Assembly (NCBI GenBank): GCA_016700015.1
Contig: CP064995.1
Location: 390,001 to 422,000 of the forward strand
DNA: 32,000 nt
From: Candidatus Saccharimonadota bacterium
GTDB lineage: Bacteria > Patescibacteriota > Saccharimonadia > Saccharimonadales > Saccharimonadaceae
Direction of reading: 5' to 3'
Positions 1 through 32,000 of this stretch are shown here, piece after piece (within the stretch, counting starts at the first letter, position 1; the number at the start of each line of letters is the position of its first letter). A model generated the notes under the pieces. The model saw nothing but the letters and a program-made list of their open reading frames with translations, did no database searches and had not been told where the DNA came from. The translations under genes and the position numbers were made by a program.

Positions 1-1
1 T

Positions 2-268
2 GATCAGCACATAGATGACACCCACCTCGAGTATCAGGACGATACCGCAAGAGCGAATGAGCTAGCTATAGAACTTGGTAGAATAGCAAACGAACTTGGT
101 GAGATTTTTGGTATGCTTAGTAATCCTGCGCGTGTAACCCGCGATGCTGCCCATGCAGTGGATAGACAACTTGCGACTAATCGTCAGGCTGTGCTCAATA
201 GGCAGCATAGCGCAACAATAGCCCCCGAGCCTCGTCTCGATGTGAGAAAACGACCAACAATCCGTTAG
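2..268 (+). CDS. 3' end of an unidentified protein-coding gene (5' end outside window)
   Basis: Frame 2 is open from the window edge for 88 codons to TAG 266-268 (...ELAIELGRIANELGEIFGML...RKRPTIR*). The other + frames carry stops. The sequence does not resemble uS8, which normally precedes rplF. Confidence 0.45.
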   Translation, partial: DQHIDDTHLEYQDDTARANELAIELGRIANELGEIFGMLSNPARVTRDAAHAVDRQLATNRQAVLNRQHSATIAPEPRLDVRKRPTIR

Positions 269-293
269 TAAAAATGATTAAGAAAGGAAAGAT

Positions 294-836
294 ATGAGTC
301 TGAGTCGAATCGGAAAACTACCAATCGCGATTCCGTCCGGTGTGACAATCACGGTTGATTCGGGCGATGTAACTGTCGAAGGCCCCAAGGGCAAACTAAT
401 ACAGTTTATCACTCCCGCTGCCGCCGTAGCAGTAGAAGACGGCCAAGTAAAAGTAAGTCCCAAGGACGAAAGCCAAGAAGCACGTGCTCAGCACGGGCTT
501 ATGCGCGCGCTGATCAACAACATGGTGATTGGTGTTACCAAAGGCTACGAGAAGCGCCTAGAAGTAAAGGGCGTGGGCTTTAGGGTATCGAGCAGCAACA
601 ACGAGCTAACTATGAGCCTCGGGTTTAGCCACGAAGTGAAATTTAAGGCACCCGAAGGTGTAAATGTCAGCAATGACAAAATGGTGATTGTTGTTAGTGG
701 TATCGACAAGCAAAAAGTCGGCCAAGTGGCGGCTGAAATCCGCGCACTGAAAAAGCCAGAGCCATACAAGGGCAAAGGTATCATGTACGTCGACGAACAA
801 GTGCTCCGCAAAGCAGGAAAGGCTGGTAAGAAGTAA
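294..836 (+). CDS. rplF: 50S ribosomal protein uL6
   Basis: 180 aa. MSRIGKLPI..P.GV N-terminus and PEPYKGKGI.Y C-terminal motif typical of uL6. Purine-rich RBS (GAAAGGAAAG) upstream; operon context. Confidence 0.97.
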   Translation: MSLSRIGKLPIAIPSGVTITVDSGDVTVEGPKGKLIQFITPAAAVAVEDGQVKVSPKDESQEARAQHGLMRALINNMVIGVTKGYEKRLEVKGVGFRVSSSNNELTMSLGFSHEVKFKAPEGVNVSNDKMVIVVSGIDKQKVGQVAAEIRALKKPEPYKGKGIMYVDEQVLRKAGKAGKK

Positions 837-1192
837 TGAGTAATTCACTTGCAAAGAAACTCCTTGGGCGCAGCCTGCGTAAAGCACGTGTGCGCAGCAA
901 GGTTAGCGGCAGCGCTGAGCGACCACGCCTGAGTGTTACCCTCAGTAACACACATGTTTCAGCACAGATTATCGATGACGTGAAACAACACACGCTCGCA
1001 AGTGCAACGACCGTCGGTACGAAAGCTACTGGCACTATGACCGAAAAGTCTGCACTTGTAGGCGCAGAAATCGCCAAAAAGGCTAAGAAAGTTAAAGTAA
1101 CCGCAGTGGTATTTGATCGCAATGGCCGCCAGTACGCTGGCCGACTAAAAGCGCTTGCAGACGCCGCTCGCAAGGAAGGATTGGAGTTCTAG
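836..1192 (+). CDS. rplR: 50S ribosomal protein uL18
   Basis: 118 aa. ATG overlaps the rplF stop (TAATG). ERPRLSV..SN.H..AQIIDD and GRQYAGR.KALADAAR..GL.F motifs of uL18. Confidence 0.97.
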   Translation: MSNSLAKKLLGRSLRKARVRSKVSGSAERPRLSVTLSNTHVSAQIIDDVKQHTLASATTVGTKATGTMTEKSALVGAEIAKKAKKVKVTAVVFDRNGRQYAGRLKALADAARKEGLEF

Positions 1193-1193
1193 T

Positions 1194-1886
1194 ATGGCCG
1201 AAAACGCCCCAGAACAAACCACACCTCGCGCCGACGCGCCTAGGGGACGTCAGCAAGGTCGAGGTGGTCGTCGCGATGACCGACGCAATGCTGCCCCAGA
1301 GGCACCAAAAGAATTTGAAGAAGTAGTGATAAACATCGACCGCGTGGCCCGTGTAGTAAGTGGTGGACGCCGCTTTCGCTTTAAAGCCCTCGTCGTGGTG
1401 GGTAATCGCAAAAACAAAGTCGGTGTTGGTGTTTCAAAAGGCGCCGATGTACAGGCAGCAATAGCAAAAGCAACCGATGTTGCAAAAAAGCACTTGGTTA
1501 CAGTGCCCGTGGCAAATGAGACCATCCCCCACGAAACTGAAGTAAAGCTCAGTGGTGCACGCGTATTGCTAAAGCCTGCTGCCCCCGGTACTGGTATTAT
1601 TGCCGGTGGCGTGGTACGCGCAGTTGTTGGTACTACTGGCATCCGTAATCTTGTCAGCAAGAGCCTGGGCAGCACGAACAAAGTCAACATCGCGTATGCA
1701 ACTGTCGAAGCACTTGGCGGGCTTGTACCGCGTGAGAAGTGGCTGGGTGCCGAGAAGAAAACTGAAAAAGCTGCTAAACCTGCCGCCAAAGTCGAGAAAG
1801 TTGAAGCAGCAGTAACTGCACCAGCAAAAGCTACTGCCAAAAAGCCTGTTGCTAAAAAAGCGCCTGCGAAAAAGGAGACAAAGTAA
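1194..1886 (+). CDS. rpsE: 30S ribosomal protein uS5 with N- and C-terminal low-complexity extensions
   Basis: The track ORF start (1155) lies inside rplR. ATG 1194 follows a GGAG RBS and the rplR stop. Core INIDRVARVVSGGRRFRF..VVVGN..VGVG.SKG is uS5. The N-terminus is Arg-rich and the C-tail is about 50 aa of K/A/P-rich sequence. Confidence 0.95.
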   Translation: MAENAPEQTTPRADAPRGRQQGRGGRRDDRRNAAPEAPKEFEEVVINIDRVARVVSGGRRFRFKALVVVGNRKNKVGVGVSKGADVQAAIAKATDVAKKHLVTVPVANETIPHETEVKLSGARVLLKPAAPGTGIIAGGVVRAVVGTTGIRNLVSKSLGSTNKVNIAYATVEALGGLVPREKWLGAEKKTEKAAKPAAKVEKVEAAVTAPAKATAKKPVAKKAPAKKETK

Positions 1887-2362
1887 TGAAGTACAATGAG
1901 CTCCAAGTTGGCGCCAACCGTACCCGCAAGCGCGTTGGTCGCGGTATTTCAGCCGGTGGCGGTAAAACTGCTGGGCGTGGTACTAAGGGCCAGAACGCCC
2001 GTACTGGTAAGAAACTTCACAGCATGTTCCAGGGCGGCCAAAACGGGATTGTAAGTGCAGTACCAAAGAGTCGTGGCTTTAAAAGTAAGCGTGTTGCCGC
2101 ACAGGTAGTCTACCTTGACCGTCTGAACGATCTTAAGGGTAGTGTCGACAACTTCAAACTCTACGAAGCTGGCCTCATCGCGACGCCATTCCACACCGTC
2201 AAGGTGATTGCACGTGGTGAGTTATCAGCAAAGCTGACCCTGAAAACTCAGGGCGCAAGCAAAAGTGTCGTGGAAGCTATCGTCAAAGCAGGTGGTTCGT
2301 TTGAAAAAGTCGCTACGCCAGTGCAAAAGTCTACGAAAGAAGCTGAAGCCAGCGACAAATAG
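1886..2362 (+). CDS. rplO: 50S ribosomal protein uL15
   Basis: 158 aa. ATG overlaps the rpsE stop (TAATG, 1884-1888). RKRVGRGISAGGGKTAGRGTKGQ motif of uL15. Confidence 0.96.
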   Translation: MKYNELQVGANRTRKRVGRGISAGGGKTAGRGTKGQNARTGKKLHSMFQGGQNGIVSAVPKSRGFKSKRVAAQVVYLDRLNDLKGSVDNFKLYEAGLIATPFHTVKVIARGELSAKLTLKTQGASKSVVEAIVKAGGSFEKVATPVQKSTKEAEASDK

Positions 2363-2381
2363 TACCGTGTTGCAAGTAATG

Positions 2382-2411
2382 AAATAGCATCGTTGATACG
2401 GTGCTATTTTT
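2382..2411 (+). terminator. Rho-independent terminator after rplO
   Basis: AAATAGCATCG / CGGTGCTATTT form an 11-bp stem (one G-U pair) with the 6-nt loop TTGATA, running into a T-tract (TATTTTTG). Confidence 0.7.
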
Positions 2412-2426
2412 GTGATATAGTATCAC
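2412..2426 (+). promoter_or_regulatory. Extended -10 promoter (TGaTATAGT, 2413-2421) embedded in the perfect palindrome GTGATA-TAG-TATCAC
   Basis: TGnTATAGT lies about 30 nt upstream of the AAAGGAG RBS and TTG 2454. The 6-3-6 perfect inverted repeat covers the -10 box, which looks like an operator. Confidence 0.45.
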
Positions 2427-2453
2427 AATCCAGCTCCAGAAAAGGAGAGCACA

Positions 2454-2741
2454 TTGGGAAGCTACCCGACTGATGCTAACCCGACGGTTGCACAGTGGCT
2501 TGACTACAACCAGCCGATGTTTAAATGGCTTAGGTCCGGACACGTCACGCCACCGCCCGCGAGCGGTTATGTATCCCTGGTTGATGTTGACGACCACGCT
2601 CGCAAGGCGGGCATGGGCACACAGGAGTACTTTGATGAGCTTGTCGCATATGTCGGAGATCTTGGCAAAGTGCGCCTTAAGCTTAGTCATTCGTACATGG
2701 ATGAAGCATTCCATGTGATTCTCGTTGAAAAAGCCGGGTAG
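2454..2741 (+). CDS. Hypothetical 95-aa protein (orphan cassette between rplO and secY)
   Basis: TTG start 6 nt after AAAGGAG (2441-2447). Bracketed by hairpin terminators at 2382-2411 and 2773-2808. I recognise no family. Confidence 0.6.
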   Translation: MGSYPTDANPTVAQWLDYNQPMFKWLRSGHVTPPPASGYVSLVDVDDHARKAGMGTQEYFDELVAYVGDLGKVRLKLSHSYMDEAFHVILVEKAG

Positions 2742-2772
2742 CTGACAGTCTCCCCGCATCCTTATGGTCGAG

Positions 2773-2808
2773 ACACCCCGTCTCCCGCAAGGGTGGCGGG
2801 GTGTTTTC
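2773..2808 (+). terminator. Rho-independent terminator after the 95-aa ORF
   Basis: ACACCCCG ... CGGGGTGT stem enclosing an inner CCC-GCAA-GGG hairpin, followed by TTTT. Confidence 0.7.
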
Positions 2809-2818
2809 ATAAGACCTG

Positions 2819-2827
2819 TGCTATAAT
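2819..2827 (+). promoter_or_regulatory. Extended -10 promoter for secY (TGcTATAAT)
   Basis: Perfect TGnTATAAT, 11 nt after the preceding terminator and about 45 nt upstream of the secY ATG. Confidence 0.5.
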
Positions 2828-2871
2828 TAGTAAGATTTTAGATTCAACTAAACAGGGAAGATTTGACTACT

Positions 2872-4281
2872 ATGAATTGGCGTACCGTTTTTCGCTCACT
2901 TAAAAACCGCGATATGCAAAAACGACTGGGGATTGTACTCGGACTAATTGTTGCTTTTCGCTTTTTGGCGCATATACCCGTGCCACTGGCTGAGCCGACA
3001 CAGCTCAAAGATATCATCGATAAGGTAGTGGGTAGTAGTGACTTTGGTGGCTTTTTGAACCTCATGAGCGGTGGGGCGCTCAGCCAGATGTCTATTGTGC
3101 TAGTGGGCATGAGCCCATTTATTACCGCCAGTATCATCACCCAGCTACTCACCAAAGCAATTCCCAAGCTAGAAGAACTCCACAAAGATGGTGAATCCGG
3201 CCGACGCAAAATTAACCAATGGACACGCATCATCAGCGTGCCGCTCGCGATTATACAGTCGATTGCCTTCATATATATACTGCGTCAAGGTGTGTTAAGC
3301 GGCGGAACAGCAAGCGCCGTCAGCTCGAGCCCTATCGAATGGGTAGTCGCAGTGGCAGCCATGACTGCCGGGTCGGTATTACTTATGTGGCTGGGCGAAC
3401 TGATTACCGAGCAAGGCATTGGAAATGGTATTTCACTGGTCATTTTCGCCGGCATTGTGAGCCAGTTACCGAATACATTTAGTACTATTATCACGTCACT
3501 TTTTGATACGACTGCCGGGCAACTAAGCGTGTTCGGCTGGTTCAACCTGCCCGTTAACCCAACAAGTTTCTGGGTAGTCCTGGGGATTGCGGCGCTTGGC
3601 CTAGCTGTGCTGTATCTGCTCGTAAAAATCAATGAAGCCCAGCGCATCATTACCGTGAACTACGCCAAGCGCGTGAGCGGCAATAGTGCCTATGGCGGCG
3701 TAAAGAGTATTTTGCCAGTCAAGCTGATTGCTGCCGGCGTGATCCCCGTCATATTTGCGGTAGCATTTCTTAGCCTACCGGCATTTGTTGGCCAGGTGAT
3801 CAAAGCAACGGGTAATAGCGCTAACCTTACACTGGCAGATAACCTTATCAAGTGGTTCCAGGCCCCCACAGCCAGTAGTTTCGTCAATGGTGACTGGGGA
3901 ATTGCTATTTACCCAGTCGCCTACTTCTTGCTTGTGATTCTGTTTACCTATTTTTATACTGGTATTGTGTTCAATAGCAACGAGATTGCCGAAAACTTGC
4001 AAAAACAAGGTGGCTTCATAGAGGGCGTACGGCCAGGACTACAGACCGAGAAGTATTTGGGCCAGACTGTCAATCGGCTGATATTGTTCGGATCATTCGC
4101 GCTTGGCTTTATTGCTGTAATGCCGTTTATTGTCGACTACGTGTTCGCTCAGCTGGGTATAAATGCCGCGAACATATCGATAGGTGGCACTGGGCTGCTG
4201 ATTGTGGTGACGGTCGGCCTCGAGACGCTGCGTCAGGTCAATTCACGCGCACTGATGGTGACATACGACGACTACAAATAG
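2872..4281 (+). CDS. secY: Preprotein translocase subunit SecY
   Basis: About 470-aa polytopic membrane protein in the canonical position after rplO. SecY-like segments (GMSPFITASII.QLL, GELITE.GIGNGISL.IFAGI). ATG 2872 is preferred; TTG 2863 (track start) is the alternative. Confidence 0.95.
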   Translation: MNWRTVFRSLKNRDMQKRLGIVLGLIVAFRFLAHIPVPLAEPTQLKDIIDKVVGSSDFGGFLNLMSGGALSQMSIVLVGMSPFITASIITQLLTKAIPKLEELHKDGESGRRKINQWTRIISVPLAIIQSIAFIYILRQGVLSGGTASAVSSSPIEWVVAVAAMTAGSVLLMWLGELITEQGIGNGISLVIFAGIVSQLPNTFSTIITSLFDTTAGQLSVFGWFNLPVNPTSFWVVLGIAALGLAVLYLLVKINEAQRIITVNYAKRVSGNSAYGGVKSILPVKLIAAGVIPVIFAVAFLSLPAFVGQVIKATGNSANLTLADNLIKWFQAPTASSFVNGDWGIAIYPVAYFLLVILFTYFYTGIVFNSNEIAENLQKQGGFIEGVRPGLQTEKYLGQTVNRLILFGSFALGFIAVMPFIVDYVFAQLGINAANISIGGTGLLIVVTVGLETLRQVNSRALMVTYDDYK

Positions 4282-4317
4282 CCTCCTCTACACCCGATAG
4301 TCGGTATTCAACAATGG

Positions 4318-4345
4318 TTGACGAGGCTATGATTTCAGGTACAAT
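4318..4345 (+). promoter_or_regulatory. Sigma70-like promoter TTGACG-16 nt-TACAAT
   Basis: -35 at 4318-4323 and -10 at 4340-4345, in the secY-infA spacer. Confidence 0.4.
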
Positions 4346-4398
4346 GAGTACATATTCGTGAATACGCAGCGGAAAACCGCTAATCTCTTTTAAATGTG

Positions 4399-4427
4399 TT
4401 TACATTTGCCTCCGTGTAGTCTATAAT
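4399..4427 (+). promoter_or_regulatory. Sigma70-like promoter TTTACA-17 nt-TATAAT upstream of infA
   Basis: -35 at 4399-4404 and -10 at 4422-4427. The infA ATG at 4444 is only about 10 nt past the predicted TSS, and no SD is visible. Confidence 0.45.
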
Positions 4428-4443
4428 AAAACGCTGTATATCT

Positions 4444-4668
4444 ATGGCGAGCACTAAGGAAGTTATTAAACTGAAAGGTAAGGTGGTGGAAGCACTGCCT
4501 AATACTCAGTTTAAGGTGGAATTAGAGAATGGCCTAAGTATCATCGCTCATATCAGCGGCAAGATGCGCAAGCATTACATCCGTCTGGTGCCAGGCGATA
4601 ACGTGGAAGTCGAGTTGACCCCTTACGATCTCACGAAGGGCAGAATCGTTTTCCGCGCAAGAGATTAA
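4444..4668 (+). CDS. infA: Translation initiation factor IF-1
   Basis: 74 aa with an S1-like fold sequence: [17 protein letters not shown]....[27 protein letters not shown]. Confidence 0.97.
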
Positions 4669-4741
4669 TAACGTAGAAGTTGAAACGATATCATTCAATT
4701 TCTCACTAATGCAGGTTTTTCCTGAAGGAGTTTGTACGCTC

Positions 4742-4858
4742 ATGAAAGTTCGTGCGAGTGTCAAAAAGATCAGCCCAGATGACCAGCTGGTCCGCCGTAA
4801 AGGGCGTCTCCGTGTCATCAACAAGAAAAAACCTAAGAACAAGCAAAGGCAGGGTTAA
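4742..4858 (+). CDS. rpmJ: 50S ribosomal protein bL36 (all four zinc ligands substituted)
   Basis: 38-codon ORF below the track cutoff: [38 protein letters not shown]. The ends MKVRASVKK...KQRQG are canonical bL36. GAAGGAG RBS upstream; located between infA and rpsM. Confidence 0.9.
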
Positions 4859-4860
4859 GC

Positions 4861-5247
4861 ATGGCTCGAATTTCTGGGGTAGTCATACCCGCAGAGAAGC
4901 AGGTGCGGGTGGCGCTGACGTATATTTACGGCATCGGCCCCAAGCACTCTTCGACCATCCTTGCGGCGGCAAAAGTTGAGCCGACCACTCGGGTGAAAGA
5001 TCTCACCGAGGCTGAAGAACAACGCATTCGCGACGTTATCGACAAAGATTTCGTCACCGAAGGCGATCTCCAACGCCTGGTGCAAAACAATATCAAACGC
5101 CTCAAGGACATTGGTGCCTATCGTGGCCTACGGCATAAATCTGGGCTTCCAACGCGCGGCCAGCGAACTCGTACGAATGCACGAACTCGCAAGGGTAAAG
5201 CAGTCGCAGTCGGTGGAGCACAGCCTAAAGCAGCAAGTAAGACCTAG
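4861..5247 (+). CDS. rpsM: 30S ribosomal protein uS13
   Basis: 128 aa. [19 protein letters not shown] and GLP.RGQRT.TNART.KG motifs. Confidence 0.97.
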
Positions 5248-5262
5248 GAGAAAGGACTAGAT

Positions 5263-5667
5263 ATGGCAGAAGCAATAACTGGCAAACCAGCCAGTAATAA
5301 GAAGAAACAGCGCCGATCAGTCCCGACTGGTCAGCTACACATCCAAGCAACATTTAACAATACTATCGTGACTTTCGCTGATGGCAAAGGCAACGCGCTT
5401 GCAACTAGTAGTGCCGGTGCCTGCGGTTTCCGCGGCAGCAAAAAAGGTACTGCCTATGCAGCACAAGTCGCTGCCGAGAAAGCAGCCGAAGCTACGAAGA
5501 GCGGCTATGGTATTGGTGCAGTTGATGTATTTGTGAAGGGTGTCGGACTTGGACGAGATGCAGCTATTCGTGCACTCGGCAACTTCGACATTACTGTCAA
5601 TAGCATTAAAGACGTGACAGGCGTACCGCATGGTGGTGTCCGCCCACGTAAGGCAAGGAGGGCATAA
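5263..5667 (+). CDS. rpsK: 30S ribosomal protein uS11
   Basis: 134 aa. G..HI.ATFNNTIVT..D..GN......AG..GF.GS.K.T.YAAQ and PHGG.RP.K.RR motifs. Confidence 0.97.
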   Translation: MAEAITGKPASNKKKQRRSVPTGQLHIQATFNNTIVTFADGKGNALATSSAGACGFRGSKKGTAYAAQVAAEKAAEATKSGYGIGAVDVFVKGVGLGRDAAIRALGNFDITVNSIKDVTGVPHGGVRPRKARRA

Positions 5668-5668
5668 T

Positions 5669-6286
5669 ATGGCACGTGATACGAGTCCTATTGTCAAACA
5701 GAGCCGCCGCGAAGGCGTCGCTCTCCACCCTAAAGCACACAAAATCATGGCCCGCAAGAGTGGCATTCCCGGCCAGCATGCCGGTGGCCGCCAGGGGAAA
5801 GCAAGCATGTATGCTACTCAGCTACGTGAAAAGCAAAAAGTACGCCGTATGTATGGACTGCTTGAAAAGCAATTTGCCAAACTAATGGATGAGGCATCGC
5901 GCAAGCAAGGTCTTGCGGGCCAGAACCTTCTACAGTTTCTCGAGCTTCGCCTCGATAATGCCGTATACCGTGCAGGCTTTGCTACCAGTCGACGTGGCGC
6001 AAGGCAGCTTGTGAGCCACGGGCACTTCACACTCAATGGTCGGCGTGTTGACATTCCGTCAATCCGCGTAAAGGCCGGTGATGTGATCGCCGTTCGTCCA
6101 AAAAGCGTAAAATCTGGTTATTTCACCCAGATCAACGACGTATATGCCAATACCAGCCAAGTACCACTAAGCTGGATCAAGGGTGACGTCAAAAAACTTG
6201 TTATCGAAATAACCGGTTTGCCAAAGCGCGAAGAAGCTGAAGCAGACATTAATGATCAGCTAATTGTTGAGTACTACTCACGCTAA
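5669..6286 (+). CDS. rpsD: 30S ribosomal protein uS4
   Basis: The track start 5630 overlaps rpsK. ATG 5669 follows AAGGAGG. MAR...P..K.SRREG N-terminus and S4 RNA-binding domain (RLDN.VYR.GFA.SR..ARQLV.HGH). Confidence 0.95.
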   Translation: MARDTSPIVKQSRREGVALHPKAHKIMARKSGIPGQHAGGRQGKASMYATQLREKQKVRRMYGLLEKQFAKLMDEASRKQGLAGQNLLQFLELRLDNAVYRAGFATSRRGARQLVSHGHFTLNGRRVDIPSIRVKAGDVIAVRPKSVKSGYFTQINDVYANTSQVPLSWIKGDVKKLVIEITGLPKREEAEADINDQLIVEYYSR

Positions 6287-6307
6287 AAGGGTAAGGAGAT
6301 ATACCAA

Positions 6308-7231
6308 ATGTCTAAAGTAATACACAATCCGGCACTTGCAAAGGTTGTCGATAACAGTACCAATTCTACGACGTTCGTTATCGAACCACTCCACGCCGGC
6401 TATGGCAACACACTTGGCAATAGCCTGAGGCGAGTACTGCTTAGTAGTATTCGTGGTGGATCAGTTGTCGCCTTCCGTATCGAAGGAGCAACTCATGAAT
6501 TCACAACTGTCCCAGGGGTTAAAGAGGATGTTGTTGACATCATGCTCAACCTGAAGGGTGTCAATGTTGTTGTTCATGGTGACGAACCAGTAGAACTACG
6601 CCTAGAGAAAAAAGGTGCCGGCGAGATTACGGCTGCCGATATTAAAACCACTGCCGACGTGGAGGTTATTAACCCAGAGCAAGTTATTTGCACTGTCGAT
6701 GACCCGAAGAAATCGCTCGTTATCGATCTTGTGGTCGAAGCAGGCCGCGGCTACCAGGATATCGAGACTTCGAGCAAAAACCGTCTTCATAGCGATATGA
6801 TTGCGCTTGATGCAATGTTTAGCCCAGTTTCTCGCGTAAGGTTCAAGGTTGATCCAACTCGTGTTGGCCAAGAGACAAACCTCGACCGACTCGAACTGAC
6901 CGTTGAAACAGACGGCTCTGTTTCCCCACGCGATGCCTTTGAAGAAGCAAATGCTATTTTGGTTAACCAGTATACTGCTCTTGCCGGCACAACAACTGTT
7001 GAGTCCGCACCTGCCCTTGGTACCGAAAATGAAGAAGACATAAGCGAACTCAACACACCAATTGAAGAGCTGAATCTCAGCGCTCGTACTGCAAACGCGC
7101 TCATTAACAATGATATCCGCACGGTCCATGACCTTGTAACTCTTAGCGAGCAAGACCTCCGCGAACTAAAAGGCTTTGGAAGCAAGGCTCTCGACGAAGT
7201 GAAGGACAAGCTAGCGGAGTTGGAGCTATAG
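6308..7231 (+). CDS. rpoA: DNA-directed RNA polymerase subunit alpha
   Basis: 307 aa. N-terminal domain GYG.TLGN.LRR.LLSS and C-terminal domain IEEL.LS.RT.N.L....I.T..DL......L...K.FG.K.L.E. Confidence 0.96.
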   Translation: MSKVIHNPALAKVVDNSTNSTTFVIEPLHAGYGNTLGNSLRRVLLSSIRGGSVVAFRIEGATHEFTTVPGVKEDVVDIMLNLKGVNVVVHGDEPVELRLEKKGAGEITAADIKTTADVEVINPEQVICTVDDPKKSLVIDLVVEAGRGYQDIETSSKNRLHSDMIALDAMFSPVSRVRFKVDPTRVGQETNLDRLELTVETDGSVSPRDAFEEANAILVNQYTALAGTTTVESAPALGTENEEDISELNTPIEELNLSARTANALINNDIRTVHDLVTLSEQDLRELKGFGSKALDEVKDKLAELEL

Positions 7232-7234
7232 CCT

Positions 7235-7660
7235 ATGCATCGACACGGATATAAAGGACGCAAGTTTGGTCGCGAACGCGATCAGCGACGAGCACTAGTA
7301 AAGGGCTTGGCGACTAGTTTTGTCATGGAAGAGCGCATTGAAACGACGCTTCCAAAAGCCAAAGAGCTCGTTCGTTATATTGAAAAACTCATCACCAAAG
7401 CGAAGCGTGGCGACCTCGCTGGCAGGCGCCAAGTGATTGCTGGCCTCGACACACAAGTTGCCGCTTTCAAACTGGTTGATGCAATTGCACCACAGCTTGC
7501 CGGCCGTACGAGTGGACATGTGCGTGTTGCTCGCACGCGGCTACGTGTTGGCGACGGCGCTCAGATGGCGAGTGTGGAATTTGTCGACGATTTAAAACCA
7601 GCCGTAAAGGTTGAAAAACCTGCCGCCAAAAAACCGGCAACAAAAAAGGAGGCTAAGTAA
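7235..7660 (+). CDS. rplQ: 50S ribosomal protein bL17 (K/A/P-rich C-tail)
   Basis: 141 aa. MHRHGYKGRKFGR....R.AL...L......E.I.TT..KAKE motif of bL17. Confidence 0.96.
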   Translation: MHRHGYKGRKFGRERDQRRALVKGLATSFVMEERIETTLPKAKELVRYIEKLITKAKRGDLAGRRQVIAGLDTQVAAFKLVDAIAPQLAGRTSGHVRVARTRLRVGDGAQMASVEFVDDLKPAVKVEKPAAKKPATKKEAK

Positions 7661-8100
7661 TGGCGGTCTCTAAAACTTACGTACATAAACCAGCTGATGT
7701 TACGCGGCGCTGGATTTTGATTGACGCCAAAGATGCGCCACTTGGCCGCGTTGCCACCCAAATCGCAAAGTACTTGATTGGTAAATACAAGCCAACCTAC
7801 ACACCACATGTTGATGCGGGTGACTATGTAGTAGTGATCAATGCTGCTGAGGTGCCTGTCACAGGCGCTAAAGAAACCGACAAGATCTACTACCGCCACT
7901 CAGGCTTTCCAGGCGGCATTAAAGATGCGCAACTTAAGGATGTTCGCGAACGATTCCCAGAACGAATTATCGAAAAAGCTGTACGTGGCATGTTGCCAAA
8001 GAACAAGCTTTCTCCGGAGCGCATGGCCCGCCTGAAGGTGTTTGCTGGTAGTGATCATGCTCACACTGCACAAAAACCAGAGAAAGTTGAGATAAAGTAA
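7660..8100 (+). CDS. rplM: 50S ribosomal protein uL13
   Basis: 146 aa. W.LIDA.D..LGR.A..IA..L.GK.KP.YTPH.D.GD.VVVINA and Y.RHSG.PGG motifs. ATG overlaps the rplQ stop. Confidence 0.96.
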   Translation: MAVSKTYVHKPADVTRRWILIDAKDAPLGRVATQIAKYLIGKYKPTYTPHVDAGDYVVVINAAEVPVTGAKETDKIYYRHSGFPGGIKDAQLKDVRERFPERIIEKAVRGMLPKNKLSPERMARLKVFAGSDHAHTAQKPEKVEIK

Positions 8101-8101
8101 T

Positions 8102-8503
8102 ATGGCGACAACCAAAAATTACGACTACGGCCTCGGACGGCGCAAGAGCGCCACAGCACGCGCACGTTTGGTAAAAGGCAAGGGCGCCGTCACGATTAAT
8201 GACAAGCCCGCCGCCGACTACCTAGGGCAAAACAAAACTCTTCTTGCTGAGATCACCGACCCGCTGGCAATAGTTGGCAAACAGCAAGAATTTGATGTGA
8301 CTGTACGTGTAAGCGGTGGTGGCCTGTCAGGTCAAGTCGACGCTATTAAAATGGCAATCGCCAAAGCTATCACGGTTGGTCATAGTGACCTCCGTAGCAC
8401 GCTCAAAAAGGCCGAGTTCCTGCGCCGCGATCCACGCGAAAAAGAACGCAAGAAGTACGGCCTACGCAGCGCCCGAAAGCGCGAGCAATACTCAAAGCGC
8501 TAA
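8102..8503 (+). CDS. rpsI: 30S ribosomal protein uS9
   Basis: 133 aa. GRRK.A.ARARL..G.G...IN and the C-terminal RRD.RE.ERKK.GL..ARK..QYSKR. Confidence 0.96.
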   Translation: MATTKNYDYGLGRRKSATARARLVKGKGAVTINDKPAADYLGQNKTLLAEITDPLAIVGKQQEFDVTVRVSGGGLSGQVDAIKMAIAKAITVGHSDLRSTLKKAEFLRRDPREKERKKYGLRSARKREQYSKR

Positions 8504-8525
8504 CACAAATCATACTGTGCCGCAC

Positions 8526-8562
8526 AATGAATCTCCGATCGACTCGCGAGATTCATTGTTTT
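8526..8562 (+). terminator. Rho-independent terminator ending the r-protein/rpoA transcription unit
   Basis: Perfect 10-bp stem AATGAATCTC / GAGATTCATT with a 12-nt loop, followed by GTTTTG. Confidence 0.75.
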
Positions 8563-8568
8563 GCGGAG

Positions 8569-8577
8569 TGTTATAAT
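8569..8577 (+). promoter_or_regulatory. Extended -10 promoter TGtTATAAT, 7 nt before ATG 8584 (predicted leaderless mRNA)
   Basis: Perfect TGnTATAAT. There is no SD between it and the ATG. Confidence 0.5.
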
Positions 8578-8583
8578 ACCACT

Positions 8584-9657
8584 ATGGCATTCCCACCAGT
8601 CCCCGACTACTCAAAAACCACCGCGAACAGAGCAGGTCGCGCCTTAGCAAGCGGAAAGCTTACCGGCAAAGACTATAGAGACGCTGCCGAGATAGTCAAT
8701 GCGTGGAGGATATGTCACGCATATCCGCTTAATACGTTCAACGCAACACTTCGCAAGAAGACGACGAAATATAGAGGTGCAATCGTAGCGCAACGACTCA
8801 AACGACTCCCTACAATCATTGATAAGCTTCAGCGGCAACCCAACATGGACTTAACTCGCATGCAGGACATCGGCGGCGTGCGAGCAATTGTTAATAATCT
8901 GAACGAGCTCGCAGAGTTACGACATGATTATGAAGAAAAGGGCCGCTTTTCTCATGAGCTATTTGACGTAGACGACTATATCGGGAGCCCAAAACAGGAT
9001 GGCTACCGAGGAGTCCACCTGATATACAAATACAATAACTCTCTGGCGCGCAATAGTAAGGGCAACCCATCACAGTACAAGGGGCTTTTTATTGAGGTAC
9101 AACTTCGGACTTTATTGCAGCATGAGTGGGCGACTGCGGTCGAGGCAGTGAGCGTAATGCTCGGCCAGCACCTCAAGACGCAACGCGGAAATCGCTCGTG
9201 GCTGGAGTTTTTTGAATATATGTCCTCTATCTTTGCGATTATTGAGAAGTCGCCAGTTCTTAATAAGCACAAAAACCTTACTACTCAACAGATTACAGAC
9301 CAAGCGGCACAAGCAATCAGCGACCTCCACGTGATTGATGCGCTGGGTGGGTGGAAGCGTGCAGCACAGTTGATCGACACACACCATGTTGACAAACACT
9401 ACAACCTCATTGTACTTAACACGAAGGATAAAACTGTCCGGGTGAGACCGTATACCCGCAATAACCTGGTGGCTGCGTCCAAAGAGTACTCGCGCCTTGA
9501 GGAAGAAGCGCTGATTAACCCCGACCTCGACATTGTGCTCGTGGCAGCGGGTGGTATAAAAGAGCTAAAAAAAGCGTATCCAAACTATTTTCTCGATATT
9601 GAAAACTTTATCGAAAAAGTCAAAGACGTTGTCAAAGTTTCAAGGCGTGAGGTATAA
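8584..9657 (+). CDS. RelA/SpoT-homologue: small-alarmone-synthetase / toxSAS-like nucleotide pyrophosphokinase with about 150-aa C-terminal extension
   Basis: Synthetase-fold motifs RLKRLPTIIDKLQR, MQDIGGVRAIV, GYRGVHLIYKY, IEVQLRTLLQHEWA. No HD hydrolase, TGS or ACT regions. The track start 8527 lies inside the terminator hairpin, so ATG 8584 (MAFPPVPDY) is preferred. Confidence 0.85.
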   Translation: MAFPPVPDYSKTTANRAGRALASGKLTGKDYRDAAEIVNAWRICHAYPLNTFNATLRKKTTKYRGAIVAQRLKRLPTIIDKLQRQPNMDLTRMQDIGGVRAIVNNLNELAELRHDYEEKGRFSHELFDVDDYIGSPKQDGYRGVHLIYKYNNSLARNSKGNPSQYKGLFIEVQLRTLLQHEWATAVEAVSVMLGQHLKTQRGNRSWLEFFEYMSSIFAIIEKSPVLNKHKNLTTQQITDQAAQAISDLHVIDALGGWKRAAQLIDTHHVDKHYNLIVLNTKDKTVRVRPYTRNNLVAASKEYSRLEEEALINPDLDIVLVAAGGIKELKKAYPNYFLDIENFIEKVKDVVKVSRREV

Positions 9658-9897
9658 TACCATCAATGACCAGCTCAGATTTTCTCAAGAAGTTAAAGAA
9701 AGCCTACACGCTTAACAAAAAAGCGAGTTAGTTGACCGAGACTCGGTGCCGAGTCGCCCCACGCGTAGATGATTGCATGCCAAGGTTAGTTGACATGTGT
9801 TTAGTGTGTGCAGACGATTATTCGATATGCGGTAATGCCTATGCTTGCATTTGTATGCCGGCCTATACGACAATGGTAGCAAACGAATAGGAGAGGT

Positions 9898-11280
9898 ATG
9901 TCAGAAACGGGCCATTTCAAGGACGCTGGGCTGGATCGCTTGGCTAGAGACGGGAATAATGTTGCTCAATTTGCGAGTTACGATGAAACTGGGAACCCCC
10001 GCTACAGTCGTGTTGTAGGGCTTTCCCCAAACTATCAATTTAGCTCACTGGAAGAGGCAGTTGACTACCTGCTCGCCAACACCACTGAGCACTCGCTCAA
10101 TGTTCGTAGCTTTGCTCCCAATGATGCCAAGAGCAAACCTTTTGATTACGAACTAAAAACTAGTGAAGCGGTACTTGCCAGTCTACGCGCACGCCAAGCC
10201 GAGGGGCTCCACACAATTATCAATGAAACTGTCAGTATTCATGACGGCGGGGTGTCGGGTGTCGTTCATGGCGATGTTGTTGAGTTTGCGCCCCACGACA
10301 CGCCACGCTGCGTCGAGAAGCCAGGAACCGTCGTGCTGAGCCGCAAAATGGGCCGAAGTGTCATTTACCTTGTCTATGGCATTGTGCCGAAGTTTCCCAG
10401 TAGCCCGGAAATCCGACAAGAATTTAGTATTCATCCCCTACGCCATGGATTTCGTAATGAGCATACAATCGTATGGGAAACTGAACATCTAGATGCCTAT
10501 CCGGAGCGTGCAGACACACAATGGCCTAATCGATTTAGTGATATGCTAGGCGATAAAACATTTGGATTGATAGTGGCGAATCAAATTGGCTTACGAGTAC
10601 CCCGCACGACAGTATTCAATCGCACCGTGGCACCATTTACGTTCGGCGATCCGACCGGCAGCCCCGAGCCCTGGATCCGCACAGCCCCCAACCACCAAAC
10701 TCCAGGTAAATACACGACTGAAAGGGGATGGCTTGACCCATTCATGCTAATGCAGCGCGAAGATCCGACTGGTAAAAATATTGCCTCGATTTTGCGCCAA
10801 GATGGTGTCGATGCCAAATTTAGCGGCGCTTGTGCTATGGGCTCAGATGGTGAGCTGATTATTGAAGGCAAGCAGGGTTTTGGTGATAGATTTATGGTTG
10901 GTGAAGATAAAATGAACGATATACCGCCAGAAGTGCAAATGGCAATCGAGGACACCTACTATCAAGCCCAGCGCTCGCTAGGCCCCGTGCGTTTTGAATG
11001 GGTGTACGACGGTAAGCGCACATGGGTCGTGCAACTTCACCGCGGCGTAAGTGTTTCAAGCGGAACTACTATTTACCCTGAGGTTAGTGGTAGTACAGTT
11101 CGCTATATCGGCTATGATACGAGTCGGGGGCTAGAGAGCCTACGCGAAATGATTGGTAGCTCCGAGCCCGGGACAGGCATAATGCTGATCGGTGACGTCG
11201 GTATTACCAGCCACTTCGGCGACGTGCTACGAAAGGCACGCATACCGTCGAAATTATTACGTAAGGTAACTGATGCCTAA
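9898..11280 (+). CDS. PEP-synthase/PPDK-like phosphotransferase: unknown N-domain + ATP-grasp (PPDK_N-like) + C-terminal phosphohistidine swivel motif
   Basis: 460 aa with an AGGAGAGG RBS. LGDKTFGLIVANQIGLRVPRTTVF, GKQGFGDRFMVGE and VRFEWVYDGKRTWVVQLHRG resemble the PEP/pyruvate-binding ATP-grasp domain. GDVGITSHFGDVLRKARIPS resembles the GG.TSH.AI.AR..GIP swivel-His motif (His codon 11212-11214). Confidence 0.6.
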   Translation: MSETGHFKDAGLDRLARDGNNVAQFASYDETGNPRYSRVVGLSPNYQFSSLEEAVDYLLANTTEHSLNVRSFAPNDAKSKPFDYELKTSEAVLASLRARQAEGLHTIINETVSIHDGGVSGVVHGDVVEFAPHDTPRCVEKPGTVVLSRKMGRSVIYLVYGIVPKFPSSPEIRQEFSIHPLRHGFRNEHTIVWETEHLDAYPERADTQWPNRFSDMLGDKTFGLIVANQIGLRVPRTTVFNRTVAPFTFGDPTGSPEPWIRTAPNHQTPGKYTTERGWLDPFMLMQREDPTGKNIASILRQDGVDAKFSGACAMGSDGELIIEGKQGFGDRFMVGEDKMNDIPPEVQMAIEDTYYQAQRSLGPVRFEWVYDGKRTWVVQLHRGVSVSSGTTIYPEVSGSTVRYIGYDTSRGLESLREMIGSSEPGTGIMLIGDVGITSHFGDVLRKARIPSKLLRKVTDA

Positions 11281-12055
11281 CCACATTGATACTGTACTGC
11301 GCTCAACACTGGCAGAATGCACCGTTTCATGGTCAGAAGCCAAAACCAGCCCGCTTGACGCCTACGTGGACTTTCAGTGTCGACTTGGAAGCCTGGCGAC
11401 GCGGTATGAAGACTATATTAGTACCGCGATTACAAGTGGTGGGTACCGACGTGATTCTACGCTCAAGTATCGTGAAGTTGTTGCAAAAAACACCGACTAC
11501 GCGCTGATGATTGCCGATGAGTTCCATCGTAGAGGGCTTACTGATGCTGAGCTTACGCTTGATGCTGTTGCTCTAGGCAAAGTCGCCGGCTGGAAACAAA
11601 GCGATTTTTTGACATTCTTTTTAACCGCAATGGCGCGTCCCGTCGTACCTGGCCTTAGCTCACCAGAGTATCGCCACTTACTCGACATATATAATCACCC
11701 GCAGACCTACGACAAAGCAACCTTTGACGATGAGTCACTTAGGAATGATGTACGCCTACCACACTACCAGGCATTCGCTACAGAATATTGGCAGCGCACA
11801 AAAGTACTCGATGTTGCACCAATCGATAGATCAATCCGCGTAGCTGACTGGAACCAGTCGCTAGGCAGTCAAGCAGAAGAGCATTTTGCGCGACTTATCG
11901 GCATTCGCGTCGCCACGCCACAAATTATTACGTCGAGCTGTGATTTTAGCTTGCTAGACTTACCTCATGATCTTTCTACGAGTGTAAAAGAGTTACGGGA
12001 ACTCGGCGCCCATATCATTGCTCCGCCCGAAGCTTCAAAACTGGTATTAACATAA
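11273..12055 (+). CDS. Hypothetical 260-aa protein, translationally coupled to the phosphotransferase
   Basis: ATG 11273 overlaps the upstream stop by 8 nt (ATGCCTAA). Long ORF with no family recognised. Confidence 0.6.
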   Translation: MPNHIDTVLRSTLAECTVSWSEAKTSPLDAYVDFQCRLGSLATRYEDYISTAITSGGYRRDSTLKYREVVAKNTDYALMIADEFHRRGLTDAELTLDAVALGKVAGWKQSDFLTFFLTAMARPVVPGLSSPEYRHLLDIYNHPQTYDKATFDDESLRNDVRLPHYQAFATEYWQRTKVLDVAPIDRSIRVADWNQSLGSQAEEHFARLIGIRVATPQIITSSCDFSLLDLPHDLSTSVKELRELGAHIIAPPEASKLVLT

Positions 12056-12093
12056 ATTTTCATTACTATAATTTATCCAGGGTGCCCATAAGG

Positions 12094-12102
12094 TGCTACA
12101 CT
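12094..12102 (+). promoter_or_regulatory. Extended -10-like box TGcTACACT, 7 nt before ATG 12109
   Basis: Same geometry as at 8569 and 25147; the hexamer is weaker. A TATAAT box is also present at 12067-12072. Confidence 0.3.
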
Positions 12103-12108
12103 ATCTTT

Positions 12109-12813
12109 ATGAAAATACTCATATTGGCCGCTACACATGGCAATGAACTCTTAGGACCCAAGCTTATTGAATACATGTTACGTAAACACCCGAGTCTCTT
12201 TGAGTATATTGAGTTTATCGTTGCAAACCCTCGCGCGCTTGCAAAACGTATTAGGTATACCGAATCAGACTTGAACCGTAGTTATGGGCTAGGAACTGAT
12301 ACTTATGAGCAGCGACGTGCAAATGACATCGAGGCGCATATCAAAGCCACGCAACCAGATATTGTTCTTGATATGCACACAACCGCCTGCGTACAGCCGC
12401 CGATTATGATCGTAGGTAACATAACCAATGCTACTGTTCGAGCATACTTAAGAAACTGTCACATCTCTACCGTATTACAAGTAAAGCCGCTACACGATAT
12501 CGCGACTATTACACCAAGCATTGTTGCGTACGAGATTATGAACCGTGATGTAACGACCAATGTTTTAGAGCAAATTTGCGAAGATTTAAATAAATTTTTG
12601 AATAACAAAGTCGAAAAAAAAGTCATTAATCTTTACCGTATGTCCGATAAAATTTATAAACGAGACATTACTGCAGCGCAGGCAAAAACATTTAAAAATT
12701 TCGAGATGAATGAATTGGGATTTATCCCAATTATGACAGGGAATAATTCATACAAAAAACAAACCGATTACCTAGGATTTAAATCAGCCGAACCGATCGA
12801 TCTGGTTCTCTAA
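12109..12813 (+). CDS. Succinylglutamate desuccinylase/aspartoacylase (AstE/AspA) family zinc deacylase
   Basis: MKILILAATHGNE, NPRA...R....DLNR, YE.RRA and DMHTT match the family metal- and substrate-binding motifs. ATG 12109 is preferred over GTG 12082. Confidence 0.75.
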   Translation: MKILILAATHGNELLGPKLIEYMLRKHPSLFEYIEFIVANPRALAKRIRYTESDLNRSYGLGTDTYEQRRANDIEAHIKATQPDIVLDMHTTACVQPPIMIVGNITNATVRAYLRNCHISTVLQVKPLHDIATITPSIVAYEIMNRDVTTNVLEQICEDLNKFLNNKVEKKVINLYRMSDKIYKRDITAAQAKTFKNFEMNELGFIPIMTGNNSYKKQTDYLGFKSAEPIDLVL

Positions 12814-13757
12814 CATCTAATTTCTGGATAAAGATCTGCGGTATTTTTTAGGGCAGAAAGAAGCGCCCATTCAAATCGCTCACGGTGGATCGACGTAACC
12901 ACAGTAATATTTGGGTGACGCTCGCTATATTTTCGTCGATCTGCTACTGACATCCCAAATGTATGCTCACCCTTTGTCTCGATAACTATGTCCATCTTCA
13001 CCGTCTTAAATGCTTTTTGATCCAAAAAATAAAAAGCGGCCAATGCATCATAAACAAGTGCGGCTTTCACTTTCTCATGCTTTGAAATGCCAGCGATAAA
13101 ATGTCGCATCATTTTATGTAGGTTAGCATATAGTGCTTTGCCCTTGAGTGAATCAAAAAGATCAAGCTGGATTTTAATTACGTTACATGGATCAAGAGGA
13201 ACTAATACCTTTGGACAATCGCTTCGTATTACAATATCTGCCGCCTCCGGGTCAACAAAAAAATTAAATTCAGCCACTCGATTTTTATTGCCAGGTGATT
13301 CAATCGCGCCACCCATAATAACTAGCTCTTTTATATTATTTTCAATACCTGGGTTTGATTTTAGTAGTTGAGCAACATTTGTTAATGGGCCGATAGTTAA
13401 GATACTAACCTCACCTGGATAGAGATTTAGATAGTGCTTCATTATAGACACTGCATCCTTGGACAGTGTATAGATAGTATTACTAACGTCTAAACCATCA
13501 ATCCCGCTATCGCCATGAACTTCAGCGGTGACTAACTTACGCCTAAGCGGCTTATCGGCACCCGAATGAATCGATATTTTTGAACCAACGAGGTCAAGTA
13601 CTGCCTGCGCATTACGTGTTACCTTTTCGATCGTAGCGTTACCAGCAACTGTTGTGATAGTTAATATATCAAATTGATTTGAACAGATCAGCAAGAGCAT
13701 GGCAAGGGCATCGTCGTGGCCGGCATCAGTATCAATAATAATTTTTTGCTTTCCCAT
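12810..13757 (-). CDS. Inosine/uridine-preferring nucleoside hydrolase family protein
   Basis: 315 aa. N-terminal IIIDTDAGHDDALAMLLL (DTD.G.DD..A signature). AAGGAG RBS; 1-nt gap to the upstream gene. Confidence 0.85.
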   Translation of the reverse strand: MGKQKIIIDTDAGHDDALAMLLLICSNQFDILTITTVAGNATIEKVTRNAQAVLDLVGSKISIHSGADKPLRRKLVTAEVHGDSGIDGLDVSNTIYTLSKDAVSIMKHYLNLYPGEVSILTIGPLTNVAQLLKSNPGIENNIKELVIMGGAIESPGNKNRVAEFNFFVDPEAADIVIRSDCPKVLVPLDPCNVIKIQLDLFDSLKGKALYANLHKMMRHFIAGISKHEKVKAALVYDALAAFYFLDQKAFKTVKMDIVIETKGEHTFGMSVADRRKYSERHPNITVVTSIHRERFEWALLSALKNTADLYPEIRC

Positions 13758-13758
13758 G

Positions 13759-14484
13759 CTACTCCTTTTCCTTCAGTATATCAGCAAATAATTCTTCTAC
13801 TGTATCGGCATAAAAATATTCTTTTTGCGATCTACCGTGCGCACCAATCAAGCACCCAAGTGCGCCTCTTTGCACCGCAGGCTCAATATCTACAGAGGGT
13901 TTATCACCAATAACAAGGGTTTTGTTAAGTGGTATCTTCATTTTTTTTGTAATAATTTCGAATATTCTTCCATCTCGCGTGGCCTTCGGCGGGTGGGCAT
14001 CGCTTTCATATCCAATCAACATGGCAAAATCATCTATTTTATAGTTTGACGCAAGTAATATTCGTCCACTTAACGATGTTGGGCTGCTTGTGAGCGCTAC
14101 AGTCTTAATATGTTTTTTCGCTAGCGCTCTTATAAGGTCTGAAACATGATGTTGATCGCTAAAATATCCTTTAGGATCCAGCTGCGTCATATGCTGATGA
14201 AGAATTGTGAAATTTGGAATCAACGGTTTCTGGCGGGGTAGGTATATGCTGATGTCGCCGGTAAATAGTGCTTGCTCAGCCCCAACCCCATGCTGACGGA
14301 ACTGATTTGCAACCTTTTCAGCTTTCGGTATTGAAATGTGAAAGTACTCTGCAATTGCTCGTTCGACTGCAAGCCCATATTGTTTATAGAAGTCTTTTCC
14401 AGTTGCACGAACAAGTGTGTCATCAACATCGCATATGATGAGCTCTACGTCTTTAAAAGCATTGGAATGATATTGGTGCCCCAC
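13759..14484 (-). CDS. HAD-superfamily phosphatase (5'-nucleotidase-like)
   Basis: 241 aa. Motif I LIICDVDDTLV (D.D.T), motif II TALTSS, motif IV VIGDKPSVDI. GTG start, 2-nt gap to the upstream gene. Confidence 0.8.
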   Translation of the reverse strand: MGHQYHSNAFKDVELIICDVDDTLVRATGKDFYKQYGLAVERAIAEYFHISIPKAEKVANQFRQHGVGAEQALFTGDISIYLPRQKPLIPNFTILHQHMTQLDPKGYFSDQHHVSDLIRALAKKHIKTVALTSSPTSLSGRILLASNYKIDDFAMLIGYESDAHPPKATRDGRIFEIITKKMKIPLNKTLVIGDKPSVDIEPAVQRGALGCLIGAHGRSQKEYFYADTVEELFADILKEKE

Positions 14485-14486
14485 GC

Positions 14487-16004
14487 TTATCCGCCCGCAA
14501 CATTGTTTGTTGCCGTCACATACTCTTTCATCTTTGCAGTGGCCGCTCCTGTATGGATAATCTCTAGGGCCTCACGTGTAGCCGCTCGTAGATAATCAGC
14601 ATTCACACGCCGCGTATCTGCATGTAGGGCATCGACACGATCTAGATATTTTCTTGTAAATATACCAAGACCGGCGGTCATAGCTAAATACATTGCTTTC
14701 GCCTCATCCCTGCCAGCAAGTGCATCTCGATTCGCGGCAAGGATAGCATCGACTTCATTTGGAACCATAAGACCATGCATTGTCATCACCGACAGTTGCC
14801 CTTCGGTAAAAAAGTCTGTCGGCCTTATCTCAAAAGTTCCTGCAAGTTCGCCGCCTCGCATAAACGCTGCCACTGTCGCATAGGGTGGTGGAGCAACCTC
14901 ATCGATCGCCACACTTTCACGTGCTTCAGGAGAATGGTAGTACGATTTTGGATCAAACATGTCAGGGTGAGCAACCTCTCGATCCGTTCCAAAGAATGCC
15001 ACACTATTATCGTACGTTTGAAATTTGCGTTTTGAGAGTATCTCAAGCGCCGAGATCACAGTGGCGGGATGGATTTTCTCGTTTACGCCGATGAAGCCAT
15101 TAGCAACTGTCTCAGGCGTTAGTGTATATGCGAGAGGACCAATGATATGGTTGATGGTTTCACCTTTAAGTCGATGTGAAAGTGTATGAAGCGTTCTCGT
15201 GTTGTGGCAACTCGACATCATTAGTCCCACTTCATCCAGAAGTTTTTGAAATGCTTCGGGATTATGAAAATCCGAGCGTGCACCAAGCGCCTCGACAGCA
15301 GACTGACCTGCTACTTTTGAGGTGTTTGGGTATGAGTGATGTTTGTGCGTTGCTCCATCGACTGCCAAGATTGCAGAAGACAATGTTGATAAACTAAAAA
15401 GTTTGGAGGTTTTACCAGTACGGCCATATCCTTTATCGCCACCCATACCGCCGAGAGCAATAACAGGTCGTTGGCTCTCTGTTCGTACAACCGTGTCTAA
15501 ATCAACTGTTGCGGCAACAACTCCAGCTATTTCTTCGGGAAGAAGACCGACGTACCCTTCTTTGGAAGACATGCCACTTAAAAGACTCGTTGCTTGCATG
15601 AGCTGCGTCTCACGTACATCTGACCGCCGAGTGGTACTAGAGGGAATCCAAAGCGGATATGCCGGTACTGGCGCATATTCTAATATTGATGAACGCACTG
15701 CTCTATTGAGCGACATGACGACAAAGGCAATGAGGCTATATGCTTCTTCGAAAGTAAGCTCGCCGCCATGCTTTAATTTTGCATCAATCCCATAGAATCC
15801 TGCCTCATAAAGCGGCGCAAGTTCATAGCTTTTTACTGCTTTTACTCGCTTGTCGAGACGTGAAAAGTAATCAGCACTTTGTGCAAGCTTATTAAGTGAG
15901 CTTGAGCAATCGATTTCCTCTTTATACCCCAGACCGTCAGTAATTTCTTGCTGGTAAGGGTAACCACTTAGATGAATCGTCGGGATGTTTCTATTTGCTT
16001 TCAT
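14487..16004 (-). CDS. TrpD-family (glycosyl transferase family 3) phosphoribosyltransferase-like protein with about 180-aa N-terminal extension
   Basis: LGGMGGDKG...FSLSTLSSAILAVDGATHKHHSYPNTSKVAGQSAVEALG parallels TrpD GTGGDG..FNISTA.A...A..G..VAKHGNR..SS.SGSADVLEALG. HRLKGETINHIIGPLAYTL parallels R.ELG.RT.FN.LGPL.NP. ATG 16004 (AAAGGAAA RBS) is preferred; ATG 16022 is the alternative. Confidence 0.7.
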   Translation of the reverse strand: MKANRNIPTIHLSGYPYQQEITDGLGYKEEIDCSSSLNKLAQSADYFSRLDKRVKAVKSYELAPLYEAGFYGIDAKLKHGGELTFEEAYSLIAFVVMSLNRAVRSSILEYAPVPAYPLWIPSSTTRRSDVRETQLMQATSLLSGMSSKEGYVGLLPEEIAGVVAATVDLDTVVRTESQRPVIALGGMGGDKGYGRTGKTSKLFSLSTLSSAILAVDGATHKHHSYPNTSKVAGQSAVEALGARSDFHNPEAFQKLLDEVGLMMSSCHNTRTLHTLSHRLKGETINHIIGPLAYTLTPETVANGFIGVNEKIHPATVISALEILSKRKFQTYDNSVAFFGTDREVAHPDMFDPKSYYHSPEARESVAIDEVAPPPYATVAAFMRGGELAGTFEIRPTDFFTEGQLSVMTMHGLMVPNEVDAILAANRDALAGRDEAKAMYLAMTAGLGIFTRKYLDRVDALHADTRRVNADYLRAATREALEIIHTGAATAKMKEYVTATNNVAGG

Positions 16005-17178
16005 TGCTAGTTTTCCTTTCATTAGTTCTTTTGTGCCGAATAGTATTTTGCGAATGTTTGATATCTTGGATGAATGAGTTGAGTTGTTCTTTTGTTACGC
16101 CCGGCATACAAATCACGTGGCTAACACCTCCGTAGGTAGCCAGTTGCCATTTATGAATAATCTCCTTAGGCGGCTGCTTTATCACTACAGTAAATGCAGC
16201 TTCATTTTTCCACGCTGGCCAGCCGATACAACGGAGTTCGGTATGTAAATAACGTGCTAATTCCATCGAATTGATCGCTCGTTTGCGCAGGCCATCGGTT
16301 CCAAGTTTTTTAATGGTGTACCAAAGCATGATTGGAGTATGGCCATTTCGTGATCCGGAAATTGTCGAATCTGGCGTGCCGGTATACAGTGCGCTACGAA
16401 CCACCTTGTCGCGATAACTTTTACGCGTAATCACCACTCCGCTCGGCATCGGGCATCCGATAAATTTGTGTCCGCTGATACTGATCGCATCTGCACCGTC
16501 AGCAAAATCAAACGGATGATGGGGAATTGCAAAGGCTGTATAGACGCCTGCCAGCGCTGCATCACAGTGCACAAATGATGCATCATCAAAGCCGAGGTCA
16601 TCGAGGATGTGCTGAATAATGTACACATTGTCCTTTGCCTCGGACATTGTCGTTCCAATCGTCGCGACGACAATCACCTGAGTAGCGCCGGATTTTATTA
16701 TATTTTTCTTGAGACTGCTATAGTCCATCTCGCCCGACTCTTCAGATGCGACCGCAATTCCTTGCATGCCGAGTATACCGATATTCTTCGGTATACTATA
16801 GTGAGCGCTATTACTATAAAATACCGGCGCTTCAGGATATAGTTCGCGGGCAACATAAAGCGAATACAAATTTCCTTCGGTACCACCATTTGTAACATAA
16901 CCCCATCGATCAGATTTGGGAGCATGAAACAAATCAGCAAAAAAATCGACAACTTCACGTTCTAGTCGTTTGGAATGATTTGCATGGAGCGGACTCACAT
17001 ACGGATCGCCAACATTATTGAGTAAATATTGGAAGAACGGTAGTAGCTCAGAATAATCGAAATCGACCGAACCCGGAAATCCTATAAAATATGGATAATC
17101 CTTGCGGATCTCCGCCATAAATGCTGTCAAAGTATGGTGATCGGCACGGTTCAATTGGCTTTCTTTTCGCTTAATCAC
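15991..17178 (-). CDS. Group II PLP-dependent decarboxylase, histidine-decarboxylase type
   Basis: 395 aa. Collinear with Gram-negative HDC motifs: GFPGS.DFDY, WGYVTNGGTEGN, GEMDY, ATIGTT, HCDAALAG, PFDFADGADAISISGHKFIGCPMPSGVV (PLP lysine), ISGSRNGHTP. GTG start after a GAGAGG RBS. Confidence 0.75.
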   Translation of the reverse strand: MIKRKESQLNRADHHTLTAFMAEIRKDYPYFIGFPGSVDFDYSELLPFFQYLLNNVGDPYVSPLHANHSKRLEREVVDFFADLFHAPKSDRWGYVTNGGTEGNLYSLYVARELYPEAPVFYSNSAHYSIPKNIGILGMQGIAVASEESGEMDYSSLKKNIIKSGATQVIVVATIGTTMSEAKDNVYIIQHILDDLGFDDASFVHCDAALAGVYTAFAIPHHPFDFADGADAISISGHKFIGCPMPSGVVITRKSYRDKVVRSALYTGTPDSTISGSRNGHTPIMLWYTIKKLGTDGLRKRAINSMELARYLHTELRCIGWPAWKNEAAFTVVIKQPPKEIIHKWQLATYGGVSHVICMPGVTKEQLNSFIQDIKHSQNTIRHKRTNERKTSNESK

Positions 17179-17241
17179 ATAATACCTCTCTTATCACAAT
17201 ATCCCCATCGGTTGACGGGGAGCAATAAATAGCACTCACAA

Positions 17242-17646
17242 CTACCAACCAGTACTCTTTGGGCTATTATGCCTGGGAATAGTATAATAAGAAATCTTGT
17301 CTTCCGGTTCGGACTCGGGCTGATTGCTTTGGGCACGGTGTTGCATATTCCGTGCCAGTCTCATAAGATCCAAAAAAATGTCCAACAGGTCCTCATTACT
17401 AATTGGACCTTCGTTTTCGGCCATAATATGCTCAAGTACCTCGTTCTCACGCCGAATATTAAAGATAGGTCTTTTCTCTGCTAATTTCAAAGCGCCAGCC
17501 GCAAGCGCTAGTTGCATACGACGGTTGAGCAGCTTTACGAGCTCAGAGTCAACCTTGTCAATCTCTTCGCGTACTGCAAGAATATCTGCCGCACCCTTCG
17601 CAACTTCTGTCATAGACTTATACTCCCAATATAATACTGAGTACAT
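17242..17646 (-). CDS. AroQ-class (type II) chorismate mutase-like protein
   Basis: LAVREEIDKVDSELVKLLNRRMQLA...K......I....RE.EVL matches the CM type II helix pattern. ATG 17646 (AAGGAAG RBS) or ATG 17613 (GGGAG RBS). The track start 17739 is unlikely. Confidence 0.65.
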   Translation of the reverse strand: MYSVLYWEYKSMTEVAKGAADILAVREEIDKVDSELVKLLNRRMQLALAAGALKLAEKRPIFNIRRENEVLEHIMAENEGPISNEDLLDIFLDLMRLARNMQHRAQSNQPESEPEDKISYYTIPRHNSPKSTGW

Positions 17647-17775
17647 GCTACCACTTCCTTTAGTCTGTATGCAAGAGCCATCACCATGAACAGCATAGTA
17701 ATATGCACAACGACGACTGCTCGTAATCCAGGAGGGCATTTGTTATGATAGGAAAGACGAGGAGGCATGCGCTTT

Positions 17776-18807
17776 ATGAGGAAAACAATACTGACTGGTA
17801 TTAGAGCGAATAACGATTTGCATATAGGTAACTATTTTGGCGCTATGTTGCCGATTGTTGATATGGCTAAAACTCGTTCAAGCGAATACGATGTAAACTT
17901 TTTTATTCCTGATCTTCATAGTTTCACCACACCAATCGACCACTCGCAGTTGTTCGATAGCATCATGAACAACGCACGTATTTATACAGCCGCCGGGCTA
18001 CCGCTCGACAACGAGAATATTCACATTTACCGCCAAAGCTATGTGCCAGCTCATAGCGAGCTGACTATTATCCTGAACAATTTCGTGGGCATGGGTGAGA
18101 TGGAGCGCATGACCCAATACAAAGATAAAAGTGCAAAGCTCGGTAGCGACCGAGTGAGCGTAGGGCTATTTGACTATCCCGTGCTGATGGCAAGCGACAT
18201 TCTGCTTTACAACGCAAAGTATGTGCCGGTCGGCGATGACCAAACCCAGCACTTAGAAATTACACGAGATATTGCCGAGCGCATGAATAACAAATTCAAT
18301 ACAGAGCTTTTCGCGATACCCGAGCCCGTTGTCAAACAGCACGAGTTTTTTGGCAAAGACCAGGGATTGCGCATTAAGGACCTATTAGACCCAAGTAAGA
18401 AAATGAGCAAAAGTGACGAAACTGGCAAGGGTGTGGTGTTCCTTAGTGACGAGCCCGAGCTAGCCCACAAAAAAATCATGAGTGCAGCAACAGATGATAA
18501 GGCAAATATCCAGTATGACAAAGTAAATCAGCCTGGCATTGCAAACCTTATCGACATTTTGGCGCTACTGCGCGGCGTCAGACCCGCCGATGTTGAGGCA
18601 GAGTTTAAGGGTAGTCAGCGCTATGGCGACTTCAAACAGGTTGTGGCCGACGAAATGGCAGCGTTTTTACGTGATTTCCAGCAGCGACTCGCTAGTGTTG
18701 ACGACGCGGCGATTATTGCCAAACTCGAAGCGAGCGAACGCGCAATGAATGAGATTGCAAACCAAACGCTCCTGCGCGTACAAAAGGCAGTTGGTCTGAG
18801 AAAGTAA
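17776..18807 (+). CDS. trpS: Tryptophan--tRNA ligase
   Basis: Class I signatures HIGN (HIGH) and KMSKS are present. GDDQ.QH.E..R..A..N motif typical of TrpRS. ATG 17776 is 10 nt after GAGGAGG; ATG 17767 is the alternative. Confidence 0.93.
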   Translation: MRKTILTGIRANNDLHIGNYFGAMLPIVDMAKTRSSEYDVNFFIPDLHSFTTPIDHSQLFDSIMNNARIYTAAGLPLDNENIHIYRQSYVPAHSELTIILNNFVGMGEMERMTQYKDKSAKLGSDRVSVGLFDYPVLMASDILLYNAKYVPVGDDQTQHLEITRDIAERMNNKFNTELFAIPEPVVKQHEFFGKDQGLRIKDLLDPSKKMSKSDETGKGVVFLSDEPELAHKKIMSAATDDKANIQYDKVNQPGIANLIDILALLRGVRPADVEAEFKGSQRYGDFKQVVADEMAAFLRDFQQRLASVDDAAIIAKLEASERAMNEIANQTLLRVQKAVGLRK

Positions 18808-19985
18808 TGAAGGTTACAGCAAGTGACTTACTAGCCATTCTGCGTCGTTTTTCGATCGCAGCTGATAATAATGTACCGCGTGAAATTGATCAGATTAAGC
18901 AAAGCCACCCCAGCCCGATCAATCAGCTCGTCCAGTTTCGGTTTAAACGAAATTTCTTTTTTGCCTTGTTTGACGATACCGCCGCAGACAACGGCCACTA
19001 CATCGTGCAGCAAATCCAACGCATCGATAGTAATACCGACGGCGTGTTACTCGAAAACCCTACCAGCAATATTACTACTTATGGCCTACCGTTTAAAGGC
19101 AAAGACGTCTATTTGTTCCAGACAGTGTCGGGCAAAAAGCGACTCGATATTCTACTAAGCGAGCGCCACCCCGAGCTCAGTCGCAGCACCTGGCAAAAAC
19201 ACATAAAGGCCGGTAGTGTCAGTGTGAATGGCGCACCAGCAAAAAACGTTCGTCAGGAAGTAGCAGATGCTGACCATATTGCGATTACTCTGCCTGAGAT
19301 GCCAGACTATAGTCGTTATGAATTGCCCGTCATATACATGGATGATGATGTGCTTGTTGTCAACAAACCAGCCAGAGTACTCACCCATAGCAAGGGTGCG
19401 CTCAATGACGAATTTACCGTGGCCGAATTCTTTCGCCGCTTCACAACAGTCGGCCTCGATACCAACCGTCCAGGTATTGTGCATCGGCTCGACCGCGACA
19501 CCAGTGGCGTTATTATTGGCGCACGTACACCTGAAGCATTTGCGCTGCTCAAAGCTCAGTTTTCGGAACGTAAAGCGAAAAAGACGTATATTGCAGTAGT
19601 GGAGGGAATACCCAAACAAGCCTCAGCGATGATTGATATTCCGATTGCCCGTAATCCGTCAGCACCCAGTACCTTTCGGGCTGACAGTAAAGGGAAGCCA
19701 GCTCAAACTGAATATACCGTACTCGACACTCGAAACGGGCGATCGCTGGTCGAACTTACACCTCGTACTGGCCGCACCCACCAGCTGAGAGTCCACTTAC
19801 AGTACGTTGGAACGCCTATTGTTGGCGATCGAGTGTATGGGAAGGCAGCCGAACGTCTATACCTTCATGCCTACCGGCTGGAAGTAACGATCGGCCACGG
19901 TAGTCGCCAAAGCTTTATTGCACCCATCCCACAAGCTTTTGAGACAGTATTTCCCGAGGTATCGAACCATGTCGCTCCCCTATAA
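18807..19985 (+). CDS. rluD: RluA/RluD-family 23S rRNA pseudouridine synthase with about 105-aa N-terminal extension
   Basis: S4 domain (RLD..LSE....SR....K.I..G.V.VNG). Catalytic HRLDRDTSG. GRTHQLRVH. ATG overlaps the trpS stop. In-frame GTG 19125 would give a canonical-length protein. Confidence 0.85.
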   Translation: MKVTASDLLAILRRFSIAADNNVPREIDQIKQSHPSPINQLVQFRFKRNFFFALFDDTAADNGHYIVQQIQRIDSNTDGVLLENPTSNITTYGLPFKGKDVYLFQTVSGKKRLDILLSERHPELSRSTWQKHIKAGSVSVNGAPAKNVRQEVADADHIAITLPEMPDYSRYELPVIYMDDDVLVVNKPARVLTHSKGALNDEFTVAEFFRRFTTVGLDTNRPGIVHRLDRDTSGVIIGARTPEAFALLKAQFSERKAKKTYIAVVEGIPKQASAMIDIPIARNPSAPSTFRADSKGKPAQTEYTVLDTRNGRSLVELTPRTGRTHQLRVHLQYVGTPIVGDRVYGKAAERLYLHAYRLEVTIGHGSRQSFIAPIPQAFETVFPEVSNHVAPL

Positions 19986-20793
19986 TCCCAGGACTGAGCT
20001 TACTATTATTCAACTGCGCAAATACTTACCCCACGGTGTCTTATTGTCTGGCGAGCAGGGAGTTGGGCTTGAACAGGCAGCTCTCGACATCGCAGATAGA
20101 CAGCTAGCCGAGGTCATTCGTCCAACAACGTCGGAGGGAGTGGTTGATGGCGCTAAGGGCGTCATTCGTATCGAACAAATACGTTCACTTTATGAAGCAA
20201 CAAGAGGTAAGTCAAAACATAGACGCATATATATCATTACGAAGGCAGAGACAATGGGAGAGCCAGCTCAGAATGCATTGTTAAAACTACTTGAAGAGCC
20301 GACTTTGCACGCACATTTTATCTTGACATCTCATCATCCAATGAAGCTGCTACCGACAATCCTCTCGAGGCTGCAAAAGGTACGCATAGATACGCTCGAA
20401 GGTGATCAATCAAAGCAACTTCTGATGGAGCGTGGCATAACTGACAGTACACTAATGCAACAACTACTATTCTTAGCGAACGGTAGGCCAGCTCTGCTTG
20501 ATGAGCTAGCAAGCAATACTAAACTGCGTAGCGAAAGAATCAAATACATGTCCGATGCTCGTACCTTCTTGCAGGGAACGGTAGCAGACAGGCTACGCAT
20601 CCTACACGAGTACGGAGGCGACCGCACCCAATCACTACAGCTTATCGAGTCAGCACTTGCAATCATTAAGCACAGTCTGCATCAGAAACCATCAGTATCT
20701 CAGCTGCAACTAGCCAACTCTTTGGTGTCAGCATATGATAGTATCGCCGCGAATGGTTCAGCCAAGCTGAACTTAATGCTGATCGTGGTATAA
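19969..20793 (+). CDS. holB: DNA polymerase III delta-prime subunit
   Basis: HGVLLSGEQGVG (degenerate P-loop), AQNALLKLLEEP, LPTILSRLQ (SRC-type motif). ATG 19969 is preferred over the track start 19918. Confidence 0.8.
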   Translation: MSLPYNPRTELTIIQLRKYLPHGVLLSGEQGVGLEQAALDIADRQLAEVIRPTTSEGVVDGAKGVIRIEQIRSLYEATRGKSKHRRIYIITKAETMGEPAQNALLKLLEEPTLHAHFILTSHHPMKLLPTILSRLQKVRIDTLEGDQSKQLLMERGITDSTLMQQLLFLANGRPALLDELASNTKLRSERIKYMSDARTFLQGTVADRLRILHEYGGDRTQSLQLIESALAIIKHSLHQKPSVSQLQLANSLVSAYDSIAANGSAKLNLMLIVV

Positions 20794-20803
20794 TAGGTAT
20801 CAT

Positions 20804-21460
20804 ATGTTCGGTTTACTCCTCGTGATGGCATTCGGTGTATGGGCAATCTGGCGTCAACAGACAATAGATGAGGCCGCCGCCGATTTGCCGCAGAAGATAT
20901 CAAGCAAAATTGATAAGCTATGGGATATCGCTCAAGAATCACTACGTGATCGTAAATATTTGCGCGCAGAGAAAGCGCTTCTTACTATACTACGCGTCGA
21001 TGAAAAAAATGCTACTGCATATAATCGATTAGGTATTCTGTACGCCAAGCAACAGGCGTATAGCGACGCAATCGAGTGCTTTGAGATTGCACAGAGTCTT
21101 GAGCCAAGTGCCAGTAGTCTGCACAATGTTGGGCTGATCTATTTCGAAACCGCTCATTATGAAAAGGCCGCTCTTGCGTTTGAGCAAGCGCTTAGTATGG
21201 AAGATACCCTCGCTTCACGCCATATCGCCTATGCTAAAGTGCAAGAAAAACTAGGTCATAGCAGTAAAATGATCGAATCGCTTGAGAAAGCTGTTGCAAT
21301 CGAGCCAAGTGTGCAAAGTTATCATATTCTCGCCGATGCGTATAGCAGGGTTGGCGAAGAAGAGAAGGCGCAGGATTTGCGTGAGCAGATCGCAAAAGCT
21401 GTCAACTCTAAAACTCCTCCCGCCAAGACCGTCCAGCAAGTCCGCAAGGTTCAGATGTAA
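20804..21460 (+). CDS. Membrane-anchored TPR-repeat protein
   Basis: N-terminal hydrophobic helix MFGLLLVMAFGVWAIW, then at least 3 TPR units (AYNRLGILYAKQQAYSDAIECFE.A..L.P...). Confidence 0.75.
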   Translation: MFGLLLVMAFGVWAIWRQQTIDEAAADLPQKISSKIDKLWDIAQESLRDRKYLRAEKALLTILRVDEKNATAYNRLGILYAKQQAYSDAIECFEIAQSLEPSASSLHNVGLIYFETAHYEKAALAFEQALSMEDTLASRHIAYAKVQEKLGHSSKMIESLEKAVAIEPSVQSYHILADAYSRVGEEEKAQDLREQIAKAVNSKTPPAKTVQQVRKVQM

Positions 21461-21461
21461 T

Positions 21462-21908
21462 ATGGGCCAGTACGGTGTATACCCCGATGCTTTTTATCGC
21501 GTGTCTGTAAAAGCGGTTATTCGCAATGACAGTGGTCATGTGCTGTGTGTAACGGAGACAGAGCGAGATTTATGGGAGCTTCCTGGTGGTGGGCTAGACC
21601 ACGGTGAAACAATCCAGCAGGGCCTCTCCCGCGAGTTAGCCGAGGAGATTGGCTATATTGGTACGTTTACTTATAGCTATGCAGATATCTCAACGCTTTA
21701 CGATCCAGGCGGCGAGCGCTGCATCATGAATATTGTCTTTGATGTCATACTAGACAGCCCAGACTCTATCCAACCGGGCAAGGACGTTTTCCAGATGGAA
21801 TACAAAGACCCAAAGCAGTTCCGAAGCGTTAATTACAGGAGTGGACAATTAATCTATAAACATGTTATCGATCGTAACTTCTCAGTTAGATTTGATCAGT
21901 CAGAGTAG
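21462..21908 (+). CDS. NUDIX hydrolase
   Basis: Nudix box GGGLDHGETIQQGLSRELAEEIG. ATG 21462 lies just after the TPR gene stop. The track start 21282 overlaps the TPR gene. Confidence 0.85.
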   Translation: MGQYGVYPDAFYRVSVKAVIRNDSGHVLCVTETERDLWELPGGGLDHGETIQQGLSRELAEEIGYIGTFTYSYADISTLYDPGGERCIMNIVFDVILDSPDSIQPGKDVFQMEYKDPKQFRSVNYRSGQLIYKHVIDRNFSVRFDQSE

Positions 21909-21910
21909 TC

Positions 21911-22321
21911 ATGAGTGCGAATTGCAATAATTGTAATAGCATCCTAGGTAAATCAAGTAGTAAATATTGTTCGAATAAGTGTCAGAAAGACTACGAATAT
22001 AATGCGTATATTACAGCGTGGAAAAGAGGCAAGACATCAGGAGTGAGAGGCGTAAATACGATAAACTTTTTTCAGCACGTAGTTCGCTATCTATGGAATA
22101 AATATGCAGGGAAATGTGCGCGATGTAGTTGGTCTCAAGTAAATCCAGTTACCAAGAGACCGCCCCTTGAGATTGACCACATCGATGGAAATTCGATGAA
22201 TAATATCGAACGTAATTTAATATTGCTTTGCCCGAATTGTCATGCAATAACTCCCACTCATAAAAACTTGAATTTGAGGTTTGGTAGACATTGGCGCAGA
22301 ACTAGGAATATGCTACAATAA
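21911..22321 (+). CDS. HNH endonuclease with N-terminal Cys-rich (zinc-ribbon-like) segment
   Basis: CNNC...YCSNKC at the N-terminus. HNH core EIDHIDGN..NN...NL.LLCPNCHA. Confidence 0.8.
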   Translation: MSANCNNCNSILGKSSSKYCSNKCQKDYEYNAYITAWKRGKTSGVRGVNTINFFQHVVRYLWNKYAGKCARCSWSQVNPVTKRPPLEIDHIDGNSMNNIERNLILLCPNCHAITPTHKNLNLRFGRHWRRTRNMLQ

Positions 22322-22328
22322 CCGATGT

Positions 22329-22405
22329 GCCGCTTTAGCTCAGTTGGTTAGAGCACCTCTTTTGTAAAGAGGGGGTCCTGGGTTCGAATCCCTGAAGCGG
22401 CTCCA
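22329..22405 (+). tRNA. tRNA-Thr (anticodon UGU), CCA encoded
   Basis: Hand-folded cloverleaf: acceptor GCCGCTT/AAGCGGC, anticodon stem CCTCT/AGAGG, loop TTTGTAA, T-loop TTCGAAT. There is one U-U mismatch in the T stem. Confidence 0.9.
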
Positions 22406-22519
22406 TGATGCGTGCACAAAAACGGTTGTGCCCGCATTTGGAAAGAACAGATAGTCTCGAGCGACGCGCTCGCTCGCACCGCTCGGTGAGAAAACTGAGT
22501 TCACCTATTCCACATATTT

Positions 22520-22604
22520 GCCGGAGTCGTCTAGCGGCAATGACAAGAGACTGTAAATCTCTCGGCGCAAGCCTTCGTAGGTTCGAGTCCTACCTCCGGT
22601 ACCA
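22520..22604 (+). tRNA. tRNA-Tyr (anticodon GUA), type II long variable arm, CCA encoded
   Basis: Acceptor GCCGGAG/CTCCGGT, anticodon stem AGAGA/TCTCT, loop CTGTAAA, 14-nt variable arm, T arm GTAGG-TTCGAGT-CCTAC. Confidence 0.92.
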
Positions 22605-22605
22605 A

Positions 22606-22645
22606 AGAAATATTCCTAGATTGACCTCTAGGAATATTTCTTTTA
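22606..22645. terminator. Bidirectional rho-independent terminator
   Basis: Perfect 15-bp stem AGAAATATTCCTAGA / TCTAGGAATATTTCT with loop TTGACC. T-runs follow on both strands. It sits between the tRNA pair and the convergent nucleotidyltransferase gene. Confidence 0.8.
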
Positions 22646-22707
22646 AGCAAAGCGACAGCCACATCGCGATGGACATCATGTTTGTATTGGATGACTAGAA
22701 AGTACTG

Positions 22708-23649
22708 CTAGGCGTCCTTTGCGCTATAAGAAAATTCCCGAGCAACCAGACGATTGATGATATACTGCCAGCCATTAGCAAGGTTTAGCGCATTATTCAT
22801 AGCTGGAACATAATGGCCGCGCAACTCTGAGTCGTATTCATTTTCACTCACATCACCGGCAATCGCACGCTCTAGTAGTGTTGTATAGCGATTGTTGCCA
22901 CTAACAAGAGCATCGTGGCTCTCTACCAGTGCTGTATCTCCAATGGTATCTGCGAGATACGAGCGCGTAGCTGCCTGTAAGTGTGAGCGCCAGCCACGAT
23001 CAACACGGTAACTATTGTCGACGAGCGATATAATGTCGAGCGCTCGACGCCCAACCGTGCTCGGAAATTCATAGGCACGCTGCAGCGAAGCAAGATCAAA
23101 CTCACTGCAGAGGGCTTTAGCAAACTTAAACGATTTGTGAGCAATTGCATGACGTGCACCCGCAATAATTGCCTCGCTGCCCATTGGTGGGCTCGCAAGA
23201 TAGCTCGCTATATCGCCACGTACCCATCGATTATTGTGTTCTGCAATCGATCGTAGGTGTGAGCCTATCATGTCGTCGATTGCATAATCGTCAATTTGTG
23301 CATAGTTTCTATGGTGTGGGGAAGCGTGCACTTCAAATACAGTGTGGTGTTGGCCAGACACTTCGCGCACGCAGCGTGACACCGTGGCAAGCGCTTCAAC
23401 CGCCGCAGCGGCGTCATACAACACGAAGACATCGATATCACTACGCAAATTCTCATTACCAAGTGCCACTGATCCATAAATCATGCCCGCCAAAAGTGAG
23501 GGGTGCTGGTCGGCGCCGAACAGCGCAGCCAGCAGTTCGCTTGCAGCTTCGCTGTGCGCACCAGGTTTTGGAAGGTGCCCACGTGACACCGCTTCGGTAG
23601 AATAGATTACTCCCATGTGGGCTAGTATATAACGAAAATTGCCCGGCAC
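22708..23649 (-). CDS. Pol-beta-superfamily nucleotidyltransferase domain protein with helical C-terminal region
   Basis: IYGSVALGNENLRSDIDVFVLYD is the GS...G....SD.D NTase signature. GTG start lies 21 nt after the purF stop. The C-terminal about 200 aa is unassigned and contains RHAIAH (R-x4-H). Confidence 0.7.
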   Translation of the reverse strand: MPGNFRYILAHMGVIYSTEAVSRGHLPKPGAHSEAASELLAALFGADQHPSLLAGMIYGSVALGNENLRSDIDVFVLYDAAAAVEALATVSRCVREVSGQHHTVFEVHASPHHRNYAQIDDYAIDDMIGSHLRSIAEHNNRWVRGDIASYLASPPMGSEAIIAGARHAIAHKSFKFAKALCSEFDLASLQRAYEFPSTVGRRALDIISLVDNSYRVDRGWRSHLQAATRSYLADTIGDTALVESHDALVSGNNRYTTLLERAIAGDVSENEYDSELRGHYVPAMNNALNLANGWQYIINRLVAREFSYSAKDA

Positions 23650-23670
23650 AAATCATAAGAGTAATGATAC

Positions 23671-25119
23671 TTAGTCAGTGTACTCTAAGCTGATCGGCGT
23701 ACGAATGTTCTTTGCCAAATCGCCAATCGGAATAGGATAGTCACCCAAAAACGGCGAAAGATTGAATGCTTCAGCATTTTGGCCTGTCGCTGACACCATA
23801 GTAGACACCGATAAAAACCCAAGGTAGTCAGCGCCAAATGCCAGCCGCATTTGCTCGACAGTCAGATTTGCAGCCATAAGCTCACGCTGGTCAGGCGTAT
23901 CGGTACCATAGAAGTCCGGGTAGCGGATGGGGGGCGAAGCAATAAGAATAGTCACCGAGCGCGCACCGAGTGAGCGGGCCAGCTGGACAAGCCGAGGCAG
24001 CGTGTTGCCGCGCACAATCGAATCATCAACTAGCACAATGTCGCGGCCACTAATACGTTCACCGTTCATCGTGTGTTTGATTTGCAGGCTACTACGACGG
24101 GACTCCTGACTGGGTTGCATAAATGTCCGGCCGACATAGCGATTTTTGATAATCGCCATTTCATGCGTGATGTGTGTTTGTTCAGATAAGCCCTCGGCGG
24201 CAAACACCGACGTATCTGGTACCGGTACGATCAATGGGTGCGATAGTGTACTGAGATGATCCCCGTGAAGTGTTGCCAGCTGGTGACCGAAACGTCGACG
24301 AACTTCGCTGACGCGCTCACCAAGCATCACGCTATCCGGCCGGGCAAAATATACCAGTTCGAACATATCAAAATGCGGTGTTGGTTCGCGAAGTTGCGCC
24401 GAGAAGATAATCAAGCCATTGCGCGCAACCACTAGTTCGCCCGGCTGCACAGAGCGCAGGTGTTCGGCGCCAATCGTATCGAGTGCACAGGTTTCACTTG
24501 CCGCCACAACACCGCCGTCAAAGGTACCAAGCTCGAGCGGGCGCACGCCGTGTGCATCACGAAACGTGTACATCATGTCATCGTGAATACCGGTACAAGC
24601 ATACGCACCATCGACATGACTAATGATATCCCGCACCGACTCCTCAATATTACCACCACTATCGGCGATACCAAGAAACGTCGCCTTGCCGAGTTTACCC
24701 GAGTCGTTATATTGGTTTACCCTATATCCACGCCTACGTAACATATCGTCGAGGTATGACGTGTCTGGTAGGTTACCGTTATGCGACTGAGCATCGCCGG
24801 TGTCGGAGTTGACAATGGGTGAGGGATGATCGTTCTTGTCGCCATTTGTCGAATAGCGATTATGGCCAGTTGCGACTGAACCCGTGAGCCCCAGCAGGTC
24901 GTCTTTTCGAAACACATCACGTACCATACCGAGCCGTCGTACCGCGTGCACACCACCCGTGCTGGCATTGGTTGCGATACCCGATGCCTCTACCCCACGA
25001 TGCTGCAAAGCAAACAATGCCTGATAGGCAATTTTTGCAGCCTCGTCGCCGTAGTTAGCGACAGAGACGCCGACTACAGCGCATCTTTCCCGTAGCCTAT
25101 CGTGACTGATGTGAGACAT
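23671..25119 (-). CDS. purF: Amidophosphoribosyltransferase
   Basis: 482 aa. Ntn-type CAVVGV after a 12-residue leader, LQHRGVEASGIA, GHNRYSTNG, PRT motif IVLVDDSIVRGNT. Confidence 0.9.
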   Translation of the reverse strand: MSHISHDRLRERCAVVGVSVANYGDEAAKIAYQALFALQHRGVEASGIATNASTGGVHAVRRLGMVRDVFRKDDLLGLTGSVATGHNRYSTNGDKNDHPSPIVNSDTGDAQSHNGNLPDTSYLDDMLRRRGYRVNQYNDSGKLGKATFLGIADSGGNIEESVRDIISHVDGAYACTGIHDDMMYTFRDAHGVRPLELGTFDGGVVAASETCALDTIGAEHLRSVQPGELVVARNGLIIFSAQLREPTPHFDMFELVYFARPDSVMLGERVSEVRRRFGHQLATLHGDHLSTLSHPLIVPVPDTSVFAAEGLSEQTHITHEMAIIKNRYVGRTFMQPSQESRRSSLQIKHTMNGERISGRDIVLVDDSIVRGNTLPRLVQLARSLGARSVTILIASPPIRYPDFYGTDTPDQRELMAANLTVEQMRLAFGADYLGFLSVSTMVSATGQNAEAFNLSPFLGDYPIPIGDLAKNIRTPISLEYTD

Positions 25120-25126
25120 AGCTAAT

Positions 25127-25155
25127 TGTTATAATACCAGTTCAATTGCTACAAT
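25127..25155 (+). promoter_or_regulatory. Two extended -10 boxes in the 43-bp divergent spacer: TGtTATAAT (25127-25135) and TGcTACAAT (25147-25155)
   Basis: The second box ends 8 nt before ATG 25163, which predicts a leaderless mRNA. The first shares the 13-mer TGTTATAATACCA with 8569-8581. Confidence 0.4.
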
Positions 25156-25162
25156 AGTAGCC

Positions 25163-25702
25163 ATGAGAAACCCAGCATCTGAGCATCTCCCCGATGCCAT
25201 ACGCGAGGAACTACTGCAATCCGGAATAGTTTCAGGAGATTTTATACTCGCGTCAGGAATACGCGCAGCAAAGAAATTTGATTTCGATCTAATTCCAACG
25301 AACAGTGACCTATTTGAAATTGTAGTATCTGGCCTCGCACGATGCATCCGCAATCAATTTAGCAGCTTTGATGCAATAGTAACCATTGCAAATGGCGCGA
25401 CAAGACTTGGAGACCCAATTGCTCACCAACTTAACGTGAGCCATACCCCGACCACCTATCATGTTGATGAGCTGGGCCAAAAACAGTTTGTCGTCCCTCA
25501 GCTAAGCACAGAGCGTCACTGTATCATTGTTGACGATGTATTCACGAAGGGCACAAACGCTACCAAAGTAGCCAGTCGACTTGCTGCTCGTGGCTGTGCT
25601 ATTGGCGGCGTGGGTGTCATACTTGATCGCTCAAATGTTGCATCGCCAGCGATATGTCATGACTCGCCTGTAGTGAGCCTCATCAAGCAACAGCTATTAT
25701 AA
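25163..25702 (+). CDS. Type I phosphoribosyltransferase, orotate-PRT-like
   Basis: 179 aa. GDFILASG....KFDFD and PRPP loop CIIVDDVFTKGTNA, then GVGVILDR, as in PyrE-type enzymes. Confidence 0.7.
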   Translation: MRNPASEHLPDAIREELLQSGIVSGDFILASGIRAAKKFDFDLIPTNSDLFEIVVSGLARCIRNQFSSFDAIVTIANGATRLGDPIAHQLNVSHTPTTYHVDELGQKQFVVPQLSTERHCIIVDDVFTKGTNATKVASRLAARGCAIGGVGVILDRSNVASPAICHDSPVVSLIKQQLL

Positions 25703-25778
25703 GTAAACCGTTGCCCAGGCCTACCCAAGTTCTACTACAACCACAGAATTAACCAATAAGTACTATTTGAAATAAAAA

Positions 25779-25854
25779 TGGAGCCACGACTGGGATTTGA
25801 ACCCAGGACCCCGTCCTTACCATGGACGTGCTCTACCAACTGAGCTATCGCGGC
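25779..25854 (-). tRNA. tRNA-Thr (anticodon GGU), CCA encoded
   Basis: The reverse complement folds as GCCGCGA-TA-GCTC-AGTTGGTA-GAGC-A-CGTCC-ATGGTAA-GGACG-GGGTC-CTGGG-TTCAAAT-CCCAG-TCGTGGC-T-CCA. Confidence 0.92.
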
Positions 25855-25882
25855 GTATGATAAATTGTAAGGCTTGCTTGCA

Positions 25883-25903
25883 GATAGTCAGTTGGTAGAG
25901 CGC
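25883..25903 (+). repeat. Inverted partial copy of the tRNA-Thr(GGU) 5' half (D-arm region)
   Basis: GATAGTCAGTTGGTAGAGCGC versus the tRNA sense GATAGCTCAGTTGGTAGAGCAC (1 deletion, 1 substitution). No complete cloverleaf can be folded. Confidence 0.55.
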
Positions 25904-25940
25904 TGCATAAGTATATCTACTCGACAGTCGTCTCGGACAG

Positions 25941-25958
25941 CAACTAAGCTATCGCGGC
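25941..25958 (-). repeat. Direct partial copy of the tRNA-Thr(GGU) 5' end (acceptor + D arm)
   Basis: CAACTAAGCTATCGCGGC versus CAACTGAGCTATCGCGGC at 25837-25854 (17/18 identical), offset 104 bp. Confidence 0.6.
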
Positions 25959-25993
25959 ATAACCCTTAGAAGTATAGCAAACTGTCGCAATAT

Positions 25994-26031
25994 ATTAAAG
26001 TGCGGCCGTATTCCGTCAGGAATGACCGCAC
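25994..26031 (-). terminator. Putative terminator of the 65-aa gene
   Basis: GTGCGG...CCGCAC outer stem with an inner ATTCC-GTCA-GGAAT hairpin. On the - strand it is followed by TTTAATATATT. Confidence 0.45.
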
Positions 26032-26042
26032 ACCGACAAGGC

Positions 26043-26240
26043 CTAGTGATCAGTGAATACACGACCGACCCAGTAGTTAGCAACTCGGCGAGAGTTGTCA
26101 ATTTCGTCGACGACTCGTCGTCGCAAATCACCATCCGGCACAATCCACATAGCCGTTTCCTCGGCAAGGATAGCGAAAGTGGTGATCACGCCACTTAGCA
26201 CCCGGTATGGGCGCGTATCCCGTACCTGTACTTCTGTCAT
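26043..26240 (-). CDS. Hypothetical 65-aa protein
   Basis: AAGGGAG RBS 7 nt before the ATG and a downstream hairpin. No family recognised. Confidence 0.5.
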   Translation of the reverse strand: MTEVQVRDTRPYRVLSGVITTFAILAEETAMWIVPDGDLRRRVVDEIDNSRRVANYWVGRVFTDH

Positions 26241-26327
26241 GGCCTGCTCCCTTCGAGTAGAGTAGATTATACCACATGAAGTTTAGCAATACAGCCCACG
26301 TATACACTGCCGACTGGTCACCTCGTG

Positions 26328-26333
26328 TATACT
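26328..26333 (+). promoter_or_regulatory. -10 box TATACT, 8 nt before the yajQ ATG (possible leaderless start)
   Basis: No SD before ATG 26341. The box lies in the right arm of the inverted repeat GTATACAC ... GTGTATAC. Confidence 0.3.
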
Positions 26334-26340
26334 GTAGTGT

Positions 26341-26835
26341 ATGGCAACATTTAGTTTTGATATAGAAAGCACGTACGATAAGGCTGAGATGAATAACGTC
26401 GAGCAGTTAGTGACGAAAGAAATTGCTAACCGCTATGATTTCAAGGGGACACCCGCCGCGATCGAATGGCTAGCAGATAAAAAGGGCTTTAAGGTCATAG
26501 GCAGTAACGAGTGGCAACTCGAAGCTGTCATTGATATGATAGGCAAGCAGCTTGCCAAGCGTGGCATGACTAGTAAAGTGCTTGATGTCAGCGGCAAAGT
26601 TACCGAAGCAAACTTGCGCGCCTGGAAAGATGTACCGTTTCGCGACGGACTGAGCCAAGACTATGCCAAAAAAATCACAAAATTACTCAAAGAATCTCAT
26701 CCAAAAGTAAAAACGCAAATCCAGGGCGACACCCTACGCTGCACCTGTAGTAGCAAAGACGAGCTACAGCTAGTTATGCAAACATTACGGTCGAAAGATT
26801 TCGACTTTCCTCTTGTTTTTACAAATTATCGATAA
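26341..26835 (+). CDS. yajQ: YajQ-family (UPF0234) nucleotide-binding protein
   Basis: 164 aa. FSFDIES..D..E..N...Q...EI..RYDFKG......W pattern and length typical of YajQ. Confidence 0.85.
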   Translation: MATFSFDIESTYDKAEMNNVEQLVTKEIANRYDFKGTPAAIEWLADKKGFKVIGSNEWQLEAVIDMIGKQLAKRGMTSKVLDVSGKVTEANLRAWKDVPFRDGLSQDYAKKITKLLKESHPKVKTQIQGDTLRCTCSSKDELQLVMQTLRSKDFDFPLVFTNYR

Positions 26836-26887
26836 CATGATATTATAGGGCAACTAGCCAATACCCTGCCCACAACCCCCTACTAGC

Positions 26888-26917
26888 GGCGCTCCAGTAC
26901 ATGGATGGAGCGCCTTT
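26888..26917 (+). terminator. Rho-independent terminator after yajQ
   Basis: Perfect 9-bp stem GGCGCTCCA / TGGAGCGCC with a 9-nt loop, then TTTC. Confidence 0.6.
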
Positions 26918-26928
26918 CAACTTCTCGC

Positions 26929-26957
26929 TTGAAAATTATGCGACAATCTGCTAAAAT
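26929..26957 (+). promoter_or_regulatory. Promoter TTGAAA-17 nt-TAAAAT with TGc extension, upstream of rpmG
   Basis: -35 at 26929-26934 and TGcTAAAAT at 26949-26957. The GAGGAA RBS and ATG 26998 lie downstream. Confidence 0.5.
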
Positions 26958-26997
26958 TGACTATTGAATTATATTATCAACTCTTCAGAGGAACAGT

Positions 26998-27207
26998 ATG
27001 GCAAAGAAAACGAATACTAAGCGTAAGATTATTGCACTCGTCAGCGAGCTCACCGGTCATCGCACCTATGTGACCCGCAAGAACACGCAGAATACTCCGG
27101 ACAAACTGGAGCTGAATAAGTACGATCCAAAAGCTCGCAAACACGCCAAGTACGTCGAAACCAAAAAGTCACTTGGCCGCAACGAAGTCAAGCCACGCAA
27201 GGGCTAA
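26998..27207 (+). CDS. rpmG: 50S ribosomal protein bL33 (Cys-less form, C-terminal extension)
   Basis: MAKK...[36 protein letters not shown] matches bL33, with about 15 extra C-terminal residues. Confidence 0.9.
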
Positions 27208-27209
27208 TA

Positions 27210-27899
27210 CTACTCGTCAGACGAGTCAATACTCTCTGCGAGCCAAATTGCATTGGATACTATGCGCTCAAGTAGCGGTGCGCGAGGATGTTCGTTCTCT
27301 ATGTAGCCATAAAGTGTATTGTTTTCGATCTCAACACTCATACCACCAAAGTGCACCGCAATCACCTCTGCGATTTGCGGCGTAATGATACTCTCTACGT
27401 CTACAAGACTACCCGGCATGCAATACACATTGTAGTTACTAATAAACTGATGCGGGTAAGAGGCCGTGGCACCTACCTCAACATGTCGTAACTGCTCGTA
27501 AGAAGCAGCGAAAGCATCCTCGCGCGATAGGTGACCGATATATAGGTGTGGAACATCTTTTTTACTATGAAGATCAACCGCACAGATGAGCCAATGACAG
27601 CGCTGTTGGTGGTGCGACTTAGTAGTTATCACATCATTACGTGAAACGAGGACGACATCATAGCCGTGAACACTACCTACGCAGTAGTTATCGTCGCGGT
27701 GAGTAGCCGATACGGTATGACCACGCACAAGGCGATGCTCGTCATCGCGCTGATCAACAGAACCGAAATAGACAAGGCCAAGTGTGTCAGCAAATCGCCG
27801 GACAGCGCGGGACGTTATTTGGGATCGAACAATATGACGCGGTGTCATGTGCCTGAAAGCACGTTTTATTCTTAGGATACGACGATTGCGGACGGTCAC
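27210..27899 (-). CDS. Hypothetical 229-aa protein, last gene of the alpha-glucan operon
   Basis: Starts 2 nt after the GH15 stop. Its stop lies 2 nt from the convergent rpmG stop. No family recognised. Confidence 0.6.
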   Translation of the reverse strand: MTVRNRRILRIKRAFRHMTPRHIVRSQITSRAVRRFADTLGLVYFGSVDQRDDEHRLVRGHTVSATHRDDNYCVGSVHGYDVVLVSRNDVITTKSHHQQRCHWLICAVDLHSKKDVPHLYIGHLSREDAFAASYEQLRHVEVGATASYPHQFISNYNVYCMPGSLVDVESIITPQIAEVIAVHFGGMSVEIENNTLYGYIENEHPRAPLLERIVSNAIWLAESIDSSDE

Positions 27900-27901
27900 G
27901 G

Positions 27902-29851
27902 TTATTTCTCCGTGACCGTATCGAGCAAGGTCGACACATACTCTGCCTGACTCCAGTTGAGCGGTGCAACTGAAAGTTCATCGCGAGTGATAGGATCGAT
28001 TTGCTCAGATAAGACACCGGTTGCCCACATATGATCGCGTACCCATTTTACTATGTTCTCCAGACGATCGAGATGCCCAACCTCAAGGTAATACTGCGCT
28101 AGCCAAAGCGTCGTTACGAACCACCAGTTACCAAGCGAGCTGTCATTGCTCCGCCGATAACTATCGTGTTCATAGCGCGGAATCCCAGGGTTGCTTTCGC
28201 TCACCGAAAACCACTGTTCTGCTGTCGCGATAGATGCCATCACCTCGTCGCTATCGACGGCAAAGAGACCAAACATAAACGCACCAAATATACTTGACAT
28301 ATCGATCGTTTCGTCGACGGTCACTTCACCATCTGCTGTGACAGTTAGGCCTTTGTAGAAGCATTTTTTGTCATTGTTGTACAGAAGCCGGTGCGCAGCC
28401 TGACGAATATCGTCAGCTGCCGCCCGCCACTTTACAGCATTGTCGCTGTCGTGACGAATTTCCGCGAGATCGGCAGCCGCCAGCAAAGCAGCATACGTGA
28501 CCGCGGTGGTATAGGTACTTGTTATATACATTTCTTCCCATAAGTCATACGTCGGCTTCGGTAAGCCCGTGCGATGATCTGTATAGCTTGCCAAAAAATT
28601 GGCCATTGGTACGACCATAGGCTCATAAAACTCTTTTAGTGTTACTTCGTCATTTTGCGTATGGTAAAACTGGCTAAACACAAACAAAACCAGTGCTGTT
28701 TCGTCTTGCTGGATTGGTGGTGACACTTCACCGTGATCGTGAAGATAGGGGTGCCAACTACTGCCGAGTGCCCCGTCGGCACGGTATTTATGCATCAGAT
28801 ACCCGCCAGCTGTCAGCGCACGCCGACAAAACTCGAAGAATCGATACGGCTCGTCTTTGTAGCCCATGCGGATGAGCGGCCAGAGTACGAACGCACCATC
28901 GCGTGGCCAGCAGTACGCATAAGCGTCGCGCCAATAATTTAGCATCGACGTGTCAGTGCTCGCGATGACCGCACCGCGTTTGTCGATGTGCGATTTCATG
29001 ATCATCACGCTTTTAATAAACGTATCGCGATGAGCGGAATCTATTTTATCTGCAATGATTTTTGCTGGTTTGAGCCAATCATGCCACCACTTCACAGTCA
29101 CGTCGAGCCGTTTGTGAATACCCTGGCTAGTAAGCTGCTTATGAATATAAAGTGCCTCACGAGTAGAGGTGCCGCAGGCAATCCAGTAGTGTAACCTTGT
29201 CGAGCTATGAGGATTGAGCTGAAATTTAAAACGCAGGGTCGAGTCAACTCGTCCATGCTCGACCGCAGACATGCTTAGTTCGCCATCCTCGGCATCTTTA
29301 TAAGTGCCCTCACGCCCCTCAATGTCGAACAAACCGATAGAATACTGATCAAACGCCCTACCGTTATCGTCTTGACCGGCAATAATAAAAGCTCGTCTGC
29401 CCCTGTAGTGTAAGATAGCATTTGCGTCAGGCAGATACTGGGCAGAATCGGTATTGCTGCGACCGTCACCAATCACAAATGCCTGGTGCATAAAGAGCCG
29501 GACATCTCGCGCAGCGGGAGAAAGATTAATCACATGAACATTGCGCATAAACGCGCTAAACTCAGCATCAACCGTGTCATCAAATTCAAGCATGATGCCA
29601 AAATCACGGTTTTTGGCAATAATGTGACCAACTAATGCTTCGTGCGGATAACTAAAATCGAATTCCCAGCGCGTGTCATCATCGAGCCACGAAACCGCTC
29701 CATCAACCCAGACACCTATGTGGTGTCGGAGCGACTGGCCAGCAGCATGATTTTCGAGTCCAACATAGGGATAGTAAAAATCATGAACGAGACCGTACTT
29801 ATTGATACCAACATGAAGCTCACCGTTGCTGAGTACTATCGGCCTAGCCAC
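27902..29851 (-). CDS. Glycoside hydrolase family 15 (glucoamylase/glucodextranase-like)
   Basis: About 650 aa. YAYCWPRDGAFV motif and (alpha/alpha)6-type C-terminal region. GTG 29851 lies 5 nt after GGGAGG; TTG 29854 (track) is the alternative. Confidence 0.85.
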   Translation of the reverse strand: MARPIVLSNGELHVGINKYGLVHDFYYPYVGLENHAAGQSLRHHIGVWVDGAVSWLDDDTRWEFDFSYPHEALVGHIIAKNRDFGIMLEFDDTVDAEFSAFMRNVHVINLSPAARDVRLFMHQAFVIGDGRSNTDSAQYLPDANAILHYRGRRAFIIAGQDDNGRAFDQYSIGLFDIEGREGTYKDAEDGELSMSAVEHGRVDSTLRFKFQLNPHSSTRLHYWIACGTSTREALYIHKQLTSQGIHKRLDVTVKWWHDWLKPAKIIADKIDSAHRDTFIKSVMIMKSHIDKRGAVIASTDTSMLNYWRDAYAYCWPRDGAFVLWPLIRMGYKDEPYRFFEFCRRALTAGGYLMHKYRADGALGSSWHPYLHDHGEVSPPIQQDETALVLFVFSQFYHTQNDEVTLKEFYEPMVVPMANFLASYTDHRTGLPKPTYDLWEEMYITSTYTTAVTYAALLAAADLAEIRHDSDNAVKWRAAADDIRQAAHRLLYNNDKKCFYKGLTVTADGEVTVDETIDMSSIFGAFMFGLFAVDSDEVMASIATAEQWFSVSESNPGIPRYEHDSYRRSNDSSLGNWWFVTTLWLAQYYLEVGHLDRLENIVKWVRDHMWATGVLSEQIDPITRDELSVAPLNWSQAEYVSTLLDTVTEK

Positions 29852-31073
29852 CAAAGCCTCCCGGGCGATGGTGCTCCATCACGCGGTAGCGTACATCTCG
29901 AAGCGCATTCATGAAATACAAAAAGGCTTCGTATGGCGAGTCGTAGGGACTAAAGTACGCATGCACGTCACCATCGCTAAACCACTTAGTACACATGTAG
30001 TAAGCGTGGTCGCTCGTCGTCAGTCGTCGCCAATCCGCGATGAGATCAGTATCATTACTACGAAGAATATCACCCTCGAGCGCGTAGAGGTGGTGCATGG
30101 CTTCATGCTGCATACTATTGCCAAGCCAGGCAGTTAAATCACGCTCGGTATCGGCCCAAGTCACCGTATTCGGCACACTGACATCATCTGCAGGCTCAAA
30201 GACATCACACGCTTCGCTCACTGTGTAAAAAGTATTAGCATCGTTGGCTAGCCATTGACGTACGAACTCTTTAAAGAAGTCAAATATACCGGTATCGGCC
30301 CACTGGTGCTCGCCAAATGTCTCATAGTCCATAAAGAGATTAATAATTTCACCCTCATCACCAAGTGCACTATTCGTCCACTCGTTAAACGTATCGGCTT
30401 TAAGCGGAAATTGCTCCCAGTCTTGATTACTAAAGCGAAAGGCTAGGTCATCGCTCAGACGATAGTTCTTCATAAGTAACCGGATGTTTTTTGTGCCGGC
30501 TGGTCGATACACATAGTTTGGGCTACGCCAACCGAGTACCGGATCCCAACCCTCTGCCAAGATACCTTTGTAGCCATAGTTGTCGGCCCACTTAGCTAAT
30601 TCATCGTTATATGCTAGCTCGGTGTTACGGAACACACCGGTCTCGACACCAAAGAGTTCGCGAACTTTCTGGCGATGTATGTCAACCTGACGCTCAAATT
30701 CGCTATGGGTATAGAAAAAGGCGAGTGAGTGATAGTAGGTTTCCGAAACAATTTCGACGCGTCCACTTGCTACTAGCCCCTTAAAGCTTTCAAGTACGTC
30801 AGGTGCCCATTGTTCAGCTTGCTCGATAAACGTACCTGTGATGCTAAGTGAGACCTTAAACTGTGGGTGCGTATCGAGCAGCTCTTTGAGTAGCTTATTC
30901 ATCGGTCGATACGATTTTTCGGCTACCTTTTCAAAAATAACTTTGTTGTCTCGGTGCGTCTCGCTAGTACCCATGAAATACTCATGGTTTACAGCCGTGT
31001 CAAACACAGTATAGTCACGCACGCGCCAGGGCTGATGTACGTGCAGATAGAGGACAACGCCACGACCTATCAT
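29844..31073 (-). CDS. Glycoside hydrolase family 57 protein (alpha-amylase / alpha-glucan-processing)
   Basis: LYLHVHQPWR (GH57 region I H.HQP.R) and the GH57-like WADTGIFDFF..., ...HDHAYYM segments. ATG 31073 forms an ATGA overlap with the upstream stop. The track start 31115 is unlikely. Confidence 0.82.
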   Translation of the reverse strand: MIGRGVVLYLHVHQPWRVRDYTVFDTAVNHEYFMGTSETHRDNKVIFEKVAEKSYRPMNKLLKELLDTHPQFKVSLSITGTFIEQAEQWAPDVLESFKGLVASGRVEIVSETYYHSLAFFYTHSEFERQVDIHRQKVRELFGVETGVFRNTELAYNDELAKWADNYGYKGILAEGWDPVLGWRSPNYVYRPAGTKNIRLLMKNYRLSDDLAFRFSNQDWEQFPLKADTFNEWTNSALGDEGEIINLFMDYETFGEHQWADTGIFDFFKEFVRQWLANDANTFYTVSEACDVFEPADDVSVPNTVTWADTERDLTAWLGNSMQHEAMHHLYALEGDILRSNDTDLIADWRRLTTSDHAYYMCTKWFSDGDVHAYFSPYDSPYEAFLYFMNALRDVRYRVMEHHRPGGFGG

Positions 31074-32000
31074 GCTGTTGCACCCACCTTCATGCGGCGA
31101 TAGAGAGCCATGCATTTACGGGCAACATCGTTCCACGACAATTTGGCATATTCGTTTTTGACATCTGTTTTCAATGACTGCTTAAGGGCGGGCGAGGTGG
31201 CGATACCAACCAGCTGATCAGCAAGCTTGTCGATATCCCAAAAATCATAGCGAAAAATACTATTCAGAACCTCACCAACACCAGACTGTTTGCTGATAAT
31301 CAGAGCGGTATCGTGGTGTGCAGCCTCGAGTGCCGTCAAGCCAAACGGCTCGCTAACACTGCTCATGACAAATATATCAGCAACATTGTAGGCGTCACGC
31401 CACTGCTTACCACGTACAAATCCCGTAAAGAATACTCTGTCAGCAACTCCAAGGTCAGCAGAAAGCTGTATGAGTTCATCGCGCTGCTCGCCATCGCCAG
31501 CCAACACCAAGGCAAGTTTGTCATATTTCTCGCAAGCCCTCGCAAACCCACGCACAAGGTTAACAAGCCCTTTTTGGACAGTGAAGCGAGTAACAGTCGA
31601 TATAACCGTGTGACCCTCGGCACGAAGTGCCTCTAGGTAGCGATAGGTGCGCCCATCGTAGTCATAATTACCCATTGTTGTTACATCGATAGCATTGTGA
31701 ATAACTTCAATTTTATCAGCTGGGATACCATACTTATGAACAATGATGCTCTTTGTAATGTTGCTGACGGCGATTACTCGGTCGGCCATCATGAGACCTT
31801 GATATTCAATTTCATGTACAATCGGATTGCCGCCGCCAAATGTACCAGCACGATCAAACTCGGTAGCGTGAACATGAACGACCAGTGGGGCGTCGGTAAG
31901 TTGTTTAGCGCGCATACCTGCTTCTATTGTCAACCAGTCATGAGCATGAATGGCATCAGGGTTGCCGTTCTTTTTTACGAAACGCTCGACAAATGCAACA
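31070..32000 (-). CDS. Retaining glycosyltransferase (GT4/GT5, glycogen-synthase-like), 5' end outside window
   Basis: The frame stays open to the window edge upstream of the track start (…AFVERFVKKNGNPDAIHAHDWLT…). HVHATEFDR, E..G....EA motifs of GT-B alpha-glucan synthases. Confidence 0.8.
   Translation of the reverse strand, partial: VAFVERFVKKNGNPDAIHAHDWLTIEAGMRAKQLTDAPLVVHVHATEFDRAGTFGGGNPIVHEIEYQGLMMADRVIAVSNITKSIIVHKYGIPADKIEVIHNAIDVTTMGNYDYDGRTYRYLEALRAEGHTVISTVTRFTVQKGLVNLVRGFARACEKYDKLALVLAGDGEQRDELIQLSADLGVADRVFFTGFVRGKQWRDAYNVADIFVMSSVSEPFGLTALEAAHHDTALIISKQSGVGEVLNSIFRYDFWDIDKLADQLVGIATSPALKQSLKTDVKNEYAKLSWNDVARKCMALYRRMKVGATA

Follow-up and report, generated by a model that had tools for sequence, protein, structure and literature searches.

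A CapRel-type fused toxSAS gene and an adjoining conserved 21-codon gene behind rpsI in a Saccharibacterial genome

The window, i.e. the whole stretch of 32,000 nucleotides of chromosomal DNA that was analysed, contains a RelA/SpoT-homologue gene directly behind the ribosomal-protein operon that ends with rpsI. A second, very short gene follows it on the same strand. The features of the locus are itemized below.

8520..8566, + strand: terminator-like hairpin of the rpsI/r-protein operon, stem CAATGAATCTC/GAGATTCATTG followed by TTTT; left border of the module
8569..8577, + strand: extended -10 box TGtTATAAT of the CapRel gene (from the sequence and its recurrence in the clade)
8584..9657, + strand: CapRel-type fused toxSAS gene, 357 aa (Pfam, PADLOC, PHROG, homology to CapRel SJ46, AF2, Foldseek)
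8764..9162, + strand: toxSYNTH catalytic core, residues 61–193 (Pfam RelA_SpoT)
+ strand: key toxSYNTH residues R71, K73, K81, R84, D95, R100, G-loop Y141, E171 and Q173 (invariance in homologues, match to SJ46)
9367..9546, + strand: pseudo-zinc-finger-like sensor/antitoxin domain (pseudo-ZFD), residues 262–321 (AF2 secondary structure)
9547..9591, + strand: switch helix and YXXY autoinhibition motif IKELKKAYPNYF, with YPNY at 9577–9588 (identity to SJ46, invariance)
9629..9658, + strand: micro-gene promoter TTGTCA, 18 nt, TATAAT (11/12 matches), overlapping the 3′ end and stop codon of CapRel
9666..9731, + strand: conserved 21-codon gene MTSSDFLKKLKKAYTLNKKAS, probably leaderless; putative lineage-specific partner of CapRel
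9740..9755, + strand: short GC hairpin past the micro-gene, lacking a U-tract; weak terminator candidate

The open reading frame runs from 8527 to 9657 and would encode 376 aa if counted from its first ATG, while the ATG at 8584 gives the product of 357 aa. A start at 8527 was ruled out; this ATG lies inside the stem of the rpsI terminator, and both homologues and profiles begin at 8584. The family profiles start near the methionine encoded there (PADLOC position 5 at residue 25 and PHROG position 9 at residue 26, in the 376-aa numbering), and the start ATG-GCA-TTC-CCA is common to five relatives, with the DNA upstream of it unalignable. The 357-aa product is identical to NCBI P0001, 'RelA/SpoT domain-containing protein [Candidatus Saccharibacteria bacterium]', located on a contig of 1,011,181 bp; the host is thus a Saccharibacterium, as the original prediction implied. 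With coordinates computed as 8584+3(n-1), the motifs reported earlier are all correctly placed (DIGGVRAIV at 8866–8892, YRGVHLIY at 9004–9027, EVQLRTLLQHEWA at 9094–9132, and YPNY). Pfam reports RelA_SpoT alone (9.2e-16), in agreement with the description of a protein that has no hydrolase, TGS or ACT parts.

The window protein is a CapRel-type fused toxSAS and not a housekeeping synthetase of the RelP/RelQ type. It matches CapRel SJ46 (PDB 7ZTB and 9ERV) with E = 1.6e-38 over residues 28–360 versus 15–361, with 32% identity over the whole chain. The PADLOC PDC-S33 HMM is matched over its full length at 1.5e-117 (residues 25–370 versus profile positions 5–343 of 349), and the PHROG 4773 profile, also over its full length, at 2e-106. 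In the sequence search RelQ reaches only 2e-8 and FaRel2 0.33. The window CapRel is a new member of an already known family. The fused toxin–antitoxin or defence-type RSH of CapRel kind that had been proposed for this gene is borne out by these full-length homologies, together with the identity of the active-site and YXXY residues.

A housekeeping small alarmone synthetase, making (p)ppGpp in the manner of RelP, RelQ or RelV and carrying the C-terminal extension as a regulatory or oligomerisation appendage, is highly improbable. In favour of it are an intact RelA_SpoT domain, a core fold of nucleotidyltransferase type and a G-loop tyrosine in common with these enzymes, and significant though weaker matches to the RelQ and RelP structures (sequence E ~2e-8, fold E ~2.5e-8). 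The match to CapRel is however better by 30 orders of magnitude and extends over the full length. Placement among the RelP/RelQ/RelV-type enzymes, which the original prediction had named as evidence against itself, was not obtained; the NCBIfam RelQ/YjbM equivalog scores 44 bits, far below its curated cut-off of 320. Unlike RelQ, RelP and RelV, the window protein carries an additional helical region at its N-terminus and an autoinhibitory domain at its C-terminus. This domain, the YXXY motif and every scaffold residue known from the autoinhibited toxin are conserved. No features of tetramer-forming SAS were seen in it.

Ten residues of SJ46 (A77, R79, R116, Y155, V338, L339, A341, A351, Y352 and Y355) are catalytic or autoinhibitory by mutation (PMC9712102). 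All ten are identical in the window protein. Eight are invariant among 109 homologues, and the remaining two, R100 and L319, are kept in at least 90% of them. R71 and R100 align with the adenine-coordinating pair R79 and R116 of SJ46. R71, K73, K81, D95, E171 and Q173 are invariant among the 109 homologues, and the spacing of the ATP-site residues is that of FaRel2. The G-loop tyrosine Y141, within DGYRGVHL, is likewise invariant and aligns with Y155 of SJ46, which is required for activity (PMC9712102). The YPNY tetrad comprises Y332-P-N-Y335. Its scaffold residues A69, V318, L319, A321 and A331 are identical to their SJ46 counterparts, KKAYPNYF is the same as SJ46 residues 349–356, and A331, Y332, P333 and N334 are invariant among the homologues. 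A tRNA substrate, toxicity and a phage trigger we infer by homology with SJ46, a protein of 32% identity. The N-terminal domain would accordingly be toxic and neutralised by the C-terminal one, and the enzyme would pyrophosphorylate the 3′ CCA ends of tRNA in place of making (pp)pApp or (p)ppGpp. Activation by a bound phage protein, with phage defence as the outcome, is suggested only indirectly, by the hypervariable sensor domain, by the location of some relatives in toxin–antitoxin or defence-like islands, and by 240 relatives on IMG/VR viral contigs.

The AlphaFold (AF2) model has a pLDDT of 90.3 and a pTM of 0.87. The comparison with CapRel SJ46 that had been suggested for such a model returns CapRel as the best fold match; in the PDB, Foldseek ranks CapRel chains at the top (E 3.5e-21 over 360 columns, TM 0.66–0.68 to 7ztb). 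The pseudo-ZFD comprises strands 273–279, 284–290 and 315–321 and helix 292–311, and a short separate helix (333–336) lies on YPNY. The model superimposes on the open CapRel crystal form with an rmsd of 10 Å; its open or closed state was judged solely from this value and the short YPNY helix. Conservation along the protein is lowest in the sensor domain, with a regional identity of 0.59 compared with 0.80 for the core.

CapRel SJ46, from Salmonella phage SJ46 and E. coli prophages, is of similar length (373 aa, versus 357 here). It has the same order of domains, i.e. toxSYNTH, anchor helices, pseudo-ZFD, YXXY switch and C-terminal helix, and its sensor domain is also the most variable part. 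While SJ46 is prophage-borne, the window gene is chromosomal, lies beside a ribosomal-protein operon and is partly vertically inherited, and it probably differs also in being expressed from a leaderless mRNA.

The latter suggestion is based upon the arrangement of the promoter. The hairpin that follows rpsI has a folding energy of -29.4 kcal/mol (z = -5.78; 0/200 shuffles equally stable), confirming that the gene lies right behind the terminator of the r-protein operon. The perfect TGtTATAAT noted earlier is present at its given position, the A of the CapRel ATG being 7 nt past its last T, and no Shine–Dalgarno sequence was found between the two. The + strand of the window has four TGNTATAAT boxes, each of them directly upstream of a gene start. 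A -10-like box located 5–11 nt before the CapRel ATG occurs in 13/20 loci of the clade compared with 10/176 other loci (Fisher p = 9e-10). Recurrence of the box at this distance with no Shine–Dalgarno sequence supports a CapRel mRNA that is probably leaderless, as had been proposed.

Past the stop codon of CapRel the original prediction had noted only a 21-codon ORF. The ORF is present, at 9666–9731, but it is not noise, being conserved, separately promoted and found together with the CapRel lineage. Its promoter is kept in five relatives, and in 17/20 loci a -10 box matching at 5/6 positions or better lies 7–13 nt ahead of the micro-gene ATG. The micro-gene thus shows the geometry expected of a leaderless mRNA, a -10 box ~7 nt before the AUG and no Shine–Dalgarno sequence, as CapRel does. 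In the core of the micro-gene the differences between five close relatives are distributed 12/8/83 over codon positions 1/2/3, with 77 synonymous and 11 non-synonymous codon differences. By this pattern of substitution the ORF is conserved at the level of protein. An HMM of the peptide was searched against 84,805 small segments, and the top 18 all lie 63–101 nt past a CapRel stop codon. The micro-gene is also present in every locus of the clade examined after the HMM was made (L245, L247, L090, L085, L253 and L255). Altogether, more than 20 Saccharibacterial loci were examined, among them copies located at different genomic sites, and all have it behind CapRel; ~180 loci of other lineages or phages all lack it. 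Its length is 17–26 codons. The frame relative to CapRel, obtained by arithmetic on the two start coordinates, is 0, 1 or 2 depending on the locus, which excludes fusion of the peptide to CapRel by readthrough or frameshift.

The peptide is strongly basic, with a charge of +3 to +9 in 19/20 examples. This charge is its only robust feature; the hydrophobic moment is not consistently above that of shuffled sequences, and the claim of an amphipathic helix was rejected. Seven of the peptides were run against Pfam with E allowed to reach 10, and none gave a match. An IMG/VR scan with the back-translated core FLKKLKKAY gave five matches, all of which are chance occurrences within unrelated ORFs.

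The ORF might alternatively have no connection with CapRel, encoding a hitch-hiking basic protein or reflecting a signal at the level of DNA or RNA, for instance a promoter, a terminator or an sRNA. The lack of a known family for the peptide would accord with this, as would the promoter and hairpin signals in the same region. Yet the differences are dominated by the third codon position, ATG and stop codon are retained at every locus, no known RNA family was found by Rfam in 8400–10000, and the linkage to CapRel holds across differing genomic contexts. Nor is the ORF a leader of the downstream gene, since that gene is on the opposite strand in L082 and L084. We consider an unconnected ORF unlikely. 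The combination of CapRel and micro-gene is a new two-gene module, and our best guess is that the 21-residue peptide is a trans-acting regulator of CapRel.

Compared with the bipartite toxSAS systems (FaRel2:ATfaRel2, PhRel:ATphRel and the unfused actinobacterial CapRel), the module likewise consists of a toxSYNTH toxin and a small downstream gene. Known toxSAS antitoxins act at the ATP donor site by means of a YXXY 3-10 helix (PMC11782079). In the bipartite systems the antitoxin is a separate gene, whereas in the window protein the pseudo-ZFD/YXXY antitoxin is fused in cis. The product of the micro-gene is unlike the bipartite antitoxins; it has ~21 residues, no YXXY and at most one tyrosine, which is not conserved in the family. 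It is too short for a pseudo-ZFD, and is therefore not an antitoxin of ATfaRel2 or ATphRel type. No pseudo-ZFD/YXXY antitoxin was found encoded by the gene adjoining CapRel, the product of which has 17–26 residues and no Pfam match. SJ46-like and other non-Saccharibacterial loci do not have the 21-codon gene, in contrast to CapRel of the window type. The window protein falls within the clusters of both PADLOC PDC-S33, a candidate single-gene defence system, and PHROG 4773. These are unnamed or candidate families with single-gene definitions and no mechanism assigned to them, whereas the window module has two genes, and no mention of PDC-S33 was found in the literature searched.

CapRel follows rpsI in the window and in L001, L084 and L245, so that its position is retained. 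Close relatives of the protein are located at other genomic sites, and in L247 and L255 they lie within toxin–antitoxin or defence-like islands. In L001 the cassette is flanked by duplicated rpsI 3′ ends; a search of the window for a remnant of such a duplication found none. The rpsI...TrpRS synteny is retained without CapRel in L257, and the gene is therefore dispensable. The adjoining genes of 460 and 260 aa were rejected as parts of the system. They are not beside CapRel in L084, L245, L081 or L082, and they occur without it in L257. The percentage identities to L084 are RpoA 87, RpsI 80, TrpRS 81, RluD 68 and CapRel 77, while those to L245 are 71, 74, 68, 52 and 57 respectively. Peptide-bearing CapRels are monophyletic in one NJ tree; a second tree adds one long-branch sequence, and the bootstraps for the micro-gene-bearing clade are weak (8–25 of 100). 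From the trees a single origin of this clade is plausible at most.

The CapRel at the rpsI site has diverged in step with housekeeping genes. Such stability is unusual in a defence gene and would fit a domesticated role equally. The protein could then be a resident regulator in these ~1-Mb episymbiont genomes and not, or not only, an anti-phage sensor, throttling translation by tRNA pyrophosphorylation when cued from within the cell, and the micro-peptide would be its physiological regulator. The shared position behind rpsI is in keeping with this, and the core of the peptide is conserved like the catalytic core, unlike the variable sensor. Against it, the sensor domain remains the fastest-evolving part, related copies lie in the defence-like islands and at unrelated loci, and L257 does without the gene. 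Domestication appears improbable to us.

We consider it likely that the locus encodes a single-chain CapRel defence toxSAS, carried as an accessory cassette and accompanied by a micro-gene whose product acts in trans. The cassette would have been inserted behind the rpsI terminator, and the extended -10 promoter of CapRel itself would give rise to a leaderless mRNA. The C-terminal pseudo-ZFD would hold the enzyme off in cis, with YPNY lodged between R71 and R100 so as to plug the adenine site. [quoted passage not shown] The 21-codon ORF would be the second gene of the cassette, expressed from its own promoter, probably also leaderless, and its strongly basic peptide would act as the trans partner of CapRel, most likely as a negative regulator or threshold setter. 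A more specific version is put forward only tentatively, and we would sooner expect it to be wrong than right. Here the peptide would be a third component of CapRel, i.e. a strongly expressed and probably short-lived trans regulator that sits on a conserved surface of the enzyme and gates or sets its activation. If so, its site could possibly be that at which the cis switch helix 'LKKAY-PNY' docks. The best match of the peptide HMM on CapRel falls on the switch helix in 63/192 CapRel sequences, which is the commonest location, but with scores of at most 6.7 bits that are not significant. A resemblance of the peptide to the LKKAY of the cis helix is thus a lead only, not statistically supported.

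CapRel is a well-characterized bacterial immune protein that senses phage proteins directly, and Saccharibacteria are ultrasmall episymbionts whose defence and stress signalling have hardly been explored. An apparently intact CapRel in this group widens the range of the family beyond the phyla of the founding paper, which do not include the Patescibacteria/CPR phylum of the host (PMC9712102). In some genomes it has been held at one site beside the ribosomal-protein operon across genus- or family-level divergence. The 21-codon gene is a new element, of a kind that standard gene callers and surveys of toxSAS flanking genes would miss. If the peptide does regulate CapRel it would add a new layer of control to fused toxin–antitoxin immunity. 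It would then be the first peptide-regulated toxSAS, a module of toxin, cis-antitoxin and micro-peptide that serves defence or growth control and is peculiar to Saccharibacteria. The compact two-gene module is directly testable, as some carriers (Nanosynbacter) belong to cultivable and genetically tractable lineages. At the far end of the module, hairpins stronger than that at 9740..9755 occur at the same position in L081 and L084.

The CapRel gene lies 3′ of a ribosomal protein operon and is followed by a 21-codon open reading frame, termed here the micro-gene. The principal features are listed below, in the coordinates of the window.

8527-9657, + strand: CapRel open reading frame (376 aa), with a second in-frame ATG at 8584 that gives the 357-aa product
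8569-8577, + strand: extended −10 box TGtTATAAT, with the A of the CapRel ATG 7 nt after the box
9666-9731, + strand: micro-gene
9898-11280, + strand: gene for a 460-aa 'hypothetical protein'
11273-12055, + strand: gene for a 260-aa protein, with an 8-nt overlap across the stop of the 460-aa gene

The 357-aa product is 100% identical to P0001, a database entry named 'RelA/SpoT domain-containing protein [Candidatus Saccharibacteria bacterium]' and encoded on a contig of 1,011,181 bp. The RSH motif coordinates given in the original prediction are all correct, and Pfam returns the RelA_SpoT domain alone, in keeping with the stated lack of hydrolase, TGS and ACT parts. The top match among all PDB sequences is CapRel SJ46, the fused toxSAS anti-phage protein of Salmonella phage SJ46 (7ztb/9erv; E = 1.6e-38, residues 28-360 of the 376-aa ORF against 15-361 of 373). 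It is ahead by 30 orders of magnitude, the next matches being RelQ/RelP (~1e-8) and FaRel2 (0.33). The PADLOC candidate defence family PDC-S33 (1.5e-117) and PHROG 4773 (2e-106) both match over the full length. A housekeeping SAS, the placement that the original prediction had set against its own, is rejected; the NCBIfam RelQ equivalog scores 44 bits with a cut-off of 320.

In SJ46 mutational analysis has assigned R79 and R116 to coordination of the ATP adenine, Y155 as the G-loop tyrosine required for activity, and Y352 and Y355 as the YXXY plug, while the autoinhibited state is scaffolded by A77, V338, L339, A341 and A351, whose alteration leads to constitutive toxicity (Zhang et al., PMC9712102). 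Counted through the PDB-sequence alignment, all ten are identical here (A69, R71, R100, Y141, V318, L319, A321, A331, Y332 and Y335); eight are invariant in 109 homologues, with R100 and L319 at least 90% conserved. The FaRel2 residues that contact the ATP triphosphate, Mg and adenine (R64, K66, S70, K74, R77, D90, G93, R95, E145 and Q147; PMC11782079) have counterparts at identical spacing in R71, K73, T77, K81, R84, D95, G98, R100, E171 and Q173. Conservation is lowest in the sensor domain, as it is in SJ46, with an identity of 0.59 among five close relatives and 0.30 against distant homologues, compared with 0.80 and 0.51 for the catalytic core.

An AlphaFold2 model from the 109-sequence alignment (pLDDT 90.3, pTM 0.87) places helices C-terminal to the catalytic core, followed by strands at 273-279 and 284-290, a helix at 292-311 and a strand at 315-321. 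This strand-strand-helix-strand arrangement is the pseudo-zinc-finger topology described for SJ46, and a short separate helix falls exactly on YPNY (333-336). In a Foldseek search of the PDB, CapRel chains rank first (E 3.5e-21 over 360 aligned columns, TM 0.66-0.68) and RelP/RelQ cores second (~1e-8). The rmsd from the open-state SJ46 crystal form is 10 Å, and the model would fit a closed state. Because it agrees with the fused CapRel subfamily (toxSAS toxin-antitoxin/defence) in every sequence and fold criterion that could be applied, the window protein is very probably a CapRel-family fused toxSAS, as had been proposed. By analogy with SJ46, it is more likely than not to serve in defence with a phage protein as the trigger.

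The start of CapRel is placed at 8584, since alignments to the PADLOC and PHROG profiles start only a few residues from this methionine, Met1 is kept in at least 90% of the 109 homologues, and five close relatives share ATG-GCA-TTC-CCA here, upstream of which their DNA is unalignable. The ATG at 8527 is rejected because it falls within a strong hairpin stem 3′ of rpsI (−29.4 kcal/mol, z = −5.8, 0/200 shuffles equally stable), which also bears out the predicted location behind the ribosomal protein terminator. The box at 8569-8577 is where the original prediction put it, and there is no Shine-Dalgarno sequence between it and the ATG; many CapRel homologues of other phyla have one of GGAG type. 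All four copies of TGNTATAAT on the + strand of the window are located upstream of gene starts, and are therefore taken as genuine promoters here. Among 20 non-redundant Saccharibacterial loci bearing the micro-gene (the clade), 13 have a −10-like hexamer (5/6 matches or better) whose 3′ end is 5-11 nt upstream of the CapRel ATG; elsewhere this holds for 10 of 176 loci (Fisher p = 9e-10). The prediction of a leaderless CapRel mRNA, made originally as probable, is well supported by these sequence comparisons. Similar boxes are found 6-10 nt before the ATG of the window genes at 17739 (− strand), 20804, 25163 and 26341; for example, TGNTATAAT at 20786 precedes the ATG at 20804 (box-to-start region 20786-20806). 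Leaderless transcripts appear common in this genome.

The DNA 3′ of CapRel was aligned for the window and four relatives, two of them at different chromosomal sites. The conserved block comprises TTGTCA or TTGTGA within the last CapRel codons, a spacer of 17-18 nt, an invariant TATAAT overlapping the CapRel stop, and an ATG 7-12 nt further 3′ that opens the 21-codon ORF; similarity ends past its stop codon. The peptides are listed below, together with two from loci collected later.

Micro-peptides encoded 3′ of CapRel in the window and in related loci of other genomes
Window: MTSSDFLKKLKKAYTLNKKAS
L001: MSNSVFLRKLKKAYTLNKKAV
L081: MTGSQFLKKLKKAYALNKKAS
L082: MSKAAFLKKLKKAYELNKKAR
L084: MSNSVFLKKLKKAYTLNKKAS
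L253/L254: MSNSDFLRKLRRVYKQNKKTA
L255: MTRNKFLQQLRRAAKASEKPLKK

In micro-gene codons 6-20 the pairwise nucleotide differences number 12, 8 and 83 at codon positions 1, 2 and 3, and 77 synonymous codon differences compare with 11 non-synonymous. Such a pattern points to selection for a protein rather than for an RNA or DNA signal. An Rfam scan of the region gave no family match. A profile built from 11 peptides was scored against 84,805 stop-to-stop segments (12-90 codons) from 248 loci; the 18 best matches all end 63-101 nt past a CapRel stop on the same strand, and all clade loci added once the profile existed carry the micro-gene (L245, L247, L090, L085, L253/L254 and L255). Of 20 members, 17 have a −10 box (5/6 matches or better) whose 3′ end is 7-13 nt upstream of the micro-gene ATG. 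Access by readthrough or frameshifting is excluded because the frame relative to CapRel, calculated from start coordinates, is 0, 1 or 2 depending on the locus. Nor is the micro-gene a leader peptide of the downstream gene, since in L082 and L084 that gene is on the opposite strand; hairpins follow the micro-gene in L081 and L084. The original prediction recorded the 21-codon ORF and went no further; it is conserved, separately promoted and linked to CapRel. It is probably translated and functionally tied to CapRel.

The micro-gene is absent from ~180 loci of other phyla, from 80 viral contigs, and from L002 and L018, Saccharibacterial CapRel homologues outside the clade. The L002 homologue (Saccharimonadales, 49% identical) is followed by an unrelated 45-codon ORF (9115-9252; MADKPKDTKPADEPVKEF...). 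In a neighbour-joining tree of 201 homologues the 20 micro-gene-bearing CapRels form an exclusive clade. A single origin is at most likely, because in a second tree one long-branch sequence joins them and deep-node bootstrap is weak (8-25/100). The CapRels of the clade have few changes of their own, namely Y31, H229 and the loss of a proline after the conserved glycine preceding the switch helix.

The micro-peptide is strongly basic (net charge +3 to +9 in 19/20), with the common pattern M-x4-[FIL]-x-K-[KR]-[LIVM]-[KRQ]-x-[AILS]-[YLIV]-x-x-N-K. Among close relatives its core is as conserved as the CapRel catalytic core and far above the sensor domain, which speaks for contact with a conserved surface or host component rather than with the variable trigger-binding face. 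The module is not a bipartite toxSAS pair, because the adjacent gene is much too short and encodes no YXXY. With the cis autoinhibition apparatus of CapRel intact, the micro-peptide is an addition and not a replacement. Antitoxins are usually made in excess. The micro-gene promoter is near consensus at both hexamers and that of CapRel has an extended −10 only, which suggests that the micro-peptide is likewise produced in excess. In the subgroup of the window LKKAY is common to the micro-peptide and the CapRel switch helix (IKELKKAYPNYF), and this helix is the commonest site matched in CapRel by the micro-peptide profile (63/192 sequences), with insignificant scores. The tyrosine of LKKAY is not conserved across the micro-peptide family, and possible mimicry of the switch helix is a lead only. 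A scan of viral contigs for the micro-peptide core gave chance matches only. Our preferred but tentative reading is that the micro-peptide, probably a labile one, might act in trans on CapRel as a negative regulator or to set its threshold. Alternatively it could be an activating cofactor of CapRel, or an unrelated small protein that hitch-hikes with it; any specific role is at best a doubtful assignment.

The CapRel protein itself is already annotated generically and covered by PDC-S33 and PHROG 4773. What is new is the micro-gene, which is conserved and has a promoter of its own, and the two-promoter, probably leaderless layout of the module, and the interest rests mainly on the micro-gene and the unusual host lineage. 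The CapRel family comprises 3,040 clusters at E ≤ 1e-5, with at least 582 matches in species-representative genomes of many phyla including archaea, and relatives on 240 IMG/VR viral contigs. Cyanobacteria, Actinobacteria, Proteobacteria, Spirochaetes, Bacteroidetes and Firmicutes have been given as CapRel phyla (PMC9712102); our literature search found no paper tying CapRel to Saccharibacteria or CPR.

In the window the rpoA-rplQ-rplM-rpsI operon precedes CapRel, and the stretch on its other side differs among related genomes. It is likewise 3′ of rpsI in L084 and L245, with different genes between CapRel and TrpRS/RluD. Other close relatives (52-73% identical) are flanked by unrelated genes or lie in islands. 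In L257 the order rpsI...AstE-like, TrpRS, RluD is kept without CapRel. The CapRel-micro-gene cassette of L001 (77% identical) stands between two rpsI 3′ ends ~1.4 kb apart.

L001 1893-1949 and 3305-3361: duplicated rpsI 3′ end, 57 nt with 95% identity
L001 2079-2107 and 3476-3504: copies of the rpsI terminator hairpin

This duplication looks like the scar of an insertion or of Campbell-type recombination; no such rpsI repeat was found in the window. The L001 contig is labelled Acidobacteriota, and is probably a mis-binned Saccharibacterium given that its rpoA-rplQ-rplM-rpsI genes are 75-87% identical to those of the window. From its absence in syntenic L257, the relatives at unrelated loci and the insertion signature in L001, the CapRel gene is accessory. 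The right border of the module lies between 9732 and ~9838, because the ~60 nt immediately upstream of the gene at 9898 can be aligned with L257. Identities to the window for RpoA, RpsI, TrpRS, RluD and CapRel are 87, 80, 81, 68 and 77% in L084, and 71, 74, 68, 52 and 57% in L245; since CapRel has diverged in step with the housekeeping genes, the rpsI-site copy has been long retained in some lineages. Directly 3′ of rpsI, L257 encodes a 333-aa HTH_38 protein (3059-4060, − strand), a domain typical of IS30-type transposases; in this lineage mobile DNA may repeatedly insert in the 3′ flank of rpsI. Elsewhere, copies of CapRel with the micro-gene occur within a ParE/Phd and YafQ-type toxin-antitoxin cluster (L247, 1-2005) and adjoining a Schlafen-like/ResIII helicase gene (L255, 4182-6044, − strand), surroundings resembling defence or toxin-antitoxin islands.

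The 460-aa gene is rejected as part of the CapRel module, being absent beside CapRel elsewhere and present without it in L257. As L257 has the same pair (458 and 261 aa), the 460-aa and 260-aa genes may form an operon. Neither protein has a match in Pfam, NCBIfam, PADLOC, PHROGs or PDB sequences. The 460-aa family, unannotated and remarkably conserved, comprises at least 2,841 clusters with identities of 50-88% across phyla (Longimicrobium, cyanobacteria, Saccharibacteria), and in the cyanobacterium Aphanothece sacrum (L256) the homologue lies among toxin-antitoxin genes. Its AF2 model (pLDDT 94) shows an ATP-grasp fold, with likeness to ATP-grasp ligases and, across longer stretches, to rifampin phosphotransferase and pyruvate phosphate dikinase; this fits GITSHFGD near the C-terminus, which looks like a phosphohistidine-swivel motif. 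The protein is possibly a phosphotransferase, as yet uncharacterised, that belongs to mobile or defence islands. In the window a minus-strand block encoding a nucleoside hydrolase, a HAD hydrolase, a glycosyltransferase-family-3-like protein, a PLP-dependent decarboxylase and chorismate mutase separates the AstE-like gene from TrpRS. Since in L084 and L257 the AstE-like gene is followed directly by TrpRS, the block has the appearance of a second insertion into that variable interval. The GC content of 12000-17740 is 0.40-0.45, against ~0.50 in the flanks.

Follow-up and report, generated by a model that had tools for sequence, protein, structure and literature searches.

Two overlapping genes in the 32,000-nucleotide stretch of Candidatus Saccharimonadota DNA analyzed here (the window) encode two proteins, designated A and B. 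The two recur together on plasmids and in bacteria of at least 10 phyla, and in some cases they are fused. For these reasons the pair is considered a real, uncharacterized module, presumably directed at a nucleotide and possibly anti-phage. Our preferred reading, which we give an even chance of being correct, is that A and B are the two core enzymes of a conserved, horizontally mobile module that acts on a nucleoside- or nucleotide-like molecule and whose most likely role is a function in conflict. The evidence consists of the layout of the genes, the predicted fold of A and its invariant residues, the family to which B belongs and the genomic contexts of their relatives.

Gene pair and leader

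The features of the locus are collected in Table 1. Both open reading frames and their 8-nt overlap were found as described in an earlier note on this DNA, at lengths of 460 and 260 amino acids. The ATG of B (11273-11275) lies inside the final codons of A, and the TAA stop codon of A occupies 11278-11280. In a close relative (L001), the overlap is 4 nt. The purine-rich sequence GGAGAGG is located at 9890-9896, immediately 5' of the A start codon. Note that the promoter-like site is a consensus match only, and that shuffled sequence yields at least as many sites of this kind as the region does. An Rfam search of the leader upstream of A gave no match to a riboswitch or structured RNA, and its folding is not unusual (fold z-score -0.36).

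Table 1. Features of the A/B locus, in window coordinates (position 1 is the first nucleotide of the window).
Feature	Positions	Strand	Description or basis
Promoter-like site	9629..9658	+	240 nt upstream of A; 11/12 consensus matches
Gene A (ORF A)	9898..11280	+	460 aa, three-domain enzyme (predicted); family without Pfam or NCBIfam model
A, N-terminal domain	9898..10509	+	aa 1-204, alpha/beta; putative substrate-binding or second catalytic domain; no detectable relatives
A, ATP-grasp domain	10510..11052	+	about aa 205-385; GDK220, R261, E367, Q379; Foldseek, hhalign, invariance
A, C-terminal small domain	11065..11277	+	aa ~390-460; putative phospho-histidine carrier; G-[VI]-T-S-H-[FL]-G-D-x-L-R motif
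His439 codon	11212..11214	+	candidate phospho-acceptor; H in 204/204 homologs
A/B overlap	11273..11280	+	8 nt (ATGCCTAA); read from sequence
Gene B (ORF B)	11273..12055	+	260 aa; divergent long form of DUF4406 / nucleoside-2-deoxyribosyltransferase-like family (by sequence comparison)
B, helical insertion	11642..11833	+	aa ~124-187 (~65 aa); alignment A2; absent from 210-aa relatives
Glu202 codon	11876..11878	+	W-x-x-S-[LN]-G-[CS]-x-x-E motif; invariant in B and 210-aa family

Protein A

Homologs of A form more than 2,841 full-length clusters of ~455 aa when clustered at 90% identity, and every cluster is named "hypothetical". Mean column identity across phyla is 58%, and the closest relative of the window protein is 88% identical to it. 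Some 313 genomes carry A. Across 204 homologs, no substitution is seen at K220, R261, E367, Q379, H381, S438, H439, D442 or R445, and T437 is kept in 203 of the same 204. Scans of A against Pfam, NCBIfam, PADLOC and PHROG and a sequence search of the PDB produced no match; sequence or profile matches to PDB entries for phosphoserine phosphatase (E 0.027) and ICT1 were dismissed as noise. No homolog was found in phages. The earlier note had proposed that hmmscan be used to detect the PPDK_N and PEP-utilizers domains. When A and 41 homologs were scanned, neither domain nor any ATP-grasp family was returned even at E ≤ 10, and the dikinase assignment therefore rests on the fold and on weak profile-profile evidence.

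A structure model of A was obtained with AF2 (pLDDT 92.6, pTM 0.89), and in this model the middle of the protein has the ATP-grasp fold, with Foldseek E values of 8e-6 to 1e-4. Foldseek comparison with the PDB gave 89 matches at E ≤ 1e-3; the best 50 of these 89 are all ATP-grasp proteins with a probability of 1.00, and the matches include rifampin phosphotransferase and pyruvate phosphate dikinase (PPDK), in agreement with the ATP-grasp domain claimed in the earlier note. The motifs quoted for it there are all present in the translation, namely LGDKTFGLIVANQIGLRVPRTTVF (aa 217-240), GKQGFGDRFMVGE (aa 324-336) and VRFEWVYDGKRTWVVQLHRG (aa 364-383), as is GITSHFGDVLRKARIPS (aa 435-451) near the C-terminus.

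The top-scoring Foldseek matches are ligases (PruB, MdnB/C, Ddl and RimK), which align over ~180-220 columns with E values of 8e-6 to 3e-4 and a probability of 1.00, at 8-16% identity and with TM-scores, normalized to A, of 0.20-0.27. The longest alignments are those with rifampin phosphotransferase (270-301 columns) and PPDK (282 columns). For profile comparisons, hhalign was used with E. coli PpsA and with a PEP synthase profile built from 9 sequences. Residues 356-384 of A were aligned with residues 303-334 of PEP synthase (E 5.4e-5, probability 67%), and E367 and Q379 were placed on the "DIEW..VQ" of E. coli PpsA. Following published work on PPDK, we take E367 and Q379 to be a metal site of the PPS/PPDK type ("E-W...Q") rather than of the ligase type ("E-x-N"). 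The D and R of the PpsA pattern D-x-E...Q-x-R correspond to R365 and H381 in A.

The C-terminus of A is modeled as a strand (426-431), a loop, a helix starting at H439 and a final strand (451-454), and this domain is tightly packed in the model. Using hhalign, H439 was aligned with His421 of E. coli PpsA, collinear and following the ATP-grasp domain as expected. The His-motif stretch aligned by itself gave an E value of 0.028, which is not significant; the C-terminal domain had no match to Pfam PF00391 in A or the 41 homologs, and it is shorter than PEP-utilizers or a canonical swivel domain. The earlier note had placed the histidine correctly and had likened its motif to the phospho-histidine carrier domain. 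For this comparison, the (near-)invariant T-S-H and its alignment with PpsA His421 speak in favor, and the empty Pfam scan and the E value of the isolated stretch speak against.

Since ligases lead the structural matches, A could also be a conventional ATP-grasp ligase or kinase that has no phospho-histidine relay. It would then proceed through an acyl-phosphate intermediate and link a carboxylate to an amine or a thiol, with B or a peptide as a possible target and His439 serving a structural or general acid-base role. In favor of this are the lack of PEP-utilizers and PPDK_N matches in Pfam and of a significant swivel-only profile match, and a C-terminal domain that is short relative to swivel domains and tightly packed (pTM 0.89). 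However, the invariant E367 and Q379 form the "E-W...Q" pattern and not "E-x-N", G-x-T-S-H...R is collinear with PpsA His421 and follows the ATP-grasp domain as it should, and the longest structural alignments are to rifampin phosphotransferase and PPDK. We regard a relay-free ligase as improbable.

The first ~200 aa of A had been called unassignable, and remained so when the N-terminal domain was searched against Pfam, NCBIfam, PADLOC and PDB sequences, where nothing was found; it also had no match to the N-terminus of PEP synthase. Its conservation equals that of the catalytic part. Among the 204 sequences, the (near-)invariant residues are K8, D9, N21, N68, R70, N109/E110, S120/G121, E129, P136/R137, R173/E175 and W193/E194. 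Derivation of this domain from an ancient duplication of the ATP-grasp half of A was considered and is unsupported (hhalign E 0.81).

Like PEP synthase, PPDK and rifampin phosphotransferase, A has an ATP-grasp domain followed by a small domain in which the histidine of T-S-H stands at a helix start. It differs from PEP synthase-type enzymes in having no HMMER-detectable similarity to them, in an ATP-grasp part about half the size of PPDK_N, and in a His domain of ~65 aa that extends no further than the His helix and one strand. The PEP/pyruvate TIM barrel and the rifampin-binding domain are both lacking, as A ends at residue 460 just past the His motif, and the novel ~200-aa domain N-terminal to the ATP-grasp represents a new domain order. 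The ATP-grasp ligases (D-Ala-D-Ala ligase, RimK, PruB and MdnB/MdnC) resemble A in structure and give the best-scoring Foldseek matches, but A differs in its PPS-like metal-site motif and in two additional domains, one at the N-terminus and the His domain at the C-terminus.

Protein B

The family of B comprises 144 representative clusters. In most phyla, the partner of A is a protein of ~210 aa that matches Pfam DUF4406 (PF14359) with 27.5 bits, the gathering threshold being 22, and this shorter family also matches phrog_355 (nucleoside 2-deoxyribosyltransferase, NDT). The A-adjacent partners on Burkholderia and Rhizobium plasmids carry the RefSeq name "DUF4406 domain-containing protein". DUF4406 matches were obtained for 37 of the 43 members of alignment A4, comprising all of the non-B members, and in two cases the gathering score was exceeded. 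When the B family was aligned with the ~210-aa family by hhalign, the probability was 94.7% (E 5.8e-8). The joint alignment keeps Y48, T54, G56, N73, Q109, G198 and E202 without exception, and the positions common to both families read Y-x-S-x-x-x-T-x-G, N, W-x-Q and S-x-G-x-x-x-E. By this profile comparison, and with its Glu motif kept, B belongs to the DUF4406/NDT-like family as a long and divergent form and is not, as the earlier note had it, a protein of unknown family. Glu202 presumably occupies the position of the catalytic (nucleophile) Glu of NDT-type enzymes.

An HMM made from the 210-aa members alone finds only 3 of 142 long-B representatives, so the link between B and DUF4406 needs profile-profile methods. 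B itself gave no match in Pfam (E ≤ 1), NCBIfam, PADLOC or PHROG. In contrast to its DUF4406/phrog_355 relatives, it has a longer N-terminal helical region in addition to the insertion listed in Table 1, the helices of which (131-141, 148-152 and 158-176) have high pLDDT in the AF2 model of B (pLDDT 81). Foldseek found nothing significant for this model in either the PDB or BFVD; the top BFVD matches are enriched in phage deoxyribosyltransferase and DUF4406 proteins, with probabilities of ≤0.9 and E values of 0.07-1.6 that are below significance. Matches of B to PDB sequences of designed TIM barrels are spurious and reflect a short repeated segment.

Two further fusions of the long-B domain, one with a dCMP/cytidine deaminase domain and one with a CYTH domain, are in keeping with a nucleotide theme. 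B is 63% identical to its closest relative and evolves ~3x faster than A, as judged from closest relatives (63% versus 88% identity). A literature search on DUF4406 returned incidental mentions only, and searches on PF14359, PDC-S33, and ATP-grasp with phosphohistidine/dikinase and defense returned nothing relevant. We know of no activity for DUF4406.

In retron Ec86 (bioRxiv 10.1101/2023.08.16.553469) and in the DUF4062 "Swarozyc" system (bioRxiv 10.64898/2026.05.01.722283), the defense effectors are NDT-like or TIR-like N-glycosidase domains, which deplete adenine derivatives or NAD+. Both systems occur, like A/B, in mobile, island-type contexts. Unlike A/B, they have no ATP-grasp/His partner, and the likeness drawn here is one of domain type.

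Pairing, partners and mobility

A B-like gene is present within about 3 kb of A at 65 of 84 loci, in varying gene order, and at 8 alphaproteobacterial loci A and a B-like protein are fused in one open reading frame. A natural fusion of the two is found in Mesorhizobium (locus L075, 7410-9344). The pairing suggested in the earlier note is thus borne out by both co-occurrence and fusion. The family extends across the phyla and plasmids given above and is not specific to the Candidate Phyla Radiation (CPR). No B-like gene was seen near A at the remaining 19 of the 84 loci, and some long-B genes occur without A. For two Agrobacterium plasmids, the gaps upstream of A were checked for an unannotated DUF4406 gene, and none was found.

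These exceptions bear on the idea of a type VII-like toxin-antitoxin system, in which B would be a toxin that degrades nucleotides or NAD, and A would inactivate it by phosphorylating B or its product until phage infection or loss of A frees B. The idea agrees with the translationally coupled two-gene layout and its overlapping stop and start, with the fast evolution of B and slow evolution of A, with toxin-antitoxin (TA) genes nearby in several genomes, and with the toxicity of the NDT-like effector of retron Ec86 (bioRxiv 10.1101/2023.08.16.553469). Against it stand the long-B genes without A and the A genes without a B-like neighbor, and an antitoxin of 460 aa and three domains, one of them a highly conserved extra domain, would be a large one. 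We consider this arrangement very improbable.

Third genes at A/B loci encode membrane proteins with 2-6 predicted TM segments, AAA+ ATPases (~730-840 aa) resembling IetA/TRIP13, or large PD-(D/E)XK/UvrD proteins (helicase-nucleases). PDB sequence searches with partner proteins of ~900 aa and ~1,130 aa found nothing. An ABC exporter is encoded upstream at 8 loci. Fourteen plasmid records contain A, and 10 of these plasmids are conjugative. The genes flanking A copies include those for IS110, integrase, VapBC, HipA, BrnT and HEPN/MNT. In PADLOC-DB v2, neither A nor B had a match, nor did the A and DUF4406 proteins of Burkholderia; matches were confined to neighbors (PDC-S33, AAA+ ATPases resembling IetA, and PDC-M57A).

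In the window, the gene upstream of the pair encodes a RelA/SpoT-type (RSH) protein that matches the PADLOC defense candidate PDC-S33 (E 1.5e-117). The earlier note had suggested that this gene and a deacylase (of the AstE/AspA type) might form, with A/B, a module for the modification of small molecules or antibiotics. Neither neighbor is conserved beside the pair in relatives, where HTH_38, PP2C or peptidase M20 genes are found upstream and an alpha/beta-hydrolase gene downstream; the two neighbors therefore do not define a module, and this grouping was rejected. In Saccharibacteria, A/B is located at a stable chromosomal position after rpsI, with no membrane or nuclease partner seen. Genes of the nucleoside-salvage type, for an IU-nucleoside hydrolase, a HAD hydrolase and a Glycos_transf_3 protein, lie nearby, and at one locus (L103) Glycos_transf_3 follows B.

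This setting lends some weight to a small-molecule function, the line followed in the earlier note, in which the pair would either modify a nucleoside-type antibiotic or xenobiotic or confer resistance to it, or would serve in specialized nucleoside salvage. A would phosphorylate the compound (compare rifampin phosphotransferase, one of its structural matches), B would cleave or exchange the base, and the membrane partners would be transporters. Very strong conservation of A across phyla is expected of fixed small-molecule chemistry, the multi-TM third genes and the 8 upstream ABC exporters would suit transport, patchy and plasmid-borne spread is also typical of resistance genes, and the stable Saccharibacteria locus has the salvage-type neighbors just described, including Glycos_transf_3 after B in L103. 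The recurrent AAA+ ATPases and PD-(D/E)XK/UvrD helicase-nucleases are nevertheless hard to fit, and the TA, IS and integrase surroundings, the ~3x faster evolution of B than of A (63% versus 88%) and the lack of conservation of the RSH and AstE/AspA neighbors all count against it. We consider a small-molecule function rather unlikely.

The variable partners and the IS, TA and integrase surroundings agree with a mobile conflict module no less well than with antibiotic modification. Given the membrane, AAA+ and PD-(D/E)XK/UvrD partners, the plasmids and the IS- and TA-rich islands, a conflict function is taken as the most likely role. The PDC-S33 match of the upstream gene and the retron Ec86 and Swarozyc precedents also speak for the preferred reading. 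Note that A is unusually conserved for a defense protein, that neither A nor its partner is in PADLOC v2 and that no homolog of A was found in phages, all of which counts against this reading. Note also that the stable Saccharibacteria position near salvage-type genes, where no membrane or nuclease partner was seen, the 19 of 84 loci without a B-like gene and the long-B genes without A count against it, as do the empty profile scans of A and B, the E value of the isolated His-motif stretch, the short C-terminal domain and the Foldseek searches of B.

Proposed function

For the preferred reading, that of a mobile two-enzyme module, we propose the following scheme. A would be a compact relative of the PEP-synthase, PPDK and rifampin-phosphotransferase type, with ATP bound by the ATP-grasp domain (K220, R261, E367 and Q379). 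His439 is probably phosphorylated and would then hand the phosphoryl group to a substrate held by the novel, conserved N-terminal domain of A, by B, or by both. B is likely to act on the base of the same nucleoside or nucleotide, by binding, cleaving or exchanging it. The function in conflict would be anti-phage defense or abortive infection, or else toxin-immunity. Of the elements of this scheme, the genes, the fold of A, the invariant residues, the co-occurrence and fusion and the mobile contexts are observations; the phospho-His chemistry, the nucleotide substrate and the defense role are inferred. Of the earlier note's overall reading, the fold, the alignment of the histidine and the pairing of the genes are retained in this scheme; the Pfam check, the unknown partner and the RSH/deacylase module are not.

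A more specific version, which we put forward tentatively and consider doubtful, is that A/B is the core of an unrecognized, widespread family of nucleotide-targeting anti-phage (abortive-infection) systems with exchangeable, lineage-specific effectors. The phospho-histidine relay enzyme would control an NDT-like N-glycosidase or make its substrate, and the effectors plugged into this core would be the membrane proteins, AAA+ ATPases and PD-(D/E)XK/UvrD nucleases. The CPR bacterium of this window would then carry a minimal, two-gene form.

The family of A is a large one that reaches conjugative plasmids and at least 10 phyla and, at 90% identity, falls into more than 2,800 clusters; it has no Pfam, NCBIfam or PADLOC model. 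If the proposed scheme is true, A would represent a third way to build a His-relay phosphotransferase of the PEP-synthase type, one whose domain order and substrate domain are both new and whose ATP-grasp is minimal, and DUF4406 would gain its first functional context, as the obligate partner and sometimes the fusion partner of an ATP-dependent enzyme. Copies in cultured Burkholderia (for example B. gladioli BSR3, WP_013699834), Rhizobium and Mesorhizobium allow direct testing. Saccharibacteria have very small genomes, and their phage defenses are poorly known. If the role in conflict is true, the pair would be a new nucleotide-directed defense family with one form in these bacteria.

Organization of ORFs A and B

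B starts at an ATG inside the terminal codons of A (…CTG ATG CCT AA…). The resulting 8-nt overlap of the frames is as the earlier note had claimed. A purine-rich GGAGAGG lies immediately 5′ of the A ATG. All four motifs that had been named from sequence alone were found in the A translation, and the His439 codon was confirmed at 11212-11214. Homologs of A form more than 2,841 clusters, nearly all full length at ~455 aa; every name is “hypothetical” and none carries a precomputed Pfam domain. A profile of B and its five closest relatives retrieved 144 representative clusters from 1.84 billion proteins searched. A and B are real genes.

The untranslated gap 5′ of A is long for a ~1-Mb genome. 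This leader gave no Rfam match, and its folding is not unusual (z = −0.36).

Features of the A/B region, in window coordinates
Feature	Position	Strand	Length	Remarks
RelA/SpoT synthetase-domain (RSH-type) protein	8527-9657	+	376 aa	Pfam E 9e-16
Promoter-like site	9629-9658			11/12 matches; upstream of A
Untranslated gap	9658-9897		240 nt	5′ of A
ORF A	9898-11280	+	460 aa	
ORF B	11273-12055	+	260 aa	
Lower-GC block	12810-17739	−		GC 0.40-0.45 vs ~0.50 around A/B

Sequence searches and fold of A

Searching Pfam, NCBIfam and PADLOC with A at E ≤ 1 brought no match, and the PDB matched neither the single sequence nor a profile of 42 sequences. No PPDK_N, PEP-utilizers or ATP-grasp model matched any of the 42 homologs at E ≤ 10; the hmmscan check proposed for the first two domains was therefore negative at the HMMER level. 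A structure was modeled with AlphaFold2 on an alignment of A homologs (A1), and the model is confident (pLDDT 92.6, pTM 0.89). Foldseek returned 89 PDB matches at E ≤ 1e-3, and the best 50 of the 89 are all ATP-grasp enzymes. Ligases such as PruB, MdnB, Ddl and RimK aligned over ~180-220 columns; among the listed matches, rifampin phosphotransferase (270-301 columns) and PPDK (282 columns) aligned over the greatest length. Plain ligase chemistry, to which the former matches would point, is improbable for A given the latter.

In profile-profile comparison of A1 with E. coli PEP synthase (PpsA), A 352-455 is collinear with PpsA 303-436 (E 0.002), with “VRFEWV…WVVQLHRG” aligned onto “MDIEWA…FIVQARPE” and “VGITSHFGDVLRKARIPS” onto “GGRTCHAAIIARELGIPA”. 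The PpsA histidine in this alignment is residue 421, the catalytic phospho-histidine of that enzyme. When A1 was compared with a profile of nine PEP synthase sequences, the overall E was 3.6e-4; the ATP-grasp segment by itself gave 5.4e-5 (probability 67%), and the His segment by itself was not significant (E 0.028). This profile-level resemblance to PEP synthase is specific, though weak, support. Residues K220, R261, E367, Q379, H381, S438, H439, D442 and R445 are invariant in 204 family members, and position 437 is T in 203 of them. H439 stands, in the model, at the start of a helix that comes after a strand and loop, a setting that we infer resembles phospho-carrier domains.

The N-terminal 204 aa, described in the earlier note as unassignable, indeed match nothing, and their conservation across the 204 members equals that of the catalytic part. 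In our reading A is an ATP-grasp enzyme closest in type to PPS/PPDK/RPH; its His domain is minimal, and both its N-terminal domain and its domain order are novel. His-relay chemistry is plausible, not proven.

Within A, residues 60-200 (window 10075-10497) and 250-385 (10645-11052) share the same strand/helix order and have look-alike motifs (NVRSF and WIRTA; EFSIHP..WE.E and RFEW..Q.H). These hint at an ancient duplication; none was detectable with hhalign (E 0.81).

Relationship of B to the DUF4406/NDT-like family

A word-indexed search with B found five relatives only. In most other phyla A is adjoined by a ~210-aa protein, named “DUF4406 domain-containing protein” in RefSeq and matching phrog_355, “nucleoside 2-deoxyribosyltransferase” (NDT). 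The B family aligns with this 210-aa family by hhalign (probability 94.7%, E 5.8e-8); in the joint alignment Y48, T54, G56, N73, Q109, G198 and E202 are invariant, and B carries a ~65-aa helical insertion. Pfam DUF4406 is matched by 37 of the 43 members of the alignment of B and 210-aa proteins (best 27.5 bits vs a threshold of 22). B itself has no direct family match, its model (pLDDT 81) gave no significant Foldseek match, and an HMM from 210-aa proteins only detects just 3 of 142 representatives of the long, 260-aa-type form (long-B). Below significance, the top of the BFVD list is crowded with phage deoxyribosyltransferase and DUF4406 models. B is accordingly assigned by its profile-profile similarity to the 210-aa family and by the motifs and genomic partner common to both: “unknown family” holds for direct matches, but B is tied to the DUF4406/NDT-like family.

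Two metagenome proteins fuse a long-B domain to a cytidine/dCMP deaminase domain (P0277) or a CYTH domain (P0361). Both domains act on nucleotides, so the partners of B-type domains include nucleotide-acting enzymes of different kinds, not A alone.

Linkage of A and B across genomes

An HMM of the B/210-aa alignment was run over 84 loci with an A homolog. In 65 of these, A has a B-like ORF no more than ~3 kb away, so the pair, for which failure to co-occur in other genomes had been set beforehand as a refutation, is conserved. In 21 loci (cyanobacteria, Bacteroidota, Nitrospiraceae and others) the B-like ORF directly precedes A, and in 20 (all Saccharibacteria cases, many Pyrinomonadaceae) it directly follows A on the same strand. 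It is a neighbour of A on the opposite strand in 2 loci, and in 14 (Gemmatimonadota, Thermoanaerobaculia) it lies 1.6-3.2 kb downstream, in most of these with a protein of roughly 830-970 aa in between. Eight alphaproteobacterial loci have an in-frame fusion with the B-like part at the N-terminus of A; in Mesorhizobium, “…PGWEYSIGCVTEF…” continues directly into “…NVAQFVSY…GLTSHFADVLRR…”. Other long-B genes, examined separately, likewise lie downstream of A (in locus L104 the upstream ORF ends “…VGITSHFGDLLRKSSIPS”); one is not preceded by A. A evolves slowly and B fast, with identities to the closest relative of 88% for A and 63% for B.

Two Agrobacterium plasmid loci (L091 8356-10639, L100 8164-10456) have an A homolog without a DUF4406 gene. 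There A adjoins a recurring pair, an ‘adenylosuccinate synthetase’-like protein of 533-537 aa and a hypothetical protein of 229 aa, near UvrD helicase, PD-(D/E)XK nuclease, metallophosphoesterase, integrase and VapBC genes.

Genomic surroundings

The earlier note had suggested that the location next to the RSH-type gene and a deacylase (AstE/AspA) may indicate a small-molecule or antibiotic-modification module. Without exception the Saccharibacteria pair comes after the rplM-rpsI operon, and in relatives the slot between rpsI and A is taken by HTH_38 together with an unknown protein, by a PP2C phosphatase or by a peptidase M20. Since the gene upstream of A varies and other genes intervene between AstE/AspA and B in relatives, that module is not supported. 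Along its whole length the RSH-type protein is a match to PDC-S33, a single-gene defence candidate in PADLOC (E 1.5e-117).

The lower-GC block has a nucleoside-salvage flavour and carries genes for an IU-nucleoside hydrolase, a HAD hydrolase, a Glycos_transf_3 protein of 511 aa, a PLP-dependent decarboxylase and a chorismate mutase; it is missing from the syntenic region of one relative (L001).

Recurrent third genes encode proteins with 2-6 predicted TM segments, AAA+ ATPases of ~730-840 aa (their likeness to IetA/TRIP13 is confined to the AAA domain), and ~1,130-1,190 aa proteins with a PD-(D/E)XK domain or UvrD + PD-(D/E)XK pairs; one group of loci has an ABC exporter near A. Downstream of A in Gemmatimonadota/Thermoanaerobaculia (L004 9592-14770; L014, L028, L034, L066) are large proteins with scant or absent annotation, of ~860-910 aa (Pfam match absent or weak Metallophos only) or ~1,130-1,190 aa (C-terminal PD-(D/E)XK domain); neither class has a PDB sequence match.

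Plasmids carrying an A homolog number 14, of which 10 are conjugative; no homolog was found in phages. The A cassette is flanked by IS110 elements on a B. gladioli plasmid and adjoins HipA in Rhizobium; A adjoins an integrase and VapBC in Agrobacterium and is surrounded by BrnT, HEPN/MNT and a transposase in Aphanothece. With such neighbours, A and B might be read as a toxin-antitoxin system themselves, which we consider very unlikely. Directly 3′ of the AAA/DUF4406/A cassette in B. gladioli (plasmid bgla_1p) lies a DUF6884 gene (L090 8426-8878) that matches PADLOC candidate PDC-M57A (E 1e-8).

Interpretation

The folds of the module are already known. A literature search found no description of the A family, its domain order or minimal His domain, or of its partnership with a DUF4406-like protein. 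The most likely molecular picture is that A would act as a His-relay ATP-dependent phosphotransferase, working with B as an NDT-like nucleoside/nucleotide enzyme. Caution about a defence role comes from the conservation of A (58% mean column identity across phyla), the stable chromosomal position of the pair in Saccharibacteria, the absence of A and B from PADLOC, and the nucleoside-salvage-type genes near the pair in the window; with these last in view, nucleoside-type resistance or salvage is a possible role, if a rather unlikely one. A role for A and B as a conflict or defence module fits, given the patchy distribution across phyla, plasmids, TA/IS neighbourhoods, fluid gene order, fusion and interchangeable “effector-like” partners, with precedents for NDT-like and TIR-like effectors in retron Ec86 (bioRxiv 10.1101/2023.08.16.553469) and the DUF4062 ‘Swarozyc’ system (bioRxiv 10.64898/2026.05.01.722283).

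Follow-up and report, generated by a model that had tools for sequence, protein, structure and literature searches.

The question raised by this locus is whether a compact run of genes in a Saccharibacteria genome, found in a window of 32,000 nt, encodes one metabolic pathway, and what that pathway might do. The five minus-strand genes, their families and their spacings (Table 1) are as first described: coordinates agree, and the profile searches that were run returned matches for CM_2, Pyridoxal_deC, HAD Hydrolase, IU_nuc_hydro and, weakly (30 bits), Glycos_transf_3. The chorismate mutase (CM)-like gene starts at an ATG that is also the start of the database protein P0358 (an alternative ATG is at 17613), and it is followed, after a gap of 63 nt, by the decarboxylase gene, which starts with GTG and has a GAGAGG Shine-Dalgarno sequence. 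The decarboxylase gene overlaps the transferase gene by 14 nt, or by 32 nt with an alternative ATG at 16022, the start that gives the shorter overlap agreeing with the 505-aa database protein P0001; gaps of 2 nt and then 1 nt lead on to the phosphatase and nucleoside hydrolase genes. A sixth gene was overlooked in the preliminary description, which had counted five: it encodes an AstE/AspA-like enzyme and runs towards the hydrolase gene from the opposite strand, the two overlapping by 4 nt. The divergent trpS lies 120 nt from the CM start, and the intergenic region presumably holds promoters; it contains weak palindromes only, and searches of it revealed no Rfam match, T-box or trp-operator-like site.

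Table 1. Features of the cluster and its surroundings, in window positions.
Feature	Coordinates	Strand	Description
AstE/AspA-like gene	12082..12813	+	zinc amidohydrolase, catalytic domain only, 243 aa
Nucleoside hydrolase gene	12810..13757	-	IU-type, variant subclass
HAD gene	13759..14484	-	HAD-superfamily phosphatase
TrpDL gene	14487..16004	-	505-aa extended phosphoribosyltransferase, TrpD fold
Decarboxylase gene	15991..17178	-	group-II PLP decarboxylase, HDC/serine-decarboxylase family
CM_2 gene	17242..17646	-	AroQ-class chorismate mutase-like, 134 aa
Intergenic region	17647..17766	.	120 nt, divergent, common to cluster and trpS
trpS	17767..18807	+	tryptophan--tRNA ligase, divergent from cluster

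The transferase is 100% identical to P0001, recorded as [quoted passage not shown] and represents a family of ~500-aa proteins of the TrpD fold that we name here TrpDL. Its relatives number 115 among 1.84 billion representatives, and those found belong to CPR bacteria only; a divergent subfamily has ~470 aa. Profile matches are weak, Glycos_transf_3 (Pfam) covering only residues 203-318 and the trpD model TIGR01245 scoring 39 bits versus a cut-off of 199, while the AF2 model (pLDDT 90, pTM 0.92) finds, as its top 50 Foldseek matches in the PDB, exclusively TrpD, the anthranilate phosphoribosyltransferase (AnPRT; best E 5e-15, TM 0.85). Comparison with AnPRT residues of assigned roles (PMC9835598) separates two parts of the active site. 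On the PRPP side, GTGGD corresponds to GMGGD, the 5'-phosphate serines S142/S143 correspond to T228/S229, and an invariant D368-E369 stands at the expected place of the Mg-binding DE, as mapped by motif order and secondary structure. On the anthranilate side, N138 and R193 are replaced by S224 and S276, both invariant in the family. Judged from sequence, TrpDL keeps the PRPP motifs of AnPRT, and its anthranilate-binding residues are replaced.

As to which genes belong with TrpDL, we now have 64 non-redundant TrpDL loci for comparison, with genes scored within the fetched flanks. A HAD gene or a gene for a BtpA TIM barrel follows TrpDL in 58 of these, the remaining six being mostly short or truncated contigs. 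A single protein combines TrpDL and HAD in 11 non-redundant loci, and P0112 and P0118 are fusions of the same kind. TrpDL, HAD and nucleoside hydrolase genes are adjacent in 24 of the 64, and the same trio is kept around the divergent ~470-aa subfamily and around the divergent relative P0260; in other CPR lineages, BtpA replaces the HAD and hydrolase pair. The HAD protein of the window (Pfam Hydrolase, E 5e-9) carries the motifs DVDDT, ALTSSP, and GDKPSVD. Homologues of the AstE-like enzyme (Pfam AstE_AspA_cat, E 8e-17; closest solved relatives aspartoacylase and aspartoacylase-2, E 1e-7) are encoded in 17/64 loci; their genes often stand, translationally coupled, in between a TrpDL-HAD fusion and the hydrolase gene, or else just ahead of TrpDL. 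The first arrangement, with overlap of the neighbouring genes, is that of L013, L015, L071, L077, and L081. By their gene arrangement, TrpDL, the predicted HAD phosphatase and the predicted nucleoside hydrolase form a genuine functional unit, and the AstE/AspA-like enzyme is a conserved companion of this module.

The cluster recurs in a second lineage of Saccharibacteria (L028/L029), where all six genes, the AstE-like one included, stand beside trpS, in a different order and with proteins 35-61% identical to those of the window; in L028, the decarboxylase and TrpDL genes abut (0 nt), TrpDL and HAD overlap by 32 nt, and HAD and hydrolase by 1 nt. As these six genes recur by trpS, the cluster is more than a chance assembly. 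The opposite view, that of unrelated scavenging genes in a variable island, packed by genome compaction and sharing no function, can call on the compactness of CPR genomes, on a G+C content of 0.40-0.46 in the cluster region versus 0.48-0.50 in the flanks, and on the fusA-tuf island, whose genes differ among Saccharibacteria. Against it stand the TrpDL-HAD gene fusions, the conservation of the trio across the divergent subfamily, and the fact that the module has joined trpS and trpR again and again, in varied orders and orientations and in several CPR classes, and we consider it most improbable.

The decarboxylase and the CM-like protein present a different picture. The decarboxylase (Pfam Pyridoxal_deC) scores 432 bits against the NCBIfam "histidine decarboxylase" model NF002748 (cut-off 305), and it is about equally close to a plant serine decarboxylase (8jij, E 2e-80) and to a bacterial histidine decarboxylase (HDC; 7erv, E 5e-79). 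The position that decides is the last of the YP[x] motif, occupied by Glu in the bacterial HDC of known structure and by Tyr in serine decarboxylase; it also sets specificity in plant Ser/Ala decarboxylases (PMC11407765). The window enzyme reads GFPGSVDFDY versus GYPESADFDY of HDC, with Gly at this position, and the 120 closest homologues have V, I, A, G, or L, neither the HDC Glu nor the serine decarboxylase Tyr being found in any of them. As Gly takes the place of the HDC Glu, production of histamine by this HDC-type enzyme is doubtful. The CM-like protein (Pfam CM_2, E 1e-19; all NCBIfam equivalogs under cut-off) has residues aligning with R11, R28, K39, R51, E52, and Q88 of EcCM. Among the 64 loci, the decarboxylase accompanies TrpDL in two lineages only, the window and L028/L029, and its close relatives are also found without TrpDL; the CM gene is near TrpDL in six loci, at varying positions, is separated from the operon by ~65 nt in both the window and L028/L029, and adjoins fusA in some relatives. 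Both genes occur in the variable fusA-tuf island of some Saccharibacteria. Their co-occurrence with TrpDL could be positional. The decarboxylase is thus best described as a lineage-specific addition to the TrpDL module, and the CM gene as a loosely linked neighbour of the operon.

These data also bear on the idea of a dedicated five-gene pathway, in which chorismate- or histidine-derived chemistry would feed an HDC-type decarboxylase, and the resulting histamine or aromatic amine would be phosphoribosylated, dephosphorylated, and de-ribosylated. The translational coupling from decarboxylase to hydrolase in the window and L028, the clustering of all five genes in two diverged lineages despite rearranged order, and the presence in the CM-like protein of the catalytic residues expected of a functional AroQ enzyme all speak for it. 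Given the narrow distribution of the two additional genes, the Gly of the decarboxylase, the gaps that part CM from the operon, the fusA neighbourhood of CM in relatives and the lack of a visible chorismate source, we regard such a pathway as very unlikely. The window cluster is a composite operon around a conserved TrpDL core and not one conserved five-gene pathway.

The most conserved neighbour of TrpDL is trpS, mentioned at first as incidental to the cluster: it is within the fetched flanks of 40/64 loci, in several orientations, and in the window it is securely identified (TIGR00233, 285 bits versus a cut-off of 177). In 15/64 loci trpR is also a neighbour. In 913 kb of TrpDL loci, 15 CTAG-N4-CTAG sites occur, 13 of them extended to TACTAG..CTAGT, and all 13, in 13 of the fetched loci, stand immediately ahead of the TrpDL operon or its leading trpR; these predicted operators resemble the E. 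coli trp operator. In L044, a single strand reads operator-trpR-astE-trpDL-HAD-NH-trpS. The tryptophan-tied arrangement (trpS, trpR, operator-like site) is established in the sequences of relatives, and a TrpDL/HAD/hydrolase set beside trpS, often under trpR, points to a tryptophan-controlled pathway. In the window, neither trpR (by tblastn) nor a trp-operator-like site was found, and tryptophan control of the cluster in this genome we infer only by analogy. As originally noted, Trp, His, and shikimate genes were not found among the large ORFs of the window, and tblastn with TrpD, TrpA, TrpB, and TrpR of a relative gave no match there.

A tryptophan connection might be taken to mean that TrpDL is a divergent phosphoribosyltransferase of anthranilate, or of a close analogue, in a variant branch of tryptophan biosynthesis or salvage: a host-derived precursor would be deacylated by the AstE-like or an M20 enzyme and phosphoribosylated by TrpDL, and BtpA, as a TrpF-like Amadori isomerase, would pass the product towards tryptophan. 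This would fit the AnPRT fold and the PRPP motifs, and also the presence of TrpR and operator in the operons, as in the classical trp operon; BtpA belongs to the ribulose-phosphate-binding-barrel group, with a faint match to phosphoribosylanthranilate isomerase (E 5e-4). The trpD-trpA-trpB-trpR genes that adjoin the cluster in L028 fit as well, but they also mean that a canonical TrpD is encoded alongside TrpDL; moreover, the invariant serines and the low TIGR01245 score argue against anthranilate, a phosphatase and an N-glycoside hydrolase following the transferase would break down an intermediate needed for biosynthesis, and trpC, trpF, trpE, and trpG are seen in none of the fetched loci. 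The probability of such a branch is accordingly very low.

We instead favour, tentatively and at somewhat less than an even chance, a composite CPR operon for a tryptophan-regulated, PRPP-dependent route of N-ribosylation, dephosphorylation, and de-ribosylation, acting on an amine other than anthranilate. Phosphoribosyl transfer followed by dephosphorylation is a sound reading of the fold and PRPP motifs of TrpDL, and this part of the N-ribosylated amine route initially proposed is retained, while its assignment to five genes as a single conserved pathway is not. The order of the genes is not that of the reactions. TrpDL would place the 5-phosphoribosyl group from PRPP on a nitrogen nucleophile other than anthranilate, and the HAD phosphatase, given its repeated fusion to TrpDL, would take off the 5'-phosphate, yielding an N-riboside. 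The riboside or its aglycone may then be processed by the AstE/AspA-type amidohydrolase, as its tight gene coupling suggests; in the window lineage, the PLP decarboxylase may convert an amino acid into the amine acceptor, or may decarboxylate a ribosylated intermediate. Finally, the hydrolase would cut the N-ribosidic bond and set free ribose and the processed base; the ribosyl group would then have been a temporary handle, much as when bases are interconverted at the nucleotide or nucleoside level. Were the base to pass through TrpDL, HAD, and hydrolase unchanged, the net result would be futile hydrolysis of PRPP, and thus the model needs either an intervening modification or an alternative last step, in which the hydrolase supplies ribose for PRPP. 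Regulation would follow from the position of the module beside trpS, or in one operon with it, and from the operator-like site in front where trpR is encoded. A description of this gene combination or route was not found in the literature, consistent with what had been stated at the outset; the TrpDL/HAD/hydrolase module appears to be undescribed, and it is built from known kinds of enzymes.

The hydrolase itself (Pfam IU_nuc_hydro, E 3e-83; nearest NCBIfam model RihC, 243 bits, under the cut-off of 382) carries the N-terminal DTDAGHDD cluster, but has YDA in alignment with the HDP of 1mas and RihA, Tyr replacing the catalytic His, and the same Tyr is found in 10/11 TrpDL-linked orthologues, which argues for a non-standard leaving group. 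This substitution is relevant to another possibility, that of an ordinary nucleoside/nucleobase salvage module whose trpS neighbourhood is positional: the hydrolase would split scavenged nucleosides into base and ribose, TrpDL, an unusual phosphoribosyltransferase, would remake nucleotides from a standard purine, pyrimidine, or pyridine base, and HAD, as a 5'-nucleotidase, would balance pools or feed the hydrolase. CPR bacteria rely on nucleoside salvage, and parasites without nucleoside kinases pair nucleoside hydrolases with phosphoribosyltransferases. We find this possibility rather unlikely, as it would have a hydrolase without the catalytic His act on standard bases, would make a futile pair of the phosphoribosyltransferase-nucleotidase fused in 11 lineages, would add to type-I phosphoribosyltransferases already encoded in the window, and would leave unexplained both the embedded amidohydrolase and the trp-operator-like sites, trpR, and trpS of the same operons. 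In its favour, the hydrolase is most like RihA, RihC, and IU-NH, the HAD enzyme shows a weak similarity to YjjG-type nucleotidases, and small PfkB-type (ribokinase-like) kinases are present in 7 loci.

The five genes of the cluster are co-oriented on the minus strand and tightly packed, as the preliminary description had them, in both the ORF listing and the reverse-strand sequence, and Pfam and NCBIfam agree with its family assignments for all five (Table). The start at 17646 is that of an identical database protein (P0358, 134 aa), and the start at 16004 is that of the identical P0001 (505 aa, 'hypothetical protein IPM09_02265' of Candidatus Saccharibacteria bacterium, on a 1.01-Mb contig). 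The database version of the decarboxylase (P0121) starts 20 codons downstream of the GTG; the GTG start fits, since approximately 28-32 residues precede the GFPG motif in homologues. Elsewhere in the window are a ribosomal-protein/secY/rpoA operon, a RelA/SpoT-like gene, two orphan ORFs, rluD, holB, a gene for a TPR protein and tRNAs, and farther along a PurF-like gene, a small phosphoribosyltransferase (PRTase) gene and glycoside hydrolases, while no Trp, His or shikimate pathway gene was found nearby, within the 32-kb window, in keeping with the preliminary description. The G+C content is 0.40-0.46 over the cluster (window 12000-18000) versus 0.48-0.50 in the flanks, with the minimum of 0.40 over the AstE-like, hydrolase and HAD genes, and this dip may signal a variable or acquired island.

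Table. Coordinates of the features discussed, in the window and in related loci (L handles) carrying genes of the TrpD-like family (TrpDL).
Feature	Location	Coordinates	Strand	Remarks
CM_2 (chorismate mutase, CM)	window	17242..17646	-	63-nt gap to decarboxylase gene
PLP decarboxylase (HDC-type)	window	15991..17178	-	GTG start, GAGAGG SD; 14-nt overlap with TrpDL (32 nt from ATG at 16022)
TrpD-like (TrpDL)	window	14487..16004	-	2-nt gap to HAD gene
HAD	window	13759..14484	-	1-nt gap to nucleoside hydrolase gene
Nucleoside hydrolase (NH)	window	12810..13757	-	last of the five
AstE-like amidohydrolase	window	12082..12813	+	converges on hydrolase gene
trpS	window	17767..18807	+	divergent from cluster, 120 nt apart
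RelA/SpoT synthetase-domain protein	window	8527-9657	+	376 aa
Orphan ORF	window	9898..11280	+	460 aa
Orphan ORF	window	11273..12055	+	260 aa
HNH endonuclease	window	21911-22321	+	small
tRNA-Thr and tRNA-Tyr	window	22329-22604
PurF-like protein	window	23671-25119	-	GATase_6/7 and Pribosyltran domain
Type-I phosphoribosyltransferase	window	25163-25702	+	179 aa
Multi-pass membrane protein	L001	7867-8904		approximately 345 aa
BtpA/SgcQ TIM barrel	L002	7251-8039		directly after TrpDL
trp-operator-like site	L001	9779		TrpDL/trpR operon start
trp-operator-like site	L018	9784		TrpDL/trpR operon start
trp-operator-like site	L031	2033		TrpDL/trpR operon start
trp-operator-like site	L032	8904		TrpDL/trpR operon start
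trp-operator-like site	L013	9468		TrpDL/trpR operon start
trp-operator-like site	L019	9513		TrpDL/trpR operon start
trp-operator-like site	L044	1641		TrpDL/trpR operon start
trp-operator-like site	L068	2623		TrpDL/trpR operon start
trp-operator-like site	L028	13461		TrpDL/trpR operon start

As to the conservation of the cluster, we sampled 24 genome loci, 46 metagenome loci and 11 more loci by exact-protein look-up, annotated with ORF calling, clustering and HMMs of our own, the HMMs being derived from the window and related loci, with Pfam and NCBIfam checks; 64 non-redundant TrpDL loci form the base of the census. Beside TrpDL, trpS is found in 40 of these loci, a BtpA/SgcQ TIM barrel in 32, HAD in 28 (11 of them TrpDL-HAD fusions), nucleoside hydrolase in 27, HAD and hydrolase jointly in 24, an AstE/AspA-like amidohydrolase in 17, a multi-pass membrane protein with no Pfam match in 17, trpR in 15, a GNAT-like protein in 12, an M20 peptidase in nine, a small PfkB-type kinase in seven and chorismate mutase in six, and the decarboxylase in two lineages (that of the window and that of L028/L029). 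Either HAD or BtpA is positioned 3' of TrpDL in 58/64 loci, the six exceptions being mostly short or truncated contigs, and a divergent TrpDL relative of approximately 470 aa (P0260) is also part of a TrpDL-HAD-hydrolase operon. The preliminary description read the five genes as one set. As a conserved unit this stands for the core of TrpDL, HAD and hydrolase and fails for the chorismate mutase and the decarboxylase, and the set as drawn omitted the conserved AstE-like gene. The cluster is a composite, with TrpDL, HAD, the hydrolase and usually the AstE-like gene as its widely conserved core, to which two lineage-specific genes are added. Position alone may account for these two additions; for the cluster as a whole we regard mere juxtaposition as very improbable, given the recurrent fusions and the trio around the divergent relative. 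The membrane protein, which occurs in L001 and 16 other loci and is encoded beside trpS in the first seven genome loci mapped, could be a transporter related to tryptophan.

Among Saccharibacteria, the five-gene synteny that the preliminary description proposed to look for is found in loci L028/L029, from a Saccharibacterium whose TrpS and RluD are, respectively, 82% and 69% identical to those of the window. Here all five genes and AstE are clustered next to trpS, with CM and AstE on swapped sides: TPR-holB-rluD-trpS-astE are on one strand, HDC-TrpDL-HAD-NH-CM are divergent, and a canonical trpD-trpA-trpB, a 99-aa ORF and trpR follow. Identity with the window counterparts is 61% for HDC, 50% for TrpDL, 38% for HAD, 56% for NH, 44-51% for CM and 35% for AstE. 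In both arrangements the HDC, TrpDL, HAD and NH genes abut or overlap, and CM is approximately 65 nt away. Other loci hold parts of the assemblage: L030 has AstE-TrpDL-HAD-NH-trpS, with CM beside fusA; L044 has operator-trpR-AstE-TrpDL-HAD-NH-trpS; and L025 and L027 have a decarboxylase with AstE, MR_MLE, racemase and CM genes, and no TrpDL. Between fusA (EF-G) and tuf (EF-Tu), several Saccharibacteria (L025, L030, L036) have a variable island with differing mixes of trpS, CM_2, AstE-like, MR_MLE, racemase, decarboxylase, TrpDL-HAD-NH and pyrimidine genes.

TrpDL itself has over 200 homologues at 45-61% identity, of very uniform length (approximately 490-510 aa), and those with a named organism belong to CPR lineages, such as Saccharibacteria, Woesebacteria and Blackburnbacteria. 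Several of the TrpDL-bearing MAG records (L001, L003, L007-L010, L014, L017, L018) are titled 'uncultured Gammaproteobacteria/Pseudomonadales/Alphaproteobacterium', and one (L013) 'Limnocylindrales'; these labels are doubtful, as the gene content is CPR-like and TrpDL is otherwise seen only in CPR bacteria. When 1.84 billion representatives were searched exhaustively with a profile, only 115 TrpDL relatives were recovered, with canonical TrpDs at the edge of noise; judged from such searches, TrpDL is a small family, sharply set apart. None of the divergent relatives carries a name in the databases, and TrpDL proteins, where labeled, are called 'hypothetical protein' or 'anthranilate phosphoribosyltransferase'.

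One rival reading is a divergent anthranilate phosphoribosyltransferase (AnPRT) serving a variant tryptophan route, and the fold speaks for it. The AF2 model (pLDDT 90, pTM 0.92) has the two-domain AnPRT fold, and the top 50 Foldseek matches in PDB are all TrpD (best E 5e-15, TM 0.85, probability 1.0; TM on target 0.76-0.86). The roles of the PRPP loop, the 5'-phosphate serines, the Mg2+ ligands D251/E252 (M. tuberculosis) and N138/R193 in AnPRT have been described (PMC9835598). Of these, the PRPP-binding GTGGD is represented in TrpDL by GMGGD (186-190), invariant in profile alignments; K135-H136 (M. tuberculosis TrpD numbering) are retained; the 5'-phosphate-binding S142/S143 correspond to T228/S229, within KHHSYPNTS; and an invariant D368-E369 (IDEVAPPPY), the putative Mg2+-binding DE pair, comes after a short strand, a placement that goes by motif order and secondary structure. 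In all, TrpDL has in common with TrpD the GxGGD and KH...(S/T)S loops and, putatively, the DE pair. The acceptor side, however, differs. In an hhalign comparison with canonical TrpD, S224 and S276 take the places of the anthranilate-binding N138 and R193; both are invariant in the family, as are Y225 for R139, H277 for R194 and the added His/Cys residues H222, H223, C266, H267, H273, H277 and H286. Moreover, TrpDL is approximately 150 aa longer than TrpD (in the AF2 model, a beta-hairpin with helices at the N-terminus, an insertion, and helices at the C-terminus), is 15-20% identical to it, and fails the trpD model TIGR01245 (39 bits versus a cut-off of 199); Pfam Glycos_transf_3 matches residues 203-318 only (30 bits, cut-off 27), and Pfam finds no Glycos_trans_3N. 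TrpDL also coexists with a canonical TrpD in the same genome locus (L028), and its downstream partners are a phosphatase and an N-glycosidase instead of TrpF and TrpC. With these differences we consider an AnPRT in disguise quite improbable. Sequence and structure prediction show a remodeled putative acceptor site next to retained PRPP motifs, and in our reading TrpDL would be a transferase that depends on PRPP and takes a new acceptor.

Two other groups of the TrpD fold are relevant here. TrpD2/YbiB, likewise a paralogue outside tryptophan biosynthesis, is defined by loss of the PRPP-binding motif and by nucleic-acid binding (PMC9835598). TrpDL, in contrast, retains the motif, its coupled genes encode small-molecule enzymes, and no TrpD2 chain is among its top 50 PDB fold matches. 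The TrpD superfamily also includes nucleoside phosphorylase family II (NP-II) and the archaeal AMP phosphorylase, known from the CPR/archaeal nucleotide-to-RuBisCO pathway; the latter enzyme is similar in length to TrpDL (approximately 500 aa), and the two have in common a role, putative for TrpDL, in the ribose-phosphate metabolism of CPR-type organisms. The motifs of TrpDL, however, are TrpD-like and not those of the NP-II phosphate site, Pfam finds no PYNP_C (alpha/beta hammerhead) domain in it, and in the Foldseek search NP-II chains rank nowhere above TrpD, which fills the top 50. Ordinary nucleobase and nucleoside salvage, which the nucleoside hydrolase partner would suit, we hold to be unlikely.

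The partner enzymes have their own peculiarities. The nucleoside hydrolase (Pfam E 3e-83) possesses the N-terminal DXDXXXDD calcium/ribose-binding cluster (DTDAGHDD, residues 9-16), and the position of the catalytic His, the proton donor to the departing base (H241 in C. fasciculata IU-NH, H239 in RihA), aligns to Tyr (VYDA), as it does in 10 of 11 TrpDL-linked orthologues, including the divergent one of L034. The HAD enzyme has motifs I-IV (DxDxT, S/T, K, GDxxxD), with DVDDT, ALTSSP and GDKPSVD readable in the translation (Pfam Hydrolase E 5e-9), and no solved relatives of this enzyme were found by sequence. The BtpA/SgcQ barrel (L002 and 31 other loci) is encoded directly after TrpDL, replacing the HAD and hydrolase pair. 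It has faint similarity to phosphoribosylanthranilate isomerase, in L031 it is followed by a low-molecular-weight phosphatase, and a literature search on BtpA/SgcQ returned unrelated BtpA acronyms only.

Phosphoribosyl transfer followed by a dedicated phosphatase is known from CobT/CobC (alpha-ribazole) and BtrL/BtrP (ribostamycin). The TrpDL module shares with them the attachment of phosphoribosyl onto an N or O nucleophile and subsequent removal of the 5'-phosphate, a pairing backed by the 11 independent TrpDL-HAD fusions, but the enzyme families are different, and the TrpDL module has conserved hydrolase and amidohydrolase partners and a tryptophan-regulon setting. By the model to which we tentatively lean, at a little below an even chance, TrpDL would convert X-NH and PRPP into an N-ribotide, which would be dephosphorylated to the N-riboside; at that stage the compound would be deacylated and, in the window lineage, also decarboxylated, before or after ribosylation, and in the final step the N-ribosidic bond would be hydrolyzed, the entire predicted route operating in a tryptophan context. 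At the level of sequence, it is supported by the recurrent HAD fusion, the variant N-ribohydrolase or BtpA partner, the often embedded zinc amidohydrolase, and TrpR and operator in relatives. The idea of a route that makes or unmakes an N-ribosylated amine, offered in the preliminary description, is thus kept at its core, with its scope changed and the tryptophan context added. A plain make-then-unmake sequence would be futile, so the base must be changed in between, or the hydrolase must act as a ribose supply.

A literal five-step route to histamine or an aromatic amine would need the two lineage-specific enzymes as well, and these do accompany the core in L028/L029. The decarboxylase scores 432 bits against the histidine decarboxylase model NF002748 (cut-off 305), and its PLP-lysine motif SxHK is present (SGHKF, aligned with that of 7erv and 8jij). 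It is, however, about equally similar to the Gram-negative-type HDC and the plant serine decarboxylase (E 5e-79 and 2e-80, respectively), all of the same family. The YP[x] pocket site sets Ser/Ala specificity in the plant decarboxylases, with Tyr for Ser and Phe for Ala (PMC11407765). At this position the window enzyme has Gly (GFPG), versus Glu (GYPE) in the solved bacterial HDC and Tyr or Phe in the plant enzymes, and the 120 nearest homologues have V/I/A/G/L, with E or Y in none. The 'histidine' label of the window enzyme is, as far as the pocket residue tells, not supported, and histamine is an unlikely acceptor for TrpDL, given this Gly. With CM found in six of 64 loci as well, the literal five-step route seems hardly probable. 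The same label is probably propagated without support, on the evidence of this residue, over a large subfamily (P0121-P0240, from Saccharimonadales, Pedobacter, Flavobacterium and Methylomirabilota) that has V/I/A/G/L for the HDC Glu; the Pedobacter relatives are stand-alone, beside an AsnC-type regulator. As to the chorismate mutase (Pfam CM_2 E 1e-19, every NCBIfam equivalog under its cut-off), the catalytic positions R, R, K, RE and Q of the EcCM set are occupied in the alignment to 2d8d and 1ecm, and the protein probably works as an AroQ enzyme. Within the 32-kb window no gene that would supply chorismate was seen, and a word-index homologue search, limited in reach, returned the self-match P0358 only.

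The trpS gene, mentioned in the preliminary description as divergently adjacent, gains importance from the regulatory features of related loci. Sites of the GTACTAGTTTGCTAGTTTAC type and its variants are present in intergenic regions 5' of TrpDL operons. CTAG-N4-CTAG occurs 15 times in 913 kb of TrpDL loci, 13 times in the extended form TACTAG..CTAGT, and each of the 13 extended sites either precedes TrpDL by 120-200 bp or immediately precedes an operon-heading trpR or AstE gene. We take their core and spacing to be those of the E. coli trp operator. The small regulator encoded in these loci matches Pfam Trp_repressor (E 2e-20) and is close to the cut-off of TIGR01321 (66.1 bits versus 67.25). 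The operator-like sites, the TrpR homologue, trpS within the same operons (L013, L044) and trpB/trpA/trpD next door (L028) place the TrpDL module in a tryptophan regulon, with predicted control of the TrpDL operon by TrpR and operator in the relatives, in the style of the trp operon. Well-known counterparts are the E. coli TrpR regulon and the trpR-containing salvage operons of Chlamydia, in which, too, a host-dependent organism has a partial tryptophan gene set under TrpR; like these, TrpDL loci combine a TrpR homologue with the CTAG-N4-CTAG core, but their targets are trpS, TrpDL, HAD or BtpA, hydrolase and amidohydrolases, and not trpEDCBA.

In the 32-kb window, neither trpR nor a trp-operator-like site was found, and for this genome the tryptophan link would rest on the trpS adjacency and homology. 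The intergenic region of the window cluster has weak palindromes only, and nothing near the cluster matches the GTTATC..GATAAC palindrome of L028. Rfam gave no riboswitch or T-box match in window 9-20 kb at E<=1, and promoter and terminator scans gave the same counts as shuffled sequence and are uninformative. A further reading, conceivable but doubtful, is that CPR bacteria unable to make tryptophan have a pathway induced by tryptophan starvation, in which PRPP would ribosylate a host-derived N compound, and riboside or Amadori-type processing would yield a tryptophan precursor, or the riboside would be exported as a signal or antimetabolite so that the host yields tryptophan. If this is true, TrpDL would be a new acceptor class of the TrpD superfamily and the Tyr-type hydrolase a new class of N-ribosidases.

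Literature searches found no paper tying CPR/Saccharibacteria to a TrpDL-type family, or to chorismate mutase or histidine decarboxylase in such a context, and none on the TrpDL family or the gene combination, consistent with the earlier remark that no such pathway was described. The enzyme kinds of the parts are already known, and so is, from other systems, the logic of two-step ribosylation. New is a well-delimited, widely conserved module, seen only in CPR lineages, in an unexpected regulatory context. CPR/Patescibacteria, which account for a large part of bacterial diversity, live on other cells with minimal metabolism, and their ways of acquiring tryptophan and other costly amino acids are poorly understood. 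The association of TrpDL with a fused phosphatase, a non-canonical nucleoside hydrolase and an amidohydrolase, together with trpS, trpR and a trp-operator-like site, would mark a tryptophan-responsive pathway nameless in current annotation. It offers an experimental handle in four soluble enzymes, the cheap donor PRPP and one repressor-operator pair. Two widely propagated mis-annotations are also probable, 'anthranilate phosphoribosyltransferase' for TrpDL and 'histidine decarboxylase' for the large bacterial subfamily devoid of the HDC pocket residue.

Some further features of the window deserve mention. The overlapping orphan ORFs upstream of the AstE-like gene, on the same strand, have zero Pfam or NCBIfam matches and zero homologues in the related loci, and were on these grounds dropped as members of the system. 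The PurF-like gene is located approximately 6 kb past the cluster, with the type-I phosphoribosyltransferase gene divergent from it; these two would be additional PRPP users in a genome expected to be devoid of de novo purine synthesis. The RelA/SpoT synthetase-domain protein, which is small-alarmone-synthetase-like, is encoded directly 3' of the ribosomal-protein operon, and the HNH endonuclease gene is positioned just 5' of the pair of tRNA genes.
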